Assembly: GCA_038087875.1 (NCBI GenBank) | Contig: CM075989.1 | Span: 5,208,001 to 5,272,000, forward strand | DNA length: 64,000 bases | Reading direction: 5' to 3' | Source of the DNA: Malacoraja senta | Lineage: Eukaryota | Part shown: positions 1 through 64,000 of the stretch, piece by piece | Layout of the letters: each line of letters begins with the position of its first letter | Numbering within the stretch: the first letter of the stretch is position 1 | The notes under the pieces: generated by a model | Told to the model about the DNA's origin: nothing | Databases searched by the model: none | What the model saw: only the letters and a program-made list of their open reading frames with translations | Made by a program: the position numbers and the translations under genes

Positions 1-622
1 ATATGTTTAGCAACATACGAGGAACTTGATTGGCCAGGTCAGTTCAGAAATAAAGTTCAAGTCCTTCCTTTTGTTCTTCCTCGGTCGGGGGCCTCGAGCC
101 CTCCGTTGACGGGATGATCTTGACTCCCGTAGCCGGCGGCGTTTGGGCCCTCCACATCGAGGCGATCTGCTCCCGCATCGGGGGAATGTCAGCTCCCCCG
201 CGCCGGCCGATCGAACCTCGCGTCGGGGCTGGCCGAGCCTTCTGCGGCGTTGGAGCTCCCGACTAGCCTCTCCCGAGACTGCGAGCCCTAGATGGTAAGT
301 CCACGGTGGTCGTGGTGGGAACGATCCCAGGCAAGGGATTAGCTCCGATGTTAAGTCCGCGCCCTTCGGTGGGGCTCACGACAGTCCGAGGAGGCCTCCA
401 GCTCCAGCGATGGTAGGCCGCAGAGCCCGGAGAATGTGATCTGAAAATTGATCACATCTCCAGGAAAGTAGGAGCTTGAAAAAAAGTTTCCCCCTATCCC
501 CTCCCCCCTCCCCCCACATAAAACATACCGAAGAACATTAAAACAAACTTTTAACACACTAAAAAATAACAAAAAGAAAGAAAAAACGAACTGACTGCCG
601 GCAGGGCTGCCATCTCCCCGGC
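1..622 (-). mobile_element. GC-rich non-autonomous retroelement, copy 1 (family also at 11552, 14195, 22050, 57911)
   Basis: Same layout as the other copies on the minus strand: short GC head, T-rich tract, poly-G run, hairpin at 429-461, GC-rich body. Confidence 0.6.
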
Positions 623-624
623 GA

Positions 625-775
625 TTAGTGCAAGGTTAAGAAGATCTTAGTTACTGTAAGAAATGTTGCTGTTGGAATAGAGATTTAAGAGTGTGGAGCG
701 ATTGTAACATATGACTGTAGATCTGGCTCCGTGGCTAGCATGCAAACAGTCGCCCGGCTTGGGCACCATCTTGGG
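625..775 (-). mobile_element. Internally deleted Rex/Babar-like LINE derivative (5' head plus start of tail)
   Basis: Minus strand begins CAAGATGGTGCCC and aligns by eye with 27826-27930. Confidence 0.45.
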
Positions 776-939
776 AGCAACCCTAGTGATGGTATTCTTG
801 GTGAGGTTTAAATCAGGTGAAGGATGTTTAGAGATTTCAGAAAGGCATTCCGTAATATTGTCTCCAAGACAGATACAGGTGGTAGCGGTGGCTGGGTGTG
901 TGAGCATGTACATCAAGAGAAGATTATAGAAATGGAGAG

Positions 940-1243
940 GTTTAGTTTAGTTTTGAGATACAGCATGGAAACAGGCCCAACGAGTCCACGCCGACCAACA
1001 ATCCCCGCACACTAATGCTATCCGACACAGTAGGGACAACTTACAATTTTTATACCAAAGTTAATTAACCTATAGATCTGTAAGTCTTTGGAGTGTGGGA
1101 GGAAACCGGAGCACCCAGGGAAAGCCCACAGGGTCATGGGGAGAACGTAAAATCTCGGTACAGACAGCACCGGTAGTCAGGGTCAAACCCGGTTCTCTGG
1201 CACCGTAAGGCAGCAACACTACTGCTGTGGCACTGTGTTGCCC
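940..1243 (-). mobile_element. HE1-type tRNA-derived V-SINE
   Basis: A/B-box head, V-domain core TTTCCTCCCACACTCCAAAGAC, CR1-like tail with (CTAAA)n. Confidence 0.85.
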
Positions 1244-1519
1244 AAACAGTTGGAGAGAAAAATGTAAAACAAAACTATAATGAGAGAGAGGGTATTCTTG
1301 GCTGGCTTTAAAACAGGTAAAGGAGGTGTAGGGATTTCAGAAAGACATTCCAGAATATTTTCTCCATGATAGCTGCACGCACAGTGAACAGTGTCTGGGT
1401 GGGTGGGTGTGTACATGTGTCTGGGTGGATGGGCATGTACATGTGTCTTGGTGAGTAAGCATGCACATTGAGAGATGGAGAGACAGACACTAGGCTCTAT
1501 TCATTTAGTTGTAAAGCAA

Positions 1520-1824
1520 GGGCGCACACGAGCACAGCGGTAGAGTTGCAGCCTTACAGCACCAGAGACCCCATTTTGATCCTGAATATGGGTGCTGTTT
1601 GGACGGAATTTGTACGTTCTCCCCATGACCCCGTGGGTTTTCCAGGGGTACTCCAGTTTTCTCCCACACTCCAAAGACATTCAGGTTTCCAGGTTAATTT
1701 GCTTTGGTAAAAATTGTAAAATGACTCTAGTTTGTAGGATAGTGCTAGTGTACGGGGATCGCCGGTGGCACGGACTCGGTGGGCCGAAGGGCCTGCTTCC
1801 ACGTTGTATCCCTCAACTCTGAAC
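1520..1824 (+). mobile_element. HE1-type V-SINE
   Basis: GCGGTAGAGTTGC head, V core, GGGCCGAAGGGCCTG tail. Confidence 0.85.
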
Positions 1825-2281
1825 ACAGATATGACCCTTTGGCCCACCATGCCCATGCTGACCACTGTATCTATCTACATTAATCACATTCACCCACATC
1901 AGGTCAATAGGCTTCTATGTTTTAATTGCAAGGATACTAATTTTACAATTGAAATATTAGATGATCAGAAGCCATTTAGATCAGTGGGAACGAGTAGTGG
2001 GCCTGTGCCAATCAGACCTGAGGAGCAGAGGTTGAGACAAAGGCTTGATTCTTGAGGTGCCAAATGTAAGAAGGAGGGTTGCAACAAAAGTCGGGCAGAA
2101 CCGAGAGATGGAGAGGGGCAACCTTGCTGTTTTTCTTTCAATTTACTTGTTCACTCTTTACTGAGTAAACAATTTTGTACACAAATGGTACACTGTGTGC
2201 ACCATTGTGTCCACCCAGTTCTTGTCCATCCCTAAATGCCATTGCACTGTGTCAGAATAAATGGTGTTGACCGTCTGGAGG

Positions 2282-2680
2282 CAATAGACAATAGACAATA
2301 GGTGCAGGAATAGGCCATTCGGCCCTTCGAGCCAGCAACGCCATTCAATTTGATCATGGCTGATCATCCCCAATCAGTACCCCGTTCCTGCCTTCTCCCC
2401 ATATCCCCTGACTCCGCTATTTTCAAGAGCCCTATCTAGCTCCCTCTTGAAAGTATCCAAAGAACCTGCCTCCACCGCCCTCTGAGGCAGAGAATTCCAC
2501 AGACTCACCACTCTCTGTGAGAAAAAGTGTTTCCTCGTCTCCGTTCTAAATGGCTTACTCCTTATTCTTAAACTGTGGCCCCTGGTTCTGGACTCCCCCA
2601 ACATCGGGAACACGTTTCCTGCCTCTAGCGTGTCCAAACCCTTAACAATCATATATGGTTCAATGAGATCCCCTCTCATC
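2282..2680 (-). mobile_element. CR1/HER1-like LINE 3' fragment; its upstream part continues at about 6204-6292
   Basis: ORF2 C-terminus RTRGHSLRI...FFSQRVVSLWNSLP and (TATTGTC)n tail. Confidence 0.9.
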
Positions 2681-5600
2681 ATATAACCATATAACCATAT
2701 AACCATATAACCAGTACAGCACGGAAACAGGCCATCTCGGCCCTTCAAGTCCGTGCCGAACATTAAAAAAATAAATAAATAAAATTAAATTAAAATAAAA
2801 AATACTTTCCCCTAGTCCCATCTACCTGCACTCAGACCATAACCCTCCATTCCTTTCCCGTCCATATACCCATCCAATCTACTTTTAAAGGATAAAATCG
2901 AACCAGCCTCCACCACTTCCACTGGAAGCTCATTCCACACAGCTACCACTCTCTGAGTAAAGAAGTTCCCCCTAATGTTACCCCTAAACTTCTGTCCCTT
3001 AATTCTCAAGTCATGTCCCCTTGTTTGAATCTTCCCTACTCTCAATGGAAAAAGCTTGTCCACGTCAACTCTGTCTAACCCGCTCATAATTTTAAAGACC
3101 TCTATCAAGTCCCCTCTTAACCTTCTGCGCTCCAAAGAATAAAGACCTAACTTGTTCAACCTTTCTCTGTAACTTATTTGCTGAAACCCAGGCAACATTC
3201 TAGTAACCTACCGACTCCCATGGCTATCTGGACTACACTTCTTCCCACCCTGCTTCCTGTAAGGACTCCATCCCCCACTCCCAATTCCTCCGTCTACGCC
3301 GCATCTGCTCCCAGGATGAGGCGTTCCACACCAGGGCATCTGAAATGTCCTCATTCTTCAGGGAACGGGGGTTCCCCTCCTCCACCATAGATGAGGCTCG
3401 CACCAGGGTCTCTGCCATACCCCGCAACACTGCTCTCTCTCCCCATCCCCCCCACTCACAACAAAGGCAGAGTCCCCCTAGTCCTCACCTTTCACCCCAC
3501 CAGCCGTCACATACAACAAGTGATCCTCCGTCAGTTTCGCCACCTCCAACGTGACCCCACCACTCGCCACATCTTCCCATCTCCCCCTATGTCTGCCTTC
3601 CGCAAAGACCGCTCCCTCCGTAACTCCTTGTCAATTCTTCCCTTCCCTCCCATACCACCCCCTCCCCTGGTACTTTCCCTTGCAACCGCAAGAGATGCAA
3701 CACTTGTCCCTTCACTTCCCCCCTCCACTCCATTCAAGGACCCAAGCAGTCGTTCCAGGTGCGACAGAGGTTCACCTGCATCTCCTCCAACCTCATCTAT
3801 TGCATTCGCTGCTCTAGATGCCAGCTGATCTACATCGGTGAGACCAAGCGGAGGCTTGGCGATCGTTTCGCCGAACACCTCCGGTCGGTCCGCAATAACC
3901 AACCTGAACTCCCCGGTGGCTCAGCACTTCAACTCCCCCTCCCATTCCGTATCTGACCTCTCTGGTCCTGGGTCTCCTCCATGGCCACAGCGAGCAACAC
4001 CTTAAATTGGAGGAAATGCACCTCATATTCCGCTTGGGCAGTCTACATCCTGGTGGCCTGAACGTTGAATTCTCCCAATTCTGCTAGCCCTGGCTGTCCC
4101 CTCCCCTTCATCAGCCATCTGGTTGTCTCCTCCCCTCCCCCCAGCCCTCGGGCTCCTCCTCCGCCTTTTCCTTTTTTCCTTTCTTCTCCCCACCCCCTAT
4201 CAGTCTGAAGAAGGGGTTTCGGCCCGAAACGTTACCTATTTCCTTCGCTCCATAGATGCTGCTGCACCCGCTGAGTTTCTCCAGCATTTTTGTGTACCTT
4301 CGATTTTCCAGCATCTGCAGTTCCTTCTTTAACAACATTCTAGTAAATCTCCTCTGAACTCTCTCTATTTTGTTGACATCCTTCCTATTATTAGGCGACC
4401 AAAATTGTACTCCATACTCCAGAATTGGCCTCACCAATGCCTTGTACAATTTTAACATTACATCCCAACTTCTATATTCAATGCTCTGATTTATAAAGGC
4501 CAGCACCCCAAAAGCTTTCTTTACCACCCTATCTACATGAGATTCCACCTTCAGGGAACTATGCACAGTTATTCCTAAATCCCTCTGTTCAACTGCATTC
4601 CTCAATTCTCTACCGTTTACCATGTACGTCCTATTTTGATTTGTCCTGCCGAGATGTAGTACCTCACATTTATCAGCATTAAACTCCATCTGCCATCTTT
4701 CAGCCCACTCTTTCCAAATGGCCTAAATCTCTCTGTAGACTTTGAAAATCTACTTCATTATCCACCACACCACCTATCTTAGTATCATCTGCATACTTAC
4801 TAATCCAATTTTCCACACCATCATCCAGATCATTGATGTACATGACAAACAACAGTGGACCCAACACAGACCCCTGAGGCACCCCACTAGTCACCGGCCT
4901 CCAACCTGACAAACAGCCATACCATTACTCTCTGGCATCTCCCATTCAGCCACTGTTGAATCCATCTTGCTACTCCACCATTAATACCCAACAATTTAAT
5001 CTTCTTAACCAACCTTCCATGAGGAACCTTGTCAAAGACCTTACTGAAGTCCATATAGACAACATCCACTGCTTTACCCTCATCAATTTCCCTAGTAACC
5101 TCTTCGAAAAATTCTAGAAGATTAGTCAAACATGACCTTCCAGGCACAAATCCATGTTGACTGTTCCTAATCAGACCCTGCTTATCCAGATGCTTATATA
5201 TATTATTTTTAAGTATCCTTTCCATTAATTTGCCCACCACTGACGTCAAACTAACAGGTCTATAATTGCTAGGTATACTCTTAGAACCCTTTTTAAACAA
5301 CGGAACAACATGCGCAGTACGCCAATCCTCCGGCACTATTCCCATTTCTAATGAATTTAAAATATTTCTGTCATAGCCCCTGCTATTTCTACACTAACTT
5401 CCCTCAATGTCCTCGGGAATATCCTGTCAGGACCTGGAGACTTATCCGTTTTCATATTTTTCAAAAGTGTCCGCATCTCCTCTTCTTTGAATCTCATAGT
5501 TTCCATTGCTACTCTGCTTGTTTCCCTTACCTCACCTAATTCCATATTCTTCTCCTTGGTGAATACCAAAGAAAAGAAATTGTTCAATATCTCCCCCATC

Positions 5601-6202
5601 TCTTTTGGCTCTGCAGATAGCTGTCCACTCTCTCTAATGGACCAATTTTATTCCTTGTTATCCTTTTGCTATTAATATAGCTGTAGAAACACTTTGGATT
5701 TACTTTCACCTTACTTGCCAAAGCAACCTCATATCTTCTTTTAGCTTTTCTAATTTCTTTCTTAATATTCTTTTTACATTCTTTATACTCCTCAAGCACC
5801 TCATTTACTCCATGCTGCCTATAATTATTATAGATCTCTCTCTTTTTCCGAACGAAGTGTCCAATTTCCCTTGAATACCATGGCTCTTTCCAATTTTTAC
5901 TATTTCCTTTCAACCGAACAGGGACATAAAGATTCTGTACTCTTAAAATTTCACCTTTAAATGTCCTCCATTTCTCTTCTACATCCTTCCCATAAAACAA
6001 CATGTCCCAATTCACTCCTTTTAAATCCTTTCGCATCTCCTCAAAGTTAGCCTTTCTCCAAACAAAAATCTCAACCCCTAGGTCCAGTTCTGACCCTCTC
6101 CATAATTATATTGAAACTAATGGTATTGTGATCACTGGACCCGAAGTGCTCCCCCGACGCTTACCTCCGCCACCTGCTCCTGTCTCATTTCCTAACATGG
6201 AG
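2681..6202 (-). mobile_element. Long 5'-truncated CR1 LINE (RT pseudogene), interrupted by a Penelope element
   Basis: RT motifs across frameshifted ORFs: [55 protein letters not shown]; (TATGGTTA)n tail at 2681-2713. Confidence 0.93.
3207..4332 (+). mobile_element. Penelope-like element 3' part: GIY-YIG endonuclease remnant plus terminal repeat with hammerhead core
   Basis: FTCISSNLIYCIRCSRCQLIYIGETKRRLGDRFAEH (GIY-YIG with CCHH); 14-bp TSD CAACATTCTAGTAA at 3193-3206 and 4333-4346. Confidence 0.9.
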
Positions 6203-6682
6203 TTCATCCTTCTAAACTCCAGAGTGTACAAGCCCAGCTGCTCCATTCTCTCAGCATATGACAGTCCCGCCATCCCGGGAATTAACCTTGTTACATGTGA
6301 GGGCCACACTGGGTCAGGGCAGGGGAAGTCCTACACTGATAGACTTTGGCGAGCCAGGTGGGTTTTTAATAACGATTCGACAATCGTGGATATCATCACT
6401 CTTCATGGCACGACCCAAACATTAGATCAATGGCTAGAACTCTACTGGTTCATTAACTTAACATGGCTACTAGTCCATTAACTTAACCACTATGCTACCA
6501 CTTTCGCAGAAGGAAGGAGACAATCTATCTAATGAATACGGTAATGCCTAGGTACCTCTGGTTCAAATGTGTTGTGAAGCCTACAGTCTGATTCAACCTA
6601 GAACACTAACTAGAAAGGGGGATGGAATTAGCTTTGGGAAAGAAGAAATATCCACGTTTTATTCCTACTATTTGATGATAAT

Positions 6683-7215
6683 CGGGCAGAGAAATGGCAG
6701 GTAGAGTTTTATTCAAGCAAGTGAGAGGTGTTGCACTTTGGGAGGTCAAGAGTCAAATGTCAAGTGTCAAGAGTGTTTTATTGTCCTATGTCCCAGAACA
6801 ATGAAATTCTTACTTGCAGCAACACAGAATATAATATAGAGAATCAATAATAGAATAGAATTGAATGTAAGGGGAAAATATGCAATCAATGGCAAGATCT
6901 TGAACAGCATTGATGAACAGAGGGATCTTGGAATCTAAATCCATGACTCCCTGATAGTGGCAACACGAGTGATAGTGTGGTAAAGAAGGCTTAATGTATG
7001 CTTGCTTTCATAAATTGGGGCACTGAGTATAAGAGTAGGAAGTGATGATGTGGCTTTATAGGACATTGCCTTGGACGCATTAGGAATATTGTGTGTAGTT
7101 CTGGTCACCACATTACAAGAAGGATGTGGAGGTTTTGAAGAGGGTTCAGAAGTGGTTTATCAGAATGCTGCCTGGATTAGAGGGTGTTAATTACAAGGGG
7201 AGTTTGATCAGACTA
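6683..7215 (+). mobile_element. Degenerate CR1 LINE fragment containing a short LINE-tail insertion at about 6749-6865
   Basis: KCEVLHFGR-like and LEYCV.FWSPHY-like remnants; RVQKWFIRMLPGLE. Confidence 0.75.
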
Positions 7216-7380
7216 CAATTATGTTCTAGGATGGGTTCTAGGATTGAACAGAATAGGATTAGTTTGCTTTTCACAAATCTTACATGGTCCAGTATTTTTG
7301 CTCCCTCTAATATCCTTCATTAATTCATTGCTTGACTGCTTTTCTTGTCTGACAAGTTATTGCACATATAGAAGTTAACT

Positions 7381-7541
7381 GTTTAGTTCAGTTTAGAGAC
7401 TCAGCACAGAAACAAGCCCTTTGGCCCATCGAGTCCGTGCCAACCCAGTGATCCCCGCACACTAACACTATCCTACACACACTAGGGACAATTTACATTT
7501 ATACTGAGCCAATTAACCTACAAACCTCTACGTCTTTGGAG
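7381..7541 (-). mobile_element. HE1 SINE 3' half
   Basis: Matches tail and part of core of other copies. Confidence 0.8.
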
Positions 7542-7654
7542 TCTCAGGTGTAAATTATTCTGGCATGTCCTGACAGTGTCACAGATCCATGTTCTACAGA
7601 GATGGTGTCTGACCCACTGAGTTACTCCTGCACTTATTGTCTTTTTCTTTGTGT

Positions 7655-8070
7655 TTAATTATCATATGCACCAGGAATTAAACAAATACATTCTTACTAG
7701 TTGATGCTTTACAGGGACATTCATGCAACAACACAACTAATATATACCATGATCGATAATGCAATAAATGATCACTTATCTTAGGTAACCGGACCATCAT
7801 GGTGCAAACTGAAGAACGTGGTACAACCTGAACAAAGTCCATGGTAGATGGTTGCTGAAGTAGGACGTGGTCAGGATTATGCAGGATAGTTTAAGAGCAT
7901 GTTGGTTTTTGGGAAGAAACAAGTCTTGAAGCTGGAGGTCACGGTTCTCAGGCTCCTGCCCCTTCTTCCCGATGGTGGCAGTGTGATGAGAGCGTGGTAA
8001 AGGTGGTCCGGGTCTTTGATGAGATTTGCGTTCCTGCACTCTGATGCATCGTTGTGGGAATTCCGGGAAG
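7655..8070 (-). mobile_element. Old Rex1/Babar-like LINE 3' fragment
   Basis: Remnant of IKDP.HP...LPSGRR motif on minus strand. Confidence 0.6.
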
Positions 8071-8077
8071 AACCTTT

Positions 8078-8405
8078 GGGCGGCCACGGTGGTGCAGCGG
8101 TAGAGTTGCTGCCTTACAGCGCTTACAGCGCCGGAGACCCGGTTCAATCCCGACTACGGGTGCTGTCTGTACGGAGTTTGTACGTTCTCCCCATGACCGC
8201 GTGGGTTTCTCCGAGATCTTTGGTTTCCTCCCACACTCCAAAGACGTACAGGAATGTAGGTTGATTGGATAGGTGTATGTGTAAATTGTCCCTAGTGTGT
8301 GTAGGATAGTGTTAATGTGCGGGGATCACTGGTTGGTGTGGACTCGGTGGGTCGAAGGGCCTGTTTCCGCGCTGTATCTCTAAATTAAACAAAACTAAAC
8401 TGAAC
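8078..8405 (+). mobile_element. HE1-type V-SINE, full length
   Basis: GGGCGGCCACGGTGGTGCAGCGG head, GGTTCAATCC B box, V core, tail. Confidence 0.9.
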
Positions 8406-8776
8406 TGTTCGGCCATCTTGTCGTGAACTTGGGCGGCACTTCCTACTGTGGGGATGTGTACTTTATTCTAATGAAGTCTCCCATCAGTGCAAAGCTAAAC
8501 ATGTCTGGTCACACTGACCCACAAAGTCAACAACTTGTACACCTGCGTGTCTTGGTTTTTAGTGATAGGAATGTGTTGCAAAGGGAAAATTGCAGGATAC
8601 TGGATCATAATAGTTAATTGTGTGATAAAATGTACCTGAACCACTCCACATGTCTGCTGTCAAATATGATGTAAAAAGACTGCATCCTCTGAGTCTAGAG
8701 AGCAGTCTCTTGACTGACTGTCCTCTTCATCTGACGGATTATTGCTTGCGAATAAAGTAATAGTTAACTCTCACTA

Positions 8777-8872
8777 AAGATACACAAAAAGCTGGTGTAA
8801 TTCAACGAGTCAGACAGCATCCCTGGAGAAAAGGAATAGGTGACATTTCGGGTCGAGACCCTTCTTCAGACC
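8777..8872 (-). repeat. Penelope-derived terminal repeat with hammerhead-like core
   Basis: Minus strand reads GGT-CTGAAGA-A-GGGT-CTCG-ACCC-GAAAT-GTC-ACC. Confidence 0.7.
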
Positions 8873-9186
8873 GGAGAGGCGTAGTCTAGTGGGGACACCC
8901 CTTAAACACCCCTTATCATCCAAGAGGCCACAGTGTTTTGTTTGAAGATGCGGACACCACTGAGTATACCAGTAATGAATGTATGATTCGTTTATGCTGA
9001 GGAATGAACTATGTTCAGCAGCGGAAGGACCCCACGCCGTGGTCCCCATACACCGAGCTGTAATGTTTTTATTTATTTCCAAAAATAAACTTTATTAAAA
9101 TTTTTAAAAAACATGTACAAAACAAGAACGGAGCAAAAACTTTTGATATTCCCAGCATGTATAAATTCATTGGTTTCATATTCAGT

Positions 9187-9530
9187 GTAGTTTAGTTCAG
9201 TTTAGTTCAGTTTAGTTTAGATGTACAGTGTGGAAACTGGCCCTTCGGCCCAACGAGTCCGCAATGACCAGCAATTCCCACACACTAACACTAACACTAT
9301 CCCACACAAACTAGGGGCAATTTACATTTACACCAAGCCAATTAACCTGCAAACCTGTACGTCTTTGGAGTGCGGGAGGAAACTGAAGATCTCGGAGAAA
9401 ACCCACATGGTCAGGGGCAGAATGTACCAACGCCGTACAGACGGCACCTGTAGTCAGGATCGAACCCGGGTCTCTGGTGCTGCAAGAGCAGTAAGGCAGC
9501 AACTCTACACGCTATGCCCCCCTGCCACCC
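9187..9530 (-). mobile_element. HE1-type V-SINE
   Basis: Full SINE layout on minus strand. Confidence 0.85.
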
Positions 9531-9864
9531 TAGTGTTTGCAAACTATCCTTAAACCAAGCATCCTCGCCACTTCAATGGCCCCTTGGATGATATTCTTTG
9601 CCTTGTTTGAGGGCTGTCCCACCAGACTCTGCCCTTCAATGTCCCGCAGCTGCAGTAGATGAACAACAGCCTGATGTATGTTCTTGTTGTCCACATCGTG
9701 CAGTGGAGAATGGGGAGCGTGTGTTTTTGCATCCTCTGTTGATCTGTTGTGGACTCTGAGCCTGCTGTGCTGCGGACTTTGAAATGGCTCAGTGAGCAAC
9801 TCGTTTAAAGTCCAGTTTTGCACGGGCAATAAATGCTGGCCCTTCCACCGATGTCTACATTTCC

Positions 9865-10276
9865 AATCTTCTCCGTGGATTGTCACCTTGTCGTGGTGGA
9901 GAAGCTTGTGTGGTCCTGAGATCCTGAGAGCGATGCCGTCCGGAGCTATGCCCCTGGTAGGGCCACCCATGGCGGTGAGGTCGAGGGGGAGGTCTCTGAC
10001 AAAGAGCGATCCAACCAAGACCTCAACGTATGGAACAGGCGGAGGACGATGGCTGATGTTAGTGGAGCGTCACAACGGCTGGGAAGGCGGATGAAGGCTG
10101 CAGCAGAAAAGGGTCTCCGGTGGTCTTGGACTCCATGCCACTGGATCCTGACCTAGATCTGTCAAGGACCGTGTGGTGGCTGTCTGTGCACCAGTTGCCC
10201 CACGTTAAACAAAGTCACGCACAGGCATCCTCCATGAGAGGACAGTCATACTCGTTTCGAGTGACCACCGATGATG
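9865..10276 (+). mobile_element. Non-autonomous RTE- or ingi/Vingi-related retroelement headed by an HDV-like ribozyme fold
   Basis: 8-bp TSD ACATTTCC at 9857-9864 and 10277-10284; (GAT)n tail; no RT ORF. Confidence 0.75.
9868..10013 (+). ncRNA. Putative HDV-like self-cleaving ribozyme
   Basis: P1 CTTCTCC/GGAGAAG, P2 TGGATTGT/GCGATCCA, P3 ACC/GGT, L3 TTGTCGT, J4/2 CAAA with candidate catalytic C at 10000. Confidence 0.65.
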
Positions 10277-10470
10277 ACATTTCCGTGAATACATTTTAAA
10301 AGTCTATCTCGCAATCAATGTTATGGTTCTGAAAGGTTCTTAATAGGCACTTGGACCTTGAAAGCTCTTGAAAACCAACGATTAGGTAGGTTTAGGTTTT
10401 GGTTTATGTTTGTTATTGTCATGTGTACTGAGGTACAGTGAGAAGCTTTGTTTAGCGTGCTATCCAACAG

Positions 10471-10750
10471 GGGGGAAGCACGGTGGCGCAGCGGTAGAGT
10501 TGCTGCCTTGCAGCGCCAGAGACTGGGTTCAATCCTGACTACAGGCGTTGTCTGTACAGAGTCTGTACGTTTCTCCTCATGACCATGTGGGTTTCTCTGG
10601 TTTCCTCCCACACTCCCCAATACATGTAGGTTTGTAGGTTAATTGGCTTCTGTAAATTATGTGTAGGATAGGGCTGGTGTACGGGGTGATCGTTGGTCAG
10701 CGCGGACTCGGTGGGCCAAAGGACCTGTTTCCACGGTGTATCTGAAGTAA
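10471..10750 (+). mobile_element. HE1-type V-SINE inserted in a Rex-like tail
   Basis: Head, B box, V core, tail. Confidence 0.85.
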
Positions 10751-10943
10751 AGATCAGATACACGATACATAAATACAATCAAATGAAACGCGAGTGCAAT
10801 ATATAGAGCAGAGGGCTAGAGCAGAATATAGTTCTCAGCATCGTAGCGCAGCAGGTTGTTTTGCTCTCTTGTTGTAAACTGCATTTGCGAAGTGAGTGCG
10901 GACAGGTTCAGGGTCATCAATGCGCCTATCCCCAGCAAACTAA

Positions 10944-11434
10944 AGGGGCTGTCCCACGGGCAGGCGATTCCATGCGGCAAGCGCGACCTAACCGGAAGCG
11001 GGGGCCGCGTGGCTGCCGAGTGATCACCGTACGGCCTGTCCCACGAGCATGCGAATGCATGTGGCGAGCGCGACCTAACCGGAAGCGGGGGGTGCGCGGA
11101 CGTCCAGTTCGGCTGGAAGCTCGAGCCTGACGCCATTTTAACTCATTGAAACGGGTGTTGCAGGCTGCTATTCCATCATCATCACAATGGAAGAATGGCG
11201 TCGAGGCGGTGCTCGCGGCGTCGAGGCGGCAGCGGGGCGGCAGGCCGTTGCCGCGCGGGATTTTTGAACACTGTCACTTTTTCGGAGCCCCGTGCGGTGT
11301 CGGGACCAACTCCATATGGCTCCGGCGATCTACGTGGGACCGGCCCCGCGACCTCCGCGCGGTCCCCGCATGGCCCCCGCTTCCGGTTAGGTCGTGCTTG
11401 CCGCATGGAATCGCCTGCCTGTGGGACAGCCCCT
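10944..11434. mobile_element. PIF/Harbinger-type MITE
   Basis: About 60-bp TIRs starting AGGGGCTGTCCCAC; 3-bp TSD TAA at 10941-10943 and 11435-11437. Confidence 0.8.
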
Positions 11435-11551
11435 TAAGTCTCCCAGGGGAACAGTGAGAGTCGCTACACAGAGTATTGTCACAATGATGCAGCAATAGAA
11501 TGTCAAGAGTTAAGAGAGGGGGGGAAAATGAGAGGGAGGCATAAGATGTTC

Positions 11552-12360
11552 CACCGGGTGGCGCCAGGAATGGCTGCCTCACCAACAGTCTGTCTGTCCC
11601 TTTGTTGTTTTTTAGTATGTGTTTAAATGTATGCTTTTAGTGTTCTTCAGCTTGTTTTATGTGGGGGGGGGGGGGGTTGGGGGAAACGTTTAAAATCTCT
11701 TACCTCGATGGAGATGCGATTTTTTACTGTATCATGTCTCCGTCCGCACTGTGGCCTAACATCAAGGAGTTGGAGACCGACCAGGAGCTCCAACTGCGGG
11801 AGCCTGCAGACTTCAACATTGTAGAGCTCGCGGTCCCTGGTTATCGACCGACTTTGGGAGCTCCAAGCCGCAGGAGTTTCGACCGCCGATTGCAGGAGGT
11901 TCGATCGTCTGTGGAATTCTCTGCCTCAGAGGGCGGTGGAGGCAGGTTCTCTGGATACTTTCAAGAGAGAGCTAGATAGGGCTCTTATAGATAGCGGAGT
12001 CAGGGGATATGGGGAGAAGGCAGGAACGGGATACATGATCACATTGAATGGCGGTGCTGGCTTGAAGGGCCGAATGGCCTACTCCTGCACCTATTGTCTA
12101 TTGTCTATTGTCTATTGATCGCCCGACTGTGGATGGTTCGACTGCCCGACTGCGGGAGAATAAAGAGGGAAGAAGATTTGACTTTTTTGCCTTCCATCAC
12201 AGTGAGGAATGTGGGGAATCCACTGTGGTGGATGTTTATGTTAACTTTTATGTTGTTTGTATGTCTTGTTGCTTTTTTTTAGTACGGCTGTATAGTAATT
12301 CAAATATCACTGCACCTTAATTGGTACACGTGACAATAAAAGACCTTTGACACCTTTGAA
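11552..12360 (+). mobile_element. GC-rich non-autonomous retroelement, copy 2, containing a CR1 tail insertion
   Basis: Hairpins at 11710-11741 and 12193-12232; TGACAATAAA tail followed by short repeats. Confidence 0.7.
11908..12116 (+). mobile_element. CR1/HER1 3' tail
   Basis: LWNSLPQRAVEAGSLDTFKRELD and (TATTGTC)n. Confidence 0.85.
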
Positions 12361-12394
12361 GATTAATGATCCATTGATAAAAATACATCTCTTG

Positions 12395-15300
12395 ATGTCC
12401 TGAACACATCATCAGTGATATAACCTGGGGGTGATTGGGTGTTTCGGGTCTTTCAACATCAGACACCCTCGCCCAGGCGACCCAGCCGTGGTTTGATCAG
12501 ACCATGACTTGTGTTCAGGTGGCATTCGCTCCCCCCCATGGACCTTCTCTACTGATCCAGAGCCATCTCGAGGCCTTCTCCGCTGCCTCTGTGGTGTTCA
12601 TGATGGCTCTTCTCCTCTCCATTCCGTTGATGCCCAGTGCACTCAAGGCTTTGTAGAGCGATTGCCCTGCAAAAACCTCTGCAGCCAACCTCAATGGGCA
12701 TACACCTTGCCTTCCAGCCCTGCTTACGGCAGTCTATGACCAGCTCTTCGTACTTGGCCATCTTCCTCTCGTGGGCCTCCTCCAGACGGTCGTCCCACGG
12801 CACTGCCAGTTCCAACAAAGACGATGTTTTTGGTCGCCTCTGAGACCAGGAGGATGTCTGGCCTCAGGGTGGTTGTGGCAATGTGCTGTGGGGAACTTCA
12901 GCTGTTTCACCAGGTCTACAGAAAGCTGCCAGTCCTGCGCAGTCGCCTTCCTGACGGATTCCTGGCTGCTGTGGTTCTTGGCAGCTGCACTCCGGCCTTC
13001 ACGAAGGTGATCATCTGGGTGGTGGGGGGTGCCTCGTCTGCAGCTGCTGATTCCCACGCTGATGGTTTCTGCAATGGGTTTAAGAACCTGGTCGTGACGC
13101 CAGGTGTACCGGCCCTGCCCAAGAGCCTTTGGGCAGCAGCTCAGGATGTGTTCCAACGTCCCCTTGCCTGAGCATTGCGGGCAATCTGGAGATTCCACTT
13201 TGCGCCAGATGAAGAGGTTTGATGGGCTGGGCAGGACATCATACACTGCCTGGACCAGGAACTTGATGCGCTGTGGTTCAGCCTGCCAGAGCTCAGTCCA
13301 TGTGACTTTTCGGTCCATGGCCTGCTCCGACCTTGTCCAGGCTCCCTGCTGCCTCAATCTAACTGCTCTGGTACACCTCTCCTCCTCCACCACTGCCCTC
13401 ACTTCCTCCTGGGCCAGCCTGCCCCTCTCCTTCCCCTTGGCCTTGTCAAACTGGGGAGTTGGGAAGATTCCCAGGCCAGCTCTTCCCCGAGTCACTGCTC
13501 CCACCAGGACTCTGTGGCGTATCCGAGACTCCGCTTGCAGCACGGCTTCGCCGGCTCTCCACTTCCTCCCAGTTTTCACCTCCACCCCTGCCTGAGCCAC
13601 CTTGGGGTCGCTGGAGTCCCTGTACAGCATCACCTCTCTGGCCCGAGTCATCTTAAACTCCTCCTCCAGGGACTTCAGGGGCAGCTGGAGCTTGGTGTTA
13701 TTTACGTAAAGGGCGATGCTGCTAAGGCTCCTGGGCAGTCCCAGCCACCTCCTGAGGAAGCTGCTGACTTTCCTCTCCAATCTCTCTATGATGGATATTG
13801 GGACTTCGTAGACAAGCAGTGGCCAGAGTATCCTTGGCAGGATACCATGCTGGTAGATCCATGCCTTGAACTTGCCGGGAAGCCTCGACCGGTCCACTGC
13901 TCTCAACCAACTCTTCAGCTCCTGACAGGTTGCCTGGACAGATGCTGCATCCTTCAGGCTGCTGTTAAACACCTTGCCAAGACTCTTCACTGGCCTTTCG
14001 GAGACAGTTGGGATTGGTGTCCCTTCGATGCTGAAGCGGAACCTGTCCATGACTTTGCCCTTCTTCAGCACCAGTCACCTTGATTTTCCTGGCTTAAACC
14101 TCATCCTTGCCCATCCAATGAGTTTTCTCCAACCCTGCATGATCCACCTGCCTCCTGGCACTGACTCAATGATGACAGTCAGGTCATTCATGAATTAGAT
14201 TTTTTTAGATTTTTAGATTAGATTTTTATTCCTTGTCATTTGAACCTCAAAGAGGCTCAGACGAAACTCCGTTTCCACAGCCATACAAACAAAACAATTC
14301 CTACACGACACACAAACAATTCAATTTACAGAAAACATCTATCACAGTGAATCTCCTCCTCACTGTGATGGAAGGCAAAGTCTTTTCTCTCCCCTGCACC
14401 AATTTTTCTCCCGATGTTGAAGCCCCAGGCGGGCAATGTTAAGTCCCACGGCTGTGAGGCCGCGCCTGGCGGTATACGGCCTCGCTCTGGGCCCAAAAGT
14501 CACAAAGTTGGAGCCCCGGAGGGCGTTGGAATGTCCCGCAGCCCCCAGGTCGTCCCGGTCAAAGGACGTTTCACGGAGCCAGGCCCCAACGACAACGGAG
14601 ACCCGACAGGGAAAAAGTCGGGTCTCCCGTACAGGGAAGAGATTTTTAAAGTTTCCCCCCTCCCCCCCCCCCGCCCGCCTGCCACATATACACAATTACA
14701 AACAGTACAAAAAACACAAACAACTACATTTAACTAGACAAAAATTAAAAATAAACAGACAGGCTGTAGGGGCCGCTGCAGTAATCCGCGCCGTCGCACC
14801 GCCGGTTTGGTGGTTCTGATTGGTGGTTGGCGCAGTCCTGACTTGGTCCAAAGGCCCCATGCACTCTGGCTCAGCAGACTTGACGATCATGTTCATTGCC
14901 AAGGCAAAAAGGGTCACAGAGATGGTACAGCCTGTGATGATCCCAACCTCCAGTCTGTGCCACTCTGATGTTACTGACCCTGAGGAGACTCTCATGCTGA
15001 ACTGGTTGTAATAGTCCAGGAAGAGATCTGCCACTTGGCCCGGCACATGATGCTTGGCCATGACTGTCTGGATCAGCTTGTGCGGGATGGAGCCGGAGGC
15101 GTTGGCCAGGTCAAGCCAGAGCACTGTCAGGTTTCCCTTGTTCTCCCTGGCTTCTCTGATGAGCTGGGTCACCACTCCCGTGTGCTCTAGGCACCCCGGC
15201 ACTCCAGACAAGCCTCCCTTTTGCACTGAGCTGTCGATGTAGCCATTGCTGGCGAGGAAGTTGGTCAGCCGCCTCGCCAATATGCTGAAGAAGATCTTGC

Positions 15301-15492
15301 CTACAACGCTTAGCAAGGAGATGATCCTGAACTGATCGATCTTCTTGGAATCTTCTTCCTTTGGGATCCAGACTCCTTCAGCAAATCGCCACTGCTGCGC
15401 CACTTTCCCCTCTCCTCCAGACAATATTCAGGATCTTCCACAGCCATTTCAGTAACAAGGGGGCAGCTCTTGTAGACCCTGTTTGGGACTGC
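12395..15492 (-). mobile_element. HERO-like (R2 superfamily, restriction-like endonuclease) non-LTR retrotransposon, 5'-truncated and frameshifted
   Basis: RT motifs QFRIISLL, WLDLANA.GS, GIITGCTISVTLF, FMND; zinc knuckle CPQC...HILSCC; RHDQVL; RPD..ELAVPW..K.AKY endonuclease; 3' UTR AAAGACCCGAAACACCC. Confidence 0.88.
14195..14811 (-). mobile_element. GC-rich non-autonomous retroelement, copy 3, inserted in HERO RT
   Basis: Perfect hairpin GGAGACCCGAC/GTCGGGTCTCC at 14597-14627; short-repeat tail; HERO frame resumes on both sides. Confidence 0.8.
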
Positions 15493-16128
15493 TCCTGGAC
15501 TATTTTCTCCGTTTTATTTTGTTGCATCAGAAGGCTCAATCCACAGAGAAAATATTGTTCCTTGGTGAGTGTTCTAAGTCAGTGTACGAAGCATCTGACT
15601 GCTTCCAGCTGGTCACATTAGAGATTTTGCCACAGGGTGAGAAAAATAGAATGTACACATCAGCAGTACTAACTAGGTTCATTAAGCATGTGAGATGATA
15701 AGCATGTTAGCGAGCACCCCCTTTAATACAGTGTGCTTTTAATTCTACGCCTTTCATATAATGACAGCATTGGTTTGAGTTAGATCTTTAACCAACAACT
15801 TCATGTACATCCTTGCTGTTGGAACCACATAATGGGTGGGAGACCAGTTCCTCTCAACATGGGCTTACGTTCATCAAAAGGTATAAATAGAGAGCTCTGC
15901 TAGGAGTAAAGGGAATCTAAGTTCATTACAGGGGTGAGGAAGGCCAATTCTAACCACGGATGACTACATCATGCTTGTCTTCCTCTCAAATTGGGAAAAT
16001 TGTCTCCCTCCCTTTTCACCGGCAGCGCAGCTACTTATCGAGACCAACGCCACAGATTTAAGTAAAAACCAGGGACACCGCAGGCAAAAATGTATCTGCG
16101 AGAGAGACTTGGAAGTACATTTATCTCC

Positions 16129-16368
16129 TGTGCAGGAAGGAACTGCAGATGTTGGTTTAAACCGAAGATAGACACAAGAAGCTGGAATAACTCAGTGGGA
16201 CAGACAGCATATCCGGAGAGAAGGAATGGGTGGCGTTTCGGGTCGAGTCTCTTCTTCAGACTGGTGATAAACCTCAGAAGGGTCTCGACCCGAAACATCA
16301 CCCATTCCTCCTCTCCAGAGATGCTGCCTGTCCTACTGAGCTACTCCAGCTTTTTCTGTTTATCTTCT
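16129..16368. repeat. Palindromic Penelope-derived mini-element
   Basis: Two inverted copies of the repeat at 4200-4332 meeting at their hammerhead-like cores. Confidence 0.75.
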
Positions 16369-16397
16369 GTGGAAATAGTTTGAATGAATATTCATCA

Positions 16398-16710
16398 GGG
16401 GCGGCATGCTGGCGCAGCGGTAGAGTTGCTGCCTTATAGCACCAGAGACCCAGGTTCAATCCTCACTGTGGTTGCTGTCTGTACGGTGTTTTCCTGCACT
16501 TTCTCCCTGTGACCGCGTGATTTTTCCTCTGGGGGCTTCAGTTTCCTCCCACACTATGAAAAGACGACCAGGTTTGTCAGTTAGGTTTTACAATTTGGCT
16601 TAGATAAAATTGTAAACTTGTCCCTGTGTAGGATAGTGTTAGTGGACGGGGTGATCGCTGGTCGGCAGGTACTCGGTGGGCCGAAGGGCCTGGTTCCACA
16701 CTGTCTAAAG
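16398..16710 (+). mobile_element. HE1-type V-SINE
   Basis: Head, core, tail. Confidence 0.85.
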
Positions 16711-17023
16711 TAGAGACCAAACTAACGTATTAAATGGAACGTAGAACAGTACAGAAAAGGACACAAAGTGTTGGAGGAACTCTGCAGGACAACCAGCATT
16801 CTCCAAAGATGGTTTTTGCTGAGTTATTCGAACAATTTGTGTCCTTTTGTGTATGAATCAGCATCTGCAGTTCTTTGTTTTCAGATAGTGGTCTGTTGAT
16901 GAGGAAGTCAAGTTTCCAATAGCAGATGGGTGTACAGAGAGCCAGTTCCGTGAGCTTGGTAACCAGTTTGGAGGGGATGATGGTGTTGAAAAATGAACTG
17001 TAGTCGATGAACAACAGCCTGAC

Positions 17024-17268
17024 TTTAGTTTATTTGGTTTAGAGACACAGCGCGGAAACGGGCCCTTCGCCCGCCAAGTCCCGCGCTGCCCAGCGATTCC
17101 TGCACATTAACACTACCCTACACACACTGAGGACAAATTTTACATTTACACCAAGCCAATTAATCTAGATTCCTGTACGTCTTTGGAGTGTGGAAGATCT
17201 CGGAGAAAACCCACGCAGGTAACAGGGAGAACGTACAAACAAACAGTACAGACAGCTGTAAGGCAGTA
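17024..17268 (-). mobile_element. HE1-type V-SINE (partial)
   Basis: Tail and V core. Confidence 0.8.
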
Positions 17269-17805
17269 GATTCAAGAGATTCAAGAGAGTTTATTGTCAT
17301 GTGTCCCTGATAGGACAGTGAAATTCTTGCTTTGCTTCAGCACAACAGAATATAGTAGGCATTGACTACAAAACAGATCAGTGTGTCCATATACCATTGT
17401 CATCCACATATACCATTCTATAAATATATACACACATGAATAAATAAACTGATCAAGTGCAAATAACAGATAATGGGCTATTAATGTTCAGAGTTTTGTC
17501 CGAGCCAAGTTTAATAGCCTGATGGCTGTGGGGAAGTAGCTATTCCTGAACCTGGTCGTTACTGTCTTCAGGCTCCTGTACCTTCTACCTGAAGGTAGCG
17601 GGGAGATGAGTGTGTGGCCAGGATGGTGTGGGTCCTTGATGATGCTGCCAGCCTTTTTGAGGCAGCGACTGCGACAGATCCTCTCGATGGAAGGGAGGTC
17701 AGAGCCGATGATGGACTGGGCAGTGTTTACTATTTTTTGTAGTCTTTTCCTCTCCAGGGCGCTCAAGTTGTCGAACCAAGCCACGATGCAACCGGTCAGC
17801 ATGCT
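17269..17805 (-). mobile_element. Rex1/Babar-like LINE 3' end
   Basis: CIVAWF...LQKIVNTAQSIIG...IIKDPHHPGH...LPSGRRYRS...RFRNSYFPTAIRLLN; TGACAATAAA tail. Confidence 0.85.
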
Positions 17806-18296
17806 GCTATGCCACTGTGCCGCCCAAGACATGCAAACAAATGTTTTCCACCGTATCTCAGCACTCATGACAACAATGAACCGATACCAGAATTGCTGAT
17901 TTTGGCACTTCAGTGAGCAGTTTTGTGTTGGACTTCCTGAAAGAGAAGACTTCAAATCTTCTTCAAATGTTTGGGTTTGCAAAATATGCACCGTATTAAC
18001 AAATATTTATTTTATCTTTCGGTAACACATCATAATTTGGACTTGCGTAGAAACCTGGAGGTGGACATGTTCGTGTCATCTTGCTGCTCTCATTTTTATG
18101 GAACGTTTGCGGGGGTTTCACATGTAGTCAAATGAAGGTCATGGGGTTACTTCAGCGCATCTTGTAAGTTCAGTTGGCACGATGTCCAATACCAGTGAGC
18201 ATTGCTACATTCTCCTTCTTGTACTCACTGTTCCTGCACAATTAAAACAAAACTGCAACACACACAGTTATAAATACATACACTGACACCAGACTC

Positions 18297-18592
18297 ACAG
18301 TGGCTCAGCTGCCCCACTACACCGGGGACCCAGCTTCGATCCTGACCTCAGATGCTGTCTATGTGGAGTTTCTACATTCTCCCGGTGTGGGTTTCCTATG
18401 GATGGTTCCGTTTCCTCCCACATCCCAAAGACGTGCAGGTTTGTTGGTTAATTGGCCTCCGTCAAATTGCTCCTCATGTGTAGGGTGTGGATGACAATGT
18501 GGGATAATGTAGAACCAGTGTGAACGGGTGATTGATGGTTAGCATGGGCTCGATGGGCGAAGGGCCTGCTTCCATGCCATGCCTCTAAACGA
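18297..18592 (+). mobile_element. Diverged HE1-type V-SINE
   Basis: V core and tail. Confidence 0.75.
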
Positions 18593-18907
18593 AACATCAT
18601 ATTGTGTGATAGGAAGTCAGCAGTTCACTTTACATCCCTCCTGAATTAGTCCACATTTGTTCCATTTGTATTGTAACACAATCTTTATGCAATCGCACAG
18701 TATATTCTCCACTATTCTTCAGCTTCATCTTCATTTAGGACAGCACAGTAGAGTTACTGCCTTACAGCGCCAGAGACCCGGGTTCGATCCTAACTACGGG
18801 AGGTGTCTGTTTGGAGTTTGTACCCGTGACCTCCGTGGGTTTTCTCTGAGATCTTCGGTATCCTCCCATGCTCCAAAGACGTACAGGTTTGTAGGTTAGT
18901 AAGGATG

Positions 18908-20207
18908 TCAATAGACAATAGACAATAGGTGCAGGAGTAGGCCAATCGGCCCTTCGAGCCAGCACCGTCATTCAATGTGATCATGGCTGATCATCCACAA
19001 TCAGTACCCTGTTCCTGCCTTCTCCCCGTATCCCTTGACTCCGCTATCTTTAAGAGCTCTATCGACTGGGCCTGTCCCACTTAGGCGACTTTTTAGGCGA
19101 CTGCAGGAGACGATGCAGTCGCCACATGGTCGCCACATGTTCGTGGGTGGTTGCCGGGGAGTCGCCTTCATGGTCGCGAGGAGTTCTGGAACTGGTCGCA
19201 GCCTCATTCTAGTCGCCACGAATTTGTCAACACGTTGAAAAATTAACGGCGACTAGAATGAAGCCGCCATGGAGAGTAGCGAGAATTCTTGTGCCGTAGG
19301 TGGGTCGCCAGGAGGTCCTAGTGGGTTTCCAGGAGGTTGAAGGTTCTCGTAGGTTGTAGCTGGTGTTGACTGGTGAATTTCTTTGGCTCATTGGGAAAAA
19401 AAACGTAAGCAGTAGTTTTCAGAACCAAGGATAACCGACCGTAATGTTAAATGTCCGCCGAGGTTCACAGCCGTGTATCTCTGGCTTCTTAAAAGTTGTC
19501 TCCACTCCTTCTCATCCCTTCTCCCCCGTCTCCCACCCTCCGTCTCCCCCCCCCCTCTTTTAAACGACTTACTGTACACTGTGCTTTAGCTGTCTTAATT
19601 ACAGCGCCAACCTTCCTGTTCATCGCGGTGTGTGTCTGTATCACCTTGGCTTTGCACCGTGTGAATTTCACTCAGACAGCGCTTGACAGTCACCGGCAAT
19701 CGCCTGAAAAATCGCCTGTGGGACAGGCCCATAACTCTCTCTTGAAAGCATCCAGAGAATTGGCCTCCACTGCCTTCTGAGGCAGAGAATTCCACAGATT
19801 CACAACTCTCTGGGTGAAAAAGTTTTTCCTCATCTCCGTTCGAAATGGCCGACACCTTATTCTTAAATTGTGGTCCCTGGTTCTGGACTCCCCCAACATC
19901 AGAAAAACATGTTTTCCTGCCTCTAGCGTGTCCAAACCCTTAATAATCTTATATGTTTCAATAAGATACCCTCTCATCCTTCTAAATTCCAGAGTATACA
20001 AGCCCAGTCGCTCCATTCTTTCAACATATGTCAGTCCCGCCATTCCGGGAATTAACCTTGTGAATCTACGCTGCACTCCCTCAATAGCAAGAATGTCCTT
20101 CCTCAAATTTGGAGACCAAAACTGCACACAATACTCCAGGTGTGATCTCACCAGGGCCCTGTAGAACTATAGAAGGACCTCTTGCTCCTATACCCAACTC
20201 CTCTTGT
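18908..20207 (-). mobile_element. CR1/HER1 LINE 3' part, split by a MITE
   Basis: HLEYCVQFWSP...LEFRRMRG...RVVNLWNSLP; tail at 18908-19063. Confidence 0.9.
19067..19731. mobile_element. PIF/Harbinger-type non-autonomous DNA transposon
   Basis: TIRs TGGGCCTGTCCCAC / GTGGGACAGGCCCA interrupting a CR1; right flank TAA, left TSD degenerate. Confidence 0.75.
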
Positions 20208-21361
20208 TTTCGGGAGAAGGCAGGAGAATGGGGTTGAGAGGGAAAGATAGTTCAGCCATGATTGAATGACAGAGGGGACTGGATGGGCCGATGGGACTAC
20301 TTCTGTTCCTGTGACTTAAGGACTTATGAACTAGGCCTCCTGACCTGAGGTGTCCGTATCAGTTCAGTTCAATTTAGAGTTCAGAGGTACAGCGAAGAGC
20401 TTTTGTTGCGTGCTAACCAGTCGCAGGTAACTTGCATACTATCGAGGTATCAGTGGGCCTCTGGAGGCCCTGCAACAGCCTGGGGCTCGAGTGGACCAGG
20501 CGCTGCTCCAAGAGGCCAAGTGCTTGGATCGGATGTGGCCTGCAGTGGCACTGAGCGGTGGAGCAGCGATGGAGGATATCGACAGCATCGTCAGGCCAAG
20601 TGACCCGTACAACTCCAGCCCAGTGCTGCCGCCAGGACATCAGCCCTTTATGCCCAAGTTAAGACTATATTTCCAAAGATACAGTAGTGATAGTTTTGCT
20701 GCAATTACATTAGATAAGGACTAATTAACATTGCAACCCAATGAGCAATGGAATGGGTGCCTGGAATATGTTAAACTACTATTCCTACACTCTAGCACTG
20801 AAGTATAATTGTGCTCCGGTATAGTAAGATTTTTACTGAATGGTGTGCACAATTGGAATTCCACTGGACCTAGACCCAAGCACCATTGTCCATAGTGTGT
20901 AGACAGTGGAGGAGGGAGTGGGAGAACATAGATCTAGTATGAACGGTTGATCAATGGCCAGTGTAGACACAGTGGGTCAAAGGGCCTGTTTCAAGAGTCA
21001 AGAGTGTTTTATTGTCATATGTCCCAAATAGAACAATGAAATTCTTGCTTGCAGCAGTGCAGAATATGTATAGTACAGTAGACAAAGTTCAGTGTGTGTA
21101 TATATACATGCATACTCACACACACACACACACACACACATATGGTCATAAGTGATAGGAGCAGGCCATTCGGCCCATCAAGTCTACTCCCCCATTCAAT
21201 CATGGCTGATCTATCTCTCCCTCCTAACTCCATTCTCCTGCCTTCTCCCCATAACCCCTCACACCCGTACTAAGGGCGGCACAGTGGCGCCTCAGTAGAG
21301 TTGCTGCCTTACAGCGCTTGCAGCACCAGAGACCCGGGTTCGATCCCGACTACGGGTGCTA

Positions 21362-21405
21362 TGTATATGTGTATATATATATATATATCATATATATATG
21401 TACAT

Positions 21406-21442
<37 letters not shown>

Positions 21443-21450
21443 CCACATAA

Positions 21451-21520
<70 letters not shown>
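21362..21520. repeat. (TA)n-(CA)n compound microsatellite truncating a SINE
   Basis: Direct inspection. Confidence 0.95.
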
Positions 21521-21521
<1 letters not shown>

Positions 21522-22049
21522 TAAATAAATAAATATAAGTTCAGAGCTATATCTCAAAACTAAATTAAACATTCTAAATTGAAGGTAAGGAAAGGGACGA
21601 GTGAGAGGAAAGGGCGCAGAAGTAAAAGCAGAGGACCGCTGCTGCCAGGGTTAATGTGAAATCTCCAGTTGTTTCTGTTGAACTGGCCTTTGGCACTGCT
21701 AACAACAGGGCTTTGTATGACCTGGTATCAGCTGCTTGCTTCTGTGGTTGATGCGCTAATTCTTTTGTCACACTAAAATTATGCTGAGAGTGGAAAACCT
21801 CTGAAACAAATTAAAACTTTTATGTTGTCTCCTTAATTGTGAAAGATAGTCAAAGTGACCACCCCGAAAGAAAAACAAAAACAAACTTTCCGATGAGGCC
21901 AGACAGCATCTGTAGAGAGGATTGTTTGTGAAAGAGTGCAGAGAAGATTTACGAGGATGTTGCCAGGACTTGGGGGCCTGAGCTGCAGGGAGAGGTTGGG
22001 CAAGCTAGGTCTTTATTCCTTGGAGTGCAAGAGGATGTCGGGAGATCTC

Positions 22050-22810
22050 CAATAGTTCAATGGTCCTTTATTGTCACGTGTACCCTTAGGTACAATGACA
22101 TTTGATTTGCCGTACAGTCACAAAAAAGCAACAAGACACAATATTACATAAAAATTAAACATAAACAGCCACCACAGTGGCGTGTGAGAATCCCCAGGGC
22201 ACACAGCATAAGCGGAGACCCACAGCCATCAGTCCAGTGTCCGGGCCACACACACACACTCCTTCACCATGATATGACCAGAGTTGTACCAACCGCTGTC
22301 ACTGTCTCTGCAGTCCCTGTCCACCCGAACAGTCAGAAAGCCGTCCACACTCGCACCAGACTCCAGGACGCACCCGTGGCGTGACGTCCCCGCAAACACC
22401 GAGACCACCGCACTCACGGCCATCCCTCCGAGTCTCCACCAGCCCCAGGCAGCATCCATCTTGCTTTCGGTGACCTCGCACTCCTCACTGTGATGGAAGG
22501 CGATTAACTTTGACCTTCTTCCTCCTTTTCTCCCGCGGTCGGGGGGGATCGAAACTTCCGCAGTCGGGGCGATCGATGCTCCCCCACAACAGGGCGATCG
22601 ATGCTCCCCCGCAACAGGGCGATCGAGCCTCCCCCGCAACAGGTCGTCCAAAGCTCCCGCGATCGGGGCATTCGAAGCTCCTGCAGTTGGAGCTCCCGAA
22701 GTCGGTCCCTAATAAAGGTACCGCCAGCTTCACGATGTTAGGCCGCAGTGCGGACGGAAATACGATCGGAAAAAGTCGCATATCAGTCGGGGAAAGAGAT
22801 TTTTAAAAGT
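22050..22810 (-). mobile_element. GC-rich non-autonomous retroelement, copy 4, with a 290-bp internal insertion
   Basis: Shares CCTTCCATCACAGTGAG hairpin, GCGGCCTAACATCG motif and TGACAATAAA tail with copy 2. Confidence 0.7.
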
Positions 22811-23039
22811 TGGTGTCTGTCTTGTCGCTTCTTGCGCTTCTTGTGCGTGGTGGTGGAAAGACTGGTGGAAACAGGGCCGCGACGTGAACGCTCTTTCCTT
22901 GACCCCTCCACAGGTGCTGCCTGACCCACTGAGTTCCTCCAGCAATTTGTTTTTGTTTTTGCTCAGGATTCCAGCATCTGCAGTCTCTTGTGTCTCCACT
23001 TCAGATTCTGGTGCGGAATTTCCAACCGGACAGACGCTG

Positions 23040-23340
23040 GATAGACACAAAAAGCTGGAGTAGCTCAACGGGTCAGACAGCATCTCTGGAGAAAAGGAAT
23101 AGATGACGTCTCGGGTAGAGACCCTTCTTCGGACTCGACCCAAAGCGTCACCTATTCCTTTTCTCCCGCTGAGTTCCTCCAGCTTTTTGTGTCTATCTTT
23201 GGTGTAAACCAGCATCTGCAGTTCCTTCCTACACATTTTCTAACTGGGTAAGAAGGGTCTCGACCCGAAACACTCACCTATTCCTTCTCTCCAGAGATGC
23301 TGCCTGTCCCGCTGAGTTACTCCAGCATTTTGTATCTCTC
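23040..23340. repeat. Cluster of Penelope-derived inverted repeats
   Basis: Inverted copies of the CAGCATCTGCAGTTCCTT repeat. Confidence 0.7.
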
Positions 23341-23832
23341 TTTTCCAACTGGGTGTGTTTGTGCTGACCAACACAGTGGGTTGTGATAGTTTGTGGTTTG
23401 TGTCTGTCCTGTAATTACAATACATTGCAAAAAACACTCTAAATAGTAGTAAGCAAGAAAGCATTGCTGAGTGGCATACCTCTGAGTGAGGTAACTAACG
23501 GTAGCCACAATGAGAGGTTGGTTGGCTGCTGCACATTGGGAGTTCACAGTGAAAGCTGGGCAAATGTAGACTTGGCAAATGTTTCATATTGTGTAGGAAG
23601 GCACTGCAGATGCTAATTCATATTGTTGCTTACTCTCAACTTTGGACTTGTCCTTGTTTGGAGATGTTGATCCTTGTCTGTCATAACATTCGTATTAGTC
23701 ATGGAGTCCTTCAGCACATAATAGTCCCCTTGGACATTGAATCGCCATCAAATATACAACGTAGGAACAGTGCAGCACGCAATACTCCGAATGCCGCCAA
23801 ACCAAAGTCCTGCATCAAAACTTCCTGACTTA

Positions 23833-24070
23833 AGGGCCTGTCCCACTTTCACGACCTAATTCACGACCTTTTTTACTCGTGGACATTTTTCATCAGGCTA
23901 GAAAAAACGCCCCGACCTTCTTGATGCCACGAGTACCTACGACTAACATCACGGCCTGCTACGACCTACCTACGACCTCCTACAACCTCGTGACGACCGT
24001 GCTGCGAGTATGAGTCAAGGGCAAACTGGGCAGAGGTCGTGAATTCGGCCGTGAAAGTGGGACAGGCCCT
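23833..24070. mobile_element. PIF/Harbinger-type MITE inside a CR1 remnant
   Basis: TIRs AGGGCCTGTCCCACTTTCACG; TSD TTA at 23830-23832 and 24071-24073. Confidence 0.82.
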
Positions 24071-24163
24071 TTATACTCAATGGCCCGGTCAATGAAGCCA
24101 AGCTTACCATATTCCATCTTTACCACTCGATCTACTTGTCTCGCCACTTTCAGGGAGCTTTTA

Positions 24164-24429
24164 GGGTGGCAGGGTGGCGCAGCGGTAGAGTTGCTGCCTT
24201 ACAGCACCAGAGACCCGGGTTCCATCCTGACCTTGGGTGCTGTCTGTGCGGAGTTTGTACGTTCTCTCTGTGACCGCGTGGGTTATTCCTGCCACACTCT
24301 AAAGAAGTACAGGCTTGTAATTTGTCCCCAGTGTGTAGGATAGTGCTAGTGTATGAAGATCACTGATCAGCACGAACTCGGTGGGCTGAAGGGCCTGTTT
24401 CCGCGCTGTATCTCTAAACTAAACTAAAA
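24164..24429 (+). mobile_element. HE1-type V-SINE
   Basis: Head, core, (CTAAA)n tail. Confidence 0.85.
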
Positions 24430-24542
24430 TCTCAGCTATGTACATGAGCCCCAGAGATCGCTCTGTACGTCAAATCTGTTAAAAGTCTTGCCATTAAGTG
24501 TATACTTTCCCCCTTGCAGTTGGCCTACCAAAGTGCAATACC

Positions 24543-24890
24543 TGTGTATGAAGGAACTGCAGATGCTGGTTTAAACCACAGACAGACACAAAATGCTGGA
24601 GTAACTCAGAGGGTGAGGCAGCATCTCTGGAGAGAAGGAATGGATGACATTTCAGGTCGAGACCCTTCTAAAGTCTGAAGAAGGGTCTCGACTCGAAACG
24701 TCACCCATTCCTTCTCTCCAGAGATGGTGCCTGTCCCGCTGAGTTACTCCAGCATTTTGTGTCTACCTTCGATTTAAACCTGCATCTGCAATTCTTTCCT
24801 AGACAAGGAACTGCAGATGCTGGTTTAAACTGAAGTTAGACACAAAATGCTGACTGTCCCGCTGAGTTACTCCAGCATTTTGTGTCTATT
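24543..24890. repeat. Palindromic Penelope-derived mini-element plus a shorter deleted copy
   Basis: About 125-bp arms inverted around CTGAAGA...GAAAC cores at about 24640-24710. Confidence 0.8.
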
Positions 24891-25187
24891 TTCTGATATT
24901 TTTCAATCTGGACTGCGAACTGTTAAGAAGGTGCAAACAATTTGGCATCATGCTACTCAGCTCAGTCAGTTCCCCAGTCTTGGACCTTCCTGATTCATGT
25001 AGTCTTGTCTTGTGGCTCTGCTGACAACAGAGTATTGTGCGGATTGGTGTCAGCTGCTTGCTTCTGTGGTCTGACGTGCTCATTTCTTTTTAACACTAAA
25101 ATTATGCTGAGAATGGACATTCTTGCGAAACCTCTGAAACAAATTAAAAATATAACATCAGTGATACAGCTATAATCATCATTTGAC

Positions 25188-25791
25188 CTGGGTCGGGCGA
25201 AGCGGCCGACGGCGCCCGCGGCTGGGGCCCGGACCGGCACCACAGGGGCGTGAAGTGGCGCATCAACAGTGGTGAGGCCTAGGCGGTGGTGAAGCCTCAC
25301 GATGATGGGGCCTTGTCGGTGGTGAAGCCTCACGATGATGGGGCCTTGTCGGTGGTGAAGCCTCACGACGATGGGGCCTTGTCGGTGGTGAAGCCTCACG
25401 ATGATGGGGCCTTGTCGGTGGTGAAGCCTCACGATGATGGGGTCTTGTCGGTGGTGAAGCCTCACGATGATTGGGCCTTGTCGGTGGTGAAGCCTCATGA
25501 CGATGCGGCCTTGTCGGCGGTGAAGCCTCGCGGGTTGAACCAGGGTCGATGGTCGACGAGAGCGTGGAGGACCGCCGTGAGGGAGGTGGGGGAGGACAAT
25601 GGAGGGCCCGGCGTTGGGGTGGGGGTGGGGGTGGGGGTGGGGGTGGGGTGGGGTGGGGGGGGCACAAAAGGGGGAGCCAGCGTGCTTTGTAACTTTGTCA
25701 GCGCTGCTATTAGTACACATTGTGTATTCAAGCCAAGAATCTCACTGGATCTAGTCACATGTGACAATAAAGTATTCCTATTCCTACTCCT
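25188..25791 (+). mobile_element. GC-rich non-autonomous element with 33-bp minisatellite and (GGGGGT)n tract
   Basis: About 7.5 copies of GGTGGTGAAGCCTCACGATGATGGGGCCTTGTC at 25284-25530; TGACAATAAA tail with (TATTCC)n. Confidence 0.65.
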
Positions 25792-25907
25792 GAAATATCA
25801 TTGCTGGAAACATCATCTCTGTGTTGTGTCTCCGTGGATGCTACTTAACCTGCTGAGTATTTGAATTTTATGATCTCAATTTTACTGAGCCAATGCTCAG
25901 CGCTGAG

Positions 25908-26612
25908 CACTTGCATCTCCTCCAACCTCATCTACTGTATCCGTTGTTCTCGGTGTGGGCTCCTATATATCAGCGAGACCAAGCGCAGACTGGGTGATCA
26001 ATTTGTTGAGCACTTACGCTCAGTCTGCCTTGGCCTACGAATTGATCTCCCGGTTGCCAAACACTTTAACTCCCCTTCCCATTCCCACACTGACCTTTCT
26101 GTCCTGGGCCACCTCCACTGTCAGAGTGAGGCCACACGCAGCCTCATGTTTCGCTTGACCAGCTTCCACCACAGCGGTATGAACGTTGATTTCTCTTCTG
26201 ATGCAGCTAGTGGAGATAGACACAAAAAGCTGGAGTAACTCAGCAGGTCAGGCAGCATCTCTGGAGAAAAGGAATAGGTGACGTTTCGGTCGAGATCCTT
26301 GTTCAGACTGAGAGTCAGGGGAGAGGGAAACGAGAGATATGAACAGGAATATAGAACAAATGAATGAAAGGTATATAGGAAAGGACAAATCAAAGCCAGC
26401 AACGATGAGCAAGGAAAGGTGGAGCTCACAATGGTCTGTTGTTGGCTGTGGGGTAGGTGATAATGAGTTATACTGGCAGTGAAACTCAGCAGGACGACAG
26501 TGAAACTAGTACGACGACTAGGGTGGGAGAGAGATGGAGGGAGAGGGGATGCAGGGGTAACCTAAAGATAGAGAAATCAATATTCATACCGCTGGGTTGT
26601 AAGCTGCCCAAG
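25908..26612. mobile_element. Penelope-like element with inverted 3' portion
   Basis: + strand GIY-YIG remnant (LIYCIRCSRCGLLYISETKR) to about 26198, then minus-strand ORF end and terminal repeat at 26215-26612. Confidence 0.8.
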
Positions 26613-27559
26613 CTAGTGGAACTGGCCCTCCCAGCAGAGAGGCCTGGGTTCAATCCTAACCTCAGGTGCTGTCCGCGTGATGTTGGCACATTCTCCCTGT
26701 GACTGGCGGCTTCCCTCCGAATGCTCCGGTTTTCTTCCACGTCAGAAAGTCATGCAGGTTTGTAGGTTCAGTTGCCCCCTGGTGTGTAAGTGAATGATAG
26801 AATCTGAGGGGAGTGAACAAGAATGTTTGGAGTGAATAAACAATGGGATGAATATAAAATTAGTGTAAATAGCTGATTGGTGGTCAGCAGGGATACAGCG
26901 GGCTGAAGGGCCTGTGCTATCCCTCTCAGTGACTCTAGTTCAGTTTAGTTTATTGTCACGTGTTCCGAGGTACAGCGAAAAGCTTTTGTTGCGTGCTAAC
27001 CAGTCAGCAGAAAGACAATACATGATTACAATAGACAATGGGTGCAGGAGTAGGCCATTCGGCCCTTCGAGCCAGCATCGCCATTCAATGTACATGATAA
27101 GGGAATAACGTTGAGTGCAAGGTAAAGCTAGTAAATTTCTGATCAAAGATAGACCAAGGGTCACCCATGAAGTAGACAGCAGTTCAGGATTGCTATCCAT
27201 ATACCATTTACTCTCCCCAATGAGAATGGGAGTTTATATATTTTGCGAGGACATCTGAAATGTGAAGCGTTGACCTATGAGTGCTCGATCAGCCAGTACT
27301 GAAGCAACTATCCCGTGATATATGTTTCCGTGAGTGTGCTCTTGACAACATGCCCAGACTGGGAAATTATGTCTGCACCAGCAATCCTCACAGACATAAA
27401 CACAACATAGCCTCCCCCACCCACACTCCCACCTCGACCTTGATCGAAGGAACCCACTTGGAAAATGACTTGTTTTATTGCATGGGAAAACACAGTTCAG
27501 CGACTGTCACATCTTTCTGCTATTTTAAAGGGTTCACAAGCGTTATTCAATTAAAAGAT

Positions 27560-27815
27560 TGACGCAAAATGCTGAGGTAACTCAGCGGGACAGGCAGCAT
27601 CGCTGGCGAGAAGGAATGGGTGACGTTTCGGGTCGAGACCCTTCTTCAGACTGAGAGTCAGGGGAGAGGGAAACGAGAGATATAGATGATGATGCAGAGA
27701 GATACAGATACAGAGAGAAAAGATACGCAAAAAATGTAACGATGATGAAGGAATCAGGCCATGATCGGCTGTTTGCTAGATGAGAACAAGAACCTGGTGC
27801 GACTAGGATATTGCA
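27560..27815 (-). mobile_element. Penelope terminal-repeat fragment with intact hammerhead core
   Basis: Minus strand CTGAAGA-A-GGGT-CTCG-ACCC-GAAAC-GTC at 27619-27652. Confidence 0.75.
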
Positions 27816-27825
27816 GCCTTTCTTC

Positions 27826-28079
27826 AAAGATGATGCCCGACCCAGGAGACTGTTTGCGTGTTAGCCACAGAGGAAGATCTACAATCACATTTTACAATCG
27901 TTCCACACTTTTGGATTTCTACTCCAATGCACTTTATAGGCTTTACCTTGCATTAAACGTTATTCCCTTTATCATGTATCTGTACATTGCGGAGGACTCC
28001 ATTGTAATCATGTATTGTCTTTCCGCTGGCTGGTTCACTGTACCTCGGTACACATGACGACAAACTGAACTGAACTGAA
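27826..28079 (+). mobile_element. Bipartite (head plus tail) Rex/Babar-like non-autonomous element
   Basis: AAGATG head with YNRSTLL-type remnant joined directly to the common tail and (CTGAA)n. Confidence 0.5.
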
Positions 28080-28489
28080 GTGCTTCCATCTACATACATT
28101 ACTGTAATATGAACATTGCGAGGCTCCATTTCACCCAGATGTTATCTTATATTCCAAATTCAAAGCAGCTACAGGCTAGTTTACATTACGGTTACCACGA
28201 TGCAATGGCCCCAGAATTGTAACCATTATCCATTATATTCATGATCACTTCTACTTGAGATTTTCATGTAATTATACAAAGCAATTCCCAAAACGTTGAT
28301 TTAGTTTAAAAAATCTGGAATCCCATGTAATGGGAATGGAATTTGATTTTTAAAAAAGCAACGGCAGTAATTATTTTTAATTAAGTCAGCTTTTGGGATT
28401 ACGTTAAAAATATACTGGCTTAATAACAGGTCGTAGAGGAATAGGGCTGAGACTGAAGGTGGTTTTAAGTGAAAACAGAAAGACAAACA

Positions 28490-28910
28490 GTGGGAAAGAT
28501 AGGGTGGGGAGGGGGAGAGAAGGGAGGAGAGGGAAGGAGATGGAGAGGGGAGGGGGAGAGAGGGGGAGGGGGGTGGGTGGAGAGATGGAGGGGTTATGGC
28601 TGGGGGGCAGAGAGAGAGGGAAGGGGATAGAGGGGAAGGGAGGGGGAGAGGGAGGGAGGAAGAGAGAAGGGGAGAGGAGGGAGGAAGTGAGAGAGAGAGA
28701 GAGAGAGGGAGAGTGAAGTAGGGAGAGAGGAGGTAAGAGGGAGGGGGAGAGATGCAGAAAGAGAGGGGGGTGGAAGGAAAAGAAGGGAGAGAGGGAGGGG
28801 TGGGGAGAAGGAGGGAGGGAGAGAGGGGGAGAATGGGAGGGATGAGAGGGATGGGGGTAGGGAGAGAAGGAGGGAGGGAGAGAGGGTGGAGAGCGAGTGA
28901 GAGTGATGGG
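28490..28910 (+). repeat. Polypurine (GA-rich) low-complexity tract
   Basis: Almost only G and A on the + strand. Confidence 0.95.
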
Positions 28911-28976
28911 CAGTGGAAGGAGCAGCAGCCGGGGGTAATCGCCTTGTCCCAGCGCCCAGTGCCGGAGCCCAGGGCA

Positions 28977-29281
28977 GGGTGTGTGTGTGTGTGTGTGTGG
29001 GTGTGTGGGTGTGTGGGTGTGTGGGTGTGTGTGGGTGTGTGGGTGTGTGGGTGTGTGTGGGTGTGTGGGTGTGTGGGTGTGTGGGTGTGTGTGGGTGTGT
29101 GTGGGTGTGTGGGTGTGTGGGTGTGTGTGGTTGTGTGGGTGTGTGGGTGTGTGTGGGTGTGTGGGTGTGTGTGGTTGTGTGGGTGTGTGTGTGTATGTGT
29201 GTGTGTGTGTGTATGTGTGTGTGTGTGTGTGTGTGGGTGTGTGTGTGTGTGGGTGGGTGTGGGTGGGTGTGTGGGTGTGTA

Positions 29282-29313
<32 letters not shown>

Positions 29314-29320
29314 TGTGTGT

Positions 29321-29359
<39 letters not shown>

Positions 29360-29492
29360 TGTGGTGTGTGGGTGTGTGTGGGTGTGGGTGTGTGTGTGTG
29401 TGTGTGGGGGTGTGTGTGGGTGTGTGTGTGTGTGTGTGTGTGTGGGTGTGTGTGTGTGTGTGTGTGGGGGTGCGTGTGTGTGTGCGTGTGTA

Positions 29493-29528
<36 letters not shown>

Positions 29529-29535
29529 TGTGTGT

Positions 29536-29601
<66 letters not shown>

Positions 29602-29611
29602 GTGTGTGTGT

Positions 29612-29679
<68 letters not shown>

Positions 29680-29697
29680 GTGTGTATGTGTGTATGT

Positions 29698-29758
<61 letters not shown>

Positions 29759-29799
29759 TGTGGGTGTGTGTGTGGGTGTGTATGTGTGTGTGTGTGTAT

Positions 29800-29840
<41 letters not shown>

Positions 29841-29907
29841 TGTGTGTGTATGTGTGTGTGTGTGTGTGTGTGGGTGTGTGGGTGTGTGTGTATGTGTGTG
29901 GGTGTGT

Positions 29908-29942
<35 letters not shown>

Positions 29943-29969
29943 TGTGTGTGTGGGTGTGTGTGTGTGTGT

Positions 29970-30044
<75 letters not shown>

Positions 30045-30169
30045 TGTGTGTGTGGGTGTGTGTGTGTGTGTATGTGTGTGTGTGTGTGTGTGTGGGTGTG
30101 TGTGTGTGTGTATGTGTGTGTGTGTGTGTATGTGTGTGTATGTGTGTGTGTATGTGTGTGTGTGTGTGG

Positions 30170-30242
<73 letters not shown>

Positions 30243-30639
30243 TGTGTGGGTGTGTGTGTGTGTGTGTGGGTGTGTGTGTGTGTGTGTGTGTGTGTTTGTG
30301 TGGGTGTGGGTGTGTGTGGGTGTGTGTGGGTGTGTGTGTGTTTGTGTGGGTGTGGGTGTGTGTGGGTGTGTGTGGGTGTGTGGGTGTGTGTGTGTGTGTA
30401 TGTATGTGTGTGTGTGTGTGTGTATGTGTGTGTGTGTATGTGTGTGTGTGTGTGGGTGTGTGGGTGTGTGGGTGTGTGTGTGTGTGTGGGTGTGTGTGGG
30501 TGTGTGGGTGTGTGTGTGTGTGTATGTATGTGTGTGTGTGTGGGTGTGTGTGGGTGTGTGGGTGTGTGTGTGTGTGTATGTATGTGTGTGTGTGTGTGTG
30601 TATGTGTGTGTGTGTGTGTGGGTGTGTGTGTGTGTGTGT

Positions 30640-30677
<38 letters not shown>

Positions 30678-30691
30678 GTGTGTGTGTATAT

Positions 30692-30737
<46 letters not shown>

Positions 30738-30744
30738 ATGTGTG

Positions 30745-30820
<76 letters not shown>

Positions 30821-30975
30821 TGTATGTGTGTATGTGTGTGTGTGTGTGTGTGTATGTGTGTGTGTGTGTGGGTGTGTGTGTATGTGTGTGTGTGTGTGTG
30901 GGTGTGTGTGTATGTGTGTGTGGGTGTGTGTGTATGTGTGTGTGTGTGTGTGTGTGTATGTGTGTGTGGGTGTGT

Positions 30976-31014
<39 letters not shown>

Positions 31015-31266
31015 TATGTGTGTGTGTGTGTGTGTATGTGTGTGTGTGTATGTGTGTGTGTGGGTGTGTATGTGTGTGTGTGGGTGTGTGTATGTGTGTG
31101 TGTGTATGTGTGTGTGTGTGTGTGTATGTGTGTGTGTGTGTGTGTATGTGTGTGTGTGTATGTGTGTGTGTGGGTGTGTGTATGTGTGTGTGTGTATGTG
31201 TGTGTGTGTGTGTGTATGTGTGTGTGTGTGTGTGTATGTGTGTGTGTGTATGTGTGTGTGGGTGTG
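28977..31266. repeat. About 2.3-kb imperfect (TG)n microsatellite with TGGG and TATG variants
   Basis: Direct inspection. Confidence 0.98.
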
Positions 31267-31389
31267 CTCGGTAATTGGAGCGGCAGGGAGAGGCGTGGGC
31301 AGGGAAGTCTGTGCCGCCCCACTCTGCCAGCAGCATCTCCAGTGAAGCGGGGAAGCTCACACACATACACACATACAGCAAGCAGCAAG
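31267..31389 (+). promoter_or_regulatory. Putative proximal promoter / 5' UTR
   Basis: GC-rich, CpG-containing unique sequence with a GC box (CCGCCC near 31314) directly upstream of the signal-peptide ATG. Confidence 0.45.
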
Positions 31390-31456
31390 ATGATGAACCC
31401 TGGCATGGCTCTCTTCTTCTTCATCATCAGTATCACCCTGGCCCGGGCATCCAGCG
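31390..31456 (+). CDS. Probable first coding exon of a secreted or membrane protein (signal peptide MMNPGMALFFFIISITLARASS, phase-1 intron)
   Basis: ATG with A at -3, hydrophobic core, small residues near the cleavage region (A-R-A, A-S-S), donor G|GTAAGG at 31456/31457, TE-free flanks. Confidence 0.65.
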
Positions 31457-32589
31457 GTAAGGCAGCTGCTCTGCAGCAACTTCACCCTCAATCTGATGCA
31501 TGTTTATTCGCTTTCACCAACTTTATATTGCATTGAGTCTTCTTTTCCCTGAGATCATCCGATCGCGTAGAGCAGGGCGTTTTATTAGAATAACCTCGTT
31601 TAAATCACCCATTCTCCCCACCCTTATTTTTAAAACCTGAGCGGCTGAGATGAGATCATCTGTAAAAGTGAATAACAAAAACATCCACAGCAGTTCTGGG
31701 GAAATTCACCCCCGGTAGATTTCTTAAAAAAAATATATTTTGTTGACTTTTCTTCAACAAAGAAGTGTCCCCTGGTTTATAACTGGACGTAAACAAGTGT
31801 CTCACTGCATTGAAATGATCCCCGTTGCTAATTCGGATTTGCAGTCTATAAAAAAAAAGTTCGGATAAGCCGCGTTTAAAATGGGAAAGGCATTCCCACT
31901 GTAAACCAGCCGAAGGGAACACACTATAAAGTGTTCTATATCCCTGGATTTCTTTGGGTGCGCTGAGAAATGAATCACGGATGCCTTTTAACAAGAGCAT
32001 ATGGGATGATTCACCCCCATTGGAAATTATTCCCAGGGCCGCTGCCTTTTATACAACTGAGGGAGTCAGCGTCTGGTATTACTTGGTGGGGTTTACAAAA
32101 GCGCTCCGGTGTTTTGACAACCGGTCTTTGCGTTTTATACGTGAGCGACCAAAAGACTGAGCCCACAGCTTTTTGTGTTTTAAAAAGAGCTGTTCTCTGA
32201 AAATAGTGACTCGGGAATAGATTCCCAATACGTCCAGGGAGTGAGACGCTGCTGGAAAGGTATTCTGATCTTCCCAGCTTATTTTTAAAATTCAAAACTA
32301 TACATAGACTGACTGGAACTGCTTTTATTTGTGAATGGATGTTATAAAAGTGTGAATACTTTGTCTAGATGAGCAAAGAACAGAAACTATGGAGTCCCCC
32401 CAAAGTCTATTTCTATGGTGTTATCACCCCATAAAAACAAATATTGATACATATTTACTCATAAGTACTCAGTTCCATATTGTCAGTTGACAAGTTTATT
32501 ATTTTCATAAACACGGAAATACAGTGAAAAGCTTTGTACAGCATGATATCCAATCTGATTAGATAATGCAAGACATAGATACAACCAAT

Positions 32590-32815
32590 TGTTTAAGAAG
32601 GAACTGCAGATGCTGGAAAATTGAAGGTAGACAAAAAGTGCTGGAGAAACTCAGCGGGTGCAGCAGCATCTGTGGAGCGAAGGAAATAGGCAACGTTTCG
32701 GGCCGAATCCCGGAAGGAAATAGGCAACGTTTCGGCCCGAAACCCTTCCGGGTTTCGGGCCGAAACGTTGCCTATTTCCTTCGCTCCATGGATGCTGCTG
32801 CACCCTTCTTCAGAC
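32590..32815. repeat. Rearranged palindromic Penelope-derived element
   Basis: Three GGCAACGTTTCGG / CCGAAACGTTGCC half-cores in mixed orientation. Confidence 0.7.
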
Positions 32816-33441
32816 ATAAATACAATCAAGCCAAACTCAAATACAATAGATAGAGCAAAGGGGAAGATACAGAGAGCAGAATATAATTAGAATCATTCTG
32901 AAGGAGGGTCTCGACCTGAAACGTCACCCGTCCCTTCTCTCCAGAGATGCTGCCTGTTCCGCTGAGTTACCCCAGCGTTTTGTGTCTATCTTCGATTTAA
33001 ACCAGCATCTGCAGTTCCTCCCAACACACTATGCAGAATATAGTTCTCAGCATTGTAGCGCATCAGTTGCAGAGACAAAATCCAATGTCCACAATGGGGT
33101 AGAGGTGAATCGGACTATACCCTAGCTAATGGAAGGACCGTTCAGAAGCCTGATAACAGAGGGGAAGAAGCTGTTCCTGTGAAAAAAAATAGTGTGCTTT
33201 GTCGTCAATAATAATTTTGTGCTGTAGTCCACATTAAATAGTCACTCTCTGAAGGAAGGAAGATACAGCAACAACTTACACATACCAAGTCCCCAGTATA
33301 ATAATGAACAGTTCCCTTGATCCAGCATGTTGGTTAAGAGACTGATGTTGACCAGGATACTAGATTGATTCCTTTGATTGATTTATACTTTATTATCATA
33401 TGTGACATGTCCCTGTGAAATTCATTGTTTTGCACGCCATG

Positions 33442-33680
33442 TGTGTAAGAAGGAACCGCAGGCGCTGGTTTAAACCGAAGACAGACACAAAATGCTGGAG
33501 TAACTCAGCGGGACTGGCAGCATCTCTGGAGAGAAGGAACGGGTAACGTTTCGGGTCGAGACCCTTCTGTCGGAGAGAGAAGGAGAACTTCTTCAAAATG
33601 GACATACTTTGGCCTCAACCCAAAACGTCACCCATTCCTTCTGTCCAGAGATGCTGCCTGTCTGTCCCGCTGAGTTACAA
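33442..33680. repeat. Palindromic Penelope-derived mini-element
   Basis: Inverted arms as at 24543. Confidence 0.7.
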
Positions 33681-34819
33681 GGTATTCATTATAATCCCCA
33701 ATGCTCCCTCTTTATTCTCAACACCACCCCCCCATCCCCCCCCCCCCCCCCCCACACGCCAGGACCCTATTTATTACTAGATACTAGATGTTTGGTACTA
33801 GATGAAACTCACCCAATAATTTTCTGCTTTTAATCATTATATTTAACATCCCAACTTGGTTCTCTCAGCTGAGAGGTAGTCAGTTGATTATCCCATCTGA
33901 AGGGTGGTAGACCCCAGCTCCACAGAGATGTACTGGAGTGAGAGCCTATTCTGTTAGTGGGACCACTGTTGCTCAGACTGAAAGGCAAGAGTGTTGTTAA
34001 CGGAGCCACAGCTGAAATTCATCTGGGATGGGGAAGTCAGCTAGTATTCTGGTACTTGATCTGGTATTTTGTTGGTTCACATGCTTGATCAATGGTGTTT
34101 TATCATTAATGCTTTATTATTATTAATGTTTAGTGTTTTCTGAGTCATTCGTAACTGTCACTGTATGTCATGTTGTTACTTGTGGGAGGAGCACCAAAGC
34201 AAATTCCTTGTATGTGAATACTTGGCAAATAACCTTACTTACTTACTTCCTTTTTTGGGGATCATTTTAACATTGTAATTGGTGTAAAGTAACTGTTTGT
34301 GAATGTCAACAAGGGCAATGTACACGAATGTTGCTGACAGTATTTGAACCACATTCTGGAGACTGAGCCACGGGCATCTCTCCTTGTTGCTTTCACAATT
34401 AGATTTGTCTTTAAAGGAGGTAAGGTTTGAACAAACTGTTGGGACATCATCTGAAAAGTGACCACGCCAAGCAATGTCCTTTGCACTTGACATAGACTGG
34501 GAAATGTGTTGGTATTTAGTTTAGCTTATCGTCATGTGTACCAAGTCAAGTCAAGTCAAGTTTTATTCATCACTTGCACATAAAGTGCAGTGAAATTAAT
34601 TAGAGATTGAACCGAGATACAGTGAAAAGCTTTTTGTTGCATGCTAACCAGTCAGCGGAAAGTCAATACCTGATTACAATCGAGCCATTTAGATTCTAAA
34701 TAAGGGAATAACGTTTAGTGCAAGGTAAAGCCAGTAAAGTCCGATAGTCTGAGGATCACCAATGATGTAGATAGTAGTTCAGGACTGCTCTCTTGTTGTG
34801 CTGGATAAGACAGTAAAAA

Positions 34820-35125
34820 CAAGGAACTGCAGATGCTGGTTTACAAAAAAAGACACAAAGTGCTGGAGTAACTCAGAGGGCTAGGCAGCATGTGTAGGAA
34901 GGAACTGCGGATGCTGGTTTACACCAAAGATAGACACAGAATGCTGGAGTAACTCAGCAGATCTGGCAGTATCTCTGAAGAAAAGGAATAGGTGACGTTT
35001 TGGGTCTGAAGAAGGGTCTCGACTCAAAACGTCACTACTCCTTTTCTCCAGAGATGCTGCCTGAGCCGTTAAGTTACTCCACCTTTTTGCGTCAGACAGC
35101 ATCTCTGAAGAAAATGTTCTCCAGC
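34820..35125. repeat. Nested Penelope-derived repeats including a palindromic copy
   Basis: AAGGAACTGCAGATGCTGG-type ends, degenerate core at about 35005. Confidence 0.65.
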
Positions 35126-35277
35126 TAAAGTATAATGATCGATGACAGATATGTGATTTTGTTGTAAGCTGGCTGGTAATGTCATGGTATGTCAGTGGGT
35201 ACTTGAATAAGTGGAACATGAAGAAGGTAGCAGGACTCTGATAGTCATGAGACCAGTTTTAACTGAAGAGATGGGAA

Positions 35278-35585
35278 GGGTGGCACGGTGGCACAACGGT
35301 AGAGTTTCCTCCTTACAGTACCAGAGACCCGGGTTCGATCCTGACTATAGAGTGCTGTCAGCACAGACGTTGTACGTTCTCCCCATGACCTGCGTGGGTT
35401 TTCCCCGGGCGCTCCGGTTTCCTCCCACACTCCAAAGACATAATGGTTTGTAGGATAATTGGCTTCGCTAAAAATGTGTAAATTGTTCCTCGTGTGTGCA
35501 GGATAGTGCTAGTGTACGGGATGTTTGCTGGTCAGCATGCACCCGGTGGCCCTGTTTCCGCGCTGTATCTCTAAACTAAACTGAA
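35278..35585 (+). mobile_element. HE1-type V-SINE
   Basis: Head with GGTTCGATCC, core, tail. Confidence 0.85.
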
Positions 35586-37095
35586 AGGTGCCTAAGCAGT
35601 TACATTGGGCCTGGGTGAAAGCTTCCCCGCTTCACTTGCCTCTTTGTCACAAGAGCACAGAAGTTGAAGCCGAACGTGTATGTATGAAAATCCTGATGTG
35701 ACAACTTTAACACAAAGATAAACTTTTAGCATGCAAACAAAGACCGCTACGAACCTGATGGTTGATGAAATTCAACTTTGGGCACCAATTGTATGACCAA
35801 CTATTTTTGCTGCGTAGGTTTTTCTGCTTGTAAGAACTTGGCTTCCACCCTATGCTGGCACAGTCAAAATCAAGTTCAGAAGGAGTGGGGGTATTAACTG
35901 ATAAGAGTTGTGCAGCCAAACACAAGATGTGGAAACAGTTAGATTAGAAAATAAATTCACAGCTCAAGAAGTAATTTAGAGTTTCAAAGACAAGCCAAAA
36001 CCCAACAATTAAATTTGCTTTAATCTTAACATGAAATAAAACCATCAACTACAATGAAGGCAATTTCAAAAGCTAGTCTAAGCATCACAAAGCGCAAAAT
36101 CATTGTTTGCAGTTTTAGTCTGAAAGGTGTTCTTTGCAGAAATGTTTCTCTGTTTTTTTTGTGTAATTTATAGGATGATTGAAAATCTGAATTCTTTCTC
36201 ATTTTGATCCTAATCATAAGTGCAGTGCATCAATCCTTTAGAGGTTCACTTTGTATCTGTTCCATCAAATACATCTCGATAGCTCGGCTTTGTAAATATA
36301 ATGTTCAAACATACTTAAAAAGCAATTTTAATGAAAGAGAAGCGGTCTGGTTCCCACATAACTATCTTGGCAAGTGTTTATCACATCTCCCACAGAATGA
36401 GCCCTCTCCACCCCACCCTCTCCTGCCACTGGAACACAGATCAAAGGAAGGAGACCTGGTGTCTTGGGTCTGAGCCTCGGTGTCTGAGATGGGACTTGCA
36501 CCTCCCTTGAAATCTTGATCTGGTGAATCGGGTCACGTATCTGGGCCCCGCAAAAGGGAAAATGCTGCAGATGCTGGATATCTGAAATGAAAACAGAAAA
36601 TCCCGAGGATATTCAGCAGTTCAGGCAGCATCTGTGAAGAAAGCAAGAATGGACATTTTGGGTTGACGTGTGCATTGAAATACACAGAGGGTTTTGGGTG
36701 CCTGGGACACGATGCCAGGGTTGGTGGTTGAGGTAGATACAATAGTGGTGTTTAAGATGGGGACATGGATATGCAGGGAATGGATGGACATAGATCAGAT
36801 TAGTTGGTCTTGGCATCCTGTTGTGGGCAGACATTGTGGGCCGAAGGGCCTGTTCCTGTGGAGTACCTTTCCATGTAGAAACAAGGAACTGCAGATGCTG
36901 GTGTACAACAAAAGACACAAAGTGCTGGAATATTTCAATGGGTCAGGCAGCATCCCTGGAGAACAGGGATAGGTGACGTTTCGGGTCAGGACACTTCTAA
37001 AGGCATTGAAGTGTGGGGAGGAAAGCTGGAAGAGTGAAAGCTGTACTTTTCTATATTTAAATTCTTGCCACATGGAGTTCAGAATAAATCCTCCT

Positions 37096-37398
37096 GGGCA
37101 CGGTGGCACTGCGGTGGGGTTGCTGCCTTATAGTGCCAGAGACCTGATTATGGGTGCTGTCTGTACGTAGTTTGCACGTTCTCCCTGTGACCGCATGCGT
37201 TTTCTCTGGGACTTCCGGTTTCCTCCCACATTCTAGAGATCTACAGGTTTGTAGGTTAATTGGGCTGAGTAAAATTGTAAATTGTCCCTAGTGTGTAGGG
37301 TAGTGTTAGTGTGCGTGGATCACTGGTTGGTGAGGAGTCAGTGGGCTGAAGGGCCTGTATCTGCAAGCGCGCCGTATCTCTAAACTAAACTAAACTAA
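37096..37398 (+). mobile_element. HE1-type V-SINE
   Basis: Head, core, tail. Confidence 0.85.
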
Positions 37399-38141
37399 TC
37401 TGAAAGCACGTCTGTGCATGTGACCCTGTCCTGATAATTTGTTGCAAGATTTGTGTTTGCTTTTACTAATTTATCTCGAGTATACCAAGAATTAGCTCAT
37501 GTTGTGAGTTATTTGCAACCCAAAATGTACACAGCAGTCTATTCAAAGCAACATTGTGGCACACAGCGGGGAAGGCTGCATTCGATGTCAAGAGTGCATC
37601 TGGTCGCAAGTTATAATGCGGTATGAGTGGGGCCAGATGCCAAGAGTGGAGCTGAAGTTATCAGATCATCATTTGATTGCCGAATCAGTGTTATTGAAAA
37701 TAATTCTGTAAAACCAATCAGCGTTTTAATCAGAGCCCTCTTTCATTTTGCATGTTTCGTCGAAGAGAATGCCTGACTGGTTCTAGTGGTGAGATCTGTC
37801 TCTCGCTAAATTGCAGTACAAAAACTTATCTTGCACTAATCGTTATTCCCTTATCTCCGTGAATGGCTCGATTGTAATCATGTATTGCCTTTCCGCTGCC
37901 TGGTTAGCATGCAACAAAAGCTTTGCACTGTACCTTGGTACACGTGACAATAAACTAAACTAAACTACAAAAAAATATCCTGGGACTGCTAGTGTGACTG
38001 GTGCTTAGTTTGGAACATCTATCAATAATCACCAACACATGCTAGATAATTTGAGCCGAAATATCTGAAACAAACGGGGGGGGGGGGGGGGGGTGGGGGA
38101 ATTGTTGAGAACACCCAATTGTATGTCCACAACTGTTCCGA

Positions 38142-38438
38142 GGGCGGCACGGTGGCGCATCGGTAGAGTTGCTGCCTTACAGCACCAGAGACCCGGGTTC
38201 AATCCTGGATAGGGGTACTGTCTGTACGGAGTTTGTACGTTCTCCCTGTGACCGCGTGGTTTTCCCTGGGTGCTCTGGTTTCCTCCCACATTCCAAAGAC
38301 ATACAATTTTGTAGTTTAATTGGCTTCGGTAAAAATTGTAAATTGTCCCTAGTGTGTGTAGGATAGAGTTAGTGCACGTGGATCGCTGATCAGCACGGAC
38401 TCGGTGGGCCGAAGGGCCTGTTTCAACTAAACTAAACT
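38142..38438 (+). mobile_element. HE1-type V-SINE
   Basis: Head, core, tail. Confidence 0.88.
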
Positions 38439-38519
38439 GGAATAATAATAATAATTCCAGTTTTCCTGCCATGGATTTGAACCTCAAATCAGTTCTAATA
38501 TATTAAACTGTACAGTTAA

Positions 38520-38725
38520 AATGTAAGAAAGGAACTGCAGATGCTGGTTTAAACCGAATAGACACAAACTGCTGGAGGAACTCAGCGGGACAGGCAGCAT
38601 CTCTGGAGAGAAGGAATGGATGACATTTCATGCCAAGGGTCTCGACCCGAAACGTCACCCATTCCTTCTCTCCAGAATTGCTACCTGTCCCGCTGAGTTA
38701 CTCCAGCATTTTGTGTCTATCTTCA
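38520..38725. repeat. Palindromic Penelope-derived mini-element
   Basis: Inverted arms. Confidence 0.72.
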
Positions 38726-38897
38726 GTTAAAATGTAACGCAGAGAGAGAGCAAATTCAGGAGCCTTATCAGTCTTATTATAGATAGATTATTATATATTG
38801 TGCACATCGACAATAATTCAAGGAAAACTATCTGGTGACAGACAAACTGTGTAACTTTCCACACAACTGAATAATAATTATCACATAAACATTATTC

Positions 38898-39030
38898 AGT
38901 CTGAAGAAGGGTTTCGGCCCGAAACGTTGCCTATTTCCTTCGCTCCATAGATGCTGCTGCTCCCGCTGAGTTTCTCCAGCACTTTTGTCTATCTTCGATT
39001 TTCCAGCATCTGCAGTTCCTTCTTAAACAC
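38898..39030 (+). repeat. Solo Penelope terminal repeat with hammerhead core
   Basis: CTGAAGA (38901-38907), A, GGGT-TTCG-GCCC, GAAAC (38921-38925), GTT. Confidence 0.75.
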
Positions 39031-39149
39031 ATAAATATTATCACATCACTTAATACTAATAATAAGGAGGCTGCTAACTTCCTAGTTCACATCCTTTATT
39101 AAAAATAAAGTATTAAGCTGCAAATCTAGTGCAGTATCTGGATTGAGCC

Positions 39150-39550
39150 AAGGTTAGGTTTAGGTTTATTATTGTCATGTGTAGGTAGGTACAGTGAAGG
39201 GCTTTGTTTTGCACGCTATCCAAACTGATCAGATGATACTACACATAAATACAATCGTCAAACTCAAGTATTATAGTTAAATGGGGAAGATACAGAGTGC
39301 AGAATACAGCTCTCAGCATTGTAGCGCAACAGTTCCACAGACAAAGTCCAATGTCCGCATTGGGGTAGAGGTGAATCGGACAGAACCCTAGTTTACGCAA
39401 GGACTGTTCAGAAGCCTGATAACAGAGGGGAAGAAGCTGTTCCAGAGTGTGTTGGTGCGCACTTTCAAGCTTCTGTACCTTCTGCCGGACGGGAGCGGGG
39501 AGAAGGAATAGCAGAGGTGGGACAAGTTTTTGATTATGACGAGGCAGTGA
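39150..39550 (-). mobile_element. Rex1/Babar-like LINE tail
   Basis: LPSGRRYRSLKVRT...NSFFPSVIRLLN. Confidence 0.75.
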
Positions 39551-39551
39551 G

Positions 39552-40200
39552 TATTGTATTGTATTGTATTGTATATCTTTATTGTCATTTCCTGAGTATT
39601 CGCATACCCAGAAGAAACAAAAAAACGTTCCTCAACCAGTGTCCATTTCAGTGTGTGCAGTAAAAAATAAATAGAAGTAAAAATACATATATCATGAACA
39701 AATTAACACTCTACTCTCTACTAAACATCAACAGGCGTTCCGATCGGCAGCGGCACGACAGTGGCTCTGCTGCAGTGTGTCCAGGTTGGTGGTTGGTGCA
39801 CGATACTTTGGCAGGGGACAAAGTCCGTTTATCAGTCTTATAACCTGCGGGAAGAAGCTGAGGAGCATCCTGCTGGTTTTGCACCTAATGCTCCGGTACC
39901 TCTTCCCAGATGGCAGGATGGAGAATATGTGATGCGATGGGTGGTAGGGGTCTTTGATGATGGAGATGGCTCTGCTGATACATCTCTTCCTGTATATGTC
40001 CAGCAGGAAAGGGAGTGGAGCACCAATAATCCTGCTGGCGGTCTTCACAATCCTGTCTAGTTGGTGCCGTTCGTACGCCTTGCAGCTCCCGAACCAGGAA
40101 GTGATGCCGTAGGTTAATGTGCTCTCGATTGTCCCCCTATAAAAAGTTCGTAGGTGTGTAGTGGGGAGACCTGCTTTACGTAGCCTTCGGAGAGGGAGTA
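39552..40200 (-). mobile_element. Rex1/Babar-like LINE 3' end
   Basis: LRRLRKAG...FYRGTIESTLTYGITSWFG...IIKDPYHP...LPSGKRYRS; (ATACA)n tail. Confidence 0.88.
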
Positions 40201-42220
40201 TTAACATGCACTATTCAACGATGAACAACATAACAAACATGTCCTTGCCTAACTTTCTTTTTCAGTACTGAGTTAGTGCTCAGTTACCAGTGGGTGCTGG
40301 AAGCTAAAACCATGCATCTCAAAGAGTATGACTCACTATCTGAATATCCACCCATATGTCCCGACACAAAAGAGGTCACATTTAAAAAGGAAAAGTTTAG
40401 AAGATGGCACCCATTAACACGTCATTGGAACATATGGTTTTTTTAAATGACATACACCAAACCTGATGAGCAGGTTTATAATAATATCATGTACTTAAAT
40501 AAAAAGAAATGGAATGTTTTTTAATGAGTAATATGATATCTTCAGCCCAGGTTGCTCTTAGATTGCTAAATATAACACATGCCATTTACCATATATGTAT
40601 AATATGGAGAAAATTGAAAGGGTAAAAATATGTGCTTGTGATTATGGGGAGTAGATTGATGCAGTGTGCTTCCTGCTGTATGTTTGGTTGGATTGCTATG
40701 CAAAGCATTTGCTTAACACTATGAGTTGAAGTGTAGGAAGGAACTGCAGATGCAGGTTCAAACCTGAAGATAGACACAAAATGCTGGAGTAACTCAGCGG
40801 GATAGGCAGCATCTCTGGAGAGAAGGAATGGGTGACGTTTTGGGTCGAGACCCTTCTTCAGGGGCTGAAGAGTCTACAGGGTGTCTTCAGCTTCTGCCAG
40901 ACCTTCATTCTCTTTATTTGTTCCCCTTCCCTCCTTTTTGTATGGTCAACTCTTTACTGCTCCCAAGTTTCAGCGATACCAACTGGCCCCAGATAACTTT
41001 GCCCCATGTTATGTCGTTCAAGGAACTGCAGATGCTGGTTTACAAATTAAGACACAAAGTGCTGGAGTAACTTAGCGTCTCCGGAGAACATGGATAGGTG
41101 ACATTTTGGGTCGGGACCCTTCTTTTGACTGATTGTAGTAGGGAGAGGAGAAACTGGAAGAGAGGTGGGGTGGGACAAACTATGGCAAGTGATAGGTGGG
41201 TACAAGTGATCTTGGTGATAGGGAGGGGGGTGGTTATGGGAAAATGTTTGGCCCAGAGATGCAATGGTTAGACCAAAACCAGGGATGAAAAGACAAAATG
41301 TGTGTGATAATGAGAAGATGCATGAAATGGGAGACCAGAGAAGGGAATGTAAGTGCAAGAGGATGGGGGCAGGGAAGAAGGAGAAAGGGGTGAACATCCA
41401 GGTGAGGCACAGGGAAGGGTGGGGAGGTGGGGAGCAGAGAGAAAAGGGGGGGGGGGGTAGATGGGGAAAGGTGAGGGGTGTATGTAGGTTAGTTACCTAA
41501 AATTGGAAAATTCAGTGTGAAGTGTGTTGAGTTGGGCAAAGTTTGTAGCCAACATCCAGGCACGCTGTTCACCTTCAGGTACTTCCTGGATGAATGGCAT
41601 GGAGAGCGGGAAAGGTGATGTTGCATAAACTGCCTTGATCGACTTTAAGCGCCCATTATGGGCGACTATTTGCATACCTTGGCAAGGCATGCAAGCAAAG
41701 AATTGCACTGTGACTTGTCGCTTGGGACAATAAAGTATTCTCTTCTGTTCTATTCTCCAAGCTCAATGTGGAACAGCAATGAATTAAACCAATGAAACGT
41801 TGAACTATGTATCCAAACATGATAACTGGAGACAAGGTCATGACGGGGTTAATAATGAGTTGCTCCAACTCTCTTCTTAAGCCATCCCTCAGGATTGAGA
41901 TGACTTGGTTCCATTCCAATCCTGTGGGTTCTGAGGTGACGGCGAGGCTACTAGAGGACTGTGGCCCTGTCACGTTGGCAGGGGGTGTTTGACGGGGTAG
42001 GTGACAGTAGTTTGGGAGGGTGGACATCATCTGCCATCTACACTGGGCTTTTCATAAGATCATAAGATCATGTGATAGGAGCAGAATTAGACCATTTGGC
42101 CCATCAAGTATATTCCACTATTCAATCATTTGTGATCTATCTCTCTCTTCTAACTCCATTCTCCAGCCTTCTAACCCCATAATCTCTGCCACCCATGCTA
42201 ATCAAGAATTTATCCTTAGA

Positions 42221-43837
42221 CTAGATTAAGTGGCCCCATGTTCACACCGGAGGGCTGGTCCCCCAACGCAATATTTCACCTCTCCACCAATTCCAATATT
42301 GGTGGCCAGTGGGGGGGGAGGGGGCTTTCTGGAGCGCTAGTATGGGTGTTGTGGGCCGAAGGGACTGGTTTCCAGAGGGCTAGTATGGACATTGTGGGCC
42401 GAATGGATTCTTGGGCTGGCAGCTCAGTCACTCAGGCCTGGTTGGCTGGTAGCTCAGTCACTCAGGCCTGGTGGGCTGACAGCTCAGTCCCTCAGGCCTG
42501 GTGGGCTGGCAGCTCAGTCACTCAGGCCTGGTTGGCTGGTAGCTCAGTCACTCAGGCCTGGTGGGCTGACAGCTCAGTCCCTCAGGCCTGGTGGGCTGGC
42601 AGCTCAGTCACTCAGGCCTGGTGGGCTGGCAGCTCAGTCACTCAGGGCTGGCAGCTCAGAAACTGCCAGAAATTCTGCCCAAAACAGGTAAGAGACTCTG
42701 TCAGAGAGAAGGGGGGAGAGAATGAGAATCAATTTTAGACATTTTTCATATTTTTCTGTAGATCACAGCAATGAAGGAGGAAAGTCTATCCTGGCCTGGA
42801 TCTCACAGGGAGCCAATGAAGGGAGGGAGAAAAATACTGGGGTGAGGTTTAATACTTGCAGGGGGAATACTTACTGATGGGCCGAAGGGACTCCTCCTGG
42901 CTAAGTACAGGCCTGATGGGCCGAAGGAGCTCTTTAAAAAAATACTGAGTGAAATCTCAGTGAAAGGCACTTTTTCTGGACTTTTCCTGGCCTGGCATGG
43001 GCCTTTTGGGCTAAAATGCTCCTCATGGGCAAATATGGGCATTTTGGGCAAAAGTGACTGGTTTCTTGGCTAATGGGGGCCTTGTGGGCCGAAATTAGTG
43101 GTTTCAGGCTGGCCAAACAACTAATTTAATTTCATTTCCATTTCAATTTCAAGCACAGGGCAGGCCAAACAACTCATTTCATTTAATTTCCATTTCCATT
43201 TCCATTTCAATTTCAAGCACGGGGCAGGCCAAACAACTCATTTCATTTCATTTCATTTCCATTTCCATTTCCATTGCAGTTTCAAGCACAGGGCAGGCCA
43301 AACAGCTCATTGCATTTTCATTTCATTTCCATTTCCATTGCAGTTTCAAGCACAGGGCAGGCCAATCAGAATGCATTTTCATTTCATTTCATTTCCAATG
43401 CAGTTTCAAGCATAGGGCAGGCCAAACAACTCATTGCATTTTCATTTCAATTCCATTTCCATTGCAGTTTCAAGCACAGGGCAGGCCAAACAACACATTG
43501 CATTTTCATTAAGGGCTAATAAATCATTTATTGCAAGTACATTGCAGACTCACAGTTCAGTTGATTCACAGCTTAGAATCACAGTTGTGACCTCTCCCTC
43601 GCGATCTTCCATGGTGATTGACAGGCGAGAGGACCAATCAGCTGATCTCAAGATTTTTTTAACACTCATAACTTTTTTATTTTTCATCGATCGGAAAAAT
43701 CCTCAGGGCTGCATCAGCGGATGAGGACTGTGAGTAAGATGGCCAAAAATCGTAGCAATATAGGGTAGTGTTTTTTTGTAAAATCAATATACAGCGCAGA
43801 CAGGAAGTGGTCAAGATGAGACTTTTAGTTATATAGA
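42221..43837 (-). mobile_element. Non-autonomous Helitron with internal minisatellites
   Basis: Minus strand starts TCTATATAAC and ends CTAG, inserted at A|T with no TSD; 30-bp repeats at 42412-42660 and about 53-bp repeats at 43110-43510. Confidence 0.78.
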
Positions 43838-43841
43838 TATG

Positions 43842-44129
43842 ACTGAATGCCTCGCCAGCGGGCACGACCTCCCATGGCCAACCTGGAAGACCCTCAACAG
43901 ATTACGAGTGGAGCAGGGGAGGTGTAAAGCACTTATGAAAGCATGGAACTACCAGGCAGAAGACACATGCAGCTGTGGAGCAGTACAGACAATGTCCCAC
44001 CTACTGGAGTGTGACGACGACCCCCAGTGCAGCCCCCAGGACCTGGCTGAACCGACTCGACCAGCTGTGACCTGCGCCAGATACTGGCAGAACGACATCT
44101 GAGATTACAACGGACTCGAAGAAGAAGAA
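43842..44129 (+). mobile_element. Vingi/ingi-like LINE 3' end
   Basis: WKTLNRLR...GRC...W...CSCGAVQTMSHLLEC, very short 3' UTR, (GAA)n tail, 8-bp TSD TAGATATG. Confidence 0.7.
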
Positions 44130-44464
44130 TAGATATGGCCACTGACTTGGCCTCCACAGCCTTCTGTAGCAAAGAACCACCACAGATTCACCACACTCTG
44201 ACCAAAGAAATTACTCCTCGTCTCCTTCCTAAAAGAACATCCTTTAATTCTGAGGCTGTGGCCACTTGTCCTGGACTTTCCCACTAGTGGAAACATCCTC
44301 TCCACACCCACTCTATCCAAGCCTTTTGTGTTATCATGATCAAGTGACTGGTTCCCAATGTCAGTTTGAAGGTTCCTTCTTTATTTTGATGGTGATGGGC
44401 AAGCAATTTTGATGAATTGCTGGGCATGAATGCTTTATCAAGGAGGTTTTGGGAACATAATTTC

Positions 44465-45105
44465 ATAGAAACATAAAAAATGCATGCAGGAGTAGGCCAT
44501 TCGGCCCTTCGAGCCAGCACCGTCATTCAATATCATCTGTTGATCATCAATATATCAGCTGTTGATCATCCAAAATCAGTATCCCTTTCCTGGTTTCTCC
44601 CCATATCCCTTGATTCCTTTAGCCCTAAGAGCTAAATCTAACTCTCTCTTGAAAGCATCCAGTGAATTGGCCTCCACTGCCTTCTGTGGCAGAGAATTCC
44701 ACAGAAACCCAACTCTCTGGGTGAAAATGTTTTCCTCATCTCAGTCCTCAATAGTCAATAGACAATAGGTGCAGGAGTAGGCCATTCGGCCATTCGACCC
44801 TTCTAGCCAGCACCACCATTCAATGTGATCATGGCTGATCATTCGCAATCAGTACCCCGTTCCTGCCTTCTCCACATATCCCCAGACTCTGCTATCTTTA
44901 AGAGCCCTATCTAGCTCTCTCTTGAAAGCATCCAGAGAACCGGCCTCCACCGCCCTCTGAGGCAGAGAATTCCACAGACTCACAACTCTCTGTGTGAAAA
45001 AGTGTTTCCTCATCTCCGTTCTAAATGGCTTACCCCTTATTCTTAAACAGTGGCCCCTGGTTCTGGACTCCCCCAACATCGGGAACATGTGTCCTGCCTC
45101 TAGCG
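44465..45105 (-). mobile_element. Two adjacent CR1/HER1 3' fragments
   Basis: RTRGH...FFTQRVVSLWNSLP and tails. Confidence 0.85.
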
Positions 45106-45495
45106 TTCTATTTGGCAATCTCTTGTCATGATGCAGCTTGGAATCATGTGTTTGTTTGGGGAGTCTGGTGTTGAGGGATGTGCGCAACATAACCGGCGCA
45201 ACGTTCCTGAGTGATAGGACCGTCACAGTGGAGATGTTGGCCTGGGAGAGGACACTGATACTGGTCTGTGGCTTCTTCGAGAGGATTTGAAAAATTTGCA
45301 GAAGTTTTGATGATGGTCATTCTCGCGGGCATTTGAGCGGCAAGCCATCATTCGGATGGCAACGGATAGCGTAGGCGGATGGGAGTCACTGCTGGCCAGT
45401 AGACCATGAGCTTCGTGGAGGCTTTGAGATTCTGAAATCCAAATGTTCTTTTACTCAGATGGCAAAATGCTCTCACTGTGTTGATAGCCGTTTGC
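45106..45495 (-). mobile_element. Old RTE-clade LINE fragment
   Basis: AFCHLSKRTF...LKASTKLMVY..AV resembles the RTE post-RT region; heavily degenerate. Confidence 0.5.
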
Positions 45496-46099
45496 CTTTG
45501 TGGAGAAGGGTCTCGACCCGAAACATCACCCATTCCTTCATCCATAGATGCTGCCTGTCCCGCTGAGTTACTCCAGCTTTTTGTGTCCAGCTTCTTGCCT
45601 TTGTTGAGAGGTGGCTTTCAAGAAATCGGAAGCATTTATGTCTTTAGTTTATAGATTCACAGTGTGGGAACCGACCTTTTGGCCCAACGAGTCCATGCCC
45701 ACCATCGATCACCCACTCACACTAGTTCTATGTAATCCTACTTTAACATCCACTCCTTGCACAATGGGGACAATTTGCAGAGGCCCATTAACCTACAAAC
45801 GTCCTTGGGATGTGGGAGGAGACCGGAGCAAAGGAAACCGGTGTGGTCACAGGGAGAACATGCAAACTCCACGCAGACAGCACCGAGGGCTGGATCAAAC
45901 CTGGGTCTCTGGCGCTGGGAGGCAGCAGCTCTACCAGCTGCTCCATTGTGTTGCCTCTTGTTGGAGATGTTTCTTACTGGAAAGCAGGTTGAAGGAGGAT
46001 CTTGATTTTGCAGAGCTTCAGGTCACCACTGGAGCACTTAACCACATATGGGCCACATATACGTTGTGGTAGTGGACCACATATGCTCCTGATGTTTTG

Positions 46100-46440
46100 G
46101 GGAGTATGTTCCCGATGTTGGGGGAGTCCAGAACCAGGGTCCACTGTTTAACAATAAGGGCTAGGCCATTTAGGACTGAGATGAGGAAAAACTTTTTCAC
46201 CCAGAGAGTTGTGAATCTGTGGAATTCTCTGCCACAGAAGGCAGTGGAGGCCAATTCACTGGATGTTTTCAAGAGAGAGTTAGATTTAGCTCTTGGGGCT
46301 AATGAAATCAAGGGATATGGGGAAAATAGCAGGAACGGGGTATTGATTTTGGATGATCAGCCATGATCATATTGAATGGTGGTGCTGACTCGAAGGGCCG
46401 AATGGCCTACTCCTGCACCTGTTTTCTATGTTTCTATGAT
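46100..46440 (+). mobile_element. CR1/HER1 3' fragment
   Basis: MFPMLGESRTR...RVVNLWNSLP; (TTTCTATG)n tail. Confidence 0.88.
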
Positions 46441-46767
46441 TCTAAGAGAATGGACCTCACACTAATGTCCACAAAGCACAGGTTCACAATTCCCATTGCT
46501 CCCATTAGTGAATGGATTAAGGACCAAGAGGCACAAATTCAGTTGAAAGTACAGGTGCTGTTTGAGGCTAATGCTCTTAAATGGAAAACAGCTGTGTTCT
46601 TGCAAGTCTAATGAAAATGGATTACATCAGATCTTCAAGAGAAAATTTTTTTGGCAGCTGAGTGAAAATAATCTGGCCGCCATCTGTGGCACAATCTCAA
46701 GAAGGTTTCGGACCCAGAACGGCACCTATTTTGTTTTCTCCAGAGATGCTGGCCTGACCCACTGAGT

Positions 46768-47238
46768 TCCAGGAATGAGTGGGTTATCCTATGATGAGCC
46801 TTTGTCGGCACTGGGCCTGTACTCGTTGGAGTTTAGAAGAATGAGGGAGTACCCAATTGAAGCATACAGAATAGTGCAAGGCTTGGATAGAGTGGGTGTG
46901 GAGAGGATGTTTCCACTAGTGGGAGAGTCTAGAACTAGAGGTCACAGCCTCAGAATTAAAGGACGTTCTTTTAAGAGGGAGAGGAGGAGAAATTTATTTC
47001 GTCAGAGGGTGGTGAATCTGTGGAAATCGTTGCCACAGAAGGCCGTGGAGGCCAAGTCAGTGGATATTTTTAAGACAGAGATAGATAGATTATTGATTAG
47101 TACGGTTGTCAGAGGTTATGGGGAGAAGGAGGAGAATGGGGTAAGGAGGTAGAGATAGACCAGCCATGATTGAATGGCGGAGTAGACTTGATGGGCCGAA
47201 TGGCCTAATTCTACTCCTATTCCTTATAACCTCATGAC
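46768..47238 (+). mobile_element. CR1 3' fragment
   Basis: LGLYSLEFRRMR...RTRGHSLRI...RVVNLW. Confidence 0.88.
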
Positions 47239-47786
47239 CTTCTGAGTTACTCCAGCATTTTGTGCATATCTTTGGTATAAACCAGCATCTGCAGTTCCTT
47301 CCTGTGCACAGTGTCTCAAGCCGGGTAGGTTGCTCATACTGTGCGTCTCCTTGAGTAGTTCGTCCATCTTTGACCAGGGTCACACGATGCAACCATTCAA
47401 ATGCCACAGGTAATGCCAGCAAGATCCAGGAGATTGAACAATTGGGTTGGATTCATGAGATCATAGATCATAAGATCATAAGATCATAAGTGATAGGAGT
47501 AGATCACCGGTTCACACTATGTTGCCTCATTTTATCATACAATCCCTACACACTAGAGGTAATTTACAGAGGCCAATTTAACCTACAAACCCACACATAC
47601 TTGGGATGTGGGAGGAAATTGGAGCACCGCAAGGAAACTCACGCGGTCTCAGGGAGAACGTGCAAACTCCACATAAAGTGCACCTGAGGTCAGGATCGAA
47701 CTCGGGTCTCTGGCGTTGCGGGGCTGTGCCACTGTTCCGCATTGAACTCAAACTTCCGGATCCAAGTCCTAAAGATACTGAAGGAA

Positions 47787-48081
47787 TTTTAGTTTTTAGC
47801 TTTAGTTTTAGAGATACAGCACAGAAACAGGCCCCTCGGCCCACCGAGTCTGCACCGACCAGCGATCCCCGCACATTAACACAACCCTACACACACTTTG
47901 TACATTTTTCATATCAATGCCAATTAACCTACAAACCTGTACGTCTTGGGAGTGTGGGGGGAAACCGAAGATCTCAGAGAAAACCCACGTAGGTCATGGG
48001 GAGAACGTACAAACTCAGTAGTCAGGATCGAACCCACGTCTCTGGCGCTGTAAGGCAGTCGCTCTACCGCTGCGCCACCGT
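47787..48081 (-). mobile_element. HE1-type V-SINE (further diverged minus-strand copies at about 45643-45955, 47503-47740, 49258-49453)
   Basis: Head, core, tail. Confidence 0.85.
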
Positions 48082-48719
48082 GGAAATGATAGTGGGAGAA
48101 GCAAACTGCTGTGAGTTTATTGAGCAACTTCTAGGAAGCAAAACCAGAAACTATAAAACCTTTTTGTAATGATGGCTGAATGGGCTTTTTCAAGTCATGA
48201 TGAGCCGTGGCCTTGTTGCCTTCCCCACTGGAACGGGGTCAGTGTGGACTCTGGTGAATAGTGTTGCTATTTAAACTTATTTTGGTGTTTAGTTTATTTT
48301 TAAACCTCCTGGAAATATTATTCTGAGATCTTACCATGGTTATAACTGGCCATGTTGAAAGCATAACACTGGAACTGTACAGCTTGTCCCGACTTTGTCC
48401 CCGAGTTGTGTGAAGATCACACATCTACTTGTGACTCTTCTTTCACATATAATTGGAAGCATCTATTTTCTTCTGACTTCAATAGTTTTAACATTTGCAT
48501 AAATCCATTCACTAGAATGACTTTCCTTTATGAAGTCTCCAGATTCGCAAAAGTTACAAGCTATTGAAAGCTTTGAAGTCAAAGTAAGTTCAAAAAGATA
48601 CCAATATGGTAAAGATCAGAATATCTGTTTTTTGAATTAATTGAAAGATACAGTGTGGAAACCGGCCTTTTGACCCACCAAATCACAACCGATCAGTGAT
48701 CACCCTTTCAGAGTCTTTA

Positions 48720-48848
48720 GAGTCTGAAGAAGGGTCTCGACCCGAAACGTCACCCATTCTCTCCAGAGATGCTGCCTGACCCGCTGAGTTACTCCAGCTT
48801 TTTGTGTCGACCTTCAATTTAAACCAGCATCTGTAGTTCTTTCCCACC
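48720..48848 (+). repeat. Solo Penelope terminal repeat with intact hammerhead core
   Basis: CTGAAGA 48724-48730, GGGT-CTCG-ACCC, GAAAC 48744-48748, GTC. Confidence 0.75.
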
Positions 48849-49547
48849 CATTCAGACCTGTTTTATAGAAAGCAGGAAAGCAGATGCTGACAAAATAGGA
48901 GACAAAGATCTGGAATAAATCAGGCAGCGTCTGTGGAAACCATGTATAGGTGATGTTTCACGTCAGAACCGTTCCTCAGACTCACTCGTTCTATGTTCAC
49001 TTTCACATCAACTCTATATATTATTTCCACACAAAGGGTGGTGGGTGTATGGAACGAGCTGCCGGAGGAAGTAGTTGAGGCAGGGACTATTTCAATGTTT
49101 AAGAAGCAATTAGACAGGTACATGGATAGGACAGGTTTAGAGGGTATGGGCTAAACATGGGCAAGTGGGTCTAGTGTATATGGGACATGTTGGTCGGTGG
49201 GGGCAAATTGGGCCAAATGGCCTATTTCCACACTGTATGACTATAACTCTTTAAATGAGGCCATTTATGGAGGCCAATTAACCTACAAACCCACATGTCT
49301 TTGGGATGTGGGAGGAAACTGGAGCACCCGGAGGAAACCCACGCCATCACAGGGAGAACGTGCAAACTCCACATAGACAGCACCTGGCCTCAGGATCTAA
49401 CCTGGGTCTGTGCTGTGAGACAGCAGCTCTACCAACGGCATCACTGTGCCGCCTTCTGCGTGATTTTTCTAGGAAATCTGAAATAGAAATACACCCACTG
49501 GAAACACTCATCCGGTCAGGCAGCATCTAGAGAAGGAAAACCAGAGA

Positions 49548-49890
49548 GTTTAACTCCCCCTCCTATTCCCAATCTGACCTTTCTGTCCTGGGCCTCCTCC
49601 ATTGTCAGAGTGAGGCCCAGCGCAAATTGGAGGAATAGCACCTCATATTTCGCTTGGGCACATTACACCCCAGCGGTATGAACATTGATTTCTCTAACTT
49701 CAAGTAGCCCTTGCTTTCCCTCTCTCTCCATCCCCTCCCCCTTCCCAGCTCTCCGACCAGTCTGACTGTCTCCGACTACATTCTGTCTCTGTCCCGCCCA
49801 CTCCCCTGACATCAGGCTGAAGAAGGGTGTCGACCTGAAACGTCACCCATTCCTTCTCTCCAGAGATGCTGCCTGTCCTGCTGAGTTACT
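49548..49890 (+). mobile_element. Penelope-like 3' fragment
   Basis: FNSP...LSVLGL...LIFRLG...GMNIDF remnant plus terminal repeat. Confidence 0.8.
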
Positions 49891-52274
49891 TTAACCTAGT
49901 TTCTCTCTTCACAGCTGCTGCCTGATTTAGTTTAGTTTAGTTGGAAACAGGCCCTTGGGACCACTGAGCCCATGCCGAGCAACGATCACTGGTTCTGAAG
50001 AAGGGTCTCGACCCGATACGCCACCTACTCCTTCGCTCCATAGATGCTGCCACACCCGCTGAGTTTCTCCAGCATTTTTGTGTCCCTTCGATTTTTCCAG
50101 CATCTGCAGTTCTTTCTTAAACAACTAGTTCTATCCCGCACACTAGGGGTAATTTACACAAGCCAATTAACATACAAACCCACATGCCTTTGGAGTGTGG
50201 AAGGAACATGCGAACTCCACATAGGACCAGAGGTCATAGCCTCAGAATTAAAGGGCGCTCTTTTAGAAAGGAGGTTGAGGAGGAACTTCTTTAATCAGAG
50301 GGTAGTTAATCTGTGGAACTCATTGCCACAGAGGGCTGTGGAGGCCAAGTCAGTGGATATTTTTTTAAGGCAGAGATAGACTAATTCTTGTTTAGAACGG
50401 GTGTCAAGGGTTATGGGGAGACGGTAGGAAAATGAGATTAGGTGGCAGAGATCAGCCATGATTAAATGGAGGAGTAGACTCGATGGGCTGAATGGCCTAA
50501 TTCTATTCCTATAACTTGTACAAACTTCATGCAGACAGCACCGGTAGTCAGGATCGAACCCGGATCTCTTGCGCCGTGAGGCAGCAACTCTACCGCTACT
50601 GTGCCGCCATTTGCTGATTGTTTCCAGCAGTTTCAATTTTAATGTTGACTTTGCTGATTGTGAGAACAATATTAGTTCGAGCACCAGGCTATTCCCCTTG
50701 CTGTTCGACATGACTGTACTGTACTGTGGGATCTTTTGCACTTTCCAGAGAGGCTGGGCAGTGCTAAGAATGAAAAGTTCCCGAAATACTGTGATAGTTG
50801 GAGTCAAATTATCGCCTAGATATTTGCAAAGTATCTGCAGCTGGACTTGAACTCTGAATCTACCTGGTTGCGAGAATGCTGAACACTGAAAGTAAAAGCA
50901 GAAAAATGCAGGAAACACTCAGTAAGTCAGGCAGCATGTGTGGAAAGGGAAGCAGAATGACTGCTTCAAAGTATTTCCAGCCTATTACTGGTAGAGCTGC
51001 TGCCTCACAGCAGCGGAGACTGAGGTTCGATCCTGACCTTGGTTGCTGTCTCTGTGGAGTTTGCACGTTCACTATGTGGGTTTTCTCCGTGTGCTCCAGT
51101 TTCCTCCCACATCCCAAAGGCGTGTGGGTTTGTAGGTTACTTGGCCTCTGTAAATTGTCCCGTTTATGTAGGGGGTCGATGCGAAACTGGGATAACATCG
51201 AGCTGGTAAGTCTGAAGAAGGGTTCGATCCATGTTCTCCATGGATGCTGCCTGATTTACTCCCGAACTTTGTTTCTTTCCCTGTAAACCAGCATCTGCAA
51301 AACATGTTTCTGTAGAACTAGTATGAACAGGTGCGCCGGTTTCCTCCCACATTCCAAAGAAGTGCGGGTTTGTTGGTTAATTGGCCTTTGTGTTGCCCCC
51401 TAGTGCTTCAAGTTCAAGTTTGTGTTTATTGTCACTTAACCAACTAAGATACAGTGAAATTTGAGTTACCATACAGCCACACTAAGTGAAAAGCAACGAT
51501 GCCATTTAACACAATTTAACATAGACATCCACCACAGTGGAATCCACATTCCTCACTGTGATGGATGAGAAAGTGGGACAACATAGAAATGGTATGAATG
51601 ATTGATCGATGTATTGGCATGGAGTCAGTGGGCTGAATGGCCCGTTACCATACTAAATCTGTCATGCACAGATGCCGCCTGACCTATTGAATATTTCCAG
51701 CATTTCTGATTTCTGAAGATGGCTCTCGACCTGAAACGTCACCTCTCCACGTTCTCCAGAGATCCTGCCTGACTTTGTGTCCCTTTGTGTATTAACCAGC
51801 ATTTGCAGTTCCTTGCTTCCACACTATCTGATGTTATTTCTGATTTCCAGTTTTTGCTGCTTTTTATTTTATTTTTGTTATAACTTGAGCCCTACGCATC
51901 ACACTGCTGGTTGACCACGGAATCAATCATTCTTGCAGCAGTTTGCCTGCCACAGGGTTATAGTTTTTCCCTTTTCCCAAGCACTGTGTGAATCTTTGTG
52001 TTGAGTCGGGAGTTTCTCCCATCCGCTGCTGTCTGGCACAGGATGCTTTGGTGTTTGCCCACCCAACAGCACAATCTGTGCCAATGTTTTTCTCCCACCT
52101 CTGTGTCCATTCATTCGACCTTCATGGGAAGTGAAGCAAGAGGAGTTATTTTGGGACTGTCTAGTACACAGCTCCAGTCCTGGCTCAAAGGGGCAGAGGT
52201 TAGCTGCCAAGGCAATGAAAAGTGAGACTGACTTTGAAAGAAGAGCTCCGGCGAGTCCACAGAGACTTATAGAG

Positions 52275-52575
52275 AGTGGGAGAGTCTAGGACTAGAGGGC
52301 ATAGCCTCGGAATTAAAGGACGTTCCTTTAGGAAGGATATGAGGAGGAATTTCTTTAGTCAGAGGGTGGTGAATCTGTGGAGTTCTTTGCCACACACGGT
52401 TGTGGTGGCCAAGTCAATGGATATTTTTAAGGCAGAGATAGATAAATTCTTGATTAGTATGGGTGTCAGGGGTTATGGGGAGAAGGCAGGAGAATGGGGT
52501 TAGGAGAGATAGATTAGCCATGATCGGGATGGGCCAAATGGCCTAATTCTGCTCCTTTCACTTGTAACCTTATGT
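52275..52575 (+). mobile_element. CR1 3' fragment
   Basis: GESRTRGHSL...RVVNLW. Confidence 0.85.
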
Positions 52576-53224
52576 AATTTTACATCATGCCAAACATTCA
52601 TGGGGAGTGGCAGCCATAACACCTGAAAACAAAAGTGCTGGTCACCTAGTAACAGAGACATACAGCGTGGAAACAAGCCCTTCAGCCCATGAGGTCCACA
52701 CTGACCATAAAACCCCTATTCAAAGTGATCCGATAGTAATCCCAGTTCATTCATCCCAAACACCCCACAGATTTTACCTTTGGAAACAAGGAACTGCAGA
52801 TACTGGTTTACAAAACAAAACCACACAAAGTGTTGGTGTAACTCAGCGGTTTAGGCAGCATCTCCAGAGAACATGGATAGGTGATGTTTCGGATCGGGAC
52901 CATCCTTCATATTGAAGTTTCTGGTTTGGACCCATTTTCAGATCTTTTTGTTGATATTCTAAGTGCAATGAACATTCCAACACACACATCTTTGGGGTTG
53001 AGGTAAAAGCTGGCAGCACGGAGGTGCACAGGGTGGAAATATTTAGATGAGGACCTGATGGGCAACATTTTCACATGGGCATATGGAACAAGCTGCCAAA
53101 GGAAGCTCTAAAGGCAGGTACAATTAAAATCTTTAAAAAAAATGTGGACTGGTACATGGAAAGAATAGGTTTCGAGCGATATGGTCCAAATGCAGAGAGG
53201 TGGGACTAACGCAGGTAGATTATC

Positions 53225-53733
53225 TTGTATTTTCCGCTGTTCCAGGTGTCAACTGCTCTACATCAGTGAGACCAAGCACAGGCTTGGCGATCGCTTCGCC
53301 CAACACCTCCGCTCGGTTCGCAATAACCAACCTGATCTCCCTGTGGCTCAGCACTTTAACTCCCCCTCCCATTCTGAATGCGACCTTTCTGTCCTGGACC
53401 TCCTCCATGACCAGAGTGAGTTCCACCGCAAATTTGAGGAACAGCACCTCATATTTCGCTTGGGTAGTTTACACCCCAGCGGTATGAACATTGACTTCTC
53501 CAATTTCAGGTAGTCCTTGCTTTCTCCCTCCTTCCCCTCTCCTTCCTAACTCTCCCACAGCCTCCGCCTCTTTCTTTCTTTTTCCCGCGCCCCCCCGACA
53601 TCAGTCTGAAGAAGGGTCTCGACCCAAAACATCACCTATTCCTTCACTCCATAGATGCTGCCTCACCCGCTGAGTTTCTCCAGCTTTTTTGTCTACCTTC
53701 GATTTTTCCAGCATCTGCAGTTCTTTCTTAAAC
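53225..53733 (+). mobile_element. Penelope-like 3' fragment
   Basis: CSRCQLLYISETKHRLGDRFAQH...GMNIDF plus terminal repeat. Confidence 0.85.
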
Positions 53734-53747
53734 AACGGGTAGATATT

Positions 53748-54959
53748 TTTTTTTATTAACATTTTTTTTAAAAATTGTTATTTATTAGAAGTACATTACA
53801 TTACAACCAATTACATTAGTACTGATCACGTATATCTTATTACAATTAATGTACTCTGTCATTTTTTACACTAATAAAAAGGAAAGGTTGAGATTAAGAA
53901 AAAAGAGAAAGTGAAGGAAAATAGTGAAGGTGAAAAAACGTGACAACAGGAAAGAACAGAGACCCTGTAGAAAAGAAATTAAGAAAGGATTAAGAGATAG
54001 ACCTTAAAGAAGAAGAAAAAAGAGAAAGAGGAAAAAAGAGAAAAACAAATACTTTATTATAAGCATCACGCAAATGGGATATACCAACTCTCCAGCTTTC
54101 ATCCCCCTTTACCTGACCTCAGTTTTTTTAAAGTACTTTTGCACCCTATACTTGTAATAATTCTATAAATGCAGACCACGTCAGGTGGAAGTGATCTGGT
54201 TTACCTGCCAGGAGGAGTCTTATCTCTTCTAGGTGTAATGTTTCCAACATATTTGAAATCCACATGTTTATAGTTGGTATCGGAGCGTTTTTCCAGAATT
54301 TCAGGATTAACTTTTTTCCAGTTATTAACCCGTAATCTATTAATTTCTTTTGAAACACATTTAGTTCAGGGCTATCTTCCGTTGTTCCGAAGATAATCCA
54401 TTCTGCTTTTGGTGTCAGTTTTATTTTAAATAATTTTGTAAAGATTTCAAAAATTTCGATCCAAAATTTTTGTACAAAAAACAAATGAGTGCACTATAGT
54501 AGCTTCTTGAGTTGACATTTATCACAAATGGATGATACATTGGGGAAAATTTTATTAATTTTAGTTTTTGAATAATATAATCTATGTAAAATTTTAAATT
54601 GTATTAAAGTGTGTCTTACATTAATCGAACATTTATGCACGTTTAATAAATGTTCATTCCACCTTTCCTTTGAGATTTTAATAGCTAATTCTTGTTCCCA
54701 GTCTCTTCTAATACCTTCCGTAGATGGTATTTCTACATTTAAGATAATATTATACAAATATGATATTAAGTTTGCTGATTCAGCTTTTATCTGCGTTGCT
54801 TCATCCAATACATCTGCTGGGATATTATAATGATCTTTTGTATATTTTTTCAAATAGTCACATATTTGAAAATATTTAAAGTATTGATTATTTCCCAGTT
54901 TATATTTTATTTGTAATTGTTGGAATGATAGTAATTTTCCAGTTTCATACAAGTCACCG
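53748..54959 (-). mobile_element. L1-clade LINE 3' end
   Basis: IQFKILHRLY...CDKC Cys-rich domain, ILKFWK...W; poly(A) tail; 14-bp TSD AACGGGTAGATATT at 53734-53747 and 54960-54973. Confidence 0.88.
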
Positions 54960-55561
54960 AACGGGTAGATATTAATAGACAATAGACAATAGGTGCAGGA
55001 GTCCGGCCCTTCGAGCCAGTACCGCCATTCAAGGTGATCATGGCTGATTGTGGTTCCTGCCTTCTCCCCATATCCCCTGACTCCCTATCTAGCTCTCTCT
55101 TGAAAGTATCCAGAGAACTGGCCTCCACCGCCCTTTGAGGCAGAGAATTCCACAGACTCGCAATTCTTATCTTGGTCGGCATGGGCAAGTTGGGCCGAAG
55201 GGCCTGTTTCTGTGTAGTATAACTCTGTACACAATGGAAACAAGCCTGTTTCTTTTTTTGCCACGGTCTGATCAATGCATGACATTCTAACAATGGAATA
55301 GGGAACTATAGGATACCTGTGCCATAATAACAAGATCGCAAAATACAATGCCCACATTCCGAAATCAATTCAAAGCACAATATGTGTAGGAAGGAACTGC
55401 AGATGCTGATTTAAGAAGGGTCTTGACCCGAAACATCACCCATTCCTTCTCTCCAGAGATGCTAACTGTCCCGCTGAGTTACTCCAGCAGTTTGCATCTG
55501 TCTTCAAAGCACAATATGATAATTTCCTGGACTGGATTTAATCTGTCGGGCACTCTGCAGA

Positions 55562-56487
55562 TCAAGTCAAGTCAAGTCAACTTTATTTGTCACATACACA
55601 TACAAGATGTGCAGTGAAATGAAAGTGGCAATGCCTACGGATTGTGCAAAAAACTACAGACCAGAATAGAACAGAATCAGTATTTACATGTAAGAAAATA
55701 TATATTTGTTTAAAGACACAACACAACAGTAAATGAGTCCCTGGTGAGATAAGAGTTTACAATCCTGACGGCCTGTGGGAAAAAACTCCGTCTCATCCTC
55801 TCTGTTTTCACAGCATGACAGCGGAGGCGTTTGCCTGACCGTAGCAGCTGGACCAGTCCGTTGCTGGGGTGGTAGGGGTCCCCCATAATGTTGCTGGCTC
55901 TGGATCTGCACCTCCTGGTGTATAGGTCCTGCAGGGGGGTGAGTGTCGTTCCCATAGTGCGTTCGGCCGAACGCATTACTCTCTGCAGAGCCTTTCTGTC
56001 CTGGGCAGAGCTGTTCCCAAACCAGATTGTGAAGATGCTTCCCACAGCCCCAGAGTAGAAGCACTGGAGGATCATCAGAGAGACTCTGAATTTCCTCAGC
56101 TGAGGTGGTGAAAGCGCTGCGGCAGTGTGTGTTGTCCATGTCAGATCCTCTGTGATGTGGACTCCCAGGTATTTAAAGCAGCTCACCCTATCCACAGTAG
56201 TCCCATTTGTCTCCAGTGGCGTGTACGTCCTCGGATGTTGTGCCCTTCCAAAGTCCACAATCAGCTCCTTAATTTGTGTGACATTCAGGAGGAGGCTGTT
56301 GTCCTGACACCAGAGTGCCAGATCAGCCACCTCCTCCCGGTAGGCCTTCTCATCGTTATCGGAGATCAGGCCCAACACCACAGTGTCATCAGCAAACTTG
56401 ATGATGGAGTTGGAGCTGCACCTGGTCACACAGTCATGTGTGTACAGGGAGTACAGTAGAGGGCTAAGGACGCAACCCTGGGGGCAT
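55562..56487 (-). mobile_element. Rex1/Babar-like LINE RT 3' half
   Basis: PQGCVLSPLLYSLYTHDC...KFADDT...ELIVDF...FKYLGVHI; (GACTT)n tail. Confidence 0.9.
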
Positions 56488-57356
56488 TTCAGTCTAGTTT
56501 CGTGAAATCCAGCAGGCATGAGGTTGGACTAATTCAAGCCCTTGTCAACATTCTTGCAAATGTGCATCTTGGATCCAAGTTACAATTAGTAAGTTTACCA
56601 CTGAGTTCCTTTTGGAGTCTGCCAAGCCTCACCCGAGGAGTTAAACATGGAAAGGGGAATATTATTCACTGGCCATGGAGAGGCTCCAAAGACACAACCC
56701 TGTTTGTGCCAAACTAATGACGTGTATTAGTTGCTTCATTAAAAAGCTCTCATTGCCAAGGACATTGTTGGGAACTAATTTGGAGCCTGAAAGATTTCAT
56801 TGTATTTTTTCATGAAGCAAATTGGAAGATAAATATGCACTTTTAAAATTGTGAAATCCAAACGTTTGTTCCGTTTGTCACGGGATTTAAACTCAGCATT
56901 GTTCATGGAGCTCAGGTCATGGAGCAGAGTGGAATAGCCACAGATGAATGGCTTGTAATGTGCATTCGTTCAAGAGCCGAAAGCAAATTGGGTTTGGTGA
57001 ATTCTGTGAGTGTACAAAAGCAGTACACTCGAGAATAACGGGCTGAATTGGAATCTTTATTGCAGGTTGATAGCATTCTCTTCGCGAAATACATCAGGCT
57101 GTCTTCTGCAACAAAATTAAAGCAAAAGAACATACTCATCAGTTCAGACATCACTAGTGGAGAGAGAGGGAAACAGAGTTAATCTTTCATGCCAATCAAG
57201 AAGGGTCCAGACCCGAAACGTCCTCTATTCCTTTTCTCCGGAGACCACTGAGTTACTCCAGTATTTTGTGCCCAACTTTGGTGTAAACCAGCACCTGCAG
57301 TTCCTTCTACATATTTTGCAACAGAACTGGGTAAAGCTAGAATCTGAACATGCTTT

Positions 57357-57680
57357 GATTGATTGATTTGAAGATACAGCATGGAAACAGGCTCTTCGGC
57401 CCATCGAGTCCACGCCAACCATCGTTCACCGGTTCACCCAGTTCTATGTTATCCCACTTTCCCATCCACTCCTTACGCACTGGCGGCCAATTTTACAGAG
57501 GCCAATTAACCTGCAAACCAGCACGTCCGAGATGTAGGAGGAAACTGGAGCACCTGGAGGAAGCCCACACGGTCACAAGGAGAATGTGCGAACTTCACAC
57601 AGACAGCGCCCGAGGTCAGGATCGAACCTGGGTCTCTGGCTCTGTGAAGCAGCAGCTCTACCGGCTGCACCACCGTGCCT
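57357..57680 (-). mobile_element. HE1-type V-SINE
   Basis: Head, core, tail. Confidence 0.8.
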
Positions 57681-57910
57681 TGGAGATGCGAAGAATGGAG
57701 GGAACAAAGGGGAAAATGTGTGGAAGGTGAAGAATAAGTGAGACTGAAGGATATACAGTAGATGGTGGTGTGAAGCTTTGTTAATCACAAGTCCTCTGCC
57801 AGTTTGATTCACCATTTCACTCTGACCTTTCATCCTATACTGTTCCAACAATGCACTGCATAAGCTTTGAGGAATAGCATCTCACCTACCGAGTTTAGTA
57901 TAGTAAACTC

Positions 57911-58755
57911 GGTGGGTGGCACGACTCTCGTTTGCAGCGGCCTCTGCAGTCCGTCTGTCTTTTTATTATTTTTGTCTCATTTTTATGTAGTGTGTGTGTG
58001 GGGGGGGGGGGGGGGGGACTTTAAAATCTTTCCGCTGCACGGGAGACCCGACCTTTTCTTTGTCGGGTCTCCGTTGTCGTTGGGGCTGGGCAACGTGGAG
58101 CGGCCTCCAGCAGGAACGACCTGGGGCTCCAGTTGCGGAGCTGCGGACTACTCACCGTCACGGGGCTGGCCGAGTCCGGAGCGGGTGGAGCTGTGGTGGA
58201 AACAATCGCTGCTGCTACCCGACCCCCGGAGATTCGGAGGCTACAACCGCGGGTCTGGCGGACGGCAACACCGGAAGCCCGCGGGTCCCCTGGTGGGAGA
58301 CCGCTTTTCGGGGCTTCCGCAGCGGCGACTTCTCCTGCTCGAGTTGCGGGGTTGAAGAGCACCTGGAGCGGGGCTTTACATCATCCCCCCGCGCGGCTTG
58401 GAATGGCCGCGGGACTTTGCGGGCGCACGCCGGGGCTCTAACACCAAGACCCGGTGCGCGACCTTGCATTAACCGGCGTGGCTTTAATGGCCATGGGATA
58501 ATCACCATCGCCCGCCGGGGGCTTTGACTTTGACTCTGACATGGGGGGGGGGGGGGAGTGCAGTGGAGAGATAAGTTTTGTTTGCCTTCCATCACAGCGC
58601 TGTGATGGATGTATGTGTAAATTGTGTTGTGTCTCGGGTCTTCTTGGTTTTGTAATGTATGGCTGCAGAAACGACATTTCGTTTGGACCTCAAGGGGTCC
58701 AAATGACAAATTTGTCCAAAAGACAAAAGACAAAGACAAATAAATTGTATTGTAT
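57911..58755 (+). mobile_element. GC-rich non-autonomous retroelement, copy 5
   Basis: Hairpin 58042-58072, palindrome 58588-58609, 3' stem 58682-58703. Confidence 0.75.
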
Positions 58756-58955
58756 AGACGCAAAAGCTGGAGTAAGCTGGAGTCAGGTAGAATCTCTGGA
58801 GAACAGGAATAGGTGACGTTTGGGGTCGAGACCCTTCTTGAAACTGAAGATGGGTCTCGACCCGAAACGTCACTTATTCCTTTTCTCTAGAGATACTAAG
58901 GTCATGAGGTCATAAGTGATAGGAGCAGAATTAGGCCATTCGGCCCATCAAGTCT

Positions 58956-59354
58956 TTTTTTTAATTAAAAAAAAAAAAATTAGAAGCAATTTACATACAT
59001 CTTAATCATGATATGCAACATAATACATTTTGTGTACAACTTCTTTTTTAAAAAATAAACTTTAACCAGTAATAGAAAAAGAGAAAAGAGGAAGAAGTGA
59101 AGAATGAGGATAGTAGTGGAGTGTAGTCCGCAGTAGTTGGCGTTAAATAAATGATGATGGTTATGTAAACTGCGTGCTTGAAAGTGTGAAAAACAAAACA
59201 AAAAAAACAAAGGTCCCAAAAAGAAGAGGGCCTTAAGAAAAGAAAGGAAATAAGTAAGAATCCAAAGAAGGTAATGCTAAACAAAAAAGAAAGGGGATGT
59301 GCCTAATTCATAATGATTCACACCCATCACCTAGTTCTAAAACAATTACCTTAT
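58956..59354 (-). mobile_element. Poly(A)-tailed insertion, probably an L1 3' UTR fragment
   Basis: 14-bp TSD GGCCCATCAAGTCT at 58942-58955 and 59355-59368 within a CR1 tail. Confidence 0.7.
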
Positions 59355-59910
59355 GGCCCATCAAGTCTACTCCTCCATTCAATCATGGCTGATCTATCTC
59401 TCCCTCCTAACCCCATTCTGCTGCCTTCTCCCCATAACCCCTGGAACCTGTACTAATCAATAATCTATCTATCTCTGCCTTTAAAATATCCATTGACTTG
59501 GCCTCCACGGCCTTCTGTGACAAAGAATTCCACAGATTCACCACCCTCTGACTAAAGCAATTCCTCCTCATCTCCTTAAAGGAACGTCTCTTAATTCTGA
59601 GACTATGACCCCTAGTCCTAGACTCTCCCACTAGTGGAAACATCCTCTCCACATCCACTCTATCCAAGCCTTTCACTATTTGAAAAAATCCGATGAGGTC
59701 CCCCATCATTCTTCTAAACTCCAGCGAGTGCAGGCCCAGTGCTGTCAAACGCTCATCATATATTAACCCACTCATTCCTGGGATCATTCTTATAAACCTC
59801 CTCTGAACCCTCTCCAGAGCCAGCACATCCTTCCTCAGATATGGTGCCCAAAATTGCTCATAATACTCCAAATGTGGACTGACCAGCGCTTGATAGAGCT
59901 TCAGTGTTAC
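59355..59910 (-). mobile_element. CR1 3' fragment
   Basis: LYQALVSPHLEY...RVVNLWNSL. Confidence 0.9.
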
Positions 59911-60344
59911 ATCTGATACTGTCTGACCCGCTGAGTTACTCCAGCGTTTTATGTCTATCTTCTGCTTATACCAGCATCTGCAGTTCCTTCCTTCACCTTC
60001 CAATTAGAAACATTACAGTCTTCAGGACCCAGCATTAAGCTCAACTATAAAAATAGAAAAAAAACAGAAACACTGAACATGTCAGGACGCATCTGTGGAA
60101 AGAGAAACAGCAGATGCTGGAATCTTGAGTAAAACACAGAGTACCGGAGAAACTCGGCAAGTGTAGCTGTGGAGGATATGGACAGAAGAAGTTTCCAGAC
60201 TGAATATAGGCCCTGACCCGAAATAAAAAGCTAATCAAAAGGTTAAAAAAACCTGCAGATGCTGGAAACCTGATAAAGAAAAACAAAGTGTCAGAAATAC
60301 TCGGTGAATTTGGGGGAGAGAGAAGCAAAGTTAGTGCTTCAAGA

Positions 60345-60701
60345 TTGATAAGGGTTTGGACACACTAGAGGCAGGAAACATGTTCCCGATGTTGGGGGAG
60401 TCCAGAACCAGGGGCCACAGTTTAAGAATAAGGAGTAAGGAGTAGAACGGAGACGAGGAAACACTTTTTCTCACAGAGAGTGGTGAGTCTGTGGAATTAT
60501 CTGCCTTGGAGGGCGGTGGAGGCTGGTTCTCTGGATGCTTTCAAGAGAGAGCTAGATAGGGCTCTTAAAAATAGCGGAGTCAGGGGATATGGGGAGAAGG
60601 CAGGAACGGGGTACTGATTGGGGATGATCAGCCATGATCACATTGAATGGCGGTGCTGGCTCTAAGGGCCGAATGGCCTACTCCTGCACCTATTGTCTAT
60701 T
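60345..60701 (+). mobile_element. CR1/HER1 3' fragment
   Basis: Near-identical to 2282-2640 in the opposite orientation. Confidence 0.9.
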
Positions 60702-60917
60702 GATGACCTTGATCAGAACCAGGAAAAGTTAGAAACTGAACATGACTTAAGCTGTAAGTAGACAAAAAATGCTGGAGAAACTCAGCGGGTGAGGCAGCAT
60801 CTATGGAGTGAAGGAGTAGGTGATGTTACGGGTCGCGACCCTTCTTCCTACTACTTTTTTGTCTACTTTCAATTTTTCCAGCAACTGCAGTTCCTTCTTA
60901 AACATGACTTAAGCTGT

Positions 60918-61184
60918 AGTTTAGTTTAGTTTAGAGATACAGACTAACCCACCGAGTCCGCACTGACCAGCAATCCCCGCACATTAACACTATCCTACAC
61001 ACACTGGGGACAATTTTCCATTTATACCAAAGCCAATTAACCTACAAACCTGTACGTCTTTGGAGTGTGGGAGGAAACCGAAGATCTCGGAGAAAACCCA
61101 CGCAGGGAGAACGTACAAACTCCGTACAAACAGCACCCGTAGTCAGGATTGAACTTGGGTCTCTGACGCCCCGCCGTGCCGCCC
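60918..61184 (-). mobile_element. HE1-type V-SINE
   Basis: Core and tail. Confidence 0.82.
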
Positions 61185-61666
61185 TGTAGAGAAGGAGTAG
61201 GGATGGCAGAGCATTAGAGAGAACCAAGGGAATGTCTGTGATCAGGTGGAAATCAAGAGAAACCAAATGGCATCAAAGGTGAAATGTCTGAAAATATCAC
61301 CTCTGTTTCTCCCTCCACAGGTGCTGCCCGACTTGATTCGTGTTTTCACCATTTTCAGCTTTTTTTTCCAGATTTACAATATCAGCATTTTTTGGTTTAT
61401 CTTTTTTTAAAAACGATTTCAACTATTTCAGATAACGAGCCGTTCCAGTTTGTGTGAGAACTGGCCCGCTCTGGGGGGTACGATGATCCTGTACATTTGG
61501 GCTTTGGGCTTTGTCATCCACAGGTGCTGCCTGGCCACCTGCTAGCCCCAATGTGATCAGTTCTTGCAACTGTGGTGTTATATATCTCCCAGTTCCAACA
61601 CTATTCCTCGCCCTTCTTTACTCATTTATCACCTTCTATTTACAGTTGCGTTAAAATCAACTACAA

Positions 61667-62395
61667 AATACATCCACTAAATGCTCCTTAAATGCCAGAC
61701 ACTGCCTGATACAGTTCAAAGTGCTGCACAGGCTATACTACTCAAAAACCAAACTGAGCAAGATTTTCCCCAGTGTTTCCCCTCTTTGTGATAAATGTCA
61801 GTCTCGAGAAGCCACAGTTTTGTACTGTGTACAAAAATAGAAAGTTTTTGGACGGGAGCATTCAGCGTCATCTCCAAAGCACTGAAAATCCCATTCGAGC
61901 CAGACCCAAAATTGATAATACTGGGATTATCAGAGGCATGTAGCAATCTAACGGTCTTTCAACTACGCTTTCTTGATTACAGTCTAATATCAGCAAAAAA
62001 ATTTATACTTAAATTCTGGAAAAAGACAGCAGTCCCTCCAGTGAAGATGTGGATTACAGAAATGACGGACACACTACATCTAGAGAGAATTAGGTTTGTG
62101 ATGAATGATAAACCCGAACAATTTTTTAAAATATGGTCTCCTTTTATAGAATTTCTTGAGCAACACAATAGTTGAACACAAATTCGAAACTTTATAGGGC
62201 TGGGTGAGCGGGCGTATGGATGGGTCGATTGATATGTCTCCTCTCTTTTCTTTCTTTCTTTTCTCTCTCTCTTCTCCTTCTCCTCTTCTTAATATAATGT
62301 TCTGTTTGGAAAATGTTAAAATCGAAGCTGTTCACAAAGTTGTAACATAGTCAAGTTTTTTGTACAATTGCTTCAAATAAAATAAATATTTTAAA
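61667..62395 (+). mobile_element. L1-clade LINE 3' end
   Basis: FKVLHRL...CDKC...ILKFWK...IWSPFIEFL; AATAAA and A tail; TSD AAAATCAACTACAA at 61653-61666 and 62396-62409 at a TT|AAAA site. Confidence 0.88.
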
Positions 62396-62666
62396 AAAAT
62401 CAACTACAATTCACAAGACTTGGCCATCCTCTGTCAGGTAACACCATCGCCTTCCATGTCATTCGGTTTCTCTTGGTATCCACCTGATCATAGTCATTTC
62501 CTTGCTTCTCTCCAATCTTCCCCCCACCCCTACCCCTTCTCTACAACTTAAGACACGTTCAGTTTAGTTTAGTTTGTGTTTAGTTCATTGTCATGTGTAC
62601 CGAGGTACAGTGAAAAGCTTTTTGTTGCGTGCTAACCAGTCAGCAGAAAGACAATGATGAAAAATG

Positions 62667-62762
62667 AGTCTGAAGAAGGGTCTCGACCCGAAACGTCACC
62701 CATTCCTTCTCTCCAGAGATGCTCCCTGTCCCGCTGAGTTACTCCAGCTTTTGTGTGTCTAA
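62667..62762 (+). repeat. Penelope terminal repeat with intact hammerhead core, inside a Rex-like tail
   Basis: CTGAAGA 62670-62676, GAAAC 62690-62694, GTC 62695-62697. Confidence 0.75.
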
Positions 62763-63699
62763 CCACGGTGTACAGACACACGATAAAGGGAATACCGATT
62801 AATGCAAGATGAAGTCCAGTAAAGTCCAATTCAAAAAAGTCCAAGGATCTCCAATGAGGTAGATGGTAGCTCAGGAATGCTCTCTAGTTGTTGATAGGGG
62901 GATTCAGTAAAGTTTCTAACTTTTCCTAGTTCTAATTAAGGTCACCAGTTTGAAGCTCTAACTTTGCTTCTCTTCACCAATGCTGTAAAATTCACGGAGT
63001 AATTCTGACTTTTTGACATTTTTGTCCCGCCTGTTGACGTTTGGCACACACCCCTCTAAACCTCTTCCATGCAAGGTCCTCTCCAAATGTCTTTTAAATG
63101 TTGTAGTTGCACCTGCCTCAACGACCCACTCCGGTAGCTTGTTCCAAATGCCCACCACCCACTGTTTGAAAAAAATTGTCCTTCAGGTTCCTATTAAATA
63201 TTTTAAATCTCACCTCACGCCTACGCCCTCAGGTTCTTGTTTCCCCTTCGCTTCTGCATGATCATTTCCATTCCACTTTGACGGATGCTTTTGCCATTTT
63301 CTGACTCACTCAGTTCTTCAGGTTGTTGTCCAAATGCAGGGTTCTCAAGCCCACACTGTATCCTTTCCTTCTCCCATTTTGAGCTGAGGGAAGTATATCA
63401 CCACAGCAGAGGGTGTCCCAGCTTTAGCTGGTGTCCCATTCTTACACACTGCATTTACTCCCGAGGTCAGATAACAGACCAATTACTTAAAGAAGCAGCA
63501 TTCAATGATGGCATGGAGCCAGACGATGTTACAGGTTCAGCTGCAAACAAGTACCTGTCCCTGCCTGCAGCCGGAGTGGAATATCTTTTATCACCTGGGA
63601 TTGAGGAAATTCTTAGCGATGATGGAAAAAGTTATCTAAAAGATTTCCAAGTGTCGCACCCAAGACTATTCCAGATGTTATTGTGGTGCCAAGTTCACA

Positions 63700-63930
63700 A
63701 GTTATAGGAGTAGAAATATGCCATTCGGCCCATCGAGTCTACTTCGCCATTCAACCATGGCTGATCTCTGCCTCCTAATCTCATTTTCCTGCCTTCACCC
63801 CATAACCCTTGACTCCCATTCAAATGAAGAACTTGTCTGCTTAAACATATCTGACTTGGCCTCCACAGCCCTCTGTGGCAATGAGTTCCACAGAGTAACT
63901 ACCCTCTGACTAAAGAGGTTCCTCCTCACC
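63700..63930 (-). mobile_element. CR1 3' tail (another at about 63015-63245)
   Basis: Matches other CR1 tails. Confidence 0.8.
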
Positions 63931-64000
63931 TTGTTAAAAGATTGTATGGTACCTTATAATCTATTTTGGGTTTTAAAAGTTAATGGATTGGGGAAGAAGG

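Follow-up and report, generated by a model that had tools for sequence, protein, structure and literature searches.

A short retroelement and its boundaries

The window, by which we mean the whole stretch of 64,000 nucleotides of Malacoraja senta DNA analysed here, contains a short retroelement on its forward strand. The element proper is 409 bp long (9868-10276), has C9868 as its first base and is flanked by a target-site duplication (TSD). Its parts are the following.

9857..9864, + strand: left TSD, 8 bp, ACATTTCC (direct reading and TSD caller)
9865..9867, + strand: three extra bases between the TSD and the element, likely non-templated additions (copy comparison)
9868..10235, + strand: first 368 nt of the 5′ UTR of a partner LINE, 85-92% identical to its full-length copies (sequence comparison)
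10236..10269, + strand: 3′ end of the partner LINE with a small hairpin at 10245-10265, likely a reverse-transcriptase recognition site (sequence comparison)
10270..10276, + strand: (GAT)n tail GATGATG, common to the partner LINE (direct reading)
10277..10284, + strand: right TSD, 8 bp, ACATTTCC (direct reading)

A preliminary description of this DNA had reported the 8-bp TSD and the (GAT)n tail, and direct reading finds both at the positions given. It had also reported an insert of 412 bp. The locus is indeed a retroelement insert with a TSD, but its length has to be corrected to 409 bp, because the element proper starts at C9868 and the three bases before it vary among copies: across the family, 0-4 extra nucleotides occur at the 5′ junction and differ from copy to copy. 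The predicted hairpin at 10245-10265 is not more stable than shuffles (z 0.17).

The insert had further been called ORF-less. Stop-free frames of 78-103 codons do overlap it, and the term is inexact in that respect; despite these frames, the whole sequence maps onto the 5′ UTR and the 3′ end of a LINE. Its head is LINE 5′ UTR and not a Pol III SINE head: a tRNA search of the element found none, the two patterns used for Pol III A and B boxes gave no match in it, and no Rfam small RNA of the tRNA, 5S or 7SL type matched its head. What remains of the original notion of a SINE-like parasite without a Pol III promoter is a non-autonomous element with neither a tRNA head nor an A/B box; it is not a stand-alone SINE, but a LINE derivative.

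A family of short copies

The stretch 9868-10276 is one copy of a non-autonomous retroelement family with at least 288 copies. In the short element, UTR position 368 is joined to the last 41 nt of the LINE, and a 20-nt sequence of this internal junction has 288 exact matches in the genome, against 0 for the control; this count is a lower bound on the copy number. A DNA search of the same genome (1.94 Gb) gave 40 candidates that were scored, namely the window copy itself and 39 near full-length matches with 94-96% identity; the 3219 candidates of that search are not to be read as a copy number. The TSD caller detected duplications in 17 of 29 copies, compared with 31 of 812 mismatched flank pairs.

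A first tally of 5′ ends (26 of 29 intact) was biased because most copies had been ranked by full-length score. The 5′ ends were therefore recounted on an unbiased set, the first 40 junction matches, chosen by their 3′ junction. Half of these copies (20 of 40) have TSDs, of 7-13 bp, and their identity to one young copy ranges from 84 to 98%. The 5′ end lies exactly at +1 in 11/40, within 3 nt of it in 15/40 and within 12 nt in 24/40; the other 16 start later, or, in four of these, run up to the point where the fetched sequence stops.

For the 27 best copies, the mean difference from the column majority is 2.2%, and the short family has its own diagnostic letters, with respect to the LINE, at 6 positions. 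A fixed junction, TSDs and 5′ truncations, the features of amplification as a unit by retrotransposition, are all present in the short family. The own-genome search has thus turned the single insert into a multicopy family.

The partner LINE

Comparison of the sequences shows that the short element derives, by internal deletion, from a LINE of the endonuclease/reverse-transcriptase type, 3.9 kb long, that is present in the same genome. The partner was searched for with a tail pattern from which the element's upstream letters were excluded. This gave 57 genome matches, of which 30 were fetched; in 25 of the 30, the 3′ coding end of one LINE lies directly before the common 41 nt. A longer deletion form, L136, supplied additional 5′ UTR, and a search with that UTR led to full-length LINE copies. 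In 8 of the 20 loci fetched from this second search both element ends occur collinearly at a distance of 3.0-3.9 kb (one flank is common to three of the eight); there, the 5′ part is 85-92% and the 3′ end 89-95% identical to the element, with the same starting base. The autonomous LINE that was expected to share both ends is therefore in hand, and it matches the element over its first 368 nt (85-92%) and its last 41 nt (89-100%).

The coding part of the LINE begins several hundred bases past the retained 368 nt, and about 220 nt of UTR past the ribozyme fold described below remain in the short element. The frames of the LINE match Exo_endo_phos (E 3e-9) and RVT_1 (E 8e-29). Since they are broken in every fetched copy, we infer a single APE-RT frame from the domain order. 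Altogether, the partner has an APE endonuclease and, behind it, a reverse transcriptase, a length of 3-4 kb and a microsatellite tail. The best named homologue of its endonuclease is a 'craniofacial development protein 2-like' protein (79%), a protein of BovB origin; the LINE is also 39% identical to a LINE bearing DUF6451, presumably an RTE marker. The partner likely belongs to the RTE clade, an assignment based on domain order, size, tail and similarity to named homologues rather than on a tree.

Other LINEs were considered as partners. The best DUF6451 matches and the L071 family are different LINEs with different tails, and the weak DUF6451 matches led instead to the parent of another short family (family B, see below).

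Several copies of the partner deserve a separate mention. At L198:969-1655 the endonuclease shares 79% identity with a pipefish protein and 78-85% with several other proteins; this is high for a decayed copy and may possibly reflect horizontal transfer. L136 (about 810 nt) and L149 (about 440 nt) are independent, longer internal-deletion forms, so deletion derivatives arose more than once. At L167:2470-3173 the whole 5′ UTR is inverted with respect to the coding part, as twin priming would give.

An HDV-like fold at the 5′ end

The 5′ part of the element can be arranged as a nested double pseudoknot, with P1, P2, P3 and P4 in the order of HDV-like ribozymes.

9868..10013, + strand: predicted HDV-like ribozyme, with predicted cleavage 5′ of C9868 (descriptor and covariation)
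9868-9874/9898-9904, + strand: P1, with a C1-G pair (C9868-G9904) at the predicted cleavage site
9876-9884, + strand: 5′ strand of P2, within the span of P1; 3′ strand at 10004-10013
9885-9887/9895-9897, + strand: P3 (direct reading)
9888-9894, + strand: L3, with the equivalents of U20, C24 and G25 at 9888, 9892 and 9893
9890..9905, + strand: single predicted P1.1 pair G9890-C9905, with U9889 and U9906 opposed (from the sequence only)
9912..9995, + strand: branched P4 domain (homologue alignment)
9912-9916/9991-9995, + strand: basal helix of P4, with a T-T mismatch at 9914/9993 in the window copy
9920-9923/9979-9982, + strand: inner helix of P4
9935-9958, + strand: hairpin of P4
9998..10013, + strand: J4/2, GA-C10000-AAA, with the predicted catalytic C, and the 3′ strand of P2 (10004-10013)

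Direct reading locates P1, P2, P3, L3, G9890-C9905 and C10000-AAA just as they were first described. U9888, C9892 and G9893 of L3, together with C10000-AAA, fit the HDV descriptor in the accessible text of PMC6326823. Our own descriptor, written with knowledge of the fold, comprises a P1 of 7 bp, P3, an L3 of the form YYNNCGY, any P1.1 pair, C-N-R-A and a P2 of at least 6 bp. It matches once in the element and in 0 of 3000 dinucleotide shuffles of it; it matches once in the whole window and once across 10 shuffled windows.

With respect to the family majority, the window copy is unchanged in P1, P3, L3, P1.1 and J4/2, and its P2 has one A-U to G-U change that is common to 8 of 27 copies. The partner LINE carries the same HDV-like fold, and the short element has inherited it from there. 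In L184, a full-length LINE copy, a 12-bp TSD abuts C+1.

Homologues were collected with a search pattern that fixed L3, two pairs of P3 and the bases following P1, and nothing else. It returned at least 117 metagenome loci. When three loci of the own genome were added to these, a sequence filter kept 58 and removed 62; 41 of those kept are distinct. Among the matches listed, P1 is fully paired in 24 of the 41 distinct homologues, versus 17% of 1592 swapped pairs, and P2 reaches at least 6 bp in 29 of 39, versus 22% of 1468 swapped pairs.

P1, P2 and P4 covary across 34 homologues. The alignment combines the three own-genome loci with 31 metagenome sequences out of 40, the other nine having been set aside for their long indels. 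For the full structure, 78% of the cells are paired, versus 69% in shuffles, and double-sided changes number 144, versus 66 in shuffles, with 0 of 500 shuffles as high; kinship alone can beat such a column shuffle without any structure, and a control with slid partners reaches at most 53% of paired cells. All 7 pairs of P1 and every pair of P2 show double-sided change, so the covariation that had been proposed as a check is found in both helices. In J4/2, the G, the A and two further A are invariant and the C is kept in at least 90% of the 34 homologues, which were partly selected on this motif.

The P4 domain departs from its first description. A closing stem GAGATC/GGTCTC, as drawn initially, has only 35.8% of its cells paired, and 419 of 500 shuffles score as high. 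RNAalifold independently chose the basal helix 9912-9916/9991-9995; with this homologue-supported P4, J1.1/4 becomes short, and the long J1.1/4 reported at first disappears.

In three homologues, L255, L283 and L302, the fold takes a natural minimal form: P3 and the catalytic C are separated by about 67 nt, compared with about 115, and P1 and P2 are perfect.

Position +1, P1.1 and the element boundary

The canonical HDV design descriptor, in the part of PMC6326823 available, fixes G1-Y and, in P1.1, C-G pairs. Both are inverted in the element: the G1-Y pair is absent from the cleavage site, where C9868-G9904 is found instead, and P1.1 is G-C. Among the matches listed, C occupies position +1 in 50 of the 56 homologue loci with a complete P1, and it is therefore a family trait and not decay; the preliminary description had seen it as an oddity of the window copy. 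The downstream motif of the family-B parent's UTR is present in 21 of these 56 loci. P1.1 was preset by the homologue search pattern, and no compensatory P1.1 family occurs among 27 genome matches; 13 P1.1 matches in viral contigs are chance-like and form no compensatory family either.

The search against Rfam HDV-family models suggested at the outset matched no ribozyme family: Rfam ribozyme models gave no match at E up to 10 for the element and at E up to 1 for six related loci. R2 ribozymes are described, in the sections of PMC3774820 at hand, as having little primary-sequence conservation beyond the catalytic C and four positions, and active ones are reported to vary widely. A non-canonical +1 pair therefore lowers, and does not exclude, membership among HDV-like ribozymes. 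By its sequence, the element looks like the bearer of an HDV-like ribozyme, one that lacks the canonical pair at +1.

Across 69 same-family metagenome pairs from different loci, identity is 97% at +1, 58% at -1 and 12-23% at -7 to -10. This drop just upstream of +1 places the boundary 5′ of P1 in several unrelated families. In the short family itself, the 11 copies that begin exactly at +1, and the 24 of 40 junction-chosen copies that cluster within 12 nt of it, likewise agree with the element boundary first proposed at the predicted cleavage site.

Mobilisation and alternative readings

The copies establish both the origin of the family by deletion and its mobilisation as a unit. In the reading that we consider probable, the element is what internal deletion has left of a LINE (likely an RTE), has no coding function, and likely borrows the LINE's enzyme after a predicted HDV-like ribozyme frees it from host transcripts. 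In such a cycle, Pol II would read through the element from host DNA, and self-cleavage 5′ of C9868 would remove the host leader, so that each new copy begins at +1. The LINE protein would then bind the 3′ 41 nt and start target-primed reverse transcription. On running off the RNA end, the enzyme may add the 0-4 non-templated bases of the 5′ junction; a few such bases are described for R2 in the text seen of PMC3774820.

Two observations bear on cleavage itself. The pseudoknot-free minimum-energy fold pairs the 5′ strand of P1 with a purine run near 9985-9991 (z 0.36, no better than shuffles), so misfolding is possible. The second comes from one raw RNA run (polyA, organism coded H), about 6% of which was read, giving 498 reads. 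In these, read starts pile up at no place, and 89 reads continue upstream of +1 into one common flank and thus represent uncut RNA. Most reads over the 5′ end differ from the window copy in P1 and P2, and many extend into a longer UTR; they therefore look like one uncut locus of a variant family. The letters of their P1 variant have 0 matches in the own genome. Cleavage in vivo thus finds no support in this run, which speaks weakly against it.

The boundary at +1 is also what would be expected if transcription simply started there. The main rival reading accordingly keeps the mini-RTE origin and has an internal Pol II promoter set the 5′ end, with a fold that cuts poorly or not at all and persists as a 5′ structure that gives protection or binds protein. 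The inverted pairs at +1 and in P1.1 speak for it, as do the roughly 220 nt of UTR kept past the fold and the uncut read-through reads; moreover, the accessible parts of two papers report that LINE 5′ ends drive transcription (PMC5786205) and that the R2 ribozyme fold gives cap-like protection (PMC13708176). That the boundary in several unrelated families lies precisely 5′ of a P1 of 7 bp, however, is not predicted by a promoter. Conservation also counts against it: the catalytic C is kept in at least 90% of 34 homologues within an invariant GA-C-N-AA (a motif on which they were partly selected), and U, C and G of L3 are kept as well, though L3 was preset by the search. We therefore judge this reading unlikely.

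That the short copies are repeated deletion products or segmental duplicates of LINE copies, with no family of their own, is very improbable. Other deletion forms exist (L136, L149) and some loci do share flanks (L002/L006, L004/L012 and L005/L029), as this reading would have it. It is nevertheless largely refuted by the junction count, the TSDs and the flanks: the identical junction occurs at 288 places, the copies examined have different flanks and their own TSDs, and the 6 diagnostic positions set the short family apart from the LINE.

The partner originally suggested was a LINE of the Vingi clade, exemplified by the fragment at 43842-44129, which would mobilise a SINE-like element. We give almost no credence to this reading, since fragment and element have in common only a short TSD and a trinucleotide tail (Vingi also yields bipartite elements, according to the portion of PMC5786205 seen), the fragment has no DNA similarity to the element (best E = 1.0), and a different LINE shares both element ends at 85-95%.

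Comparison with known systems

With the derivation from a LINE and the predicted ribozyme as the preferred reading, the element is a member of the bipartite non-autonomous LINE class, a design already published in other animals (PMC5786205, PMC3414825, both as partly accessible). Bipartite non-autonomous RTEs have been described, several of them named, and their intact 5′ ends have been linked to predicted RTE ribozymes (Kojima 2018, PMC5786205). RTESINE1/2, WALLSI3, MAR4_MD, RTE-N2_Lch and Bov-A are alike in that RTE 5′ and 3′ ends are joined by internal deletion, and they share with the element the lack of an ORF and of a small-RNA head, and a microsatellite tail. The element differs from them in family and host, and in the present analysis the fold has been placed on the short element itself and its covariation assessed.

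R2 SIDEs of Drosophila, in the available text of Eickbush and Eickbush 2012 (PMC3414825), also combine an HDV-like fold with the 3′ end of a parent LINE and have no Pol III promoter. Their self-cleavage in vitro amounts to 89% and 54%, and they are released from a co-transcript, whereas release of our element is inferred. Their insertions are confined to 28S rDNA and are made with the R2 or R1 machinery; the element, in contrast, is dispersed, with 6-13 bp TSDs, an APE-type partner and a predicted ribozyme.

More generally, RTEs and some SINEs are said in the text seen of PMC6765202 to use HDV-like ribozymes to leave co-transcripts. The ribozymes found in RTEs and in further non-LTR elements (Ruminski et al. 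2011, via the available parts of PMC6765202, PMC5786205 and PMC3774820) likewise form a nested double pseudoknot at the 5′ junction; they cleave at the 5′ end of elements without a promoter of their own, a cleavage that is predicted here. NARTc/RIME of trypanosomes and the Perere-3 RTE, as far as they are covered in the accessible part of PMC8501958, similarly have a 5′ ribozyme on a dispersed APE-type LINE or its deletion derivative. NARTc/RIME belong to the Ingi/L1Tc clade, unlike the likely RTE partner of our element, and Perere-3 has a twister ribozyme and not the HDV fold. The features that separate the element from the RTE HDV-like ribozymes mentioned above are C1-G instead of G1-Y, a single G-C pair in P1.1 and a branched P4 domain that is conserved and about 85 nt long.

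The CPEB3 ribozyme, a single-copy intronic RNA, has G at +1 and C-G in P1.1, where the element has C and G-C. The primer sequence in the portion seen of PMC5984629 gives it a 7-nt L3 of the same type, UU-N-N-CGU, and, as we read the sequence, only one P1.1 pair, next to a U-U opposition, as in the element.

In the literature covered (titles and abstract openings, most subscription papers being outside this scope), neither the element nor an inverted-pair subtype is described.

Implications

As the class of the element is already known, its presence is a modest surprise, and the part of most interest is the ribozyme subtype, with C1-G, a G-C P1.1 and a branched P4. We can only tentatively suggest that animal RTEs carry a distinct, active and undescribed HDV-like subclass with these three features, invisible to Rfam and repeatedly spawning promoter-less mini-elements (at least three short families in this genome).

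The published, loosely supported idea that bipartite RTEs retain their 5′ end because of a ribozyme that releases them from host RNA becomes directly testable here: the parent LINE, the junction, a predicted cleavage site and a covariation-supported structure are available. Should the fold prove to cut, the accepted rules for the HDV active site would have to be widened to include a pyrimidine at +1 and an inverted P1.1, and the homologues would provide a model for a gap in Rfam. The 409-nt element further indicates the UTR parts sufficient for mobilisation in trans, which bears on RTE-based templates for gene insertion (PMC13708176, as partly accessible).

Other ribozyme-headed families and further features of the window

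A second ribozyme-headed short family (B) is represented by L004:2035-2345, which joins the 5′ 253 nt and the 3′ 59 nt of another LINE and has a TAAG-type tail. The parent is found in L063, L067 and L070; three further short copies are among L322, L331 and L341. The P1 of family B has three compensatory pair changes relative to that of the element.

A third family (E) occurs at L186:3850-4200 (minus strand), L326 and L332, with the same fold and a (GAT)n tail; its L186 copy, of about 340 nt, lies tail-to-tail with a full-length partner LINE. L073:4262-4415 (minus strand) is the 5′ end of a further LINE family, with an AAG tail and another P1 variant of the same fold.

Elsewhere in the window, the Vingi-like fragment at 43842-44129 carries a (GAA)n tail and a frame of 86 codons in which two Cys/His clusters lie, and a Pfam scan of its one open frame gave no match. 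At 12737-15427 (minus strand), stop-free frames of 446 and 243 codons read like a reverse transcriptase from a further non-LTR element. A GT-rich simple repeat of about 3 kb, with a strong strand skew, spans 28304-31533.
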